DNA of 64,000 bases from Pseudovirgaria hyperparasitica (taxonomy: Eukaryota), in the NCBI GenBank assembly GCA_010093815.1, contig ML996581.1; one strand, written 5' to 3'. The notes beneath the pieces were generated by a model. That model had not been told where the DNA came from and did no database searches. It saw only the letters and a program-made list of their open reading frames with translations. The position numbers and the translations under genes are program-made. This document shows, in pieces, positions 1 to 64,000 of the stretch (its first letter is position 1; every line of letters begins with the position of its first letter).

Positions 1-299
1 GCGCATCCACGCCCGCGGCGGCATCCCAGGCGTCTTCTTCTCCTACGTATGACCTACCCTCCCCCCCCCCCCCCCCCTTGATTATTTCCATCCAAAGAGA
101 GCCCCCCCAAGACACTAACAAGAACACACAGGACATCTCCCCAATGAAAGTCATCAACCGCGAAGTGCGATCTCGCTCGTTCTCGGGCTTCCTGGTCGGC
201 ATGTGTGCAGTCGTCGGTGGGACGCTCACCGTCGCGGCGGCCGTCGACCGCGCGCTGTACGAGGGCGTGAACAAGGTCAAGAAGTTCCACACGGGTTAG
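1..299 (+). CDS. ERV46: ER-Golgi COPII vesicle protein Erv46 (ERGIC3 family), 3' end only; intron 47-131
   Basis: Spliced reading RIHARGGIPGVFFSY|DISPMKVINRE...FLVGMCAVVGGTLTVAAAVDRALYEG is the typical Erv46 C-terminus. GT at 47, CTAAC at 115-119, CAG at 129-131, TAG at 297-299. Confidence 0.9.
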   Translation, partial: ASTPAAASQASSSPTYDLPSPPPPPLIISIQREPPQDTNKNTQDISPMKVINREVRSRSFSGFLVGMCAVVGGTLTVAAAVDRALYEGVNKVKKFHTG

Positions 300-681
300 G
301 GCCCCGGATTGTCGGGTTTCTTGTCTTTTCTTGCTTTTGTGTGGGTCGTCGTGTATGGTGTTTTTGAGTGCGTTGCCTGGCATTGTTAGCTTGGACGCGG
401 AGGCTGGGGTGGAGGTGTGCGGGTGTGCGGGTGTAGAGTAGTAGTAGTAGTAAAAGTCTCAGGGGAGGAGCAGCAGCAGCAGGAGGAGGAGGTGAAGGCT
501 AAGTAACTAGCCATGCCATGCCATGCATGTCATACTCACACTACCAACACCCAACACTCAATACCGTTCGACTGGAAGGGAAAGCGAAATCCTTTTTTCT
601 TATATGACGCAGTGGCATGCACATTTTACAGAGCGCGGTGGGGCGGTGGGCATGGGGCGTGGGGCGTGATACAGTGGTCCT

Positions 682-777
682 GTATGTATGTATGTATGTA
701 TGTATGTATGTATGTATGTATGTAGGCGCCGCAAAAGAAGAAGAAAAATATCTTTGTCTCTCGAGGTGTATATGGTG

Positions 778-809
<32 letters not shown>

Positions 810-1445
810 TGTATGTATGTATGTGTGTGTGTGGACGGCGTTGATTGGGCGCTCTTTGGTTTGGTTTGGTTTGGTTTGGTTTGGTTTGGTTTGGTTTGGT
901 TTGGTTTGGTTTGGTTTGGTTTGGTTTGGTTTGCTTTGCTTTGCTTGGTAAGGATGCCTGGGAGGTCTAGGGGTGTCATTGTTGAATATATGTATAAGGG
1001 GTCATGGCGTGTTGGAAGGGGTATATATATTTATGTATATATATTGTGGTATCTGAATCCCTCGATGACTCGATGACTCGATGACTCGTTGACGAGTGTG
1101 TGTATTCTATATTTGTATGTATATATACGTATGTATGTATGTGCGTTGTGTTGTGTGTGCCAGGTTGTGTTGTGTGTTGTGTTGTGTGTGCCAGGTTGTG
1201 TGTGCCAGGTTGTGTTGTGTTGTGTTGTATGTGTATCCATGACTACCCTCGCATCGCTTCGTCCTGCTTTCTCCCACCGTCACCGACCACCGACCAACTA
1301 CCACCGCCACCGACGGAAAGTATACACTGGCTAATCTGATGCCTTGCCTCGCCTCGCCTCGTCTGTCGATTTATAGACATGTCCATATATGCGTCCATAC
1401 ACGTGTCCATACATGCGTCCGTCCGTCCGTCCGTCCGTCCATACA
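682..1445. repeat. Microsatellite cluster between convergent ERV46 and DAL81 3' ends
   Basis: (TATG)n at ~682-722 and ~780-822, (TTTGG)n at ~855-932, (GACTCGAT)x3 at ~1062-1088, TGTGTGCCAGGTTG x3 at ~1153-1212, (GTCC)n at ~1416-1440. Confidence 0.95.
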
Positions 1446-1668
1446 TGCGTACATGTACAAATCCCAGCCCGCACAACAAATACAAAGACCCGAAACCCCA
1501 AACCCCAAATCCCAAAACCCCCACCCCCGCCCTCTCCCGGAAAGGATAAACAAACACAGTCTATTCGTCGTCGTGGTCGTAACGTCGTGTCCGTCATCAT
1601 CGTGCACTTCCTCGTCCTACCTCCTCGTCCTAGTCCTACCTCCTCGTCCTACCTCCAGCCCCTACCCC

Positions 1669-4119
1669 CTACTCTTCACCCTCACCCTCACCCTCACCCT
1701 CATCCTCATCATCATCCTCCTCCTCCCCCCCCTCATCGCCCTCCTCACCCCCATGCCCCAACATACCCCGCATAGTCCCACCCGGCCCACCACGCCGCGC
1801 CGGCACAGCATACAAGTCCTCATTCGAAAAGCCCGCGAAACTAACACTCGGGCCCGCCCTCGAAACAGCAGCTGAAGACGCTGAAGAAGAAGAAGAAGCA
1901 TCAAGCCGCCGCAGCGCACCATCGACATCACGCATTTCGACATCGCGGTCACGGTCGTGGGAAGACTTCCCGTCGGCGTCGTCCACACCAGCACCACCAC
2001 CACCACCAACGCCACGAGCAAGACCCTCCGCCCGACCCGGAACCCCCACGGAGCTAACCTCCGCCACAGCCGGTTTCTCCGCGACACCCCTAAGCATATG
2101 CCGACTAGCATCGAGCATACGAACGGCGAAACCGAGCCAATCCGCGCGCTGCGCACTAACAGTGAGCGTCCAGCGATACTCGCGCAAGCGGAGGTTATAA
2201 AAGGCTTCTTCCTCGCGGGCGGGGGCGGTAGCCTGGAGGAGGGCGCCAAAGGTGCCGATGAGGGTAAAGTTGATTGCGGCGGCAAAGTGCCAGAAGGCGC
2301 GCAGGTGGGCGGGCTTGAGGCGGTTGACAAAGTCCATGGCGGAGATCAGGCGGGTTTTTGCGGCGCTGCGGCAGATGTAGGTGAGGTAGGGGTCGGGGGT
2401 GGTGGGGAGGGATTGGATGATGCGGCGGTGGAGGGTGATTTCGGTGGCGAAGTAGGCGAGGTGGAGGAAGCCGGCGGGGCTTACGCTGGAAGGGGAGGAG
2501 GAGGAGGAGGAGGAGGAGGAGGAAGAAGGGGACGGAACAGGGGCGTCCATGCGGGTGCAGGCGGGCAGTTTGGCGAACCATTCTTTGAGGCGGATTTGGA
2601 CGGGCTTTGCGCGGTCGAGGATGAGGCGGGTGCTGTTGCGGCCGGCGGCGGCGAAGTCGGCGATGGCGACTTGGGTGTAGAAGGTGTCCATGACTTCGGC
2701 CATGATGCCGGTCAGGGCAATCATTTCGGAGTAGATGGCGCGGCCTTGGTCGGCTTCCGGGCTTTCGTCGAGTGTTTGGGCGGCGGTGCCGGATTGCTCG
2801 TAGAAGTCTTCGGTTGTGATGGGGCGGACGGCCCAGTTTGCGCTGAAGATGTGGCTTGGGCGGCCGTGGATGAGGGAGGACCATTTGTCTTGCATGTACA
2901 GGGCCCACGCGATACGCTTGCGTAGCCCGCGCTCCCAGGCAGGAATGGACCAGTTTGCGCAGTCGAGGTGGAGGCCGAGTTCCTGGCCGATGGCGACGAG
3001 CTGTGTTGTCAGTGACCAGGAGTCAGCACCAGGTCGCTGGAGGAGAAGGAGGCCGGCTTGGACGGTTGACAGTTTGGGACGCTCCATTGCAGCAGTCAGC
3101 GATCTCGTGGCGATAGGCTCAAGGAGGCTGGCGTCAGGCTTCACGTATTGGGCGAGACTGGGGTCGTGGGACCACCAATTGAGAGCCAGGATGTAGATTC
3201 CGGCCATCAGGGGCGGTGAGAAGGACCGGTCACCATTGCGATAGCGTTCGAGGAGGAGTTCCTTTTGGATGATGGGGAAGCTGGGGTGGACGATGCGGAA
3301 GAAGATATCTAGCAAGGCAGGACCGTGGGGTGCGACGATCTGCTCGATCTGGTTCAGAGTGTCCATATCATGGCCATATTGTTGCGTGGAATCGTCAGGA
3401 AGCATGATGAAACACTCATGGTCGTTCACCTTCCGGAGCGTGCCAAGGTCAAAAGTGCTTTCGTTGCGATTGTCGAACTTGGTCAGGCCGATGAGGAGCG
3501 GGTCGAAGGCGGTGGTGAGGCCGATGTATTTACTATGCTGTCTGCGCTGAAGGCCTAGAGTCTCGCCGAGGGCAGTGGTGTCCCGGGCAGACGTAGTGAG
3601 CAGGATCGGGCTGGGGGCAACGGGCGGAGAGGTACGAGTGATGGTCGGAGTGATGGTCGGAGTATGTGATACTAGGGCAGGAGAGTATATCTCGCTTGAT
3701 CTGGAGTGATATATGAGCTAAGGGTACGAGACGAGAGCAGCCAGAGCGACAACCGACCTTTTCTTCGCAGTCTCCTCCTTGGCATCGGTGGGAACCTTCC
3801 TCTTGCGTGGCTGAGGGTCCTGGACAAAGGTACAGTCCTGCTTATGAAACTCGCACAGCACACACAGGATCTGGCCCTCGTGTATTACACAACGACTCTT
3901 CCGTCGTCTGCACGCGTCACACGGCCGTTCCCGGCGGGCCCTAGCGTTGTTGCCGTCGGACTTGTAATTGGCAGCGGATTGCGACTTTGATTTGCCGTGA
4001 GGGATGTTCTCCTTTCCGGACGGGGACGAGCGTTTCGTGGGAGGGCGTGGGCGGTTGGCGGGAATGGCGACGGGCGAAGGACGATGGGCGGAAGATTGGA
4101 TGGCCACAGCCGTGGACAT
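1669..4119 (-). CDS. DAL81: Zn(II)2Cys6 transcription factor, Dal81/TamA type; intron 3757-3701
   Basis: N-terminal RARRERPCDACRRRKSRC...CVLCEFHKQDC cluster. Splicing GTCGGT..CAG joins it in frame to the 586-aa ORF, which has a fungal TF middle-homology region (ELGLHLDC, WERGLRKRIAWALYMQDKW, HGRPSHI). Confidence 0.85.
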
Positions 4120-7100
4120 GGTGTACCGTTTCAGACCCGGCGGGAGGAAGCAGTGAAAGAGATAGAGAGAGAGAGATAAGAGGCCTGGCTGACAAAGACA
4201 AACACGACGGGGCAGCCGAGAGAGAGTGTGTGAAGCGGTTGGAGTGGCCAGCAATCACAGTCGGGGTGGTGGAGATAAATTGTGCTCTGGAGGATTCGCA
4301 AGCAAGCAACTACCTAGGTACGTGGGCGATAACAGAAAGCCTTGGCTTATCGCGTGTGGGACAAGTTGGAAGGGTGAGAGGACCGGGAGCAGACAAGAGT
4401 TCAAAAATGGCACAGCTTGAGTGTGTCGAAGTGTGTGTCGAAGCGCGCCGAGGAAAAGAAAAACAAAGGGATCACAACCCAAGTCAAGTGGATGGACGGA
4501 TGGGGACAGGCGTGTGATACAGATATGTTTGTGCAGGCCTGATTAGGAAGTGGGTGGGTGGACAGTCTAGATGCAGAACAGGGAGATGATATAGAAGTAG
4601 TGTGTGTTCAGCAAGTAGACTCAAGACTGCTCTCGGTCAGGGCCCCAAGTTTCCAGTGACAGCAGCGAGGAGAATGAGATGGCCAATCGTTCGAGCGGTC
4701 ATTGGAATGCTGTTGTTGTTTGAATCTGATGCCAATGGCGGTTGTGGGGGGAGAGGGAGGAATGGAAGGATGGGAACAGCAGCTCAGTCGGGGGGAAGCG
4801 TGGAGGGATATGGTTCCTCTGAGAGTGTATATATAAGAGGGAGAGTGGTGAGAGAGAGAGCGGGAGATAAAGGCGCGGTAGACGATAATATTCAGGAGGA
4901 GGAAGAATAATGAAGTGACAGGCAGGGCATTCGGGGCATCATACCGGGAGTGTAGTAGTGTAATGATGGGATAATAGCGTGTTAGTAGAGCAGGAAGAAG
5001 TGGGCAAAACAGGCCAAAAAGGCGAAAAAGGCGAAAAAGGCGAAAAAGGGTGGGTTGAAGTGAATTGAATGATTGGGGGAATGAATGGTGGTCTGAGCAC
5101 GGAGAGAGGAGAGAGGGAAAGTGTATGGAGGGATGCATCTCGGCCGAATCAGGACTAGCGCTCCCAGTACGTAAGAAGAACCGGCTGGCTTGCGCACTGA
5201 CGCACATGCACCGGATCTCACAAGATAAGGGATTTGTGTGCCTTGCTGCCTTAGCCTCTGTTCTTATGACTTTGCCCGTGCTGTCATTGGCTCGGAGCTG
5301 GAATCATGCCGTGCTCAGCCAATCACAGTCCGCTGCCTCCTCCATTTCTATGTTCAATCTTTTTACCTATTATTCACTCCTGGGCTTTGCCCTTGACTCT
5401 TGTTTCTTGACTCCTAATTACTCATTCATTCAATCCCTCCTCCCAACACTTCAACAACCTGGTCCTGCTCAGAGGTGCCAAGCCCAAGCCTATACATAGC
5501 TGCATGGAGCGACTTGACTGCTACAAGCCAAGCTGCGTTCTTTTTTTTTGCTTTGCATCCTTTGCCATTCCTACGACACATCGATTGTCCTTCCGTCGTT
5601 CATGGCTTGTCATGTCGTCGCAAGTGCCTACCTAGAGATATCAACTGTTACGTAGCTGTAACCTGCCTGCACGCCATCCTCACCGCCCATCTCCGTCGTC
5701 GGTCCCAGCATCTAATTAGTTACCTTATCCTACTCTCGAATCGGTCGATGCTATCCTCACATTTGCTTGCTTGCCTCTGGACACGAATCGCAGGTTTCAT
5801 AGCATGCTAAATGCGAAATGCTAAAATGACACATTGACAAGAATGACAAAATGATGTATCATGCTGAACAAGCTATCCATCACAATGCACTCTCTCGTCA
5901 ACCGATAAGAGCCTGCTGCACGTGCCCCGTCTCTCCACTTCTCTCCACAATCCACACTCTCCAGCCAGTTCCAAGGTTCGCGGTCCGAGGACCCTGGGCA
6001 TAATTAAGCTACTCGATGCACATGCAGAGCAGATGCCACGTACAACAGGTACCTATGGCTATGGCTGTGTGTTCGTACAGATGAGGAGCAAATACATGTA
6101 CAGAACGTAGATATGTAGAGGCACATGTAACGATATATGATATACGTATATATATATATGTACATATATATTTCTGTGTGCGTGCGTGTGTATCTTACCC
6201 AGGCTTTTCACAAGCCATCCATTCAGTCAGCTGCATGTATCCAGGCGGGTCACCACAACGGCGGCCCGCAATTCTCACGATGCATTGCTCCCGTCTTACC
6301 GCCCAAGGTGCACAGTAATTAGTCATTTCCGCCGCCTGAGGCAGAAGGCACACAGGCACAGGCACAGGCACAGGCACACGACTGACTTCCCTCCAAGAAA
6401 GAGTCCAGGTGACGACATGCAGTCCGCCAAGATATGTTCCCGCTCAGCCTCAATCCTCCGTCGTCCATCCCATCTCTTCCTACTATTAATATTCTTCATC
6501 TTCACGCTCCTACTACAGTCCACAGTGGCCACTCGCTGCCATGTGTGTCATGTGTTGTGTGCGCTGTGACATCTTTCCTAATCCTCGGTTTCGCCATCTC
6601 GTTTCACCCACTCAATCTTTCCCCTCTCTCTTTCTCTCCATTCCTTGTCTTGGATGATGCGCGCCCGTTGGCCCTACATGCATGCAGAAGCGTTGAGAGC
6701 GTGCACTCCGGGATGTGTGTAACGTGTATTTATGTCGGGGAGCACGCTCTCGATTCTATTGTAGCTGTTCTGCTCAACATCTGCAACACCGCCTACCATT
6801 GCCCGTGTTCGTCTACGAAAGCCTGCCAACGGCACACTATTTGTCCAGTGTAATGGACGATCGCTGGCTTGTGTTGCTATTTTGTTCTACTGTATGAGTT
6901 GACTGGAGATAGCACGTGTATTAACCAATTATATCACCTTGCGAGTTGAAGCTTATATGAGTATTCAGTCCAGATCAATCGCTGTAGAGCCTCTGGTACA
7001 CACTCCAGACGCGTCTTGCGCGTTCTACATCAAGCCCGAAGCCATGGCGAAGTGCTCTTATTTACATCGCAGTTACCTGATGCACTTTGACACTCTCCCT

Positions 7101-8851
7101 CACGGCATCGGACTTGTAAGTCCGCCATAGACATTTAGCATGTCTAGCAATGTCGTCTTGCATTTGAGGCGATGATTGTTGAGCATCCAGTCTGGCATAT
7201 CGACCGTCTCGTGGAGCTTGTGGACGTCTTTGTGCTGTGCTGCGAACTCGACATGTGTCTGATGCACTGTAGAATAGGATCAGGACAGCTAAATGACAAG
7301 TTGTCGAGTTTGCCATGGGCATTCAACGCTCCTCAGAATCTCTAGACTATCCTGGTCCGTCTGGCTATGCTCTGCCTTCCTTCGAGTTCTCCAGTTCCAA
7401 ACGGGCGATGGACCCAAGCACATCTACCATCTCCGAGCATTAGATCCGTTCAGGTCCTCACAACTCCTTCGCTCGCATTAATATCAGTCTGCCAAACTGG
7501 AGGAGACCAAAGCACAACATGCCAAATGTTTGCCGGGTAGACGTCGCGGCTGGCTAGTACACGAGTGCACACACTTCTTCGTTTGTTTCGGTCTGGTGCT
7601 TTGCACCTTTCATCCTTTACTGATAACCTAATTCGATCGGTATCATCTTCAGACAACGTGTGAGGAGTATGATGACTACTAACACACACATATATGTCTT
7701 ACTGTTCTTCGTTGCAAGATGCCACGATTCACTGTAGAGATACGCTTGGTAGCTTCTTGTGACTGCTTAGCTTGGTATGCAAACTGGTTTACCTGGGTTG
7801 CGCCCTGGTAGAGAATTCCTCAAATATTGAAAGAACTAAAAATAACACTAGGCATCTCTCGATTCGTATCATGTATGTGTACGCGTCTCACTAGAGTCCC
7901 GATAGATCCTATTGACGTGTCAACAAATCAAGATGTGACCAAACAACCACCATAGGGTTGAAATACCATAGAACTATTCAGCATAGTCATAGGGTGGAAG
8001 AACTCTACAAGTAGAACAGCAACGGTCAGCGTCAGCCATGACGCTACAGGGGTGGGCGGAGAATTGAGGGTGAGGCTTAGGGTAGATCTCGCTAAATGCA
8101 TCTTACAGTAGCACGATGCGTACAGAAGAGGTTAGCGCGAATTGATTTAATCTCCAGCTTTGCGCCCTGTGGAAGCGGTTAGCGCGCCTTGGCATGGAGT
8201 AACGGCGGCTTCTCTGGGGTCGCCGGCAACAATTGCGAGGAGCCCCATCCAGGTACAGCCTCAAACCTTTCTCTACACTTGTTGATTCGCGATTCTGTAA
8301 CAACTCTCCCAAGCCTGCTGTTCTCAAGACGCAACGCGCTCACCTCCAGTCGACCAGTGTCCTACTCCGCATCCCTTACGCTCAACCGCTGCCCGCTTCA
8401 CCGTCACGTCCAGGGACAGATTCGCTCCACCTGCACCACTTCACAGCTTCATCAGCCAAGCGCGATGCCAACAAATCCTTGAGCGCTCTGCTGTTGCCCT
8501 CGATACACCAACTCTTAGGCATTGAAAGTGGGATAAGAGCAGTCTCGGAGACTCCGCTAGCCATCGTCATTTGCGTGATGAGCTTAGCCACGACTGATTA
8601 ACCGCCGCACCTCTCACATACATCAACCCTTCACCGACGCCTTACGTCCACGAAGCTGTACCTCTACAACGTCTTACATGCGAACTGGCATTAATTTTGG
8701 CCGACCCAACACGTCGCAAACGGTTTCGTCAGCGCGCACAACGGCCCGCCAGTGCGACTTTCCCTGTACCTGCATATTCGACCCCACGTATTCAACCTCG
8801 TCGAGTACCGGGCTCACACAGCTTCTTTGGCTATCACCTCGCTATTGAATA

Positions 8852-11800
8852 ATGGGCCCATCTGAGGGCTCGCATCAGGCTCCTGAACGGTCAGGTCCCG
8901 CTCCAAATCTCTCGAGTCGCCAATATCCGTCGCGAGACCCCACGTCGACATACAATCCAAACCCGTACCCCAAGTCACAACCAGCACCACCAATGGATCA
9001 ACGACCGCGGCCCTCGCAAGACAATGTGAGCAGAGAGCTAGTGCCCACGCGTCAGTCAGAATCACAGGATAGGCAAGGAAGAGTATCGGAACAGCCATCC
9101 AGCTCCATTCCAAGAGACCGGTCACAGAAAAGCGCAAATCGGCGGCCTAGTGGCTCAAGGATATGCGGGAAGTGCAGTCAAAATCTGACAGGACAATTTG
9201 TTCGGGCTCTCGGTGACACATATCACCTGGAGTGTTTTACGTGCCATGTCAGTATCGTTGCTTTCAATCCTTCACCAACCTCAGTGCTAATTCCCTGAAA
9301 CCCAGGACTGTGACAAGATCGTTGCCTCAAAGTTCTTTCCTGTCCCAGACTCTGGTCCAAACCAGTACCCTCTGTGCGAAGTCGATTACTTCAAACGTCT
9401 GGACTTATTATGCTATGCATGTGGTGGCGCACTCAGAGGCTCATACATAACTGCCCTGGACCGAAAATATCACATCGAGCATTTCACGTGTTCAGTATGC
9501 CCAACAGTGTTTGGTGCTGCTGACAGCTATTACGAACATGAAGGCAACGTCTATTGTCACTTTCACTATTCCACCCGATTCGCACAGCGTTGCAATGGGT
9601 GCCAGACTTCGATCCTCAAGCAATTCGTTGAGATTTTCCGAAATGGTCAGAACCAGCACTGGCATCCGGAATGCTACATGATCCACAAATATTGGAATGT
9701 ACGCTTGGCGTCGTCAAATCAGGCTGTGATAGAGCCCGAGACGGACGACGATAAAGCATCCGACGAAGTCAGGGAAGCAGTACGAAAGAGTGAAGAGAAA
9801 GTCGAGGAAAAAGTCCTCTGGATATGGCGGACCCTATCGGCTTTCGAGGAGAAATCTGCCACTTGCATTTCAGACATGCTGCTCCATGTCAGCAATGGAG
9901 CCTACATGGAGGGTGTAATGGCTGCCAAGAAGTTCATCGTTCACATCGACCTTTTGTTTGGTGCGGCAGATAATCTCGATCAATTGCTGGTCGCTCACAC
10001 CCCCAAAGGTAAGCCGCGCCCCTATTGCAAAGTGCCTCTTGTACTAAACGTATCAGGTCTGTCATATTCACGCGAAGCAAAGTTGTTGTGCAAGAAGGTC
10101 GTGGCTTTCTTCCAGCTGCTTGCAGAGTCATCCCAAACATCGGGAGTACGTCGGCTTGGTGTGACTCAGGAGCTGCTTTCTCTCGTTACAGGTCTCGCCC
10201 ACTACCTCAAACTTCTCATCCGTATCTGCCTACAGGGCTCGTTACGTCTTGAAAGAGAGACTGGCAATCAGGAAGGCCTTGGAAGCTTCTTGAACGATAT
10301 AAACGCCTTGGAACCGAAGATCGAGAAAGATGCAGAAGCAGACGCGAATACCGAGTCTGCGCTGTACACGCCACGCTCTGCAGATACCTGCCCCGTGTGC
10401 GAGAAATCGGTCGAGGACAGGTGTTTCAAAAATGGTCACCTTGTTTTCCACACAGGATGTATGGTTTGTCAGAATTGTGGTAATGATATGACTGAAAACA
10501 TCTCGGATGCGCGTTGGACAAGCTCGAGGCAAAGAGTTTTGTGCAGTGAATGTTCGCGAATCGCCCCGGACGCGGACGGTGGTTTTGTGACGGTATCCAA
10601 ACTTCGACAGTACGTCCATTTATTGAGGGTTGCCCATGCGAGGCTCTTGGCGAACCTCCGGACCAACGGTGCCCTTCCACACACCTCCGGTAAGCTATTA
10701 TATAGAACCCAACGATGCCTGTCGAGCTACTGACTTTTTTTCCCCAGACGATCCAAACCTCGCAGACTACGATTCAAACAAAGGCCACCGATTGTCTGAC
10801 GGTGAAGACGCACCTGGCTTGCTTCGCTCCAATACACGTTCGAAATCTTACGGCGGCTCAAGTGGGAACGACGGTCAGCAAAATTCGTACGAACAGACTC
10901 TCGGTGACATCCGCCGTCTGCGATCTCAACGACTAGATAAACACCTTTCAAGCACCATGAAGAGAGCACGAAGTTCCCGTATCATCGACGGTCCTGATGG
11001 ACTTATGGGACGCTCGGACGACGCCTATGGGGACTCAATGACGGGGCAAGGTATGCATTACACGCAAGACAAAGACGCAAATGGCGAAGGCAGTGGTGCT
11101 CTCAATCTAGGTGGCAACGCCCTTGCGCTGGACGATATTCCCAGGCTTGTCGCGGCCGAGCAGGCACGAGACCAGAGGCCAAATGCTTCCAAGTACGCGC
11201 GGGGAAACCTCGTCGGCTCTGAACCGAAAGCCAGGCTTATCAACGGTCATCGTCGCGACTTCTCGGGAGGTCAAGAACTTGAGATGGCTGCCGCGGGAGA
11301 ACCCATGACGCGACCCAAGAAATACTTTTCAGAGCTGTCGGCATTGGAGTATTTCATCGTGCGACACATTGCTGTTCTATCCATGGAACCCCTTCTAGAG
11401 GGCAAATTCAACCAGGAAGAACTTCTTGATCTAATCGAAACGAAGCGCAACAACTTCTGGGCTAAATTCGGCAAAGCATTCAAACCAGACTCCAAGCAGA
11501 AAGGGCCTACCAAGAAAAAGGGAATATTCGGCCGAGCACTTGAGCATACTGTCGAAATCGACGGTGCTGAGTCTACAGATGGAGTGGGCTTTGGCACCTT
11601 GAAGATTCCGGCGTTGGTCCAGGACTCCATCTCAGCGATGCGATCTATGGATATGTCCGTCGAGGGTGTTTTCCGCAAGAATGGTAACATCAGGCGACTG
11701 AAGGAGTTGGCGGAACAGATTGATAGGGATGGTGGCGACACCGTCGACCTTACCAAGGAAAACCCAGTACAAGTTGCAGCCCTGCTGAAGAAATTTCTTC

Positions 11801-12710
11801 GCGAGCTGCCTGATCCAATCCTGACTTTCAAGCTCTACAAGCTGTTCATTGTCGGAGCACGTACGTAATTAGTCTTCCGGTGTTCATAAACATTGCTAAC
11901 GTGATTCCAGAGCTCCAAGATGAGGACAGCCGTCGTCGCGTTCTACACCTCACATGTTGTCTTCTTCCGAAAGTGCACAGAGATTGCATGGAGGTCTTGT
12001 TCTCTTTCCTCAATTGGGCCTCATCGTTCTCTACCGTAGATGAAGAAACAGGCAGCAAGATGGATATCCATAACCTCGCAACCGTGGTTGCGCCCAATAT
12101 CCTCTATTCCAACACCAAAGGCATGGAAATGGACACCAGCTTCCTTGCGATCGAAGTCGTCCATACTCTCATCGAATGCAACGAGTCCATGTGCGAGGTA
12201 CGTCATCACTTACAGTCAACTTCAAAGCATCAACATGTATTAATGCAGTCACAGGTTCCTGAGGATATCGTCTCCATGCTCAGCGATTCTACACTATTCG
12301 AAATCAGCCCCGACCTGACCACCAAAGAGATCCTGAAGCGTTGGGGAGAGATCGGACGCGTTCCACAAGCAACCATCACCAACACTCAAACGCAGAGACC
12401 TCGCTCTCGCGAAGGAAAGCAGGCTAACGGTGCTGCCGTGGCGCGCATCGACACAGTACCCCCTCAGTGGCAGAACGAATCATCCGTTCGACATGTAGGC
12501 GGAAATCAGCATATGACATACGGACCCTCTAGTGCTCAAAACACACCTCCACAGCACCAGCATGAGCTAGCAACTCCAAATTTGCCATATGCACATGGTC
12601 ATTCGAATGGGAGCTCAGAGTCTCGTGGAGGCAGCCCTCATCGACAACCTTACCGGTCAAGCCCAGGCATGCAGAAGCAAAACCCCATGGGTATCACTGG
12701 AGCCGGTTGA
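8852..12710 (+). CDS. LRG1: LIM-domain Rho GTPase-activating protein; introns ~9248-9305, 10009-10056, 10690-10747, 11861-11910, 12198-12254
   Basis: Several LIM zinc fingers (CGKC...YHLECFTC; CNGC...WHPECYMI; CPVC...FHTGCMVC) followed by a RhoGAP domain (VEGVFRKNG, AALLKKFLRELPDP, KMDIHNLATVVAPNIL). Confidence 0.9.
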
Positions 12711-13119
12711 TCAAGCCAGAAACAGACTGCGCTACACCTAAGAGGTGTTTTTGCAGATCGCCCCTACCTGTATAGCACCACCCAGGACATATCCACGACG
12801 TATTGCTGGATATGCATAGGACTACCCCATCCTTTGACTTGCATCTGGAAAAAAAAGGCGTTTTGGAATTCAATCATGTTAATCATTTGCATAAAATTGC
12901 TAAGCGAGAAGGAAAGAAGAATCCGAAAGCGAAGGTCCATATCATCGACGGACTGGTCGGCCCTCGCGCTCGCGTCTTAATGTCCGTCTCTAATCGGGAA
13001 TGGAAGGAGGGGGGGAAGGGTGTTGGAGGGGTTTTATATTTCGCGATACGAAGAGGGAGCATCACTGAGGAAAGCTGGAAACATACCCAACACACGGACG
13101 CACACACACAAATACCATT

Positions 13120-13318
13120 CAGCCAGCCAGCCAGCCAGCCAGCCTTACTACTAGCAAGAGAGCCATTACGAAAAGAAAAGAAGCATGTACGGGAGTCTGT
13201 TTGTTTATGATCTTTCCGTCTTTGGGTAGCCCCATTTTTTTGTTCTTCTTCTTCTTTTCTGTCTCTCGCTTCACCTCTCACTTACTTCCTCAACAACGCA
13301 CACAGCAGCTCGAAAGCA

Positions 13319-13371
<53 letters not shown>

Positions 13372-14265
13372 GGGAAAGGGAAACCGGTCGTGCATGAAGC
13401 AACAACTCCTTGGTTGATCGAGGATATTCTGCTTGTTGAATGATTTGGTGGTGCGTGGGGTTTGCTCTGGCATGTTTAGCTTGTTGTTGTAGTTGTTGTT
13501 GTTGTTGTTGTCCCATCCATCATTGCGCCTTTTTTGCGTTGGTTGTGTGTGTTTTTGTCGTGTAGAGATGGGAAGAAGAATTGAGATGAGATGAGATGAG
13601 ATGAGATGAGATGAGATGAGATGAAAATGGGATGGGATGGAGACGAGAAATGAAAGATGAGAATGACCAATGAATGCAATGGAAGCTGCTGCTGCTGCTG
13701 CTGGTGGATGATATGATACCATATGGTGTGTGTTTGTGTGTTTGTGTGTTTGGTGTCTGTGTGTTTGTGTTTGTGTGTTTGGTGTTTGTGTGTGTCCCTT
13801 GGCTGCACTGCACTGCACGGACATGGGACCTGGACAACGGAGAAGATGGGAGAGATGAGTGGAGAAGACGGAAAGACGGAACCTATGGGGGGAAGTGGAG
13901 TGGAGTGGAGTGTAGGCGAATTGATGATGGATTCGCGGGCTTTTTGTTTGTTTTGCTCGCTGGGTGAATTGAAGCCTTTAGGGGGCGCTAGTCAGAGTCA
14001 GCGTTAGGGTTTAGGGTCTAGGGTCTAGGGTTGATTGGTTGGGTGTTTAGGTCAAAGTCAGGGTCAAGGTCAGGCAGGGTCAAATGCAAATGCAAATGCA
14101 AATTCAAAGTCAAAGTCAAAGTTTCAAAAAAAATTCAATGGTTCAACGGTTCACGTGCAGATCCCCGTATTTGAGATTTGAGATTGGAGATTGGAGATTG
14201 GAGATTGGAGATTGGAGATTTGAGATTTGAGATTTGAGATTTGAGATTGGAGATTCGAGATTTGA
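13120..14265. repeat. Microsatellite cluster between convergent LRG1 and NUFIP1-like 3' ends
   Basis: (AGCC)n at ~13121-13144 and ~13320-13370, (TTG)n at ~13480-13511, (GAGAT)n at ~13582-13623, GT-rich tract at ~13725-13795, (CAAATG)n and (TCAAAG)n at ~14080-14121, (GAGATTG/T)n at ~14172-14262. Confidence 0.95.
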
Positions 14266-14575
14266 AGAGTGTGATGGGAGGGGGTAGTGGTCTTGGGGTT
14301 ATGGGGTTATGTGGTTTCTTTTTGATAGGTTGGGCTGTCTCCTTATTCCTCTGGGACGATGCTTGCCTTCTTTCTTTCCTTCTTTCTCATCCCCTTATTA
14401 CTTCCCTTATCTATCGCCGTACATGCACGCATGCCATCCCATGCAAATTAAAGCCTCGGTCGGGGCCGGGCATGGAGATATATATATCCTGTGACGCTCT
14501 CTGATTATCATGCTATACTACACTACGCTATACTCTCTACCCAAACCCCCCGCCCCCCCCTTGGATGCCCCAAAC

Positions 14576-16468
14576 TCACGTCAAAAACCCCTTCTTCCCC
14601 AAATACTTAATCGCCTCGAGCGCAAGCTTATTCGCCTCGGCAACCTCCTGCGCCGCCCAGCGGTCGCGGAGAGTGATTCTCTGCTTCCTCTTATGCTTCC
14701 TGCTGTTCTCGTCGTTATCGTTGCCAGCACCGTGCCGCCGCCGTCGTCGCCGCTCCTGCTGCTGCTCCTGCTCCTCGGCTGTTTGCTGGTGGCGGAATCT
14801 GCAGCGGGGTCCGAATTTGCAGTGGCGGTTGGATTTGCGGAGTGAGGGGCAGAGTTTGGGGTGTGTGGTTTTGGTGGGGGCGTTGTGCGGGGGAGGATGA
14901 TGATGGTGTGGTGGGGGAATGAAGAGGGGGTTTGGAGGGAGTTTTGAGGAGAGGGTTTCGGGGTGGGCGGAGGAGGAGGAGGAGTCTGAGTCTGAGTTTG
15001 AGTCTGAGGAGTCTGGGTCTGAGGGGGAGAGGGCGGAGGAGCTGGATATTATGGATGAGGTGTCGGATAGGGAGGCGTTGATGTTGGTCTCGTGGTCGGA
15101 GTTGGCTTGGTCGGCTTGGTCGTCGGAGTCTGAGTCGCTGGCGTAGTTGAGGTTGAGACTGATGGTTGGGTTTGTGTCTTGTCGTCGGAGTGGATTCGAG
15201 CTGGTGGTTGCTGTGGCGGCGACAGGAGGTTTACGGTTGTCTGTGGACTCCTGGGCGCGTCTTCGTGGGGTGTTGAGGTCTTCGTTTCGATCACGGGTTT
15301 GCGTGTCGTTGTCCCGGGCAGGTGCTGGAGCTGCTTTGGGGTATTCTTTCGACCTGCTTTCGATGCGTTCGGTGCGTGATGAGGGCTCGCATCCTCGCTG
15401 TAACTGCAGCAGTTTATCGCGCAGCTCGGCAGCTTCCTGTTTCTTTTGTTGGACGCGTGCTTGGGTAGGGAATTCTCTTCGGCGCTCTGCCCTCCACGCA
15501 GCGATTTCGGCCGCGTTGCTTAGCTTTACAGTGCGGTCACCGTACTCGATTCTGATCGTGTCGATGGACCCGGCATAGTGTGCTTCCTCGTCAATCTCCT
15601 CCTCCTCGCTGGAGTATTGCGGCTCTTCCTCATTTATCAGGCCTAAATGCGTAGTCTTTCGTTTCTTGTTGCTCCTGCTATCTTTTGAGTGTTCGCTCGG
15701 TCGTGAAGCAGGAGATACAGGGGTCGGGAGCGAGAAGCCAAAGCTAGGGACTGAAGGGGCGACGGCTACGCGCTGCCTGACTTGGGGCTTGTTCGATGTG
15801 CCTCGTCCACGGCCTCTGGGCGATTGGTGATCCTTACGAGAGTCCCTCGGGCCGCTCGAATTATACATTCTCTCTGTTCTGGGCGCAGAAGCGTTACGGT
15901 CTTGTGCTGCTACGCCTGGGTGGGACTCCTGATTGTAGGTGTTGGCTGAATGTTGCGGACTCGACGCGGGCCGAGCGTTTGACAGGTGGGCTTGAGCTTG
16001 ATTGAGCTTGGTCTGGAACTCCGGTGAGTTCCACATCATCTGGGCAGCGGTAGTGTATGCCGCATACTGCTGTTGCATCTCGGGTGGCAGAGTTTGGCTT
16101 CCGTTCACGTTCGTCGCGTTCTGGTCGTTTGCTATAATTCCCGTAGACGACTGATTCGGGATGCTTCTGTGTTCGCTCGACTGTATCGCGGTCTGCTTGT
16201 CGTGACTATTCCGGTTCCCGTCAGGTCTCCCATGTTGATTGGTCGCCGTTCCCCTTCCTCCTCTTGCACCATACCTAGCTCCTCTGCTCCCTCTATGATT
16301 TTGACCCCTTCCTCCACCTGTGCCATGATTATGAGCTCTACTACTGTACTGTGTTCCATCATTATGCGAATTGGGTGTAAAAGACGACGCCGGGCTATTG
16401 AAGCTCTCGACCGGCGCAGCTTTTGGCGGAGGCGGAGGTAGAGGAGGAAACGTGAAAGCAGCTGGCAT
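14576..16468 (-). CDS. NUFIP1/Rsa1-like snoRNP assembly factor with C-terminal CCCH zinc finger
   Basis: Intronless ORF. EIAAWRAERRREFPT matches the NUFIP1 core motif (W.aERk.nfPT) and CPSLRKSNRHCKFGPRCRFRH is a CCCH finger. First ATG is at 16468. Confidence 0.75.
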   Translation of the reverse strand: MPAAFTFPPLPPPPPKAAPVESFNSPASSFTPNSHNDGTQYSSRAHNHGTGGGRGQNHRGSRGARYGARGGRGTATNQHGRPDGNRNSHDKQTAIQSSEHRSIPNQSSTGIIANDQNATNVNGSQTLPPEMQQQYAAYTTAAQMMWNSPEFQTKLNQAQAHLSNARPASSPQHSANTYNQESHPGVAAQDRNASAPRTERMYNSSGPRDSRKDHQSPRGRGRGTSNKPQVRQRVAVAPSVPSFGFSLPTPVSPASRPSEHSKDSRSNKKRKTTHLGLINEEEPQYSSEEEEIDEEAHYAGSIDTIRIEYGDRTVKLSNAAEIAAWRAERRREFPTQARVQQKKQEAAELRDKLLQLQRGCEPSSRTERIESRSKEYPKAAPAPARDNDTQTRDRNEDLNTPRRRAQESTDNRKPPVAATATTSSNPLRRQDTNPTISLNLNYASDSDSDDQADQANSDHETNINASLSDTSSIISSSSALSPSDPDSSDSNSDSDSSSSSAHPETLSSKLPPNPLFIPPPHHHHPPPHNAPTKTTHPKLCPSLRKSNRHCKFGPRCRFRHQQTAEEQEQQQERRRRRRHGAGNDNDENSRKHKRKQRITLRDRWAAQEVAEANKLALEAIKYLGKKGFLT

Positions 16469-16756
16469 AGTGCGTCTTGTAGAAAAGATCAACGTGAGCC
16501 GCTTCGGTCATTATACAGCATTTATCAGTCTAGGTAAGGATATGATAATAGTATGCACGTTTGTCGCATCGAAAGCTATTCCTCGAAGAGAAATGGTGAT
16601 AGTGGTCCGAGCTCCGGAACGTAACGCTAAAATTCTTAACTCCGCACTACCGTCATTCTTTTTCTTGCGACGCGTTCGGGCGCGTCTCGGAAAAGGGTCA
16701 TTCTGGATGAAAGCGGAGAACGATACCAGTATGTTCCTAGATGAAAGTAGCTCACA

Positions 16757-17690
16757 ATGTTTGTTCTTGTATGGAATAATTTCTTTACCGATATCTGCAA
16801 CACTTCTAGCTAAGACACAATTTTCAGACTTCGATATCCGATCTGATCCCGATTGATCCAAAAGATTTCACAAAGCCCACGCCTGATGCCATAAAGGACA
16901 ACATACATAGCAAATACTCAAACAAGGTAGAATATCCCGTCAATGTATCTGTACGATGGCTGATCAAAGCCCAGGTTCTACAACAAGTCGGCCTTTGCAT
17001 ATGCGTTTTCGATATAGAAAAGATCTCCGATGGCCTCATAGGTCACGGGTCTGGCATAGTATACGTGCATGGTATGCTCAATTATCGGGTTTCTTGCAAT
17101 ATCTGACTAAAGCAACCATTTAGTTGACTTTCGACTTTTGGTATTTCGACCATTCAAAGGTGAAATCCTTCAGGGGCGCATAATACGTAGCGACGAAAAT
17201 GCCATCAAAAGTAGGCACTCATCAGGTCGCGGCTCATGTATGCTGACAAACATTTAGTCGGCCTCGAATTCTTCGAAGATATTACCGCTCCTGCACCTAC
17301 TTCTCTTTTTGAGGACACAACATTGTACGCATCATTTTATGTACAGCTCGATTCTACAGCTAATTCTCTGCAGTGATGCGAAGGAATTGTCCTGGGTCTG
17401 GACACCAGAGGGAGGTGATGGCGAGCTCTACTTTGACTTGGGGGAAGTCATCCGTTTTCGCGTCGAATCCGAAGAGTGGCATGACCGATCACCCCAAGCC
17501 CCTGGATCTGAAGATTCTGGCAAGGATGATCAGCCACCTTATAGTTTGCTTGTTCGTATCACGATGGCGAGGCTCAATTGCAGTATGCTGACTCCATCAG
17601 GTATCAATGCAGCAATCAGGCCTTGGACTCACCATGTGGTGGGACGAAGAAAGGGCAGAGGAGGCGGAACAGAGCCACAGTCCCACATAG
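16757..17690 (+). CDS. RPC25: RNA polymerase III subunit Rpc25 (Rpb7 family), six introns
   Basis: Manual splicing gives MFVL|TSISDLIPIDPKDF...HSKYSNK|VLQQVGLCICVFDI..DGLIGHGSG..|VDFRLLVFRPFKGEIL..|..FFEDI..|..WVW...IRFRVESE...PYSLL|VSMQQSGLGLTMWW...TAG. All introns are GT..AG. Mostly missed by the ORF track. Confidence 0.92.
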
Positions 17691-20600
17691 CCGCACAAAG
17701 TGATGGCCACGGTTTGCATACGCTACGCACTCATCCTGCACATTTGTGTCATATCCTATGCATCTGTGCTTCTCTGTGTGAATAACAAGGCCCGGTGATA
17801 TACCTGCTAACTTGGCTTAGACACGCGGAGGGGGTTGGGTTGTTTTCACCATGAGCAACGAAGCTTGCAAGCTTGAGCGGAGACGAGTCATGCAGGTTTA
17901 AGCATGAAAATATGTACTATATACTTTGGCTGGACGAAGGAGGTCTAAGTATCTTCTTCTAGTTCTCGCATATCTCATTCTTTTCTCTCCATGATTCATC
18001 ATCGAATGAGTTCATTTGAAGCTCACTCCAACAAGTCAATCCTGAGTATTCTTCCGCGCGAACACATGCGGGTAGTTTTTTAGTGTTGGACAGGCAATGA
18101 ATTTTGAAGAGTTGGAGTCGCCGATGGCCAGACGCAGGACAGGAGTCATTCCGCTGTGATCGAAGCTCGTTACAGTAATTATTGCCTGATCAGGTTTAGT
18201 TGCTTACGGCAGGCCGAGGTATCTCCTGGTCATCATTCATTCAACGTCCATGCGCCTCTTACAGCCTCACCACGAGGCTTGGTCGCAGGGCGTAATATAT
18301 GCATCGCAATATGCGTAGTTCATCTCGGCTCATTTGTTGTATCTTGCCTTACGGTAAGGCTCCCCCACCACGAAGCAAGTATATCCAAGACCGGCCGTTT
18401 GCTCTGCTTCACGAAGCGATGTTCTGCATTGCAGAAAAGACGCAATATGACACCTTAATAGCCTACCTCTAAGACCCCACACAAGGATCAGAATTCGAGG
18501 CTCATTAGGTATGGATAGTTTGCCTCACTTTCCGCCTCACGATCTATCGCGTACCCATGATTATGGGATGTCCTGCCGAGAATCAACAGTTTGGTTCACC
18601 AGAAATCTTCCGGACGTCGAGGTCTTGTGGGCACTCGCATATCCTTTCAATGGCTCCAGACAAAAAATGTTAAGTTGCTACTTCCATCTCGGTATTCTAG
18701 CCGTACGCGAGCCTTTCATTGCAATACTCCTCTGATCAGTTCCATTACCCCTGCATCGAATTACCAAATTAGATACATGGCAATCCATGAAACTTCTCAC
18801 GCCACCAACGCCCTCTTTCGAAAGCTCGTGGCAACGTCCCACCTCTGCAACAACGAGGCTGATACCGGTACATATCTTCTGGTTTGGCCAACTGCTTCAA
18901 GTCCATAGGGCCTTTAGAGTGACGAGTGCCTCTCGAAGAAGCGCAATTTTCTAGATGTGTTGCTTCTCAGGTTCCGCAATTTAGGTACCACTTGGAAAAC
19001 TCGTTTGGACTCTGTCTTATCAAAGAAGATGAGATGATATTGTATGTTCAAGTCTGCCTCGTCCACTCTATTACAACGGTATCGAGCTAGACTTATATCG
19101 CCCGGCACCTCGTAGCCACTGGATTTCTCGCTCGCCCTATGGCTTGCAATTTTCAGACGGATGCGTGCGCTGGAAATTCAATGACAGTCTCCCATGACCA
19201 GACGATTGGCCCTCTCTAGCTGCCCTGGATTCACTGGTCTGGTTATGCACCTATTGCACCTGTTCTACCTGTCCAATTGTCTATATCTAGCTTCTCAAGG
19301 CTACTCCTTTCCCTTCTTCAAGTCTATTGTTAAGATTTCAACGCTATTCAATAGATATTGAGCAGCCTCACCAGTCCAGTCCACAGGATCCACATACCTA
19401 AAGTCTTACGCTCGTCACCGACCTAAGAAGCTTTCTATTCATTTGGTTATTCATATTCCAATCACTATCACCGGTAATTCATCTTCAGTCTACACAGCAC
19501 TTCCAACTTTGGTCATGGATTCCGCAGGTAAGGGCAAAATATCGCCGATTACTTTCTTCGACGCGCCAGTGTGAGTACAGTCAAGCGGGCATCCTAATCC
19601 ATCAACAGCAAAACATACGAATCTCGATACCACAGATTTGGTCATCTCCATAACCCTCCGTCAGGACCAGGCAGCTCGACTCAGAACTCCAGTATGTATT
19701 GGTACCTAATTTCCCGTTACACAGTATCTGAATACCGTTCTGCTCAAGAGGTTCAGTGGTCACACTGAGACTGGAAGAGTTAGCACGAGATTGATGAAGT
19801 ACTTAATTTGACCGTGCTGATCCTGCTCAAGCGGCCTTCTGTGAAAAGCTGCAAACCGGAATCAGCCCAGGCTCTCGACATAGATGCCACGAGATACGAA
19901 GAAGAGTCGGAAGAAATTCGAGAGTTGACTTACTTCATGGATTCCCTCCACAGCCATCGTCAAGACAATCAATCCACTGGATCTACCTGTCCACCTTCTT
20001 GTAACACTGCCCTGGCCTTAGGTGACCAAGCGAAGCCGCGTAGTCACAATCCATTGGTATCATTCCTCACTGGTTCGTACACAACTTACGATCGACTCAT
20101 GCAGTCAAAGCTCTCAACAGACTCGACAAGCAATGGTATACAGTGGTCTGCTCTGGAATTATCTACCAACAACGTTCTAGTTGACAGTACAAGACGATCG
20201 TCCCGTGTTCCACCCGGATCCCGTGAACATTAGATTAATTGCTGCCCATATATCCTATCACTTTTGCGCTCCTGGTAATTTTTCCTCTGCCCTTGCTTCG
20301 ATACCATTCCAAACAGTCTCATACCAATCTGGTCTTAAGCTAGTCATCTATGATATGCGATCAGTATGGACACCCTCGATCTTAGCAATAGCTTTACCTC
20401 TGCCGGTTTTAGCCTACTGGCGTTCCGCATGCCGGGCAGCATTTACCTGGGATTACCCAGACCGTGGATCCTTCACTCAAACATTTGGGACACTTTCGGC
20501 CAGGTACCTTTCGAATGGTCAGCTTGAATTTTCTCTAGAATATACTATCGTTTGTCAACATACAGTGTAGTCCGTCGGAGCAATATCAGCATTGATCTGC

Positions 20601-23323
20601 TGGTTCACATTTGTGACTCTGTCATTGGAACCGGAGGCACACATGAGGAAGAATTAAGGAGTCTGTGGTTGTTTTACAAAAGCCTGGCTTGGTCTGGATA
20701 GCCACTTGAGTTTGAGACGTTTACGATTGGAATTCGGAGGATATGAGCAAGCCATTCGACCTGAAGCGATGCCTCGAATTTATAGTCAAACCTCTCGCAA
20801 TCGTCTCCGGTCACCGCAAGTTGCTGCGACACCAACTACTCCGATATCTGGCCATACATACCACCAGGTATAAGGGAGACGCAGTGTTAGCCAAGCAAGT
20901 GGAAGATGAAGCGGTGAAAGCGCAGTTGATACCAAGCCAGTGGGTAGGGTGCATGGAGCTATAGACGATAGGAACGAGGGGCGTCTGTTTAGTCGTGGAC
21001 GTGGTACTAGGAGGTTGCTTTCTAGCTCATGGCTGCGATGGGCTGCATGACGAGGCGCAAAAGACATTAATATCGTCAATATACACCACATTGATCTATA
21101 GGGCAACGAAACAAACACACCGCAGGAATACTGACCCGCTCTGTTGGATGTCAGGGAGTGCCAAAGGGCCGGTATTCTGGTATTTTCACATTTCTGTAGT
21201 ACCACCACTATGACGAGTTTTCGTGTCTCCTGCTAGTGCCTGGTTATTGAAGACAGGCGTCGGACAAGGCTGAATTTTGGTTACCCAAGACAACTAGAGA
21301 CCCGTTTCGAAGTGGATATATGCAGCACGACGCCTATTATTGAGTTTGTGTCCGCTCAGATCCGCTTGCTGCGGGGCCCTAAAAGACAACTATTTCCGTT
21401 TGACTCGTCAATATATATGATAGGTCATATAGTACTACCTCTAATCACCAGGCGCGAGCACAGGTGTCATTGCACGGACCAGGTGTTTGTGCATCTATAG
21501 AGCTATCTATTAGAAGATTCGGTTCATTCTTATACAATATCGGCAGCTTCGCCGAGGCGGCCCAAGTCTTCGATCATCTTTGAACTACTCTGTATCGATT
21601 TTCTACCGTCAATCTCTAGACTGATCTGCAAGCTGCATCATATAACTCCGTAGTTATGTGTTCCGTCGGGATCTATACACAATAGTCCTTGAATGCCCTA
21701 CAGATATTGAAAGATATATGACAGGGTTCGGTTTAGAATCTTGGGTAAACATCCTGGGTTAAAAACTAGTCGTCATGTTCTGTCAGTCACTTTCTGCGTG
21801 TAGTTAGCACCGTCGGCTTCATTATACGGGGAACTGCTTCTTATCACGAGCGATATCAGTGGCTGCGGATATACATCCGAGCAGCCAATTGTAAGCTCTG
21901 CCGGGCTTGCCGTCGCAGTTGTACGCAAAGGATGACAACGCATGACGCTGAGTAGCGGAGGTGCGACATGCGACGAAAGTGACTAATCGAAGCATGTTTA
22001 TAGGGGAACTGTGACGAAGCAAGTATTGTAGCATGCAAAAAGCTAGAGAGGTCCTTTGCCAAAACATGATGGTTGCCGATGATTGGCTCAGAGACTTCTC
22101 AAAGGATGTCGCAAGATGGCTCCTCCCGGAATCTGCATGGCTCTATTTCTCGATCAGAGTGGGACTACAGGGATATCCCTGAGCAACACTATTCGATTGC
22201 TTGGGTCAATACCAGATGCTCAGTGAAGGGTAGCCATATCCTGGGTCGTTTGCTGCTGTGTGAGCACTGTAATTTGCAACTTTAGTCGACCTAGGGTATG
22301 ATCTCTGAGGCTCTTTCACAATCCTAGTAACGTAGACCACACTCGCAAGCTCGAGATCAATGGTTAGGTCAAGTATTGACTACCGTGTGGAAGATCTTTA
22401 TATGGTAACTATGACACAATGAACAGCGTCACTTCTAATCTATCAGCATATAGCAGTCCCAAATTAAGATTTGATCCTCGCTGGCGTCACTCACCGCCAT
22501 GTCAACATGGGATTCTAAAAAGCTCCAAGAATGTTTCGATGGGTGTCAGATACGCATTCTTTTCTCAAGTGCAATGGCCGCAGTCTCGGTGGTCCATCCC
22601 TATCTATAGACTAGGACCGAACAATGTGATCGCCGAGTATTGGTGGCTTACTTGATTACGACAGTGCCTTCTGAAGAATACCCTATGATTCCCTGGTGAT
22701 TCCGGGGCGGGCGTAATTGCATATACACAGCGATCCATTTGCAGTTATCCCTTGTTGTGTATGGTGCTGAGTTCACCGTTATAGATCCCAAGGAATGTGT
22801 AACAAGAGACATTAAGCAAAACAAGCAACCCTAGAGACCTTTACCCCCTCAAAGCATTAGGTGTGCCCTTGGGAAGATGTTCTCATTACTTCTTGTGTGA
22901 TACTGTTGTGAGGTTTGGAGTAGAGAGACAGTCAGGGCGCATCATCGTCCTAGCTAGTAGGAGATCAGTTGTAGTGTTACAAGGGCATTGTGCCGCACTA
23001 TGCCAGCAGTGGTTGGTTAAGATGCACACCTCTATCAAATGGATGTCTGAGGCCTTATAGAGTTTCAAAATCTTTCGACTACTTGACTAATTATGCAACA
23101 GAAGACATCTCACTGCGAAGATGAACTAACTTCAATACTAGAAGAGCATTTAAGCACATATAGCAATCCCTAACTATACTACCAGCCATTTCTCTACCAA
23201 CCTGTGCGTCTGTTGAGTACTACCCTCATACCAGAGTCATAACCCCTGCATGCTCGAAACCTGAACCGACCGATCGCGGGATACAACCCTTTGTGAACAG
23301 CCGCTCGATGCGCATCAACACAT

Positions 23324-23800
23324 TTGGCTGACTATATCTCCCTCCCGCCATCGGAACCCGTCGTCAAGATCTCCAGCATCAATCGCATGAGGATGCCCAT
23401 GCCACAATACCCATGCTATTTCCGCTTTCCTCCGGAAGGATTTTCATTCCACTGCCCGCAAACAGCCGTCCAGGGTCATCCAAGGAGGTGGGAGAATAAT
23501 CTCATTGGACAGGGGTTTATCCTTCACGTTTTCGCATCGGGCCGTGGCTACGGTTGCGCTCTCCCACTTCCCCGAGATAAAGTAAATTGCCGAGCCCTGT
23601 CACACGGTCACGACAACGACAGGTTTTCGAAACATGAGCTTACGGACGCGACTAGCGCCAGGGGGCGTTAAGCAACCATATACATGACGACCAAAATTAG
23701 GGAGACGGAATATAGGCAAGAGCATCTTGTAATTCACGACTATACAACTCATCCATCAAACAGAAAGGGCGAAAAGTCAACTTCGCCGAAAGCAAAAATG
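23324..23800 (+). pseudogene. Possible decayed metallo-beta-lactamase-fold gene fragment
   Basis: LPPSEPVVKISSIN, RRWENNL and LSHGHDND occur in the order of fungal MBL motifs (P.s..V.vs.I, RKDWEN, SHxHxDH) but are degenerate and lack an in-frame ATG. Weak resemblance only. Confidence 0.2.
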
Positions 23801-25237
23801 ATGAATGCACTAATCGAGAATAATGCAACCAAGTCTCGACAAAGTTAACTGGACACAGGGAAGTGACCCAGCACGCATCATACACTTTCCAAAAGATTGT
23901 CTCCCCATAACCGTTGCACTAGACGATTTATGAGGTTATCCAGGGATCATGTGTACATGACGGCCGCATCTCACTTACTGCAAGATGTACCAGGTCAATC
24001 GACGCCGCCACGGCAGCCACCAGCGCACCCCTAACGCTCGTACATATGACATGGAGACCAGATCACGACATACCCACGGAATATGCTTGCAGAGCAAACT
24101 AAACTTGCACCGCAGAGTATCAAGTAACTCATGGCCCGTCGACCGGATCGATTCGCAACAAGAGCACAAGATAGCATCATCGGACAGCCGTCTATGGCAC
24201 CAGCGAAAACAAAATTGAAACACAGTTCAAAGCACAAAGCTTCAGCCAGGCTCTCTGTATACCTCCCTCTGACTCGTCATAGATATACTGTCCACACTCC
24301 CTGCCTACCATTCCCTCGGAAGCTCCTCCCCTCGGAGCTTCACCCTTACCCTTCCCCTGCCCTGCCCTGCCCTACCCAACCCAATCCCAGTACAAAGGCA
24401 CAGCATCCCAACGCCCGCTGTCGTGCAACATCGTACCGACCCTCGTCTACCAAGCCTCCCAGAAAACTTGTCACGCCACAATCAGCAAATTAACAGCTGA
24501 GTCCGGGCAGACCGCCCTTCGTCCTCGGCACTATTTGCTGTGCTTCTACGATGCTGATATCTCCCGTCCCTCGGACATCCTCGGTCGGCACTAATTACTA
24601 TTATGTCGGCCTGAACCAGTGGCTTGGATGGTGAGGCGGCTGCGGGGATTGTATCGCATGGCTACCGTGAATTGCGATCGCACCCTTGCACGACCCGCTG
24701 CGCTGGTACCGGAATGGTGACAGTCTGTCAGATATAACATTCGAGGGGGACGACACCTGTCTTGCAATCATGGAATCTTGGCGGTGCTGTGAATCGTGCC
24801 TTCCGGGAGAAAATCCTTGCGGGACGTTGGTGCTAGGTAGTCGTGTACAGGGAGTGACCGGACATGAAATAGGCATTGGAGCACGTGAGGTGGAGAGATA
24901 GACGGATAGGCACATAGCAGGAGCATACAAGATGATTGAGACGATATTGCTGTACATACCGGGGTGGAGGCTTGAGTAGCACCAAGGCACTGCGAAGTCG
25001 GCATGAATGACTAGAGGATGACGGCAAGAGATTGAAGGTGAGGCAAAGTTCCGCAAGCCCAGGCGCAACATTAGCATCATGAGTGCAGTGTAATAGGAAT
25101 GTATTCCCTCGCCGAACAGATCCGAAATGAATCCCTGGATGCTGGGAATATGGAGGCGTCTTCAGCCCGCAAAGTTGCTACGAAGTAAATCTGCTGGTCT
25201 CTGACAACAGCGATCACACCTTTCTCGAATAAACCGC

Positions 25238-27539
25238 TCAGCCAGATATGTTCAGCTTCTCTACGGCATCACCAAGAGTATTCCCAACGCCGGAATCTTT
25301 GCTCATTCGCAACGTCTTCGTGATACGGACCCATATGACGCCTTTCGACAGAACACCCTCAGAGTCATAGAGGTGGAGCATACGATAACCGGGTTGAAGT
25401 CTATCAACACGGTAACAAGCCCAGCCAGCCAGATCGTCACGAAGCCTGTCGTCATCCATGAGCTTGAACCTGTTGGGCACACAGTCAGTAAATGATCCGG
25501 GGGAAAGATCGCGGTGTATGCGGGATGCCGAAATTTGAGTACGTGACTGACAGAGATTTTTCTGGTGTGCAATAAGTATGATCTGTCATCCCTGGTTCAC
25601 GGGTACTTCATGCATGCAGCTCCCCGCGCGGTTGGGCGCCGGTGCTGCTTCATGTATGCAGGCAGACACATAACACAATGCAAACAGAGTCGAACGACCA
25701 AATACATACAGCATGGTATGTAGACAGAAGGAGGAAGATAGCACTATGCCGTACGTACCTTACAAAGGATAGAGCAGGCACTACGCCGCTCACATTCTTG
25801 AATCGCAAGACTTCACGCTTAAAGTCAGGGTTGAGTCCCTTCGCGGTCTTCGTTCGTTCCTTGTATTCGCCTTCTTTCGCCTTCGAGCCACCTTTAGGCT
25901 CTCCAAATCGCTCTTCAGGTTGTTCAACATGAATCTCGCATTTCACATAAGGGTGGAACTTGGTAGGATCCTCCTCGGGTGGTAGCGGCAGATCTTGACC
26001 AGCAAAAAATTCTATCTCAAGGTCCATGGTACCACAGTCTGAGGCCACTTCCTGGTGTGAAGATATGCTGTGGCTGCGATAAGCCTCTGGCTTCAGGACC
26101 CAGCCGCCGGTACCTGCAAACATGGCCTCATTAAGCATCATACCGGCGTCCCATTTTTGCCAATTCAGCGCAACGATCTGAACGCCGCGCCGCCAGAAAA
26201 CAGCAGCGTCCAAATTTGAGGAAGACACGCGAGTGCCCTTCGGATAAGCACGCATGAGGAAACTTCTGTTGTGCTTGAAAAGGGCAGATGGTGTCTGTTC
26301 ATGAACCTCCATAAGTTTGCCTTCAGACAGAGAAAAGATATGAGTGGGAACTGTGGCCTCGGGCTTGTCGAAACCAGAAAAGTGATAACTACGTGTGTAT
26401 ATACCCAAAGAGCTTAGCTTGTCAATAATCTTCGCCTTCTTCTCCACAGGCTTCTTCCGGGCCGCAGTGGTCTTGTCGTCATCCGACGAAGAAGGAGACG
26501 AAGAAGTGTCTACTTTGCGTATGGGCTTCGGAGCTGGAATCGACTCTGGCTCTGGCTCTGTCGCAGGTGCCTTTGGCGGCGAGTACTTGACTTTGATCAA
26601 TATCTTATTTTTCAGTTCTGACAGCTTTGGTAAGGTAACCGCATCAGCCGTTGCTCCATCAGGTATCGACGGCAAGTTGACCATGAGGTGGCCCCAACAT
26701 TGCTTCATGATCTCGACCATAACCTCTTGTTGTTCAGGGCCCGTGTGGACCTCGAGACTAATAATGACCGGGAGGTTGGAGCTCACGAAGGCATACTTTG
26801 CAATGACCTCACAAACTGATCTAAATGAGATCTCCTTCGTCGCAGTGTAGCCGTGCAGAACCCTCGGTTCTACACGCGATCCTGTCGATGTCCATGGTTT
26901 GATCCTCGTGTCTGTCGTGGGTACCCGTTCAACGCGCTCGGGAGAGTTTTCCTGCGAAGAGTCTTTATCTGAATCCTTGTCTATCTTCCGCTTAACTTTG
27001 CTCTTTAGCCTACTGAACGCAGACGGCTTCTTCTCTTTATTTGCATCCTCAGTCTCCGAGTCAGAATCGTCGCCATCCCAAACGTCAATTTCAACGCAAC
27101 GACAGCCACGGAGAAGGACATTCTTGTACGCATCTGGGCTAGAGTCGCTAGAGAGCTGGTTGCCAGTCAAATAGGTGTTATGGCTTGATGATATGAAGTA
27201 GTTGGAGATCTCGTAGGAGCTGTCGGTCTCTGGTAAGACCGTAGCGTCGCTGCCACCCGGGCCGGCCATGAACTTGGTGAAAGCACCACTATCTAGCACG
27301 ACTATGTCCTTTGCTGCCTTCTCAGCTGCTTCAGACGACCATCCTTGAATATCGTGCAGAAAGCCCGCAACGCCATTACCCTCTCCTCTTAGATTGTACT
27401 TCGCGTGCGACTCCTCATATGCGACATGTATGTAGTGCTCGAGTTCTGGTGTAATGTGATCGACCTGCCATGCACGATGCGAGGTACTGAGTGCTGCACC
27501 TCCGCCTGCCTGCTCTTCTGAATCTTGTGTTAGCGACAT
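25238..27539 (-). CDS. Phosphoinositide-specific phospholipase C (X, Y and C2 domains); intron 25758-25470
   Basis: [59 protein letters not shown] and [10 protein letters not shown] motifs, then a C2 region. The last exon reads [25 protein letters not shown]. Start taken at the first ATG (MSLTQD). Confidence 0.92.
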
Positions 27540-28480
27540 GGTGAGAACCGTAGGAGCTCCGAAAGGTGCCTTGAACCCACTGAAAGTAGGCCAGGTATTG
27601 GATGTACTCGTAGACGGGGTTGGAGCGTTTGATTCGAGGATTTTAACAGTGGAGGCCCTATATCTCTCGTTCCGCCGTCTCGTAGAGTGGCGGCGTATGA
27701 ACTTGTCCAACATTAGCAAGCAGATTAAGCGACTACATTTGTGATGGCATTGATACGCGTTTGCCGTGTGACCGTAGAGAAGAGCACATGCGGCCTTCTA
27801 TGGCGCATCTGAGGCGGTATAGGAGTAAGAATAGTCAGGATGGTCTCAAGTGATATGCGCTGGAGCTGAAAACAGTGACGAAGGATGCGTGGTGGGGCTA
27901 ATCTTACAATCAGTGATCCCTCAGGGCTAAATCAATAGAGGTATGTTTGCACGACAAGTTGTCGTTCACTAAGTAATATACGGCGTAGCTATTGTTGAGA
28001 GCCGACGGTAGGAGGAACGGAGGACAGTAGCGGTAGTGGTAAGAGCGATGCTTCATTCACGAGCCGTAGCCGCATTTTGTCTCAGTGGAGATGGATGAAT
28101 CCATCTAGATGGGATCTTGGTGGAGCTCCCTTGGCCGCCAGCTGTGCTTTGCTGAGGTGGCTGAGTGTGCACGCCTTCCCTCCCGCTGCACTGCCCACTA
28201 GAATCGTGCCAGCACCTACCTTCACCATGGTCAGAGATTCTTCTCTCGACACGATTGCTACGATGCTTTCACTCCTTTGTAGCGTACTATGCGGTTTCAG
28301 AATTTAGGTGCAGGGTGTTATGATGGAGCTCGATGAAAGAACTGGGGAACAGCGGGCCAATTTAGCGTCAGCGGTGTTGTCCAACGTCATAGGGGTCCGA
28401 TCCATCCTGTCCTAAAAGAATCTTGGAAACATAATCCTTCTTTACTACAGATACAGGCACGAACCAGCCAGCCACTGAAC

Positions 28481-28821
28481 ATGACTTTTGATACACGCAA
28501 AGAGGCCGAAGATGCTGTGAAGTCATGGGGCTTCTCCCATGTCTTCACCTGGACCGACGGGCCGTAAGCAATCTACCATATACACAAGTATAATACTCAC
28601 ATATATACCTAATGCTTAGCAATGCTCACTATCCCTCACATACGCATCCGGGTGCTACAACGCATCTCATTTTGAGAGGTTCCTTGACGATGACCTATCC
28701 GGATGACCCGAATCCAAAGAAAGAGACTTTGGGTGCCGGCGCCCGGTGGGATGTAGACGCCAGAAAACTTCACGAAGTCTGGATTGGTGATGAAGGATGT
28801 ACGTACGTTATCGGTGAATAG
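28481..28821 (+). CDS. Small cupin-fold protein (~94 aa); intron 28564-28619
   Basis: Spliced MTFDTRKEAEDAVKSWGFSHVFTWTDGP|NAHYPSHTHPGATTHLILRGSL...HEVWIGDEGCTYVIGE has the cupin HxH...H and H motifs. Intron is GTAAGC..CTAAT..TAG. Confidence 0.85.
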
Positions 28822-29181
28822 GCAGGTTATTCAATCATCAGAACACCAAAACTCTACAAGCAGTTCAAATCTGCACACGTGACGGCGTGACCCGAACAAT
28901 GACGCCATCGAGTTGCGGTAAGTGCTTGATAAGTGCGTTGCTACTACTAGCGATATGCCATTGATCAAGCATTGCAGTTCTCACATGGAGTATCTACCAG
29001 GAAAGTCATTTTGCAACCAAGGTCGAGAACCTTATCCGTATACTTGACGGATCTTGAGCCAGGTCTAAAAACCACCACGTCACAACGATATACCCGCAAC
29101 TATTAGTCGCTAACGTCTTCTTCGTACTTTTCAACCTGTCCACTTTCAGCCAACTTAACAGCTTGTTCCACGCTAGCTCGC

Positions 29182-29838
29182 CTACGCTTCGTCTGCGGCC
29201 ATGTTGCTAAGCATACTGTCTTGGAAGAAAGCTGGTTCCTGCTTGATAGCATCTTCGCTCGAACCATCATTGAAATCGAAAGAAAAGTTGGCATTGGGAA
29301 ACAGCATGTTGTCCGGAAGAGCAAATTCGTCAACGCCATCATGAATCTGGGCAGTCTCCTCTTTCATCTCAGGCTCCTTGGCTTTAACCTTACGCTTGCT
29401 GGGTGTATCTGATCCGTTTGCCACAGCCTTCTTCTTGGGCGTAGCGCGTGGCTTCTTGGTCGGTGTAGCTTCCTCGGAATCATCCTTCGCAGCTGGATAG
29501 AGAATCAGTATTGAAGTCCAAGTGGATCCTGTGTGACTTGGGTAACAAGGCATGGAAAACATCTACTGACCAGTACCACGTTTCTTGGGAGTGACCGCAA
29601 TAGGGATTCCGGCGTCACTGTCCATTTGTGCCTTTATCTCCTTGGCACGCTTTACAACCGGGCGGAATTGATGCTGGAATGAATTGACAGTGCGTTGGCC
29701 GTCAAGGGCGCTCATCATTGCGTAGGCTGTGTTGGGAATAGAGGTGATTCCTTGCGCGGCCAGTACAGTCGCCATGGTATCTAAAGAGAATGCCATTTGC
29801 TTGGCATCATAACTCGAGTTTCCCGGTTTGGTTGCCAT
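29182..29838 (-). CDS. Hypothetical nuclear protein (helical N-terminal domain, TPKK-rich basic tail); intron 29570-29493
   Basis: The exon 1 ORF (..YAMMSALDGQRTVNSFQHQFRPVVKRAKEIK..TPKKRG) splices GTCAGT..CAG in frame into AAKDDSEEATPTKKPRATPKKK. Confidence 0.7.
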
Positions 29839-30982
29839 GTTGACTATCGAAAATCCGGTGAGCGTTCAAGAACAAGGTGCGATGGTTGACCTATGACCCT
29901 TTAGTAAAGTCTCACTGGTTCACCATGCTCGAAGTCAGAGCCACGGAAGGATGACCTACCGAGGGCGGAACTGCTGTCAAACTAATCCGGGCTAGGAGAA
30001 AACTTGCCTTGGTCCAGTGAGAGTGGAAGAGAGGTTTAAGAGGAAGAGCAAGGTGGCGAGACAGAGAGATGAATCGCGATCTATCCGTTTCGATCGAAGC
30101 CTAATGGAAGGCCAAAGGTTCACGCACCGCTGAAGTGAACAAGGTGAAAACGAATTGTTATCACCTCGATAGCGACAACGTGCTTCGCCGAATCTAGCCG
30201 TAAACAGCTACGAAATTGGCTGACACTGATCGTTAACGATAGTGCTACCATAACAGTGTAACGTGCCGCGATTTTGCGTGGTCAAGAATTAACTCATCTA
30301 CTTGATTCACTGTTCACCATAGTGCGGGTTATAATCGGCTTTTTACAGATAGCAACTGGATGGTAGGGAATGTTGGTGCTTGTTCACTTGTGTAGGTCTT
30401 ATGTACCTGCTCTTCCATTTGATAGCCTGATGTCGCTATTAAGAGAATGTGTATAAGCTGAATCATGCTTCTAGGTAGTAAGATAGATCATTACGCGATC
30501 TCCCTCCTATATCTGGCGTTCTTATATATCCGAGCTATAGCCAATTGATAAATATATGAGGAAAAGTCCTCATGGTAGATCTACGAGTATTAGTACATGT
30601 CTCTCTTCATGTGATAGCCTGCTGAGAAAATTTGTCGAGTTCGTGTATCATATAAGTATATGATGGGTGAGTCTATACATACGGACGTTGCATGTTGGCC
30701 GATTTTATGGCTTATGCATGTATAGGACCCTGACCGCCGGTGCCCCTCAACACTAGATGGCACGTGCGCTGTGACGTGACTTATCGACAAAACTTCGGAA
30801 CGGTTCTTTTTGTAATCACGTTCTTAGGCCGCCATACACTGCAAACGCCGTAACCTCGGGTTCCTTACACATCTCTGTTTCTATCGTCAGTCCAGAGGTG
30901 TATAACAGATTTCTACTGCTATCAGTCTCTTGCAGCATTGAATCTCAAACTTTGCGATATTGTCTCCTCTGCCTCATCCACA

Positions 30983-31923
30983 ATGGCGCAGACCGCCACC
31001 GTCCGGGAGATCACAAGTGATGGTGATTTCTCACAGCACACGAGCTCCCTCGCACCTAGCACACTCCTAGTTGTATACTTCCATGCACCATGGGCTGCGC
31101 CGTGCACACAAATGTCTGCTGTACTCAACGCGCTTGCCGGCACATACACACTCGAATCACCACCTCAAATATCCTTCCTCTCAATAAACGCAGAAGACCT
31201 TCCAGATATCTCCGAGCAATATGATGTGACGGCCGTGCCGTTCATCGCACTACAGAAAGACGGAAAGACCTTGGAGACTATCTCAGGTGGTGACGCGGCC
31301 AAAGTGCGAACAACGATTGAGAAGTACGCCGGCAAGAGCGCGACTAAGAATGAGCTCCCACCGGCACAGAGCGTGACAAGACCAGCCGAGGAGGCGAACG
31401 GCTCAGCGACTGGGAATGTAGCGAAGAATCTGTCTGCGTATGCGCCGAGCGCGGACGACCCGAAGACGGCACCGGAATACTCAAGCAACGATGCGCCTAG
31501 CAAAGAGGAGCTCAATGCTCGTCTGGAGGGTCTGGTAAAGGCCGCGCCGGTGATGCTGTTCATGAAGGGAACCCCAAGTGCGCCTCAATGTGGGTTCAGC
31601 AGACAGACGGTGAGTTTACTTCGGGAGAAGGGCATACGGTACGGCTTCTTCAACATCTTGGCCGACGACGACGTGAGGCAGGGACTGAAGGAATATGGCG
31701 ATTGGCCAACATACCCTCAGCTGTGGGTCGATGGTGAACTTGTTGGCGGGCTGGATATTGTAAGTGACGTGCGTGTGGTGACTGACTGGACCAACATGCT
31801 GACTAGTACCAGGTACGTGAGGAGTTTAGCAACGATGAGGGCTTTTTGAAAGATTATGCCGTCAGCACACAGCGCAACACTGGTGGACCAGCAGCCCCTG
31901 AGGCTCAGACTCAGACTGCGTGA
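30983..31923 (+). CDS. GRX4: Monothiol glutaredoxin with N-terminal thioredoxin-like domain (Grx3/Grx4/GrxD); intron 31760-31812
   Basis: WAAPC Trx-like motif, then VMLFMKGTPSAPQCGFS, WPTYPQLWVDGELVGGLDI|VREEF. Confidence 0.93.
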
Positions 31924-32386
31924 AGTCCCAGCGAATGCAAAACGTGGAAGGGAGACAGTTGCTACGCCAGTGGTTGATAGCAGCAACAATAGCTCTCTTC
32001 TATAAGTGAATATAGACAAGATATCCAATGACTTTGCGACATCACACATCCGACACTCGGAACTGTATCAACACCGTACATGTTTGTCACCTCCTACTAT
32101 CATTCAGGGAATAACGTACCCGCATGAGTTGTCCGCACAAGTAGCAAGAAGACCCATCACACCACGACACACCTTTCCACGCCCTGACACCAACACCATT
32201 CCGAAGAAAAAGACATCTACGTAACAGAAGTGACTTACAGCCAGCACTCCAGTCCGAGCACATCGATCCATAACGCAGAGATCAAATATGCGCCTTTCCC
32301 TCCCTCTCAGTTTGCCCATGACCCCTATTCCATCCCATTCCGATCCCAAAGCCCCTTCAACACACCTTTACATCCCGTCTTCAAAA

Positions 32387-33067
32387 ATGCCACGAAACCA
32401 CACCCCATCACCCTCACCACCCGCATACCGCGAAAGGCCCTCACGTCATTCCTCCCCTCCACCACCATACACCAGCCTCTCCACTCCCCCCTTCCCACCC
32501 CTCCTCCTCCTCCACCAACACCGCATCCACAACTCCCCCTTCACAGACGTCGACCTCACACCCCTCTCTCACCCCCTACCCAAACATCCACCCCACGTGC
32601 CCGACCCCCCCGGATACGCAGACCACCACGCCGACACGCTGATCTCGGATTATACAATCTTCGATTTACAGCCGCAGCAGCAGCACGGTGATGGTGACGT
32701 GGGGCAGTTAGATAATACGCGCGAGAGCCACGTGCAGATTACATTCCCCGCGCCCGTGGCGACGCACAGCTTTATCAGGCGGTTGCCGGGCGGGTATCGG
32801 ATTCCGGATGATTGGCCTGGGGATGGAGGGGGGTGGAGGGTGCGGGGGGGTGGTGGTCGTGGTCGTGGTGTGGGAGGAGCAGGTGGTGGTGGTGGTGTAG
32901 ATGGAGGAGAAAGGGGAAGGGGACGAAGGTGCGGGATATGGGCGATGATGACGCAGCGCTGGGGGTTTCTGCCGGTGGCGATTGTTTGTGTTTTGGTTGT
33001 TTGGGGGGTTGTTGTTGGGTTGTTTTTGGTTGTTTGGCGGAGGGGGAGGGGGAGTGGGAGTGGGTAG
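32387..33067 (+). CDS. Hypothetical Pro-rich protein with PPxY motifs and a C-terminal transmembrane helix
   Basis: ATG in AAAAATG context. Contains SPPAY, PPPPY and DPPGY, and a hydrophobic stretch FLPVAIVCVLVVWGVVVGLFLVVW followed by RRGRG. Confidence 0.55.
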   Translation: MPRNHTPSPSPPAYRERPSRHSSPPPPYTSLSTPPFPPLLLLHQHRIHNSPFTDVDLTPLSHPLPKHPPHVPDPPGYADHHADTLISDYTIFDLQPQQQHGDGDVGQLDNTRESHVQITFPAPVATHSFIRRLPGGYRIPDDWPGDGGGWRVRGGGGRGRGVGGAGGGGGVDGGERGRGRRCGIWAMMTQRWGFLPVAIVCVLVVWGVVVGLFLVVWRRGRGSGSG

Positions 33068-34439
33068 AGGTGGAGGTAGGACATTTTGGTATATGGGTTG
33101 AGGGGTGAATGGATAGCGGTAGGAGGGTGGATTTGGTGTTGATGGTGTGGATGATGATGATGGGATACTGGTGGGTGTTGTTCGAGTGGTCTGGTGTTTG
33201 TGATTTCATCAGTGTTTGAACGATTATAGGGCTATGCGGATGATACAGATGGGATTCTGGGATCTCGCTATCCGAATTTCAGAGCACGTACTTCTATTTG
33301 CACAAGCTTGATACAGCTGCTGCATCGAATGCATCGCGTAGCTACTGACATATACCGCATCGGGTACCCATCCACCATCACTCCTTCCACATAGCCAATA
33401 AGGCACCTTCCTCCACGCATTGGAAATCAGTAAGCATTCTGTTAGTCATCATCGAATACCGTCACGGGTGACCCGCCGCCACGGACAAGTTTTGACCCGT
33501 TCTCAGCCTGATGTCCAACCGCTCATAGCATGTCCAGCCTTCAGTCGAGATCGAAGACGATACTGGGATATGGTTGCAGCTTATTGCTGCAACTGCAGAT
33601 CTGCACTTTTTTGGGTGTACTTGGGCGGTTTGCTCAGGGTTCATGATGTCTCAGGAACGTGGGGAGCATATATGGTGGAGAGTGGGTTGTAGGATGTGTG
33701 AGGCTGAGGATGCACACTGAATGGGCTGCTGGGCTGCTGGGGGGATTGGGGGTTTATAGGTGTAGATCACGCATGGTAGTAGGATCATGTTGCTGATGGC
33801 CTGCTCCAGGATCTAAGGAATCGCGGATTTTACACGCCCGTCAGCTCCTATAAGCCATGCGAACTAGACATCATAACAACACAGTCGCAGTATCCGGTAG
33901 TGTAGTTTGGGATCTGTCAGCCGCAGGTGTTTCTCTCTCGTTCATAAGCACATATCACCCGCATATGAGCACATATATTGGTGCTGCATCTCGCTCGTGA
34001 TCTGTTCCAGGATCTCTCCCTAAGCTATGTTAAATGGTCCGGAGCATGCATAGACCAAATCAGCCATGATGAGCTCTGCAGCCTGTCTAGTGCTGTCTCA
34101 GGGGCAAATTTTCTGATAAAAAAAGCACATATTGAACATAATACCAAAGCAGGGTATGGAAGGCTTCAATGTAGTTCAATAGAGTATCGTGTAAACGAGA
34201 ATAGGGGATCTTGCGCCTGTTGAATCCTCGGGAAGAGCAGCACACTTCATGCGGGCCGTTGTGATATGTCACGCATATATCGCCTCTCCATATGCACGTC
34301 GGCTGACGAGTCACAGACCTGTTTGCCTGCGGAAGTCCCAATGTGATACGGAAGAGTGAGGCTGCTCGGACAAATCAAGGGGCTGAAAGGTCTCGCCGCT
34401 GCGAATGGAAGACGTTGTGTGGTATTTCCCACTATGGTA

Positions 34440-35300
34440 GTGGTTCATGTTGCTCAACAAGCCGCTCGTGTCGCTCTGATATGCAAACTGCGTGGTAACG
34501 CATGCCCGGCATGTCTAATAAGGTAGGCAGACTTCCGTACACGCCTGTAAGCCGTCAGCACCACCACACACCATCAGCTCCTGCCGTCGGACAATCGGGC
34601 AGTAGTAATTATCTGACAGCGATCATAGATAGTCCTAGGACACCACCATCTGCTACTGCGGCACAGGAACGCGCAATCTGATTTCTCAAACTAGCGCGTG
34701 TAATGCGGGGAACGGGAAAGTCGAACGCGTCCTGCGAGCCTAAAAAGTCTCCTAATCTCATGGTTGACGAATATGCCCAGGATGCCGAGGCACAGAACTG
34801 CTTGACCCAGGGAGCTGGAACCATGTCGCGACCAATTTCCCCGGGAGTCTGGCAGGGATCATGCTCGCAGTGTGTAAAAGAAAATATTGACGGTATAGCA
34901 TGTCTGCTTTGACTTTGTTGAAATCCAGTATTAGAGCATCAAAGCAGCAGGTTAGACGAAGGATAGCGTGGACAAACAGCTATTTTCTCCTCACTTTCGC
35001 GCATGCCTTGCAATATGGCCTGCGAAAGACTGCAGTGGTCGTTGAACTGGAGCAACCCGTCCGGGAGGTAATCAGGAGGGTAGGAAATCTAAAGATGGTC
35101 GATCTTAGCTTCGAAGGGTGCATATGCAGCCGAGTGGATGCTATGATAGACATATGCGATGATAAGCTAACCCTTCTTTCTGTCGTGACTGTATTTGCAT
35201 GGGTAATCCTCATTGTCGAGGCTGTCCTGCCTGGCTTCGAAACGTCAAGTGGACCTATGATGACCAAGCGACCTGTGTCAGCCGAAAGATATCCTCGGTG
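34440..35300 (-). pseudogene. Possible decayed membrane-protein gene (DUF6594-like C-terminus)
   Basis: Protein-like stretches interrupted by stops (..EIGRDMVPAPWVKQF...IARSCAAVADGGVLGLSMIA), followed by an intron-like GTCAGA..CTGAC..ACAG. The family assignment is a guess. Confidence 0.2.
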
Positions 35301-38300
35301 ATGATAAGGAAGCGGCAGTCAATCTCAACACGATGTACGACAATCGACTAGGTTATGCATTTGTCTAAACAATTGCAATCATGACGCCTTGTTTGCCGCA
35401 TGTAACCAAGGTATATCTGATCTGAGGGAGAATAGCAGCGGGATTCATGGTTATTGGTCTGCTTCCATGAACTAGCAGTGAGTTGTATGAAAGTAGAAAG
35501 TAGAAAGAAGACTAGGATTGGGTCACATTGACGTACGGTGGAAGACGGAATGGGGGCGGCCGCCCGGTAATTCCGGAGCGGCACTTTATTGTCCTTCCCT
35601 ATTGGGTGAATGCGATGCCGCGGAAGAGAAATAGGTACTTGAGCAACACAACTACGTGACGAAAACATCCGCAGGGAAGGACGGCTGCTGCTAGATCGTT
35701 TGTCAGTTGGGCTTGTTATGCTGGGCAGCTGCTCGGATGATAATATGACTGGCTTACATTGATTGTATGCATCGTTCGCACCGTACATGAGAGATCTACG
35801 CAAACTTCGAAGGCAAACAAATGCCCAGCATGCTACAGAGCCTCACATCAGAAATCTTGTTGGCAAAACGTGCGTCAAAGATGACACCAAGGTAGTTTTG
35901 TGTCGACTTATTATGGGTAGAACTGATTGCCCGTCATTGATCGCAACACGGATACGAACAGGCGGCAAGCGTGGTATGAGCACATGTAGGATGTATGCCT
36001 ACGCCTCACGGCGTGACAAGGGCGTCAACAAGTCCAGAATCTATCTGATCTTCCTCTCGAGGCTGAACCTCAAAGCAGACTTTCGCTGAGAGAATGAGAG
36101 TATGCCTAGATCGCGAAACACAAGCAGTGGCCAATTAGGGGAACCCGTGTAAGGCAAGTTAGATCAGGAGATCCGTTGTCCTGAAGTCTAGTCCTATCTG
36201 CACCAGCCAGAACTTTCAGTAATAGTGATGTTCGTCAGCTTTCCTGGAAGTAGATGACAATACGGTGGATCTGCTTGCTCGCTGGTTTTCCAGGAGATGA
36301 GCACTGTTTCATAAGGTTCATGGTGAGCACGTGCAGAATCCTATGTTGTTGCAGAGTCTCGACTAGGGAAAGTCAAATGCATTCGTGTACGTAGCCAGCC
36401 ATAGCGCTTTACATTCTGAAGGCTTGTGATATCCGGCTTGACTGTACAAGGACAGAAGACTGAATGAATACCGAGACAGACCCAAGTAAAGAAACTTCCC
36501 TGCAATTGGCTGCCCCTAGTCTCAACCTGTTGACTGACTTGCAGGAAAAAGACTCCGTAACGGACGGCAGAGTCGTGGAAAAGGGCGCTTAGAGGATGAC
36601 GGCCAGGGTGAAAAGGCAATACTCTTATCCAATAGAAAAGCCGTGCAGCCGAAATTAGAGGCAAGCCTTTTTTGTGATTGCATCAACCATCACGCTCCGA
36701 ACCGCTGGCTCCGTCTTTTGGCTAGCATCGTCTTTCACTTTATCAGATCGAATCCCACCAGCTCGTGGGGAGTCCCGTGACGCGGATGCGAAAAGATCAC
36801 CTCATACATATACAACATTGGAGTGGAGCGGGATGGTAAGCTACCCTGCGCGGGACGGGCAAGCTTCGGCGAGCGGTGAAGATACGATGACACGTCAGGC
36901 TCCATTAGAGCTGCAAAAATGGAGCGCATGTCATTGATAGAACCCGAGAGCTTTGCAGATGTTTTCAAAGATATTTTCAAGATGACTCTCTCTCCCTGTC
37001 TCTCTAATGTATGCCTTGTGGTATAGCCCAGGAGTGGCAGTGGAAGCGCTGCAAGTGGTTCGATACTGATACTGGTTGGGGAGTCATAATTAGGTAGCCC
37101 ACAGCGCGCAGGAAATCCCGGATATGAGCTTGTTTGGTAGTCTTACGAGCCGGGCTACGCCTGAGTCCCTCTCGAACATACATGTTATTCGAGTTATACC
37201 AGGCTGTCGCGCAGTCATAGAGGAGCCCTATGCGACAGACAGCTTTGAAAGTGGGGGTCATAGAGCCAAACCCCGGCCGCGACTCTCAGCCCAACGTCGC
37301 TAAAAGACCATGCAGCGGAAGTGGGTGGTAGAGTAATAAGAACCTAGGGAGAGAGTGTGTGTAAGAGAGGGAGAGAGAGAAGGGGGGGGGGGTGTACCGA
37401 TCAAGGAGGGGGCTGGGAAAGAGAAAATTGAGGGTTGAGCGAACCACACACAGCCCGGCCAGGCAGCGCGTTGATGGCCGAAAGCACGGACGAGGCGGAG
37501 GCCAATTGAAATACTTTGCAGCTCCCAATCATTGCTGTTCTCTTCTTCCCCAGCTCCCCAGTTTCCAACTGTTTCGTCCAACCACTCCATCGTGATCGTC
37601 GCTAGCTCCATTCCACCAAGCAAGCAGCACGACTCTCCTTCAGCCAAACATATCTCGACGTTCACCATATCAGCCAGTCCCAGTCGAACAACGTGAAGCA
37701 GCCTGAAGCTTGAAGCCTGGAGCCTGGAGCAAGCGTCTCGTTCGCAAGGACCTCTCGCAGAACAGGAAACCCTCACTCGCTACTACACCCTCACCTCCAG
37801 ATCACGCGCCTCAAAACAAGCCTCTCTCTCTCTCTCTCGAGACACTACTGTACATCCAAGTCTCGTGACCGTCACTGTCTGCGGTCTCCGCTTTGAGTAA
37901 GCAAACCACTCCCTTGCTCTTCGAACGCGTCCTCGACCTTCTCGACAGTAGTCAGTCACAACACGCTGAGGCTGTTTTGGCTGTCCTGTCTTTCTCACTT
38001 GTCGCGCCTAGAAGGGTTAATACTGCCAGCATCACAGCTGTGTGTACCCGCTCAGTTGTGAGCCCTTGTTTCACTATTTCGCGCGCGCGCCACGCAACTA
38101 CTGACTGAAGCCAAGTTTTGGTACTGACTGCCGCTTATTCAGCTTCCTGCCAGGCCAGCCCACCATCAACTACCACTACACACACACCACCACCACCATT
38201 ACGCCCAGCGCGCTGCTACTCCATCGCATGTCGCGTCGCAAGCCGGCTGCTTGATATTATCTCATCTCTCACAGTCTCTATACAGACTTCACTCATCTCG

Positions 38301-39345
38301 TCCTCAATCTAGCTGTCGCATTGGCCAACGTCATCCGGCGACGCTGACGGCACAGCAAAACTGCGGCGAGGCGACGACTCACGAGCGCATTAACGCGGTA
38401 AGGGCCCTCGTCCGGCATGCAATGCCAACGCATCACCTCCAATCGCCGTCTCCGCCTGCGCCAGCGCATGGCCATTTCCCTCCCCACCTCCGTCTCAATT
38501 GCTTCTTACTCGCTGTATCTGACCTTTCTAACGAGTCTTTGCTGTTCTTCCAGAAACCGGTATAATCATTCATCGCTTCTACTGGCCCTTTCCTCCGACG
38601 CTCCTTCATAACCCCACAATCCACCATTCCTCCCTCAGACGCGCATTGCCTTCTCTCCGGTGAGCACTTCCCTGGCGCACCGCCTCAAATCATCTCTGTG
38701 CGCATAGTTGACGAAATAGAGTTGACTTGACCCTAGCTGGCCTCCGCCAGTCAAGCTGCCCGCTCACATTACCACTATCAGAGCCGCCTCATCGTCGCTG
38801 GCCACCCAATTGACAACGCATCATCCTTCGTACCGCGAATACTAGCTCTACCTCCAAACGTTGAGGCCTGACAGCACTGCCCAGCGCAATCACGAAGTCT
38901 AGAAGTCACCGGTCCTGGCATTGTCGCGCCCAAAGATAGCACAAACATAATAGCTGACTTGCGCGCGTCGAATCCTCATCTAACTAGGTGTGTATCCTGC
39001 TGAGAAGAATCCAAGACCTGTTATTGGAGGCAACAACTGACCTGAACTTAGCACGAGCTACATCCATCCGCCACTAGTCTTTGACCATCGACTCAGGTTA
39101 CGGGACTTATCGCATCCTCTGTACCCTGCCTGTATTGCAAGCGACCGAAGCTCAATCTCCCAATCGCGTACGCGTACCTCGTCGAAGGCCTATCACTCGC
39201 CCACCTTGCGGAAGCTATAGTGCTGAGCCGTATATCAATACTGGTTACAAAGAGTCTGATAGAGAGCTACATCTGAACGCGTCATTAAGTCGCCGCGCGA
39301 CTCACTGCATACATCTGTCTACACATCTGTTGCACTCGCGCAATC

Positions 39346-40410
39346 ATGACTGAATACGCGCCTCCATATCAGCAGAACCATCACGGTCATGCTCCCTCAC
39401 ACATGCAAAGCTACCCCTCCGCACAACAGAACCCTGTACCGGGGAGCGCCTCCATAACATCACCGACCCAACAAGGGCAAATGCATCAGCCCTTCAACCA
39501 GACATCGCCTATACTCCCCTCACAGGGACACAACTATTCACAAGGAGGGCATCAAAATCCACAGAGTCACCAGGTACACCAACCAATGGCATACCAATAT
39601 GGCGTACACTCAGCCATTTATAATCATAACATGTCGCCCACCCAAGCTCAACAGATGGCGACCGCAGCAGCAGCAGGGCCACAGTATTATCCCATGGGCG
39701 ATCAATCGATACAAGGTCAAATGAGCCAAGATCCCCGCGCATCGCCACGCATTGGAGTAAATAAGGATTCTCGTGGCCCTCCTCGATCGCCTACACAAGG
39801 CTCCGGTCCCATGGGCCAGCCCGGTATACAGTCGCAGGTTCAGATGCCTCCACAGCGTCGCGTAAGTACACAGTTGACCAGCCCTGCTGTGCAGCAGCCT
39901 CCACAAGCAGTCATGGGACATGGAGCTCGTCCGGCTGTCCCGGCGCCGATGCCTCAGCAACAGCCCCAGCAGCCTCAGCAATCACCCGAAATGGTATCGG
40001 GGGGCGCGGAAGAGTCCCCTCTCTACGTGAATGCCAAACAATTCCATCGTATTCTTAAACGACGCATGGCAAGACAGAAACTCGAGGACCAACTCAGACT
40101 GACGTCGAAGGGTCGGAAACCTTACCTTCACGAGTCCCGGCATAATCACGCCATGCGACGACCCCGTGGCCCTGGCGGGCGCTTCTTGACAGCTGATGAA
40201 GTGGCGGCTATGGAAGCGAACGGCACACTGCCTACCGATGATGGGCCCGACAACAAGGAGAACACACCAGCAAAGCGATCGAAGCCACAGCAGGGTTCAG
40301 CCAAGAGGAAAGCTGACGGAGAAGCGAAAGGCACTCTCGCGAAGAAATCGAAAAAGGCCAGCGAGAGTGCAGAGGAAGAGGAGGAAGACGAGGACGAAGA
40401 TGACGATTGA
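39346..40410 (+). CDS. HAP2: CCAAT-binding complex subunit HapB/Hap2 (NF-YA)
   Basis: [26 protein letters not shown]...[26 protein letters not shown] is the NF-YA core. The N-terminus is Q/P-rich. Confidence 0.96.
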
Positions 40411-41705
40411 TCTGATCGTACAGGTTTTGGAACCTCGTCGTCTTGAAGTCTACTCCTTGTCTGCATCATATTTACACCATAATGAGGTCACGAAGCGCAA
40501 CTTGCTACATGCTTTGTTCTACGTCGTCCGGCGATCAGAATGTATCCCCACTTTACTTTCAGCTCGGCAGGTGCACTGATTCCATATACCCGGAATGCAG
40601 TGACCCATAACCTGGCCTCTCACGATGTCATTACCGGGCTGATCTCTCCATTGGTGTCATCGTTACGAATTTCCTTCCAAACTCACGACACGTGGAACTT
40701 TCCGAGATACCAACAGGCATTGGGACGGACTATGGCATTGGCATGGGCTTGGACTGATTGAGCGCGCATTAGAAGGACTTTCCCCCACCGGAACATGTGA
40801 AATTCTGAATTCTCCTGGAAATGCATCTGACACAAACTGTTCTTATCACATTCGCTCATACCTCGTTTCCTCATGTTACGTGCCCCCTCTTCTCATCAAC
40901 CGAGCGGTTGAGGAAGCAAGGGCGGAGGAGCGCTATCAAATGATTTATGAAATACGCGGGTCTTCCACATCTATACGAGGTGCTTGAAATCACCTAGATT
41001 GGTCAATCGCATCAAGAAAAAATATTTTGACATTCTTTTACGACTCTGGATACGGAAATACATTTTGTGCTGGGTCGTTGACTATGTTTGATGATGGAGG
41101 AACGAGCTGTGTAATATACCCCAATGTCACGTCAAGTTGAAATTTGAGATATCTGTGACAGATAGTAGTGTACGAAGGCCAAATGATCCAGTGGATCTAG
41201 CTGACTAGAAATTGTGAGAAGCTGTGCACATGACGGATGTCCTCATCGTGAAACTTGGTGAAACTTGTTATTGCTGATTATTGCTGATTAAACGCTGCTT
41301 TTCGAGACGACCGAACAACGCATCCTAGAGGTAGATTCCTTTTTGGGATATTCTTTGCTTTGGTCACTCGATTGAAATAATATCGCCGGTGGGTCCGGCA
41401 AACAGTATCGTGTGTCATAGAATTCGATACGTCCTTGAACGTACAATAGAGCTTTACTTCATACGAGGATGACTTGCACTCATTATATGTTTTACGCAGG
41501 CTGAGTGGTGTTGTTGAGTGCAAGCGTACCTAGGTAAGGTCATAAACTTCTTAGTCAGCGTACACCTCCGACCTCCGACCAAGGTTTTTAGCATTGTCCA
41601 GTCCACAACTTAGAGCTTGAAAACCATCCTCAAATTCGGGTGTACACGGCGAACAGGCTATTCCAAGGCCTCAATTCCGCTGTACCAGCCTCTACCTATC
41701 ACAAT

Positions 41706-42572
41706 ATGCTGTCCAGAGCAATACGGCGTTCCCTCCTGGAGCCAGCGACCGCCGCGCTCCCACCAACCTTCCTCCTCCCCTTCCGCGCCCATCTCTCAAC
41801 CCAACCGCACAGCACCAGCACAACATCAACCGACCCATCAACCCTCTCATCGCCACTCCACAGCGGCAAAAATGCCGCCAGCGCATCCTCCGCAAAAGCA
41901 ACCGCCCGCAACAATGAGCGTCTCGGACCCCTAGCCGACGGCTCACAAGGCATCTCAGTCCCCAGGACCACCCTACCACTACCATCATCCACACCCACAC
42001 AGCGCAGCAGCACTGTAGATCTACACGAGTCCATCCACTCCATGCTCCCCTTGCTACGCGCCCAACCGCCGTACTACATCCAGGTGCAGATCCACGGCAA
42101 GAACTACCTGCTCACGGCCGGCGACGAGCTGCGTCTGCCGTTCCTGATGCCAGATGTGTCGCCCGGCGACGTGCTGCGGCTGAACCGCGCGACGCACATT
42201 GGCTCGCGGGATTTCACGCTGCGGGCTGCGGCGAGCAAAAAGGGGACGCGGGTCGCGCCGAAGGTGACGCGGTATCTGGACGAGCGGTTGTTTGTGTGTC
42301 GGGCTACGGTGATGGGGGTGGATAGCGAGCCGATGCGGTTTCTGGAGAAGACGAAGAGGAGGCAGAGGCATGTTAAGACGGTGAAGAGTAAGCATCGGTT
42401 CACGGTGCTGCGGATTGGGGAGGTTACGGTCAAGTCGGTGGAGGATGCTGAGCGGGCGAATGCGGAGGAGCCGTTGAGTGGTGATTCGATCTTTGGGATG
42501 GAGGAGGATGTTGATGATGTGCAGCAGACTGTGGTGGAAATGAATCAGAGGAATGGGAGATCGGCTATTTAA
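41706..42572 (+). CDS. MRPL49: Mitochondrial ribosomal protein bL21m (Mrpl49-like)
   Basis: Presequence-like MLSRAIRRSLL, then PYYIQVQIHGKNYLLTAGD, GDVLRLNRATHIGSRDFTL and KTKRRQRHVKTVKSKHRFTVLRI. Confidence 0.85.
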   Translation: MLSRAIRRSLLEPATAALPPTFLLPFRAHLSTQPHSTSTTSTDPSTLSSPLHSGKNAASASSAKATARNNERLGPLADGSQGISVPRTTLPLPSSTPTQRSSTVDLHESIHSMLPLLRAQPPYYIQVQIHGKNYLLTAGDELRLPFLMPDVSPGDVLRLNRATHIGSRDFTLRAAASKKGTRVAPKVTRYLDERLFVCRATVMGVDSEPMRFLEKTKRRQRHVKTVKSKHRFTVLRIGEVTVKSVEDAERANAEEPLSGDSIFGMEEDVDDVQQTVVEMNQRNGRSAI

Positions 42573-42788
42573 GAACCTGGACGTGCGGATGTATAAATTG
42601 TATTATATGGTACAATGCCAGTAGAATACCACCACGAGGTTGCATTACTGCAGCGTTGACCTCGATTCTTTTGTGTATGATTTGAGTACCAGTGTTGCTT
42701 TGTATCCTGTTCTATTTCGACACTCGCCCGTGACCCTATCCCCTGAAGCGCCTTTCGCTATGCTGTATATGAAAAATGCGGCCTTTTA

Positions 42789-44096
42789 TCAATGTGCCAT
42801 GTTTTCCTCGTAAAACTCCTGTACTGTGGTCAATATTTGGTAGCTTATAACGACAGCCATGGTACGTACAGGTTGCCGATTTTGAATCAACGTCGTAATT
42901 TTCTCGACCTCTTCCGCCAAGCTCTGCACATTGGCGTCCCATTTTCGAACCTCCTTGCCTACAGCACGTTCAGCGTGCTTGGTCTTTCTTTCTCCACTGC
43001 CTTCGCCTTCGAAGAAAATGAATCTGTCAATCTGATCAATGTACCCTGCCAAGCGGCCTTGCTCTATCATCTGCGCCGCATAACTCTCCGCACGCTCTGC
43101 GTTTACGCCGAGAAGCACCCCAAGCTCATCGAATCCGATATTGCTGTATAGCCGAGATGCAGCCAGGAGGTTGTGCTCCAGGACAGCCTTCTCGAGCACA
43201 GTCGAGCCATCCGCGGTTTTGGCGAGCTGGTGCTGTTCTAGCGTCGTCTCGAAGGCCTTGACTTGTTCCGGAGAGAGAATCCGGTCCAGGAAAATCTTTT
43301 CTAGGATGCCAAACTGCTCGATTGTCGAGGCGCGCTCGTCCTTGTACAGCCGGGCCAGCGTCTTCGCCCGCGTGGGTCCAGCAGGAGCAAGGACGGCACA
43401 GGTGATGGCCTTGCCGAGCACCATGAGCCGTTCGGCCTCATCGACGTCGGCCTCGAAGCTGACGCCGTGATACGATGCGCTGGCCTCGAGGAACTGGCGC
43501 TGCGAGTCCAAAATGCGGGCCTGGCTGAGCTGGAACATGAGCTTCGTCGCCTTGTCCTGCACGTGGAAGAGGACGTTCTTCACGTGGTTCAGGTACGACA
43601 TGGCGTTTGTGGGGTCGTCGTCCTCCAAGTAGCATCGCACAATCCTGATCCATATCTGTGCCTTGTCGTCGTCGGAGATGGCGCGCTGCGAGGAGTCCAG
43701 CGTGATGGTTTGGAGCACCTTGGCAGCGCCGGAGTAGTCCTCGAGCTCCTGGTATGCGTCTGAGAGCGACTCTTTGATCTTTGTGTCTTGTTCTTCGAAG
43801 GAGACGACGCGGGGTTGCAGTATCTCGAGCACGCGGGTGCCTACTTCGATCTTTGTGTTTGCATCTTGTAGATTGCGGTATTCCTCGACGAAGGAGGCTA
43901 GGAGCGGTCGCGAGGTCACGATGCCATTGGAGTCGCCCAGTATTGATTCGGCGTATGCGATTAGGTTCGGGCCCAGGTGCTCGTCTGATGTGGTGGAAAC
44001 GATCTTGGAGAGCAGTGTGTTGTATCTCGTCGGTCTAGAATTCGCGGGAGAGTCTTCGAGCTGGAGGAGGGCTTCGAGGACTTCTGGAGCAGACAT
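42789..44096 (-). CDS. CSN4: COP9 signalosome subunit 4 (PCI domain); 51-nt intron 42869-42819
   Basis: PRVVSFEEQ, ARILDSQRQFLEA, CAVLAPAGPTR..LARLYKDER, AVLEHNLLAASRLYSNI and IDQID motifs. Confidence 0.94.
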   Translation of the reverse strand: MSAPEVLEALLQLEDSPANSRPTRYNTLLSKIVSTTSDEHLGPNLIAYAESILGDSNGIVTSRPLLASFVEEYRNLQDANTKIEVGTRVLEILQPRVVSFEEQDTKIKESLSDAYQELEDYSGAAKVLQTITLDSSQRAISDDDKAQIWIRIVRCYLEDDDPTNAMSYLNHVKNVLFHVQDKATKLMFQLSQARILDSQRQFLEASASYHGVSFEADVDEAERLMVLGKAITCAVLAPAGPTRAKTLARLYKDERASTIEQFGILEKIFLDRILSPEQVKAFETTLEQHQLAKTADGSTVLEKAVLEHNLLAASRLYSNIGFDELGVLLGVNAERAESYAAQMIEQGRLAGYIDQIDRFIFFEGEGSGERKTKHAERAVGKEVRKWDANVQSLAEEVEKITTLIQNRQPVRTMAVVISYQILTTVQEFYEENMAH

Positions 44097-44437
44097 TGTG
44101 GGTTGTAATGCCACTTTGGGTGTCTTCGATATGGAATCTTCAAAGAAAAGTTGTTGGCTTATATGGGAAGTGTCGTTTAGAGCTCTAGGCAGCTCGCCGG
44201 CGCTTGGTGCAGCCAGGTGGGGTCAAACTAGGTTACTCAGGCGCGGCAGCTGCGCCGTGCTCGGCCATGGATCCGTATAAGCTTGTCCAGACCTGCTTCC
44301 CATTTACAGGGCGAAACAACGTTTGCGCCTCTCTACACAGTTCGATTCACAGCATCTTCTTCAACCAGATCACACTAGAGACAGTTACAGACACATCCAC
44401 TCGAGCTCTTGGAACTTTTATATCGTTGTCGCTCGTC

Positions 44438-45531
44438 ATGGCGGCCATGAATGGGGTCAAGGTAGAGGACGACATGAAGATCAAGCCAGATCCGGAAGAC
44501 GAAGCCGAGGGAGGCTTTGCGGACGACGACGAATACGAAGACACAGGTGAGCTCACTATGCCGCGCGAAGAGCAGGAGATATGGCTCGCAAAAGTCCCAA
44601 AATGGATGTGGGAAGCATTATCAGAGGCGAACGACTCGGAGGAGCCATTGCACATAGGACAACTAAATACATACGAGGACTTGAGCCTGAAGCCTGCGGA
44701 GAGAGAGCGTGAGAAGACCCACAGATTTGTGTTCAACAAAGACTTCAAGAGGGCGAGCAAGATACCGAAGGAATACGAACTCGAATTCACGAAAGCCGAC
44801 CCGCCTAACATGCATATCTTTTCGGAGAAGGACCTGCCGGGATACAAAGCGAATCCATTCAGTCGGAGCAATAAGCAAGACTACAATGCCGGCAAAGCTC
44901 AAGGTGTTCAGAAGGGCAGACGATATAGGAAGGCCATCCCGAAGCAGACAGCTCTCCTGCGGTCTATAAGAAAAGAGCTCAGCTGCACGCCAGTAGACAA
45001 TAAGGAGTACCATGAATTCATGGAGAAGCGCAAGAAGCAGGTCGAGAAGTCCCAGATTACACTGGAGAGTGGTGGTGACTACCTGCCCACGAATGCGGAC
45101 ATGAACTTTGGAACTCTTATCGTAAGCAGCTCGAACCGGCAAGAATATATACATGTACTAATTACTGTGTGCAGAGAGGTACAACCAAAAAGAAGAGTGG
45201 ACAGGACAATAAAGCTGCGCGCATTCCAGAGGTGGAACTGGTTCCGATGCTGTTCGATGCCTTCAAGCAATACAAATACTGGAGTCTCAAAACGCTGCGC
45301 ACAAGGACCAGACAGCCAGAGCAGTATCTCAAGCAAGTCCTTTCTGGTATCGCCGAGCTCGTTACTTCTGGTCCTTTCAACGGCAACTGGACGCTTAAGA
45401 AGGAGAGCTACATCGATTTCGATGATGCCAACGTGGAAGAAATAGCCCCTGAGGCCGGAGACCCATCGTCACCTGAGGATGTCGACGACCTAGAAGACGA
45501 CGAGGATGAGGAGATGGAGGATGTAGTTTAA
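44438..45531 (+). CDS. TFG2: TFIIF beta subunit (RAP30); intron 45122-45174
   Basis: IWLAKVPKWMW, IPKEYEL, KAIPKQT and winged helix NKAARIPEVEL..LFDAFKQYKYWSLKTLR..TRQPEQYLKQVL..W.LK. Confidence 0.93.
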
Positions 45532-46391
45532 AGAGGGGCCTTTTATATATCGTCCCCGGATGTCTATTTCAGTGGTTGTTCTAACAGCATAGCATGGCGT
45601 TCTTGTGGGGGCAGTGGCTTCTTAAAATGGCACATTGATGCTATGCCGCACCATACATTTGAGATATTTGAGGGCTTTGGATGTGTTACTAATGATCAAC
45701 TTGATCAATTTAATCTGCGTATACGTTCCTCTTTTTTGGTTGATTGTTGGCATGCGTTTTGAGTTTCTGTGCTAAGTCTTGTAGGACCTGCCGCGTACGA
45801 ACAACACAGAGACTAGAATTTGTCCGCATGTGTAACTTATGCATAGTGTCAGTGGTATGAACATGTCTGGTATCTCCAAGTTCATTCCAACAATGCGAGT
45901 ATATGATCACTAACCTATACCGCCCTACATATATCCGGTATATCATGTGCCATCGGCCTCAGGCCTTTCCGCGTCTCACATAGTGAGCTAGAGGTAAGGC
46001 GCGCTCTAATTCGCAGAAATGACGTATACCACGTTGCAACCAGCGGATAATGTATCCATATACTGTACCCACCGGGGCTTAAGAGTTCCCGAGGTCGTCT
46101 GCACACGATCTTAGCGTGCGTCCCCAGGTCCGCTTAGATCCGCGTTAACCGTTGGCCCGCCCCCTGTCGATGCTTAAGGCTGCTTGCATTGACGTCTTAC
46201 CATTCTCTGGTCAATGTTTCCTGCAAATTGGGGAAAGTCACGATATGGTCTGATGGTATGGGTATTCTCGATTATCCATTGATCTGTAATCCGTAAGCTG
46301 TAACCTGACCCTACCCTGCTCTTGCTGACTGGCAGGCAGTTGGCAAATGAGCTTCCCAAGTCGCGACTTGGCAAGCCACCAGAGCCATCTC

Positions 46392-46877
46392 ATCCGTATA
46401 TCCATAGTTACATGGGAAAGCTTGGCGCCCGATGTTCGCCCATGTCACTAACATACACGATTAAGTATAATTAATATTCTTATATACTACTACTATACTA
46501 CGCTTATATAGTATTTAAGAGATAGTATAACTAATATATAATACTATAGATCCTTAGTATTCTCTCTATATCCTTCTAGAGCGCGTTTAAATATAGGGGC
46601 ATATAGCTAGCTAGACCTAAGAGTATCTCTCTATTACTTACTCTTTTTACTCTTTTTCTTTAATTTTAGAGGTATTATAGATAATATAAAGTAATAAAAA
46701 GAGGATAGATATATAACTAGGACTATATAGAACTAATATATAGTAATTTTTATAGCTATATATATATATTATACAGCGGTAATAGATAAAAATGTTAATT
46801 ATACTAAATCGTGCGTGTTGGTGACATGGGCGAACATCGGCAGCCAAGCTTTCCCATGTAACTATGGATATACGGAT
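46392..46877. mobile_element. MITE-like non-autonomous DNA transposon with ~90-bp terminal inverted repeats and AT-rich (RIP-like) core
   Basis: Left ATCCGTATATCCATAGTTACATGGGAAAGCTTGGC..CCGATGTTCGCCCATGTCAC.AACA..CACGATT.AGTATAATTAA is the reverse complement of ~46786-46877. The interior is TpA-rich with no credible ORF. Confidence 0.85.
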
Positions 46878-47262
46878 ACCCTAACACCAAACCGTCATCC
46901 CATGGCGTCATGGTTAACAGAAGCTCAATTATACAATTTACACTCGGCCGACATGCTGCCCGGTACAGTGTTGGAGTTCAGCGCTACCTAGATATCTCAC
47001 TTGCCCAAGTCATAATGGCTGGTCAAGTGCTTCCAATTGCGATCCACTGACGTACACGCGCCACTCCGTCGATTCATACTGAACGCCTTTCCCTAGTGAG
47101 GTCTCCAATGCTCTAGTAGTGTCGATGTAACCGCCATTTTCCCCAGAAAACCCCACAATAGGCACTGGGGCTATAATACTGCAGCCATGACCGGATGCCT
47201 ACGTTGTTGACTCTTACACTTCTCTCCGCTAGAGCCTCCCAGGACTCTTACCACCACGCACC

Positions 47263-49257
47263 ATGGGGTTTTCAGTAAAGTCATGGTCACCCGCAAACTG
47301 GGCAAAAGTCCATTTTGATCATGTCGACCCTAGATCAAATGCCGCGACAGACGATGCTAGGAGAAGCCTTGCCCATCTCGATTACTCTCCGTTACAGAGA
47401 GTATCAGCAAGATCATTCAGCATGGCAGTGCTCATTTCAATGGGTGGTTTAATGTAGGGTTATTGATGTCCCCAGCGTTGACTCCGTACTTACTGTGACT
47501 TAGCTTCGGCTATGATACTGGTCAGATCTCCGGCTTCCTTGAGATGCCGGATTTCCAAAGGCGATTTGGCGAATACAACGCAGCCACCGGCGCCTATACA
47601 TTTAGTAACGTCCGATCTGGCCTGATTGTGGCAATGTTATCCATTGGAACCTTGATCGGTGCTCTCTGTGCAGCGGTATGTATTTGTCTATTGCCATGCT
47701 TGTATGGTGCACAACTGATTCGTCTTTAGCCAATCGCCGATGCCATAGGACGCCGTCTAAGTATGACTTTCTGGGCTCTTATCTTCATGGTCGGCCTGAT
47801 TGTACAGATCAGCACTGACAATCATTGGTACCAAATCATGATGGGTCGATGGGTGGCTGGTTTGGGGGTCGGTGCCCTCAGTGTTCTCGTTCCCCTTTAC
47901 CAGGGAGAAACAGCACCAAGATATATCCGTGGAGCCCTAATTAGCTGTTACCAGCTCTTCATCACACTCGGAATCTTCCTCGCTGCCTGCTTCAACTTCG
48001 GACTATACGAGCACCAGCGGCAAAGCAACGCTAGCTGGCGTGTGCCGATCGGCATTGGTTTCCTGTTTGGAATCGTTCTCGCTGCAGGCATTCTCCTGTT
48101 TCCAGAAACACCACGGTTCGATTATCGGAAGGGGCGAACTGAAGAGGCGAAGCAAACTATGATGAGGGTTCATAATTGTCCACCTAACCACTATGTTATC
48201 CACGCGGAATTGGAAGAGATTGAAGCCAAGCTCAAAGCCGAGAGAGCCGTGAAGGGCACCTTCATTGATGAAGTTTCGGCAATGATGGCAGCTCCCAAGG
48301 TCCCCTATCGACTCGTGCTCGGCATCTCACTCCAGGCATTACAACAGCTGACTGGAGCGAATTTTTTCTTTTACTACGTAAGCCATCATCATGATGTCGA
48401 TATCTTCTATCGTATTTAACTCGGTAAACAGGGAACTACCATTTTCCAGAGTACCGGTATCAACAATTCGTTCGTCACTCAGATGATCTTGAACGGAATC
48501 AATTTCGGTGTGACCTTTATTGGTTTGTACATCGTTGAACACTATGGTCGCCGACGTAGTCTTGTGGCCGGTGCGATATGGATGTTCGTTTGCTTTATGG
48601 TATTCGCTTCTGTAGGCCACTTTGGGCTGGATCGCGATACTCCGACCAACACTCCAGCTGCGGGAACGGCAATGATTGTGTTTGCCTGTCTCTTCATTCT
48701 AGGCTACGCCACTACATGGGGTCCTATGGTAAGTTCGGCCTGTTACTTGGAAGCTTTGCGCTGTTACTAAATTCACCACAGGTCTGGACGATCATCGCGG
48801 AATTATATCCGAATCGCTTCAGGGCTAAGGGTATCTCTTTAGGTGAGGATCTCCAGAAACTTCATTCTCTCGTAGACTCTGACTAATTTACTGAACAGCA
48901 ACGGCCTCTAATTGGCTGTGGAATTTTCTCATTGCATTCTTCTCGCCATTCATCACAGGTGCCATTGACTTTCGTTACGGCTACGTGTTTGCTGCATGTA
49001 ACGTTCTGGCCGGGCTTGTCGTCTACTTTTTCGTTATGGAAGGCCAAGGAAGAACATTGGAAGAGATAGATACTATGTACATTTCTGGAGTAAAGCCTTG
49101 GAATTCTACTAACTGGGTGGCTCCGACCGCGGCAGAGATTGCACAGATACGAAAAGAGGCTGGCACTGCTGACGCTGCGGTGGAAGAAGGAATGAGACCA
49201 AGCGAAGAGACTGCAAAGGAGAAACCGGGCGATGACGGGCCCATCCACCGCGAGTAG
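47263..49257 (+). CDS. MFS sugar porter (HXT-like hexose transporter), five introns (~47454-47503, 47676-47729, 48378-48431, 48729-48781, 48843-48898)
   Basis: MGGLI|FGYDTGQISG, NVRSGLIV, ADAIGRR, GETAPRYIRGALISCYQL, PETPR, QQLTGANFFFYY and TWGP motifs, plus GRTLEEID. Confidence 0.93.
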
Positions 49258-49319
49258 ACCGTAGACATATTGAAAAGGTGTATTCTATTGGAAGCGAAAG
49301 CTAGATTGAACCATTTCGG

Positions 49320-49732
49320 TCACTTTCCCTGCAGGCCCAGCGGGTCTCGAGCAGTACCTCCGCTTGGAGTCTGTATGCGGCCTTTCTGTACCTGTCCCGA
49401 CGCTTTAACACTTGCTTTATTCCTCGCCATCCCAAGAGGATTGTCTGCGGTTGGAGCTCGGGGGCCAGATGCGCCTGTCGCGTCTTTGATGCTGTTGCCG
49501 TATGATCGGACACTGTTACCCCATCCACGAGTAGTACCCGCAACGCTGAGCAATAAATGAGCCGGTCATGTCCACGAACAACCTCTCAGCTACACCCCAA
49601 GAGCACGAACCTGTTGCTCACTCCTTTCCCGGCACCCGAGACACCACTGCCGACTGCATTCACAACTCCACCTGTGAAGTTGCTGATTCCGGCAGTGACG
49701 CCAGCAAGCTGTCGACTGACCCAGTCTGCCAT
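49320..49732 (-). CDS. Small Gly/Ser-rich hypothetical protein (~115 aa); intron 49610-49546
   Basis: MADWVSRQLAGVTAG...GKGVSNS|VAGTTRGWGNSVRSYGNSIKDATGASGPRAPTADNPLGM...TARDPLGL. In-frame GTTCGT..CAG splice and a TATA-like element (TATAAAT on minus) at ~49827-49833. Confidence 0.8.
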
Positions 49733-50582
49733 GGATGATACGTTTAATATGAAATGATGGTTGTGATATGTCAAGTGTGTTCTACGTCAATTACGACGCC
49801 GATATTCAAGAACTAGCGTACTGGGTATTTATAGCAAACCACGTTACGTCACTCGATGGTGCATAAACAAGTTGTTACTGTAACAGACAAGGCGTGAGAT
49901 TTTAGCGCATCTACGAGCTTGACGGGCGCGGTGCGTCACTAAATGCTGACTAGCACATGGCCCGGATCCGCGTCCTCAGCCCTGTTCCTGGTGTCAGTGC
50001 GGGGAATCGTCGGCGACCAAATTATTTCAAACCCCTTGCTCTTGCGCTTCCAACTTCAAGACTTCACAACAGCTTCAGTCGATCCGACTGCAGCAACGGT
50101 ATGACTGGTCGCGCGCGCGATCCCAATTGAGCCTGACCAACACCCACCCGGTTTACACAGCACCTCTTCTTGCCCAGCGTCATGGCATCTACGCCATCAT
50201 AATACTTTACCAAGTCGTGGATTTAAAGGGTCACCAGTGACTCACGCGAAGTGTTGTACGATCGGAGCTGGTTCCGTTATAAGTCGCTGTTCTGTCAGTG
50301 CAATCTACATCTGGGATCCACAGAGCTTGAAGCTCAAACTCTTCAACTACAAGGACTGTTCATCGTTTGCCCGACCACGTGTTGTTGTATTGATTGACCT
50401 GGCGGACACATCCATTCCGTTGAGCCCACACGCGGGTCAAACTAAAACCTTTACCTGCGTCTCACGACTCACCACGATCGGTCGCCGGATACTACCTTGA
50501 TTTGGTAGAAGTCTTCGCAAAGTTCTTCGCATAGATCGTTCGAAAACACTCCTTTAGAAACGCGAAAGAGTTATACGCAATA

Positions 50583-53500
50583 ATGTCGAATACAAGAGCT
50601 TCGTTGATGGTGCCGCGCCCGAATGCGGGAACGAAGCTGAGGCAGATAGAGCAGGCCAAAGAAATGCAACGAATTGTGGAGGAGCGTGCAGCTAGAACAT
50701 CGGTAGATCCCCCTCCGTACGACTTCTTACAGTTCATTGGCCGGGGTAGTTTCGGACGAGTGTATAAATGGTACGTCAAACCTGGCACAGTAGGCATAGC
50801 AGTAGCAAAAAGGCTGATCTTGCAGCAAACATCGTAACACGCAGGAAGTGGTGGCTGTCAAAATTACGGAAGTGGACGATGCCGATTACCAGGCCTATTT
50901 CGAAGATAAAGACAGGAGCTTGCCGGACTTGATTCGGGAGATCAAGGTCCTTCAGCAATTGAAAGAAACGAGAGCGTCACCCTACGTCAACGTTATCTAC
51001 GATGCATTTCCAATGTACTCTGAACTCTGGATGGTAACGGAGTACTGCCCAGGCGGTAGTGTCACGACATTGATGAAGCCCAACCCTGCAGGACAAGGGC
51101 TTGAAGAAAAGTATATCGTTGCGATCGCCCGGGAACTTGCAACTGCTTTGAAATACGTGCACGAAGCCAACGTTATACACAGAGACATCAAATGTGAGGA
51201 ATTTCACCCTTAATCCAACCATACTTGAACTAGATGCGCAGAACGTAGACTAAAAATCCATCGCAGGCGGGAATGTACTTATTACAGAAGATGGCAATCT
51301 TCAGCTTGGTGATTTCGGTGTGTCTGGAGTGCTCGAGACAGAAGTGGCAAAGCGGTCGACCATTGTTGGCACGCTACACTGGATGCCTCCAGAACTTCTT
51401 GGAGCAAACTTGAGTTCCAACTATAAATATCCGGTTGCCCCTCTTTATAGACATGAAGTCGATATTTGGGCATTTGGCTGTACAGTCTACGAAATGGCAA
51501 TGGGCCATGGTCCCATGAGCACCGCGAGGACCTTGCCAGAACTTGCCGCCACAGCGCAAGAGAGGCCGCCAAGGCTCGAGGGAGACAGATTCTCGGAAGG
51601 CCTCAAAAGCCTCGTAGCGTTTTGCATTGAAGCTAACCCCGAGGATCGCCCTACTGCCGATGCCATCCTTCAACATGACTATCTAAGAGATACATCCAGG
51701 AGTCACCCGACAAGTTCACTCAGGGAGCTGATTGAGCGCTATGTCATATGGGAGGCTTCTGGTGGTTCTAGGGCCTCTCTATTCAATCCGCAGATGGGCG
51801 CAGCCCACCCCGAGCTCCCACTACCACAGGATGACGATGATGAGGACTGGAGTTTCAGTATGTCTGATGAGTTGGATGACGAATATGCTATAAATCTTGA
51901 CGATGAGCCGACCACCAAAGCGGCTACGAAAGGCGTACTGAACACTGCTTTCAGTATGCCGAAGTCAAAGAAAGAACGAGAAAGCATGGTCAGAAGAGGA
52001 GGAGAAGGACTACAGAGGCTTTTTGATCCTGACTCAACGCCTTATATCTATGGTACGAGCGATCTAGCTCTCCGCCAATATGATACTGAAGGTGGTAACA
52101 ATCGTGAAACCATTATCGATCTAGACGATGTTGAACCGGCGTTCAATATGCCCACTCTTGATCTTGGAGATGTGCCCACACTACGGGCCAATCGACTGAA
52201 TAAAGAAGCCCTCGATCGCGTTATAGCCGAGTTGAAAGAGGAAGACGACATGGAGGCACGAAGTTTTGCAAGGAAGAGCATGCAGCAGGACAATGATTAT
52301 ACGAAACGCGCAACACGGGATTGGAAGTTTCCGTCCATGCTACCACCTGAGACATCGATTGCTCCTCCAGAAACAGACAATCGCCGTACCCAGGACTGGA
52401 CTTTTGCTAGTGCTATGCCAGCTGATAATCGTCGCACGCAAGACTGGACGTTCGCCAGTGCAATGGCCGAGGCAGATCCAGGACATGGGCAAGCACGAAA
52501 TAGGATGACCAGAGAGATTCAAACGCATCTATTGACTGCACCCGCGGCCGATATAGCCAACAACCGACGGACCAGGGATTTTGTGTTCCCATCTCAGGAC
52601 CCACCGGAAAATACTGAAACTGATGTAGTTGACTTTGTTGGGCCGCCCCAACCTCGTTATGAACACTCGGCTCGTGTAGAATTCCAGCGTCCGACACTTC
52701 GCCATGCCGCAACTCAGCCAACAAGCACTCCTGACGGAACCTTTGGTCAACAAATGTCGGTGTCAGACTCGCCTCCCCGTATGTCCATGATTGATCTTGA
52801 CTTTGCTCTCCCTACGGAATGGCAGCCTCGACCAGCGACGTCTGGCTCTGGGGGGGACGGGGCCCCCTTGGGTGTCGAATATGGACACAAAGACCCATTC
52901 GATTTGGAAGATCAGGTCCAGCTATCAGAATCGAACAATCGCCTGTCATTTCATACAAAATCCCAATCGGAACCTACTAAAGCGCTCCCTGGACTATTAA
53001 CGCCTAGCGATCAGCAGGCGGATGCAAAGCGAGGGTCAAAATACGGGGTCCATTCGCGAGGGACAAGCCAAGCCAACTTGCCTGTGGGACAACCCGCGAG
53101 GTTGATGAATCAACCTTCAAATCAACGGCGCTTTCGCCGCCGCCAATTTCGCCGTGAAGCGTCCTCTGTTAGTAGCAGGAGCTACACGTCTGCCTCCGAA
53201 ACGGAGCCTGAGGACGATTACGAGCGCGGTAGGCCTTCCTCTGTTCAGCCTGGCTTTCTTCAAAATTCTTTTTGGTCTAATTTCAACCCTGCTAATCGAA
53301 CGCCATCAGATTGGAATAAGAGCGTGCTTTCACGGTCGAATTCGATAGCCAGTAGAGGGGACATGAGCGGCATTGAGTCTGATGCAATGGATGACGACAG
53401 GTTTCATCCATTCAGGCAAGACCCAAATCCGTTTGGAGAAGACTGCATGTCACTCAATCCCGCCCTCTACACTACACCCCCGAACAACAATGCCCGAACG

Positions 53501-53782
53501 TCCGCAAACGCTTTTATCAACAACGTTCGGCCGACAGTCCCCTTCCCTCTCCCTACTGGCCCGCATCCAGAATCATTGAAGCATGATTCTGACCCGGACC
53601 TTGTCGAGCACGAGTTTCAACGTGTTTGCAAGGAGTTTCTGTATGGGCTCAAAGTCTGCAAAGACATTGTTGAGCATCGTCAAAGTGGGGTGTCCACTAG
53701 GGGTGGAACAGTGAGAATGAGCACGAGCGTACACGACGAGTACGCGGGCTTGAGTACCGATAGTGAAGGTATAGCCCTGTAA
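50583..53782 (+). CDS. KIC1: Ste20/GCK-family Ser/Thr kinase, Kic1/Nak1/POD6-like; introns 50771-50826, 51194-51266
   Basis: PPPYDFLQFIGRGSFGRVYK, VVAVK, HRDIKCGN, DFG, KRSTIVGTLHWMPPE and DIWAFG. The kinase domain is N-terminal with a long C-terminal tail. Confidence 0.8.
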
Positions 53783-54414
53783 GCTAGGTTTTTCAAAACA
53801 TGCATCGAGGAGGCGTTGTTGTCAACTTGCGGGATATGCTTTGATGGTGTGGACATGCATATGGAGGGCGCTGGAGTTCTGTATTTGGATCTGGACATTC
53901 GTATGGTTTTGGGGGAAGGGGGGCAAGGAAAATTTGCACTCTCACTCAAGGTACAGCAACTAAGGCCCTTGATATACTACTGATAGATCTAATGTATGTA
54001 AAGATATGCAAGAGCAACGTGGACGTGCAGCTTTGACGTCTTGCTGGGATTTCTATGACTTTTTTATAGCCATCATTTCCGCTCGTGTTGTTCGTTACTT
54101 TCGGGTTGTGACTGTCCTAGGTCAAGGCTCTTACCATGCATGTTTCGTCGATTTCCGACCAGCTAGGTGGGGCGCAGGACAGCTAGTGTTGCTTTTGTTA
54201 TGTCGGAGTGATTCGTATCGAGTTGCAGAACTTAACGACCGATAACCAGTAGTAAGGTAGGTAGTTTACCCTGCCCGGGAGGCCTTTCGTCCAGCATGCA
54301 TCGATTTGAATGTTCCCAAAACTGAAATATTCTACTGCGAAAGACAGCGCACCCACCCACAAGCCTTGTAGTCTTGTTACGTGATGAGCAACGGCATACT
54401 ATATTATATATACA

Positions 54415-55085
54415 GTAATCAAAACGACATTAGCCCGGCCTGTAAAGCTAGCTGTTTGGCGTTCTGCGATGTAGTAGAATTTAGATCTACAGTGAAACGA
54501 GAGCCGTTTCACATATATTTATTATTATATATACGAAATCTCAAGTTATGTGATAGAATTCAGGTTTGATGAAACACGATACCGGTCGGTCCTTACGGAG
54601 GAGATGGGTAACAAAATCGGGTTTTCTCAAATTAGATCGACTGGGTTATGTAAATATAATATACACTATATCCATGTCGTTATATGACAAAATTGTGTGA
54701 CAAATGACACCGGTCCGGTCTGTTCGACTTCTTTCTACTAAGTTATGACGTAGTTGTGTGACAAAAATAGAAATTAATGTTCAACGAGACCGCTTCATCT
54801 AGTAATCTATATGCCTATTTGATCGATGGGATTGATCGACGTACTAGAACTATATATAATTAATGTAAAACGATACTGGTCTAAAAGGCTTTGTTAAATT
54901 GATGTGACAAAACCATATTATTGTAAAACAACACCGTTCCACATGTGATAAAGTTAGAAAATTAAAACTTAATGCAAAACGACACCGGTCCACATGTGAC
55001 CAATATCAGGAATTAAAAATTAATACAGAATGACACTGGTCCGTCCACATGTAACCAATATCAGGAATTGAAAATTAATGCAAAA
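54415..55085 (-). repeat. Degenerate tandem array of tRNA-3'-end/terminator/trailer units (~51-58 bp near the tRNA, longer and more diverged distally)
   Basis: The plus-strand core TTAATGCAAAACGACACCGGT recurs at 55075, 55020, 54969 (exact), 54918, 54860, 54774, ~54694 and ~54566, and weakly at ~54490 and ~54416. Confidence 0.88.
55070..55085 (-). terminator. Pol III oligo-T terminator of tRNA-Arg
   Basis: TTTTGCATTAATTTTC immediately follows the tRNA 3' end on the minus strand. Confidence 0.7.
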
Positions 55086-55157
55086 CGACACCGGTGGGAC
55101 TCGAACCCACAGCCTCAGCCTTAGGAGGGCTGCGCGCTGCCATTGCGCCACGGTGCC
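55086..55157 (-). tRNA. tRNA-Arg(CCT), 72 nt, intronless
   Basis: GGCACCG TGGCGCAATGGCAGCGCG CAGCC CTCCTAA GGCTG AGGCT GTGGG TTCGAGT CCCAC CGGTGTC G folds as a cloverleaf with anticodon CCT and A/B boxes. Confidence 0.95.
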
Positions 55158-55360
55158 GCCAAGCCATAACAGTCGTGTGATAGGGAAAATATGACTGTCA
55201 GATTGGGGGGAGGAAAATGCAATGCGTCACGTGCCGACGTGACCGGGGCTTCATCGTACGAAGAGGACAGCTTGCATGATGGCCATGACGCCGTATATGA
55301 CTCGCCTCGCTGGGTGCAGCCTAAACCTCAAATGCAATCTACCTCGCGAACCTACATTTC

Positions 55361-56917
55361 ATGATGGTGAACACAGCTATCGTCACGGCGCTCGCTGCTG
55401 GAGCCCTTCTGAGCACTCCTGTTTCCGGAGCTATCTACCTTAAGAGCTCCCCAGTACTCCAACTAGAAAATGCGAAAGCCTATGACAGACTGATTGCGCA
55501 GTCCAATTACACTTCTGTAAGATGTATTATCGCTGTCCGAAGCTTTATGCTAACTTTTGTGTCCAGATTGTCGAGTAAGTGCCGTGCATGTCTACCTCGA
55601 TTCTACCGGTCCCTTACGATGAATGCTAGGTTCTACGCCCCCTGGTGTGGCCATTGCCAGAATCTGAAGCCAGCATATGAAAAGGCTGCGAAGAACCTTG
55701 CTGGCCTGGCCAAAGTGGCGGCCATGAACTGTGATGAGGAGGCGAACAAGCCGTTCTGCGGCCAGATGGGCGTTCAAGGCTTCCCCACCTTGAAGATTGT
55801 CCGACCAGGCAAGAAAGCAGGAAGACCAACTGTGGAAGACTACCAGGGCCCGAGGTCTGCCAAGGGTATTGTAGATGCTGTCGTGGACAAGATCCCAAAC
55901 CATGTCCAGCGCATAACAGACAAGAATCTGGACGGGTTCTTGGAGGGAGATCACCCGAAGGCTATTCTGTTTAGTGATAAGGGACCGATTAGTGCGCTAC
56001 TGAGGTCACTGGCGATCGACTATCTAGGGACTGTGTCGTTTGCACAGATCCGCAATTCGCAGGAAAAGGCTGTCAAGCAGTTTAATGTGGAGAATTTTCC
56101 AACCCTGGTACTACTTCCTGGCGATGGCAAAGAGCCCGCCGTATACGATGGGGCCATGAAGAAGGAGGGGATGGCAAAGTTCCTCGCACAGGTCGCAGAG
56201 CCCAATCCAGATCCGGCGCCCAAACCATCAAAGAAAGACAAAAAGCCACAGGATAAGAAGGAGAAGCCGAAGGAATCAGCATCGTCCATTACCCTCGAGG
56301 ATGAAGCTATCCCGACAGAGGCTACAGATCCAGAGACATTGGAAGACGTCAACAAGCAGAAGCCAGTCAAGGTTGACAGCGGGCCACCTATGCTTGAGAT
56401 GCTCGAACATGCGCCGGCACTGGAAGAAAAATGCATGCTTCACAACTCAGGATCTTGTCTGCTCGCTCTGTTGCCACAAAAACCTCTGGACAATCCGGAT
56501 GCTGTACTCGACGAACAATCTCGCACGGCCCTAGCTTCGCTTGGAGAAGTCCAACATAAGCACACTGGCCGCATCTTCCCGTTCTACGCCGTCCCAGCCA
56601 TCAACACAGCTGGAATCCGACTTCGAGGCGGGGTTGGCTTAGACAAAGATGAGAAGCGCATTGAGATTGTTGTCATCAACGCTAAGCGTAACTGGTACCG
56701 TCATTTCCCGGGCGATGATTTTGGAACTATTGCAATTGAAGAGTGGATTGATCAGATCAGGATGGGTGAAGGTAAGAAAGAACGACTACCCACTGGGCTT
56801 ATTCCCGACGCACCGGAAGAAATGACTTCTCCGGAGGAACCCGTGGTTGAAGAGACTATCGTCGAGGAGGAAACTGTCATTGATGTTGGGAATGAGGGAA
56901 CCCATGATGAGCTGTAA
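55361..56917 (+). CDS. MPD1: Protein disulfide isomerase-related protein Mpd1/PrpA; introns 55517-55566 and 55575-55629 flanking an 8-nt exon
   Basis: Signal peptide, [37 protein letters not shown], a single active Trx domain and C-terminal HDEL. Confidence 0.88.
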
Positions 56918-57777
56918 GGCATCTATAAAGTTTGTGTTGTCTGTTTCTACACACTGGAAGGTACCACGAAAAATAAATATAGCAAACATATGGTTGTACA
57001 AGAATGCCACTCTCTGTTGGTTGCCTACAGACTCCCGTCGCGATGTGAGCTAGAAGCCATTATCAGAAATCCCGACCTTCATCTGAGGTGAATGGTATCC
57101 GCCTGCAGCTCGCTGATCAAGACAGGACCGAGTTCACTTCTTCAATCATCCGTCCGTGCTTCGATCACCTGATGCTTCCTATAACTTGTCCGCCTGGTTG
57201 ACCTGAAGTTGTCTTCTCTCTCTCCTCCATCTCACCTTTATTATATTGCCCAACAACAGGTTGACATAGCAAGCACTGCAATCAACTTTAAAGCATGAGA
57301 ATGCAGAAGTTTGACATTGGCAAAGTTGTGTAGCCAGCTACAACGAGACATCTATGTTGCATTACACAGTCTCCCTTACGGCTCAATTATGATTGATGGA
57401 TAGAGCCGGTGATAAAGTCCAGGTCAAGTCCATAGTTCGTGAGGCAATAGGATGGGATGATCGGATTGTTCTTAAACCTTTCCCAGTATTCATTTGTGAT
57501 TCTCATTTACTCCACAGCTCGACCGCTAACGCTGAGCATCCATGCCTTTGGCAACTATCAAGGTACGGTTGCGGGGTATTAGCTCGCCCCCGCCCGCTTC
57601 CCCACAGATGCGCTATTATGCCTGCTTCCTGCAGCGCCAGGAACCCACCCAGGCCCCACGAATGAGGGGACGCTACTCTCAACTCCTCAATACTGCCTGG
57701 GGAACTTCCTACCAGTCTAACAGACCAGTCCATCATATACCGACCACTAAGACCTCTTCAAAAACGTAGAGTCTACA

Positions 57778-60700
57778 ATGGGAGGCGAGACTCGTCCCCT
57801 TGCGTCTGCCTCGAAGCCTTACCCGGTCTTTGCTTCGAGGCCTAAAGGCAAGCAGATTCACAACATCTATGCCGCGCGGTTGAGGCAATTCACAGATGGC
57901 GGACAGTACAAAGAACAAGGCTTGCTAGGGTATGTATCTCCTTCCGAATTAGCTTTCAAACAAGATGCTGTTGTAGCATGATGCGTGCACTTCCACGTTT
58001 CTTCAATAAGCATAATCAAGCATACGATTGCCATACTTCCACACGTTCAATACTGACCAATTGCGCAATAGAAAGCTGTACGAAGGTCGCGCGACCGGCC
58101 CAGAGCCCGTCAAACTGTCCGTCTACTCTCCTCCAGATCTATCCCGCCCTACTTTCAAAGAAGCCACCTCCCATAAGTTCAGTCCCACATCTACTGGTGA
58201 ATCATTCGGTCCGTCATGGTCGACACATTGGTTCAAGGTCCAAATCAAAGTACCGTCGAATCTGTTGGATAAAGAGCATCTTGAGTTCCACTGGGATGCC
58301 GGCAACGAGGGTCTTATATGGACCGAATCAGGTGATGTCGTCCATGGACTGACAGGTGGAGGTGAAAGAATTGAATGGATTCTACCCAAAGCTTTCAGAG
58401 ATGGCGGAGAACATACGTTCTATATTGAAATGGCGTGTAACAAGATGTTTGGAAATGCACCTGGGGGCGATAGCATTCAGCCTCCTAACCCAGACTTGTA
58501 TTACCCTCTAAACGTGGCAGACATAGTTGCGGTCAATCTAGATGCACGAGCTCTCCATATCGATTTTTGGATCATTGGAGGTTAGTAGGCAAGAACTGCT
58601 TGAGTCGTATGCTAAGAATGTCTAGACGCGGCAAGAGAGTTTCCGCAGGATGGTTGGGAAGCACATGAAGCTCAACAAGTCTGTAATGGTATCATGGACT
58701 GCTTCATCAACGGATCTGGAAGTAAAGACTCCATCAAAGAATGCCGAAAGATTGCCCAGAAGTATCTGGGCGACAAGATCGATTCCGCTGATGTTTACAA
58801 AGAAGATGGCCAGGAAGCTATTGTGAGTGGGATTGGAAATTGCCATATTGACACTTGTTGGTTATGGCCATGGGCAGAGACAAAGCGCAAGATTGCTCGG
58901 TCTTGGGCTAATCAATGCGACTTGATGGACCGATACCCGGAACTCACCTTCACAGCATCACAGGCTCAGCAATTCAAATGGCTAAAGATGTACTATCCAT
59001 CGGTTTTTGATCGAGTAAAAGAGAAGGTCAAGGAAGGAAGGTTCCATCCAATTGGTGGAAGCTGGGTCGAGCACGATACCAACATGCCGAGTGGAGAAGC
59101 TCTGGTCAGACAATTCTTATACGGTCAACGTTTCTTCGAGACCCACTTTGGAGAACGGTCCAAGACATTCTGGCTGCCAGACACCTTCGGCTATTCAACA
59201 CAGCTTCCTCAGATATGTCGTCTAGCTGGCATGAGCAGGTTCTTTACCCAAAAGCTAAGCTGGAACAACATCAATAGCTTCCCTCATACCACTTTCAACT
59301 GGGTGGCCCTTGATGGTAGTCAGGTCATTTGCCACATGTGTCCTGCTGAGACGTATACTGCTGAGGCCAATTTCGGCGACCTCAAGCGCAGTATAACACA
59401 ACACAAATCTTTGGACCAAGACAACACTTCGCTGTTGTGCTTTGGCAAAGGCGACGGAGGCGGAGGTCCGACGTGGGAGCACATCGAGAAGCTCAGAAGA
59501 TGTCGAGGTGTCAGCGACAATATAGGAGTGTTGCCGCGTGTCAAGATGGGAGCATCCGTGGACGACTTCTTTGGTCGCCTAGAGAAAAAGGCCGAGGAAG
59601 GCACGGAATTCGTAACATGGTACGGTGAGCTGTATTTCGAGCTACATCGTGGCACGTATACGACTCAAGCAAACAATAAGAGAAACAACCGAAAGGCTGA
59701 GGTGATGCTACATGACTTGGAATACCTTGCCACCCTGGCTACTATCAAGGATACATATGGCCACCAAGGCGCTTCGTACAAGTATCCTAAGGAGGATATC
59801 GATGACATGTGGGAAGCGGTCCTTCTGTGTCAGTTCCACGATTGCTTGCCAGGAAGTTGCATTGAGATGTGTTATGACGATTCTGACGAGGTTTGTTCTG
59901 TCCCCGCGCTGCTATGACGTATAACTAAAGAGGTGCACTAGCTATATGAGAAAGTATTCACAACTGGTGAGAAATGCCTGAAGGAAGCTCTAGGTGCTCT
60001 TGGATTTGAGGGAAAGCGCTCCCAGCGCTCAAAAATAGTCGCACTGAATACACTACCATGGAAGCGGACAGAGCTTACTTCCATACCTGGGCCACAGGCG
60101 TACAGTATAGCATCAGGAGAGAGCGGTATTATGGAGATACGCCCACTTGAATCAAAATATCCAGCCAAGAGCGCAAGCATCAAGGAGATCGCTGTTGGCG
60201 TGTTTGAGTTGAAGAACAGCAGGTTCGCGATGAAAGTCGACAACGGTGTTATCACATCTCTTTACGACGTCGAAGCAGACCGTGAAGTTATTCCGAAGGG
60301 TGGGAAGGGTAACCAGCTGGTCCTTTTCGACGACAAGCCACTTTACTGGCAAGCATGGGATGTTGAAGTCTACCACCTGGAATCGAGGAAGGAGCTCGAG
60401 CCTTCAAAAACTAGCATTGTCGAGAATGGTCCTCACCGTGTCAGCGTGGTCACTGAGACTAAGATCAGCGATAAGAGTTGGATCAAAACTACAATTAGCC
60501 TTGCGGCCGCATTAGACGGGGAGGATTCGCTGATTCAACTGGAGAGCGAAGTCGAGTGGCATGAGACCATGAAGTTCTTGAAGGTTGAGTTCCCGGTGGA
60601 CATTGTCAACACTGAAGCAACCTACGAGACCCAATTTGGTCTCGTAAAGAGACCGACTCATTACAACACTTCATGGGATATGGCGAAGTTTGAAGTCTGC

Positions 60701-61338
60701 TGCCATAAATTCGCTGATTTGTCCGAGGCTGGCTATGGTGTCTCCATTCTGAATGACTCCAAATACGGCTTTGCAACTTGTGGGAACGTTATGCGCTTGA
60801 GCTTGCTGCGCGCTCCGAAGGCCCCTGATGCACATGCTGATATGGGTAAGTCTGCTTGACAGAATCTAGTGAGATCTAATGCTAATCTTGTTCAGGCCGT
60901 CACCACATTAAATACGCCGTACTTCCACACGCCGGTCCCTTGTCCTACAAAACCGTTCGCGCGGCCGCGGCGTTCAATAATCCATTGAAAGTGATCTCAC
61001 ATCCAAACCCTCATGTATTTGCGCCCCTATTCAATGCTTTCAAGGTGACCGGAGCGAACAACCTCGTTCTTGATACTATCAAGCGCGGAGAGGATGATGA
61101 TGATGTCAGTAGGGGGGAGCTACCTAAGCGCTCGGGTCGGAGTATCATTCTCCGCGTGTATGACGCGATGGGTGGTCGTAGCAAGGGTAGGCTTGAGTGG
61201 GGCACGGTACCAGTCAAAAAGATATACAGGACAAATGTGCTGGAGGACGATGGTGAGGAGCTGAATATCGAGAAGGAAGGGCACGCCAAGATTGAGCTGA
61301 GAGCCTTTGAAGTCGCAACGTATAGATTGCAACTTTGA
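57778..61338 (+). CDS. AMS1: Vacuolar/cytosolic alpha-mannosidase, GH38; introns 57930-58071, 58581-58625, 59891-59941, 60846-60895
   Basis: [63 protein letters not shown] and [16 protein letters not shown]. Confidence 0.96.
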
Positions 61339-61689
61339 TGGCGGGATTAATGAGTGCGCTGCGGCCTGGGCGTTGCTACGTAGTACGGGATCTACTGTTA
61401 TGGTTTAACTATGTTCAAGCTTGCTACCGCGTCTTGAATACGATGACCAACAGGGACGACGTCGCATGTCACTCTGACAGCAAAGGAGACGAGGCGTTTT
61501 TGTGTTACCGTGCGTTCATCTCGGAACAGTGGAAGTACGTGTCCATTTGATTAATCAAGGCTATGACATCTACAAGCCTGGTGAAACCAAGAGCGAAACT
61601 CATCAAAAATGCGACAAAACTAATCCATCGTAAAACATTCATCCCTTACGCCGAGGAATACTATCCCTTGCTTATGAAACGATGGCCTG

Positions 61690-61895
61690 TCGGCCGGTTT
61701 TTTTTACCGCTCATTTAAGCAACTTTAGCGGGTAGAGATAAGACGTACTACTATCTCATCGAGTATATAGTAAAGATATCCAGTAAACTTACTATAATAG
61801 GAAGAGGGTTTATAGACTTTCTTACTATAGGACTTAGATTCGAAGTTAAGATAAATGTTAGTTATGTTAGTATTGCAAGCGGAAGATGCGGCCGA
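61690..61895. mobile_element. Possible short RIP-degraded transposon relic
   Basis: A ~200-bp TpA-rich patch bounded by a partial inverted repeat TCGGCCG..CCGCT / AGCGG..CGGCCGA. Confidence 0.3.
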
Positions 61896-62996
61896 GAAAA
61901 CGGCATATGGTTATCCAGTTTTATAAAGGTGACGTCATCTGACTCGCGTAGTACCCGGGGTACCGCTGTTAGATTGCAATATAAGAAATACGCAATTCAG
62001 GACCTGAAGTACGCCAGACCTATAGTGTTTAAAGCAATCTCGGTGACAGTAAGTGAAATCATATTCATTAGTCGAGGTTTATCACTTTAGCCTTATTCAC
62101 TAGTGGGATTGTCTTGTGTAAAACAGAATGTCGTTCAGAATACGATTCGTAGTTGCCAGGGTTGATTGTAGGAGATCACCGGAGCTCATTGGTAGGACAG
62201 CTTGGTCTCGCCCGTCTCTTGGGTTTGACAAGGCCAAGAAGCATAACAAACACGGACTGATCACGCGACGGTGGTTATAGGAGCTCTGGACCCCATACCA
62301 AGGCTCGCGGCGCCACCTGTCCTCGGATTGCTAGATTGTGCATCTAATCAATCACCAAAGACTTGCTCGGATTTCACCACGTGAGGATACACATTCTTAG
62401 CCAAAAAAGGAATGTATCAGAAAACATGCGTAGCGTCGTATATGTCAGCCTTGCAAAACACGTGGAAAGCAGGTGTTGGATGAAACATGATCCCCGCAAT
62501 CAAAGTCCCCAATCGGCGGGAAACATTCCGACAGACCGAAACGCATGGATTCGCCTGTAATTTCCGTAGTTGCTCCACCAAACGGTCATCGCGGTAGTAC
62601 AGCAGAGCGTAATGTTGGCGGATTTATAGTGTCGAGGGTAGCTTTTGTCGAAAGTGAATTACGCAGACCGCTTGTTAGGCGAGATCAGCTTACATCACCT
62701 GATGCACTGACCTAGGCAAATCTGTTACCAGCGACCAGTAGCTGTTGCCGCCGTGTTGGTGGCCTGCAATTTAGTGCTCATGTCAGTGCTGCACAGCAAA
62801 TAGGGCAAAGGACCTGTGACGATGCACCAAAGTTGTCCAGGGATGGGGCGAGGTGAAGTATCGTGAGTCGCCCAGCTACACAAACCCTGTTCGCTGTTCT
62901 GCATAAGAAATGTATATAGTTGGGATGCTGGAAGTAGAAAATATCCGCTAGTTGGTTGACAGAACCTTCCGCAAATCATCACCGACGTCACTCAAG

Positions 62997-64000
62997 ATGC
63001 ATACTCCACACCAGACCCAGGACATATCGCAGGAGTTCCTGGAGTTTCGGGGATTCAAAGGCGTTACCAAAGTTCCCCTCAGCTACGATCACGACGGCTC
63101 TAAAGACATTCCGACAGTTCCAATTGTGGACTGTGCTGGAATCTTTTCTTCTGACTCTGACGAACGGAAATCGGTGGCAACGTCAGTCAGATCTGCGCTT
63201 CGCAGATACCAGACGTTGTATGCAAGCAACCATGGCATATCGGGAGACCTCCAGGAGTTGGTGAAGAACCATGGCAATACCTTCTTCAGTCAACCCATCG
63301 AAGAGAAAATGAAATACCACCAAGCCAAATCTCCAAGCGGAAAAAGAGGCTACCAATACATATCAGAAGGCAGAGAAGACGAGCCTGGAAGACACGGTTC
63401 GTGATAGCCCTTCTTCTATTCCAAATAAAATCGAGGATTGGGAGATGGTGATTGTGGCTGACCTAGGACCAATAGATTTCCGTGAGGCATTCAAGGCCAT
63501 GTTGGCTCCCGATACGAACGACAGTCGACTACAGCCTTCGAATCCATGGCCCGCGGACGTCCCTGGATTCCGTCAAAGCCTGGAGGAGTACAGTGTTCAG
63601 GTGAGGAGGTTTGTCGAGGCCTTTCTCCGGACTGTTGCTCTCGCCATGAATGCACCAGAAGACTTCTTTGCAGACAAGCACGGGAAAGAGCAAGGCTTAT
63701 GCCTCATCCGATATCCAAAGGCTGAAGGCTCCCAGAACGATGGACGTGCTGCGCACACAGATTACTCCAGTGAGTCATTGCCCTGCATTGCATGTATAAG
63801 GCTAATATCGATAGTAATCACTATCATTGACCAGCTCTCACCGGTCCAAGCTCTTGAGGCATTCGATGTGAAAAATGGTCGCTGGTTCAAGGTCCCACCT
63901 GTCCCTGGTACGCTGGTCATCAACGTTGGCGACTTCTTGGAACGCATGAGCAACAAGTTCTTCAGCAGCACCATCCACTGTGTACGCAACAACCCTGGAT
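62997..64000 (+). CDS. 2-oxoglutarate/Fe(II) dioxygenase (IPNS/DIOX_N family), truncated by window end; introns ~63397-63475 and ~63770-63814
   Basis: VPIVDC, LYASNHGI, FFSQPIEEK, RGY, D-FREAF, NPWP, LIRYP, HTDY, VPPVPGTLVINVGDFLERMSN..FSSTIH. The HxD...H triad is present. Confidence 0.9.

Follow-up and report, generated by a model that had tools for sequence, protein, structure and literature searches.

A degenerate tandem array of tRNA 3'-end repeats downstream of a tRNA-Arg(CCT) gene in the fungus Pseudovirgaria hyperparasitica

Genomic context of the array

The window analysed here is a stretch of 64,000 nucleotides from contig ML996581.1 of Pseudovirgaria hyperparasitica (GCA_010093815.1), which contains a tRNA-Arg(CCT) gene and, directly downstream of it, an array of repeats that carry the end of this tRNA (Table 1). 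The bounds of the tRNA gene in Table 1 are those of the Rfam model, and ARAGORN places the gene at 55085-55158 on the same strand. Its primary terminator is a T4 only, located immediately 3' of the discriminator, and Pol III read-through from this gene would head antisense toward the 3' end of the kinase gene. The last long ORF of the kinase gene spans positions 51320-53782, and a spliced-type contig, in pieces from the contig sets X3 and X4, stops at 54030. The contig of the protein disulfide isomerase (PDI) gene starts at 55289/55315 and has an intron at approximately 55517-55629 with a GT..AG joint, and the encoded protein matches at 100% an entry named Pseudovirgaria hyperparasitica. The interval 54031-55288 is outside the cover of X3 and X4. 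A 2-kb stretch of the locus is found in a single piece, with 0 differences, in two separate Logan assemblies (X1 and X2), which counts against an assembler artefact; these assemblies are possibly from the window's own source sample and do not represent independent strain support.

Table 1. Features of the tRNA-Arg(CCT) locus, with positions in the window
Feature	Length	Position	Strand	Evidence and remarks
Protein-kinase gene, convergent neighbour		51320..54030	plus	Pfam Pkinase match
U9 and U10, doubtful distal remnants		54410..54508	minus	Head comparison
U8	78 nt	54509..54586	minus	Head 18/25; last unit individually above background
U7	128 nt	54587..54714	minus	Head 18/25; aligned head about 9 nt shorter after the core than in other units
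U6	80 nt	54715..54794	minus	Head 19/25
U5	86 nt	54795..54880	minus	Head 21/25; tail with AAYCCMRTCGATCWAAT block common to U7 (z 3.4; repeat family D9)
U4	58 nt	54881..54938	minus	Head 19/25; tail with TTTTGTCACAT, related to the U6 tail (z 3.2)
U3	51 nt	54939..54989	minus	Head 24/25, including a 21-nt exact run; tail differs at 10/26 positions
Hairpin, U2 tail arm and U3 head (RNA level)		54980..55008	minus	Terminator-like scan
U2	51 nt	54990..55040	minus	Head 21/25; tail almost the same as that of U1 (z 13.8)
Sister hairpin, U1 tail arm TGATATTGGTT and U2 head GACCAGTGTCA		55031..55063	minus	11/11 pairs, 11-nt loop
U1	55 nt	55041..55095	minus	Head = tRNA end + TTTTGCATTAATTTT; tail CAATTCCTGATATTGGTTACATGTGGACGG; nhmmer E = 6.5e-15 (training member)
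tRNA-Arg(CCT) gene		55086..55157	minus	Rfam RF00005, 68.2 bits, model positions 1-71 of 71
PDIA6/MPD1-like protein disulfide isomerase gene, divergent neighbour		55289..56917	plus	Pfam matches

Anatomy of the repeat units

The unit of the array is formed by the last 10 nt of the tRNA, TTTT and about 11 nt of trailer, which together make a 25-nt "head" and are repeated in the same orientation downstream of the gene. The 10-mer ACCGGTGTCG, which is exactly the last 10 nt of the tRNA under the Rfam bounds (55086-55095), runs from the end of the T-stem through the 3' acceptor strand to the discriminator, and is the core of unit U1. With at most 2 mismatches, it matches the minus strand at 55095, 55040, 54989, 54938, 54880, 54794, 54714 and 54586. 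The resulting spacings of 55, 51, 51, 58, 86, 80 and 128 bp are identical to those of the eight core copies listed in the initial annotation, whose plus-strand starts are these coordinates minus 20. The copy count is 8 to 10, as eight units are each beyond background and two further distal ones are doubtful or partial.

The rest of the window predicts 0.22 copies downstream of the tRNA's own core, and 7 are present (Poisson P = 4e-9). The 14-mer ACCGGTGTCGTTTT has 13 matches in the window at up to 3 mismatches (mean of 4.0 in shuffled sequences, with 0/100 shuffles attaining 13), and 7 of the 13 are inside the array, every one of them on the minus strand. Units were compared by ungapped head identity, given relative to U1 in Table 1, and by local alignment of the tails, with z values against shuffles. 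The heads of the distal units U4-U8, at 18-21/25, stand clearly above background, since 0 of 126,150 background 25-mers in the window reach an identity of 17/25 or more. No head-like 25-mer is found elsewhere in the 64-kb window, and the repeat is not dispersed within it. TRF picks up the three proximal units only (period 51/55, 76-82% matches), and an nhmmer model built with U1-U3 recovers these units with E values from 4e-13 to 6.5e-15, being themselves the training members. The array is the sole complex minisatellite in the window.

Homology of the units extends beyond the tRNA core, through the T-run and the trailer to a second block, RTCACAY, which corresponds to the recurring TGTGAC/TGTGAT submotif of the initial annotation. 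The sense strand of the array has 6 copies of this block, where 0.14 would be expected (P = 1e-8), one in each of 6/8 units, and U4-U8 have head (18/25 in U7 and U8) and RTCACAY block in a common order. The tails of the young units are homologous in local alignments (U1-U2 as in Table 1; U2-U3, z 4.5). The tails of the distal units are barely alignable with that of U1 (z 0.3-1.0), while their heads are still 72-84% identical. The existence of a tRNA-end repeat array at this locus, with an origin of the unit in the tRNA 3' end, T-run and trailer, is confirmed.

At the distal edge, the head of U9 (from 54508) has 10/25 identities without gaps, which is not significant, and U10 (from 54434) has a head of 14/25 with an exact copy of TGTCGTTTTG at 54420-54429. 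The exact 10-mer TGTCGTTTTG is present only three times on both strands of the whole window, in U1, U3 and U10. As a separate observation, made by eye and unscored, the U9 head resembles the U6 head only when one indel is allowed.

The non-core parts of the 10 units have no homology with the tRNA body (z -1.7 to 1.7 against shuffles), and a decayed array of whole tRNA genes is rejected because these parts score like shuffles. Besides the tRNA, no Rfam family is found in the array, in which the only ATG ORFs are 4 short ones (30-61 aa). An extra unit upstream of the tRNA was also considered, GGTCACGTCGGCACGTGACGCATTGCATT at about 55215-55245, and rejected, since its local score of 12 is equalled by 39/2083 background windows and the region has no nhmmer match at E values up to 20. 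A metagenome scan with a 29-mer of the tRNA gave 0 loci. A second scan with the 22-nt sequence from the T-arm to the 3' end gave 12 loci, none of them a fungal tRNA-Arg(CCT) (4 are tRNA-Ser by ARAGORN, which finds nothing in the other 8). No array is present at these 12 loci, which are a weak control: in the 700 nt downstream, 10/12 lack any core copy (at most 2 mismatches) and the other 2 have one each, at a distance.

Polarity, mosaicism and decay of the units

The array had been described as an age-ordered log that grows from the tRNA end. The gradient itself is present, as head divergence increases with distance from the tRNA (Spearman 0.84; exact permutation 56/5040, p = 0.011), but strict age-ordered growth is contradicted by three features. 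The first is the mosaic structure of the proximal units: between U1 and U3 the heads differ at 1/25 positions and the tails at 10/26 (Fisher p = 0.0048), whereas U1 and U2 show the opposite trend, with 4/25 differences in the heads and 2/26 in the tails. Such head-tail mosaics are expected from exchange or conversion and not from serial addition. The second is an ABAB pattern of the tails, in which U4 is related to U6 and U5 to U7 (Table 1) while cross pairs have z values of 0.0-1.4. The global alignment of U4U5 with U6U7 has a z of 3.9, and the pairing of these tails indicates the duplication of a two-unit block. The third is the most distal copy, U10, which still has the perfect 10-mer, contrary to a simple gradient.

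The core substitutions are 10/10 at G or C, with 8 GC-to-AT changes and 7 transitions, so core decay looks neutral and mostly GC to AT. The four differences of the U2 head from that of U1 are all transitions, and one of them interrupts the T-run (TTCT).

Hairpins and T-runs on the sense strand

The stacked T-runs noted behind the tRNA are borne out by the counts, as the sense strand of the array (676 nt) has 14 runs of T4 or longer (T4-T5) against 1 run of A4 or longer. In addition, two hairpins are predicted at the RNA level. In the U2/U3 hairpin, the arm TGATATTGGTC, the loop ACATGTG and the U3 head arm GACCGGTGTCG are followed directly by TTTT, and the module of hairpin and T4 occupies 54976-55008. 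All 11 positions pair (11/11), 4 as G.U (P < 0.001 in 1000 shuffles), and the energy of the hairpin is -13.1 kcal/mol in the sense and -4.8 kcal/mol in the antisense orientation. The U1/U2 sister hairpin (P < 0.001 against shuffles; sense -12.1 and antisense -3.5 kcal/mol) is followed by TTCT, which is an interrupted T-run, and is also present in the minimum-free-energy fold. The junctions ahead of the U4-U8 heads form 7-8/11 pairs, no better than shuffles.

The 5' arm of the hairpin is an inverted copy of the core in which all differences are C to T, and these give G.U pairs in RNA; as double-stranded DNA, the inverted arms match at only 7/11 positions. This restriction to C-to-T changes could come from selection at the RNA level or from an inverted template switch. 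The three differences between the two hairpins preserve pairing, which is expected for transitions in a G.U-rich stem and was discarded as evidence of selection. A cruciform or hairpin at the DNA level as driver of the array was also rejected, the single-strand DNA fold of U1-U3 having a z of -0.15. The RNA fold of the tRNA with U1-U3 has a z of -2.4, which is mostly due to the tRNA and the hairpins.

Origin of the array

The array is probably a degenerate minisatellite that was seeded on the 3' boundary of the tRNA gene, grew locally and is decaying. Between the two origins that had been proposed, this favours repeated duplication at the Pol III terminator, and scars of integration or excision are left without positive support. 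We infer one founding tandem duplication, whose left breakpoint fell within the tRNA, 10 nt from its end (after T-stem position 63), and whose right breakpoint lay about 45 nt into the trailer. Such an event would have spared the gene and made a partial copy composed of the tRNA end, the T4 terminator and the trailer. Growth to 8-10 units may have occurred by replication slippage and unequal sister-chromatid exchange, together with one or more duplications of a two-unit block. The copy inside the tRNA would be kept constant by selection on the tRNA, nearby heads would be kept similar to it by short-tract gene conversion, and the distal units would decay through GC-to-AT substitutions and, in their AT-rich tails, through indels. 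A selected tRNA copy, conversion and distal decay together would produce the apparent polarity of the array.

The location beside a tRNA gene may be relevant to such a history. The tRNA genes of yeast are natural R-loop sites. In yeast, which is not of this fungal class, tRNA genes are described as places of fork pausing, DNA damage and recombination between direct repeats (passages of PMC5413955), and by analogy tRNA genes may act here as sites of fork pausing, R-loops and recombination.

Three properties of the array fit a minisatellite less well. The left boundary inside the tRNA is exactly the same in all units, which counts against this reading because a site-specific process would yield the same. 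Plain neutral decay of whole units does not predict conserved distal heads with unalignable tails, and gene conversion combined with tail indels may account for them. The inverted 5' arm of the hairpin, with its possible origin in RNA-level selection or template switching, is the third.

As a by-product of such growth, Pol III molecules that pass the weak T4 would encounter further T4/T5 runs, two of them with an acceptor-stem-like hairpin just upstream, and this stack would limit antisense transcription into the convergent kinase gene. The stack of weak Pol III terminators is likely a side effect of the array. The alternative in which the stack is itself the selected feature is unlikely, although it ranks first among the rival explanations: the units would be kept as fail-safe Pol III terminators, for their T-runs and, in the young units, for the hairpins, and together these would release read-through polymerase, protect the kinase gene and perhaps give trailer-derived small RNAs. 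It is consistent with the minimal primary terminator, the strand bias of the T-runs and the two sense-specific hairpins, one of which stands immediately before TTTT. Termination is described for yeasts, which are not of this fungal class: in the available text of bioRxiv 10.1101/2021.08.27.457903, T4 terminates weakly in budding yeast, with better release when an RNA hairpin lies no more than 7 nt upstream, and portions of PMC4937561 report read-through and functional terminators far downstream of yeast tRNA genes. On the other hand, only the two youngest junctions, themselves copies of one another, have the hairpin, and the pairing at the U4-U8 junctions is like that of shuffles. The T-run of U2 is interrupted, most T-runs are common by descent and not independent, and the core substitutions resemble neutral GC-to-AT decay. 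Moreover, the copy of the acceptor strand is itself unneeded for termination, and the differences that keep the pairing between the two hairpins are those expected of transitions in such a stem.

It is improbable that the array consists of scars left at the tRNA 3' end by repeated site-specific integration, for example of a tyrosine-recombinase element. Each event would have pushed the old tRNA end distally and the element would have been lost later, leaving head duplicates in age order. Such a process would explain the direct repeats with one constant left boundary, the proximal-to-distal gradient of divergence and the heads of U4-U8, which are far better kept than the intervening sequence in units of 58-128 nt. 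The tails of U4-U8 are mostly unalignable, which bears on whether identity is confined to a crossover segment, but the young units are homologous over their full length and not in the core only. The junction TGATATTGGTC-ACATGTG-GACCGGTGTCG looks like a pair of inverted arms separated by a 7-bp spacer, but these arms match poorly as double-stranded DNA, as given above. Another Pol III gene, 5S rDNA, is a target of Starships in the fungal subphylum to which Pseudovirgaria belongs, where the direct repeats measure 6-16 bp (passages of PMC11162782), but the targets reported in the Starship passages are 5S rDNA and AT-rich sites, with no tRNA target among them.

No element DNA, either integrase or cargo, and no remnant of it is found between the repeats at this locus, where the spacers are only 26-103 nt without notable coding capacity, and no recombinase or transposase is found among the 17 longest ORFs scanned, of 52 in the window. 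As for a core located at the end of a mobile element, the window has no head copy outside the array and the two metagenome scans gave no relative of the locus. Serial insertion accounts less well than exchange for the ABAB blocks and the U1/U3 mosaic. No tRNA-integrating element of fungi is described in the literature searched, including the available parts of the Starship papers, and this literature gave nothing pertinent on fungal or other eukaryotic tandem repeats of tRNA ends.

It is similarly improbable that the array comes from a recurring process, peculiar to tRNA genes of this fungal lineage, which makes modules of direct plus inverted, wobble-paired copies of the tRNA 3' end. These modules would consist of an acceptor-stem mimic and then a T-run, arising repeatedly at the Pol III terminator by template switching at stalled forks or from a small non-autonomous element. 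Modules tailored to the respective tRNA would then be predicted behind many tRNA genes, where they could act on read-through transcripts in termination, processing or the production of small RNAs.

It is very improbable that the heads and TGTGAY blocks are transcription-factor sites of the PDI gene, about 200-900 bp away on the plus strand, which resemble the tRNA end by chance: the array does lie upstream of the PDI transcript start (55289 or lower) and two short blocks are kept while the spacers drift, but the core matches the end of this tRNA exactly and extends into the trailer, which indicates descent by duplication and not convergence, the core substitutions show the decay described above (8/10 GC to AT; all 10 at G or C), the weak look-alike ahead of the tRNA scores no better than chance, and to our knowledge the blocks contain no known fungal factor motif.

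Comparison with known systems

The closest tested analogue of the array is the set of 178-bp repeats of the Escherichia coli tyrT/tyrV genes (rttR / tpr locus), and the existence of tRNA 3'-end repeats in bacteria, mentioned in the initial annotation, is verified on the sequence record of E. coli K-12. In this record, three copies with 178-bp spacing and 95% identity are located behind tyrV, the last of them overlapping the terminal 19 nt of the tRNA. Both systems are direct repeats on the same strand that adjoin a tRNA gene, with a copy of the tRNA 3' end in every unit, and the copied part has 19 nt in E. coli and 10 nt in Pseudovirgaria. While the E. coli locus is a bacterial operon with nearly identical units, an annotated small RNA (RttR) and a 29-aa ORF, the Pseudovirgaria array belongs to a eukaryotic nuclear Pol III gene and has units of 51-128 bp, strong distal decay and no notable ORF.

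Minisatellites or VNTRs evolve by slippage, unequal exchange and gene conversion, and copy-number variation between strains is their usual hallmark. The array is like them in its head-to-tail arrangement, whole-unit homology, two-unit blocks, mosaic units and eroded free edge, and differs from them in that one edge is anchored in a selected gene and only the far edge erodes. Where integrative elements accrete in tandem at tRNA genes of bacteria and archaea (att-site direct repeats), several direct copies of a tRNA 3' end are likewise located downstream of the gene, with the older ones further off. In contrast, the array has no element DNA between the copies and is homologous over whole units, and its host is a fungus.

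The secondary (fail-safe) Pol III terminators of yeast are similar in that a weak primary terminator is followed, over the next few hundred nt, by stacked T-runs, and two modules of the array have a hairpin directly upstream. The yeast secondary terminators, as characterised in the available text of bioRxiv 10.1101/2021.08.27.457903, are unrelated T-tracts in unstructured sequence, whereas those of the array are serial copies of the primary terminator and the tRNA end.

Significance

The array is most likely a locally grown, decaying minisatellite rather than a new genetic device. If this reading is correct, the locus would cleanly document genome instability, as it occurs in nature, at a eukaryotic tRNA gene, with a duplication breakpoint inside the 3' end of the gene, later expansion and a selected gene copy that acts as conversion donor. 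It would also be a natural case in which a primary Pol III terminator was copied into a stack of back-up terminators. The interest of the locus is modest and local; it would be greater if an element that uses the 25-nt head as attachment site exists, or if other tRNA genes of this or related fungi have such arrays.

Genomic context of the tRNA-Arg(CCT) gene

The tRNA-Arg(CCT) gene is the only tRNA gene in the window and is followed by a tandem array of degenerate units, which lies between a kinase gene and a gene for a PDIA6/MPD1-like disulfide isomerase (PDI). Both protein-coding genes lie on the plus strand, so the tRNA gene diverges from the PDI gene and converges on the kinase gene. The tRNA ends in CCCACCGGTGTCG, directly followed by TTTT, and its last 10 nt are ACCGGTGTCG, because the Rfam bounds and the acceptor stem paired by hand put the gene end there; these 10 nt take in two bases of the T-stem, the 3' strand of the acceptor stem and the discriminator base.

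Features of the array region and the evidence on which each is based
Feature	Position or length	Strand	Evidence
tRNA-Arg(CCT)	55085-55158	minus	ARAGORN
tRNA-Arg(CCT)	55086-55157	minus	Rfam RF00005, 68.2 bits, full-length model match
Kinase gene	ORF to 53782; spliced-type contigs stop at 54030	plus	ORF and contigs
PDIA6/MPD1-like disulfide isomerase gene	contigs from 55289/55315; GT..AG joint 55516/55630	plus	contigs
Units U1, U2, U3	55, 51, 51 nt	minus	homologous over full unit
Units U4-U8	58-128 nt	minus	heads 72-84% identical; tails hardly alignable with U1 (z 0.3-1.0)

The remainder of the window consists of housekeeping genes. The 17 longest of its 52 stop-to-stop ORFs were scanned, of which 14 match ordinary families and three match none, and no recombinase or transposase is found among these 17. 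The PDI has a 100% identical match in the public protein collection, named as a thioredoxin-domain protein of Pseudovirgaria hyperparasitica, a dothideomycete; a close relative is absent from this collection, because the next best matches are only 52-70% identical. An ORF at 17258-17785 (plus strand) matches the RNA polymerase III subunit Rpc25 in Pfam (E 2e-9), and its location about 37 kb from the tRNA gene is probably a coincidence. At the PDI joint, contigs of two sequencing runs (X3 and X4) skip 113 nt and have 8 other letters at the join; two short introns around a micro-exon of 8 nt, or alternative splicing, may explain this, and as 113 - 8 = 105, the long ORF stays in frame. Two CACGTG-like E/G-box motifs are found in a GGTCACGTCGGCACGTGACG stretch of the tRNA 5' flank (55210-55250, minus strand), located between the tRNA and the start of the PDI transcript; the loose likeness of this stretch to a unit junction is no better than chance, because 39 of 2083 background windows score at least as high.

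Composition of the array

The units, numbered U1 to U10 outward from the tRNA, have a head, which is the first 25 nt and reads ACCGGTGTCG TTTT GCATTAATTTT, and a tail, which is the remainder, so the likeness extends beyond the tRNA-derived part into the trailer. The 10-mer recurs on the minus strand with up to 2 mismatches at 55040, 54989, 54938, 54880, 54794, 54714 and 54586, with spacings of 55, 51, 51, 58, 86, 80 and 128 from the tRNA outward. These seven downstream copies in 676 nt compare with 0.22 expected from the remaining window (P = 4e-9). The 14-mer of core and TTTT has 13 matches in the window with up to 3 mismatches (shuffle mean 4.0; 0 of 100 shuffles reach 13), seven of which lie within the array, all on the minus strand.

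The heads of U2 to U8 agree with U1 at 21, 24, 19, 21, 19, 18 and 18 of 25 positions (4, 1, 6, 4, 6, 7 and 7 mismatches), and 0 of 126,150 other 25-mers of the window, both strands included, reach 17. A profile built on U1-U3 only recovers U5, U8, U6, U7 and U4 within its eight best non-training matches in the window; each of these matches begins at profile position 1-3, with individual E-values that are weak (0.2-8). The head of U9 (54508) is not significant (10/25), while U10 (54434) reaches 14/25 and includes an exact TGTCGTTTTG word, of which the window has only two more, in U1 and U3. The spacings listed in the initial annotation are identical to those measured, its coordinates being the measured ones minus 20, and its estimate of about 8-10 units is fair, since the heads of U2-U8 exceed the background and U9 and U10 are doubtful, leaving eight firm units. 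The second submotif that it described between the cores is also recovered, as the sense strand of the array has six RTCACAY blocks against 0.14 expected (P = 1e-8), in six different units and each time 3' of the head; U1 has the variant GTTACAT as its second block and U5 has none.

TRF detects the three proximal units only, and the array is the sole complex minisatellite of the window, the other repeats being microsatellites and one GT-rich 45-mer. Two intergenic stretches, 680-1760 and 13100-14270, are unusually rich in varied micro- and short minisatellites, such as TGTA x11, TATG x13, TTTGG x18, CAGC x13 and ATTTGAG x14. Apart from tRNA, no Rfam family meets its gathering threshold; the one other match in the array region, 20 nt long and to a CRISPR-repeat model, lies at the far edge and is at chance level (E 0.83), and the ATG ORFs that overlap this region number only four, of 30-61 aa. 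Two Logan assemblies, which are possibly from the source sample, hold the array stretch with 0 differences, and their agreement argues only against an assembler artefact.

Relations among the units

The tails of the proximal units align with each other (U1-U2 z 13.8; U2-U3 z 4.5). Among the distal tails, U4 pairs with U6 (z 3.2) and U5 with U7 (z 3.4) but not across (z 0.0-1.4), an ABAB pattern which points to the duplication of a two-unit block; aligned globally, U4+U5 and U6+U7 score z 3.9.

The array had been proposed to be an age-ordered log growing from the tRNA end. The divergence gradient on which this proposal was based is present in a formal test, as head divergence increases with distance from the tRNA (Spearman rho 0.84; exact permutation 56/5040, p = 0.011), and unit length also increases (rho 0.75); the order, however, is not monotonic and the units are mosaic. 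U3 differs from U1 at 1/25 head and 10/26 tail positions (Fisher p = 0.0048), and U2 at 4/25 and 2/26. Strict addition at the tRNA end would make U2 closest to U1 throughout, and since the head of U3 is nearer to U1 than that of U2 while the tails reverse, the pattern requires that heads exchanged or underwent short-tract conversion. A simple clock is also at odds with the perfect 10-mer kept by the most distal remnant. Tandem arrays commonly have homogenised inner units and eroded edge units, which explains the polarity, and here one edge is a selected tRNA gene, which cannot erode and can serve as a conversion donor.

The ten core substitutions in U2-U8 all fall on G or C, with eight changes from GC to AT; seven of the ten are transitions, five of these at the two CpG sites (position list read by hand). 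This decay matches that of unconstrained, possibly methylated, repeated DNA, and its spectrum does not suggest that the core is kept for binding or pairing.

Hairpins at the proximal junctions

The tails of U1 and U2 hold TGATATTGGT(T/C), which pairs 11/11 with the following head, GACC(A/G)GTGTC(A/G), with four G.U among the 11 pairs of the U2/U3 stem. Both stems are significant against 1000 shuffles each (P < 0.001), are present in the predicted RNA fold and are specific to the sense strand (-12.1 and -13.1 kcal/mol, against -3.5 and -4.8 for antisense), and the second is directly followed by TTTT. No hairpin precedes the heads of U4-U8, where 7-8/11 pairs are at shuffle level; the two hairpins therefore effectively go back to a single origin and one duplication. 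All three positions at which they differ retain pairing, as expected of transitions in a G.U-rich stem. The 5' arm is the reverse complement of the core with each difference being C to T, and could be a since-decayed inverted template-switch copy or an RNA-level structure. In the two 5' arms (55031-55063 and 54980-55008, minus strand) four of the five C's of the reverse-complemented core read T (5/5 in the U1 copy) and all three G's are intact, a one-strand pattern that could reflect deamination of an exposed strand or tolerance of G.U in RNA.

Origin of the array and comparison with known systems

We favour, with moderate confidence, an origin in which a tandem duplication, one of whose breakpoints lay 10 nt inside the tRNA, founded the array; it would have been followed by slippage or unequal exchange and block duplication, by conversion between heads and by neutral decay of the distal units; the duplication and conversion steps are inferred from the array patterns. 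Yeast tRNA genes are reported to be sites of replication-fork pausing, DNA damage and direct-repeat recombination (PMC5413955), and the origin of the array may, by analogy, be connected to such properties.

Back-up Pol III termination is plausible as a by-product of the array. The primary terminator of the tRNA is a T4 only, and the stacked T-runs suggested in the initial annotation exist, with 14 T4-T5 runs downstream on the sense strand, one of them directly behind a hairpin, versus one A-run. A budding yeast study describes T4 as a weak terminator, with release aided by a hairpin up to 7 nt upstream, and proposes that the acceptor stem may account for primary T4 terminators (bioRxiv 10.1101/2021.08.27.457903); read-through and functional terminators far downstream are reported in the same organism (PMC4937561). 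Selection for the array as a putative stack of Pol III terminators is unlikely.

Scars of integration at the tRNA 3' end are a still less probable source. The constant left boundary, the better-preserved heads and the inverted arms with a 7-bp spacer have the look of an attachment site, and Starships of the same subphylum are reported to have 5S rDNA, another Pol III gene, as a target, where their direct repeats measure 6-16 bp (PMC11162782). However, the spacers (26-103 nt) contain no element DNA, the homology of young units spans the whole unit, the block and mosaic patterns are better matched by exchange, and the arms as double-stranded DNA agree at only 7/11 positions. No further head-like copy lies elsewhere in the 64-kb window, which speaks against scars. 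The sections of PMC9156397 considered here name tRNA only as a bacterial analogy. Outside the 10-nt core no unit resembles the tRNA body (z -1.7 to 1.7), which excludes a decayed series of whole tRNA genes.

The final 22 nt of tRNA-Arg(CCT), from the T-arm to the 3' end, are also found at 12 metagenomic loci, none of which has an array, and this weak control indicates that the sequence does not itself breed repeats; core copies with up to 2 mismatches within 700 nt are absent from 10 of them and single and distant in two. ARAGORN assigns four of the 12 to tRNA-Ser of AT-rich organisms, and the others are unrelated. At one locus without an ARAGORN call (L010, 1501-1522, plus strand; GC 0.52), the 22-mer is followed by TATTTTTGC, and this may be a eukaryotic tRNA gene that is divergent or has an intron.

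The literature covered, in which subscription journals are mostly missing and which is thus weak evidence, describes neither a comparable array behind nuclear tRNA genes of fungi or other eukaryotes nor a fungal tRNA-integrating element. For the classical analogue, in Escherichia coli K-12, the sequence record has three copies downstream of tyrV with 178-bp spacing and 95% identity, the last of which overlaps the final 19 nt of tyrV, in a region annotated rttR/tpr. The array, known from one locus in one assembly, can be classed with minisatellites or with tRNA-distal repeats of the tyrT type, here at a eukaryotic Pol III gene.
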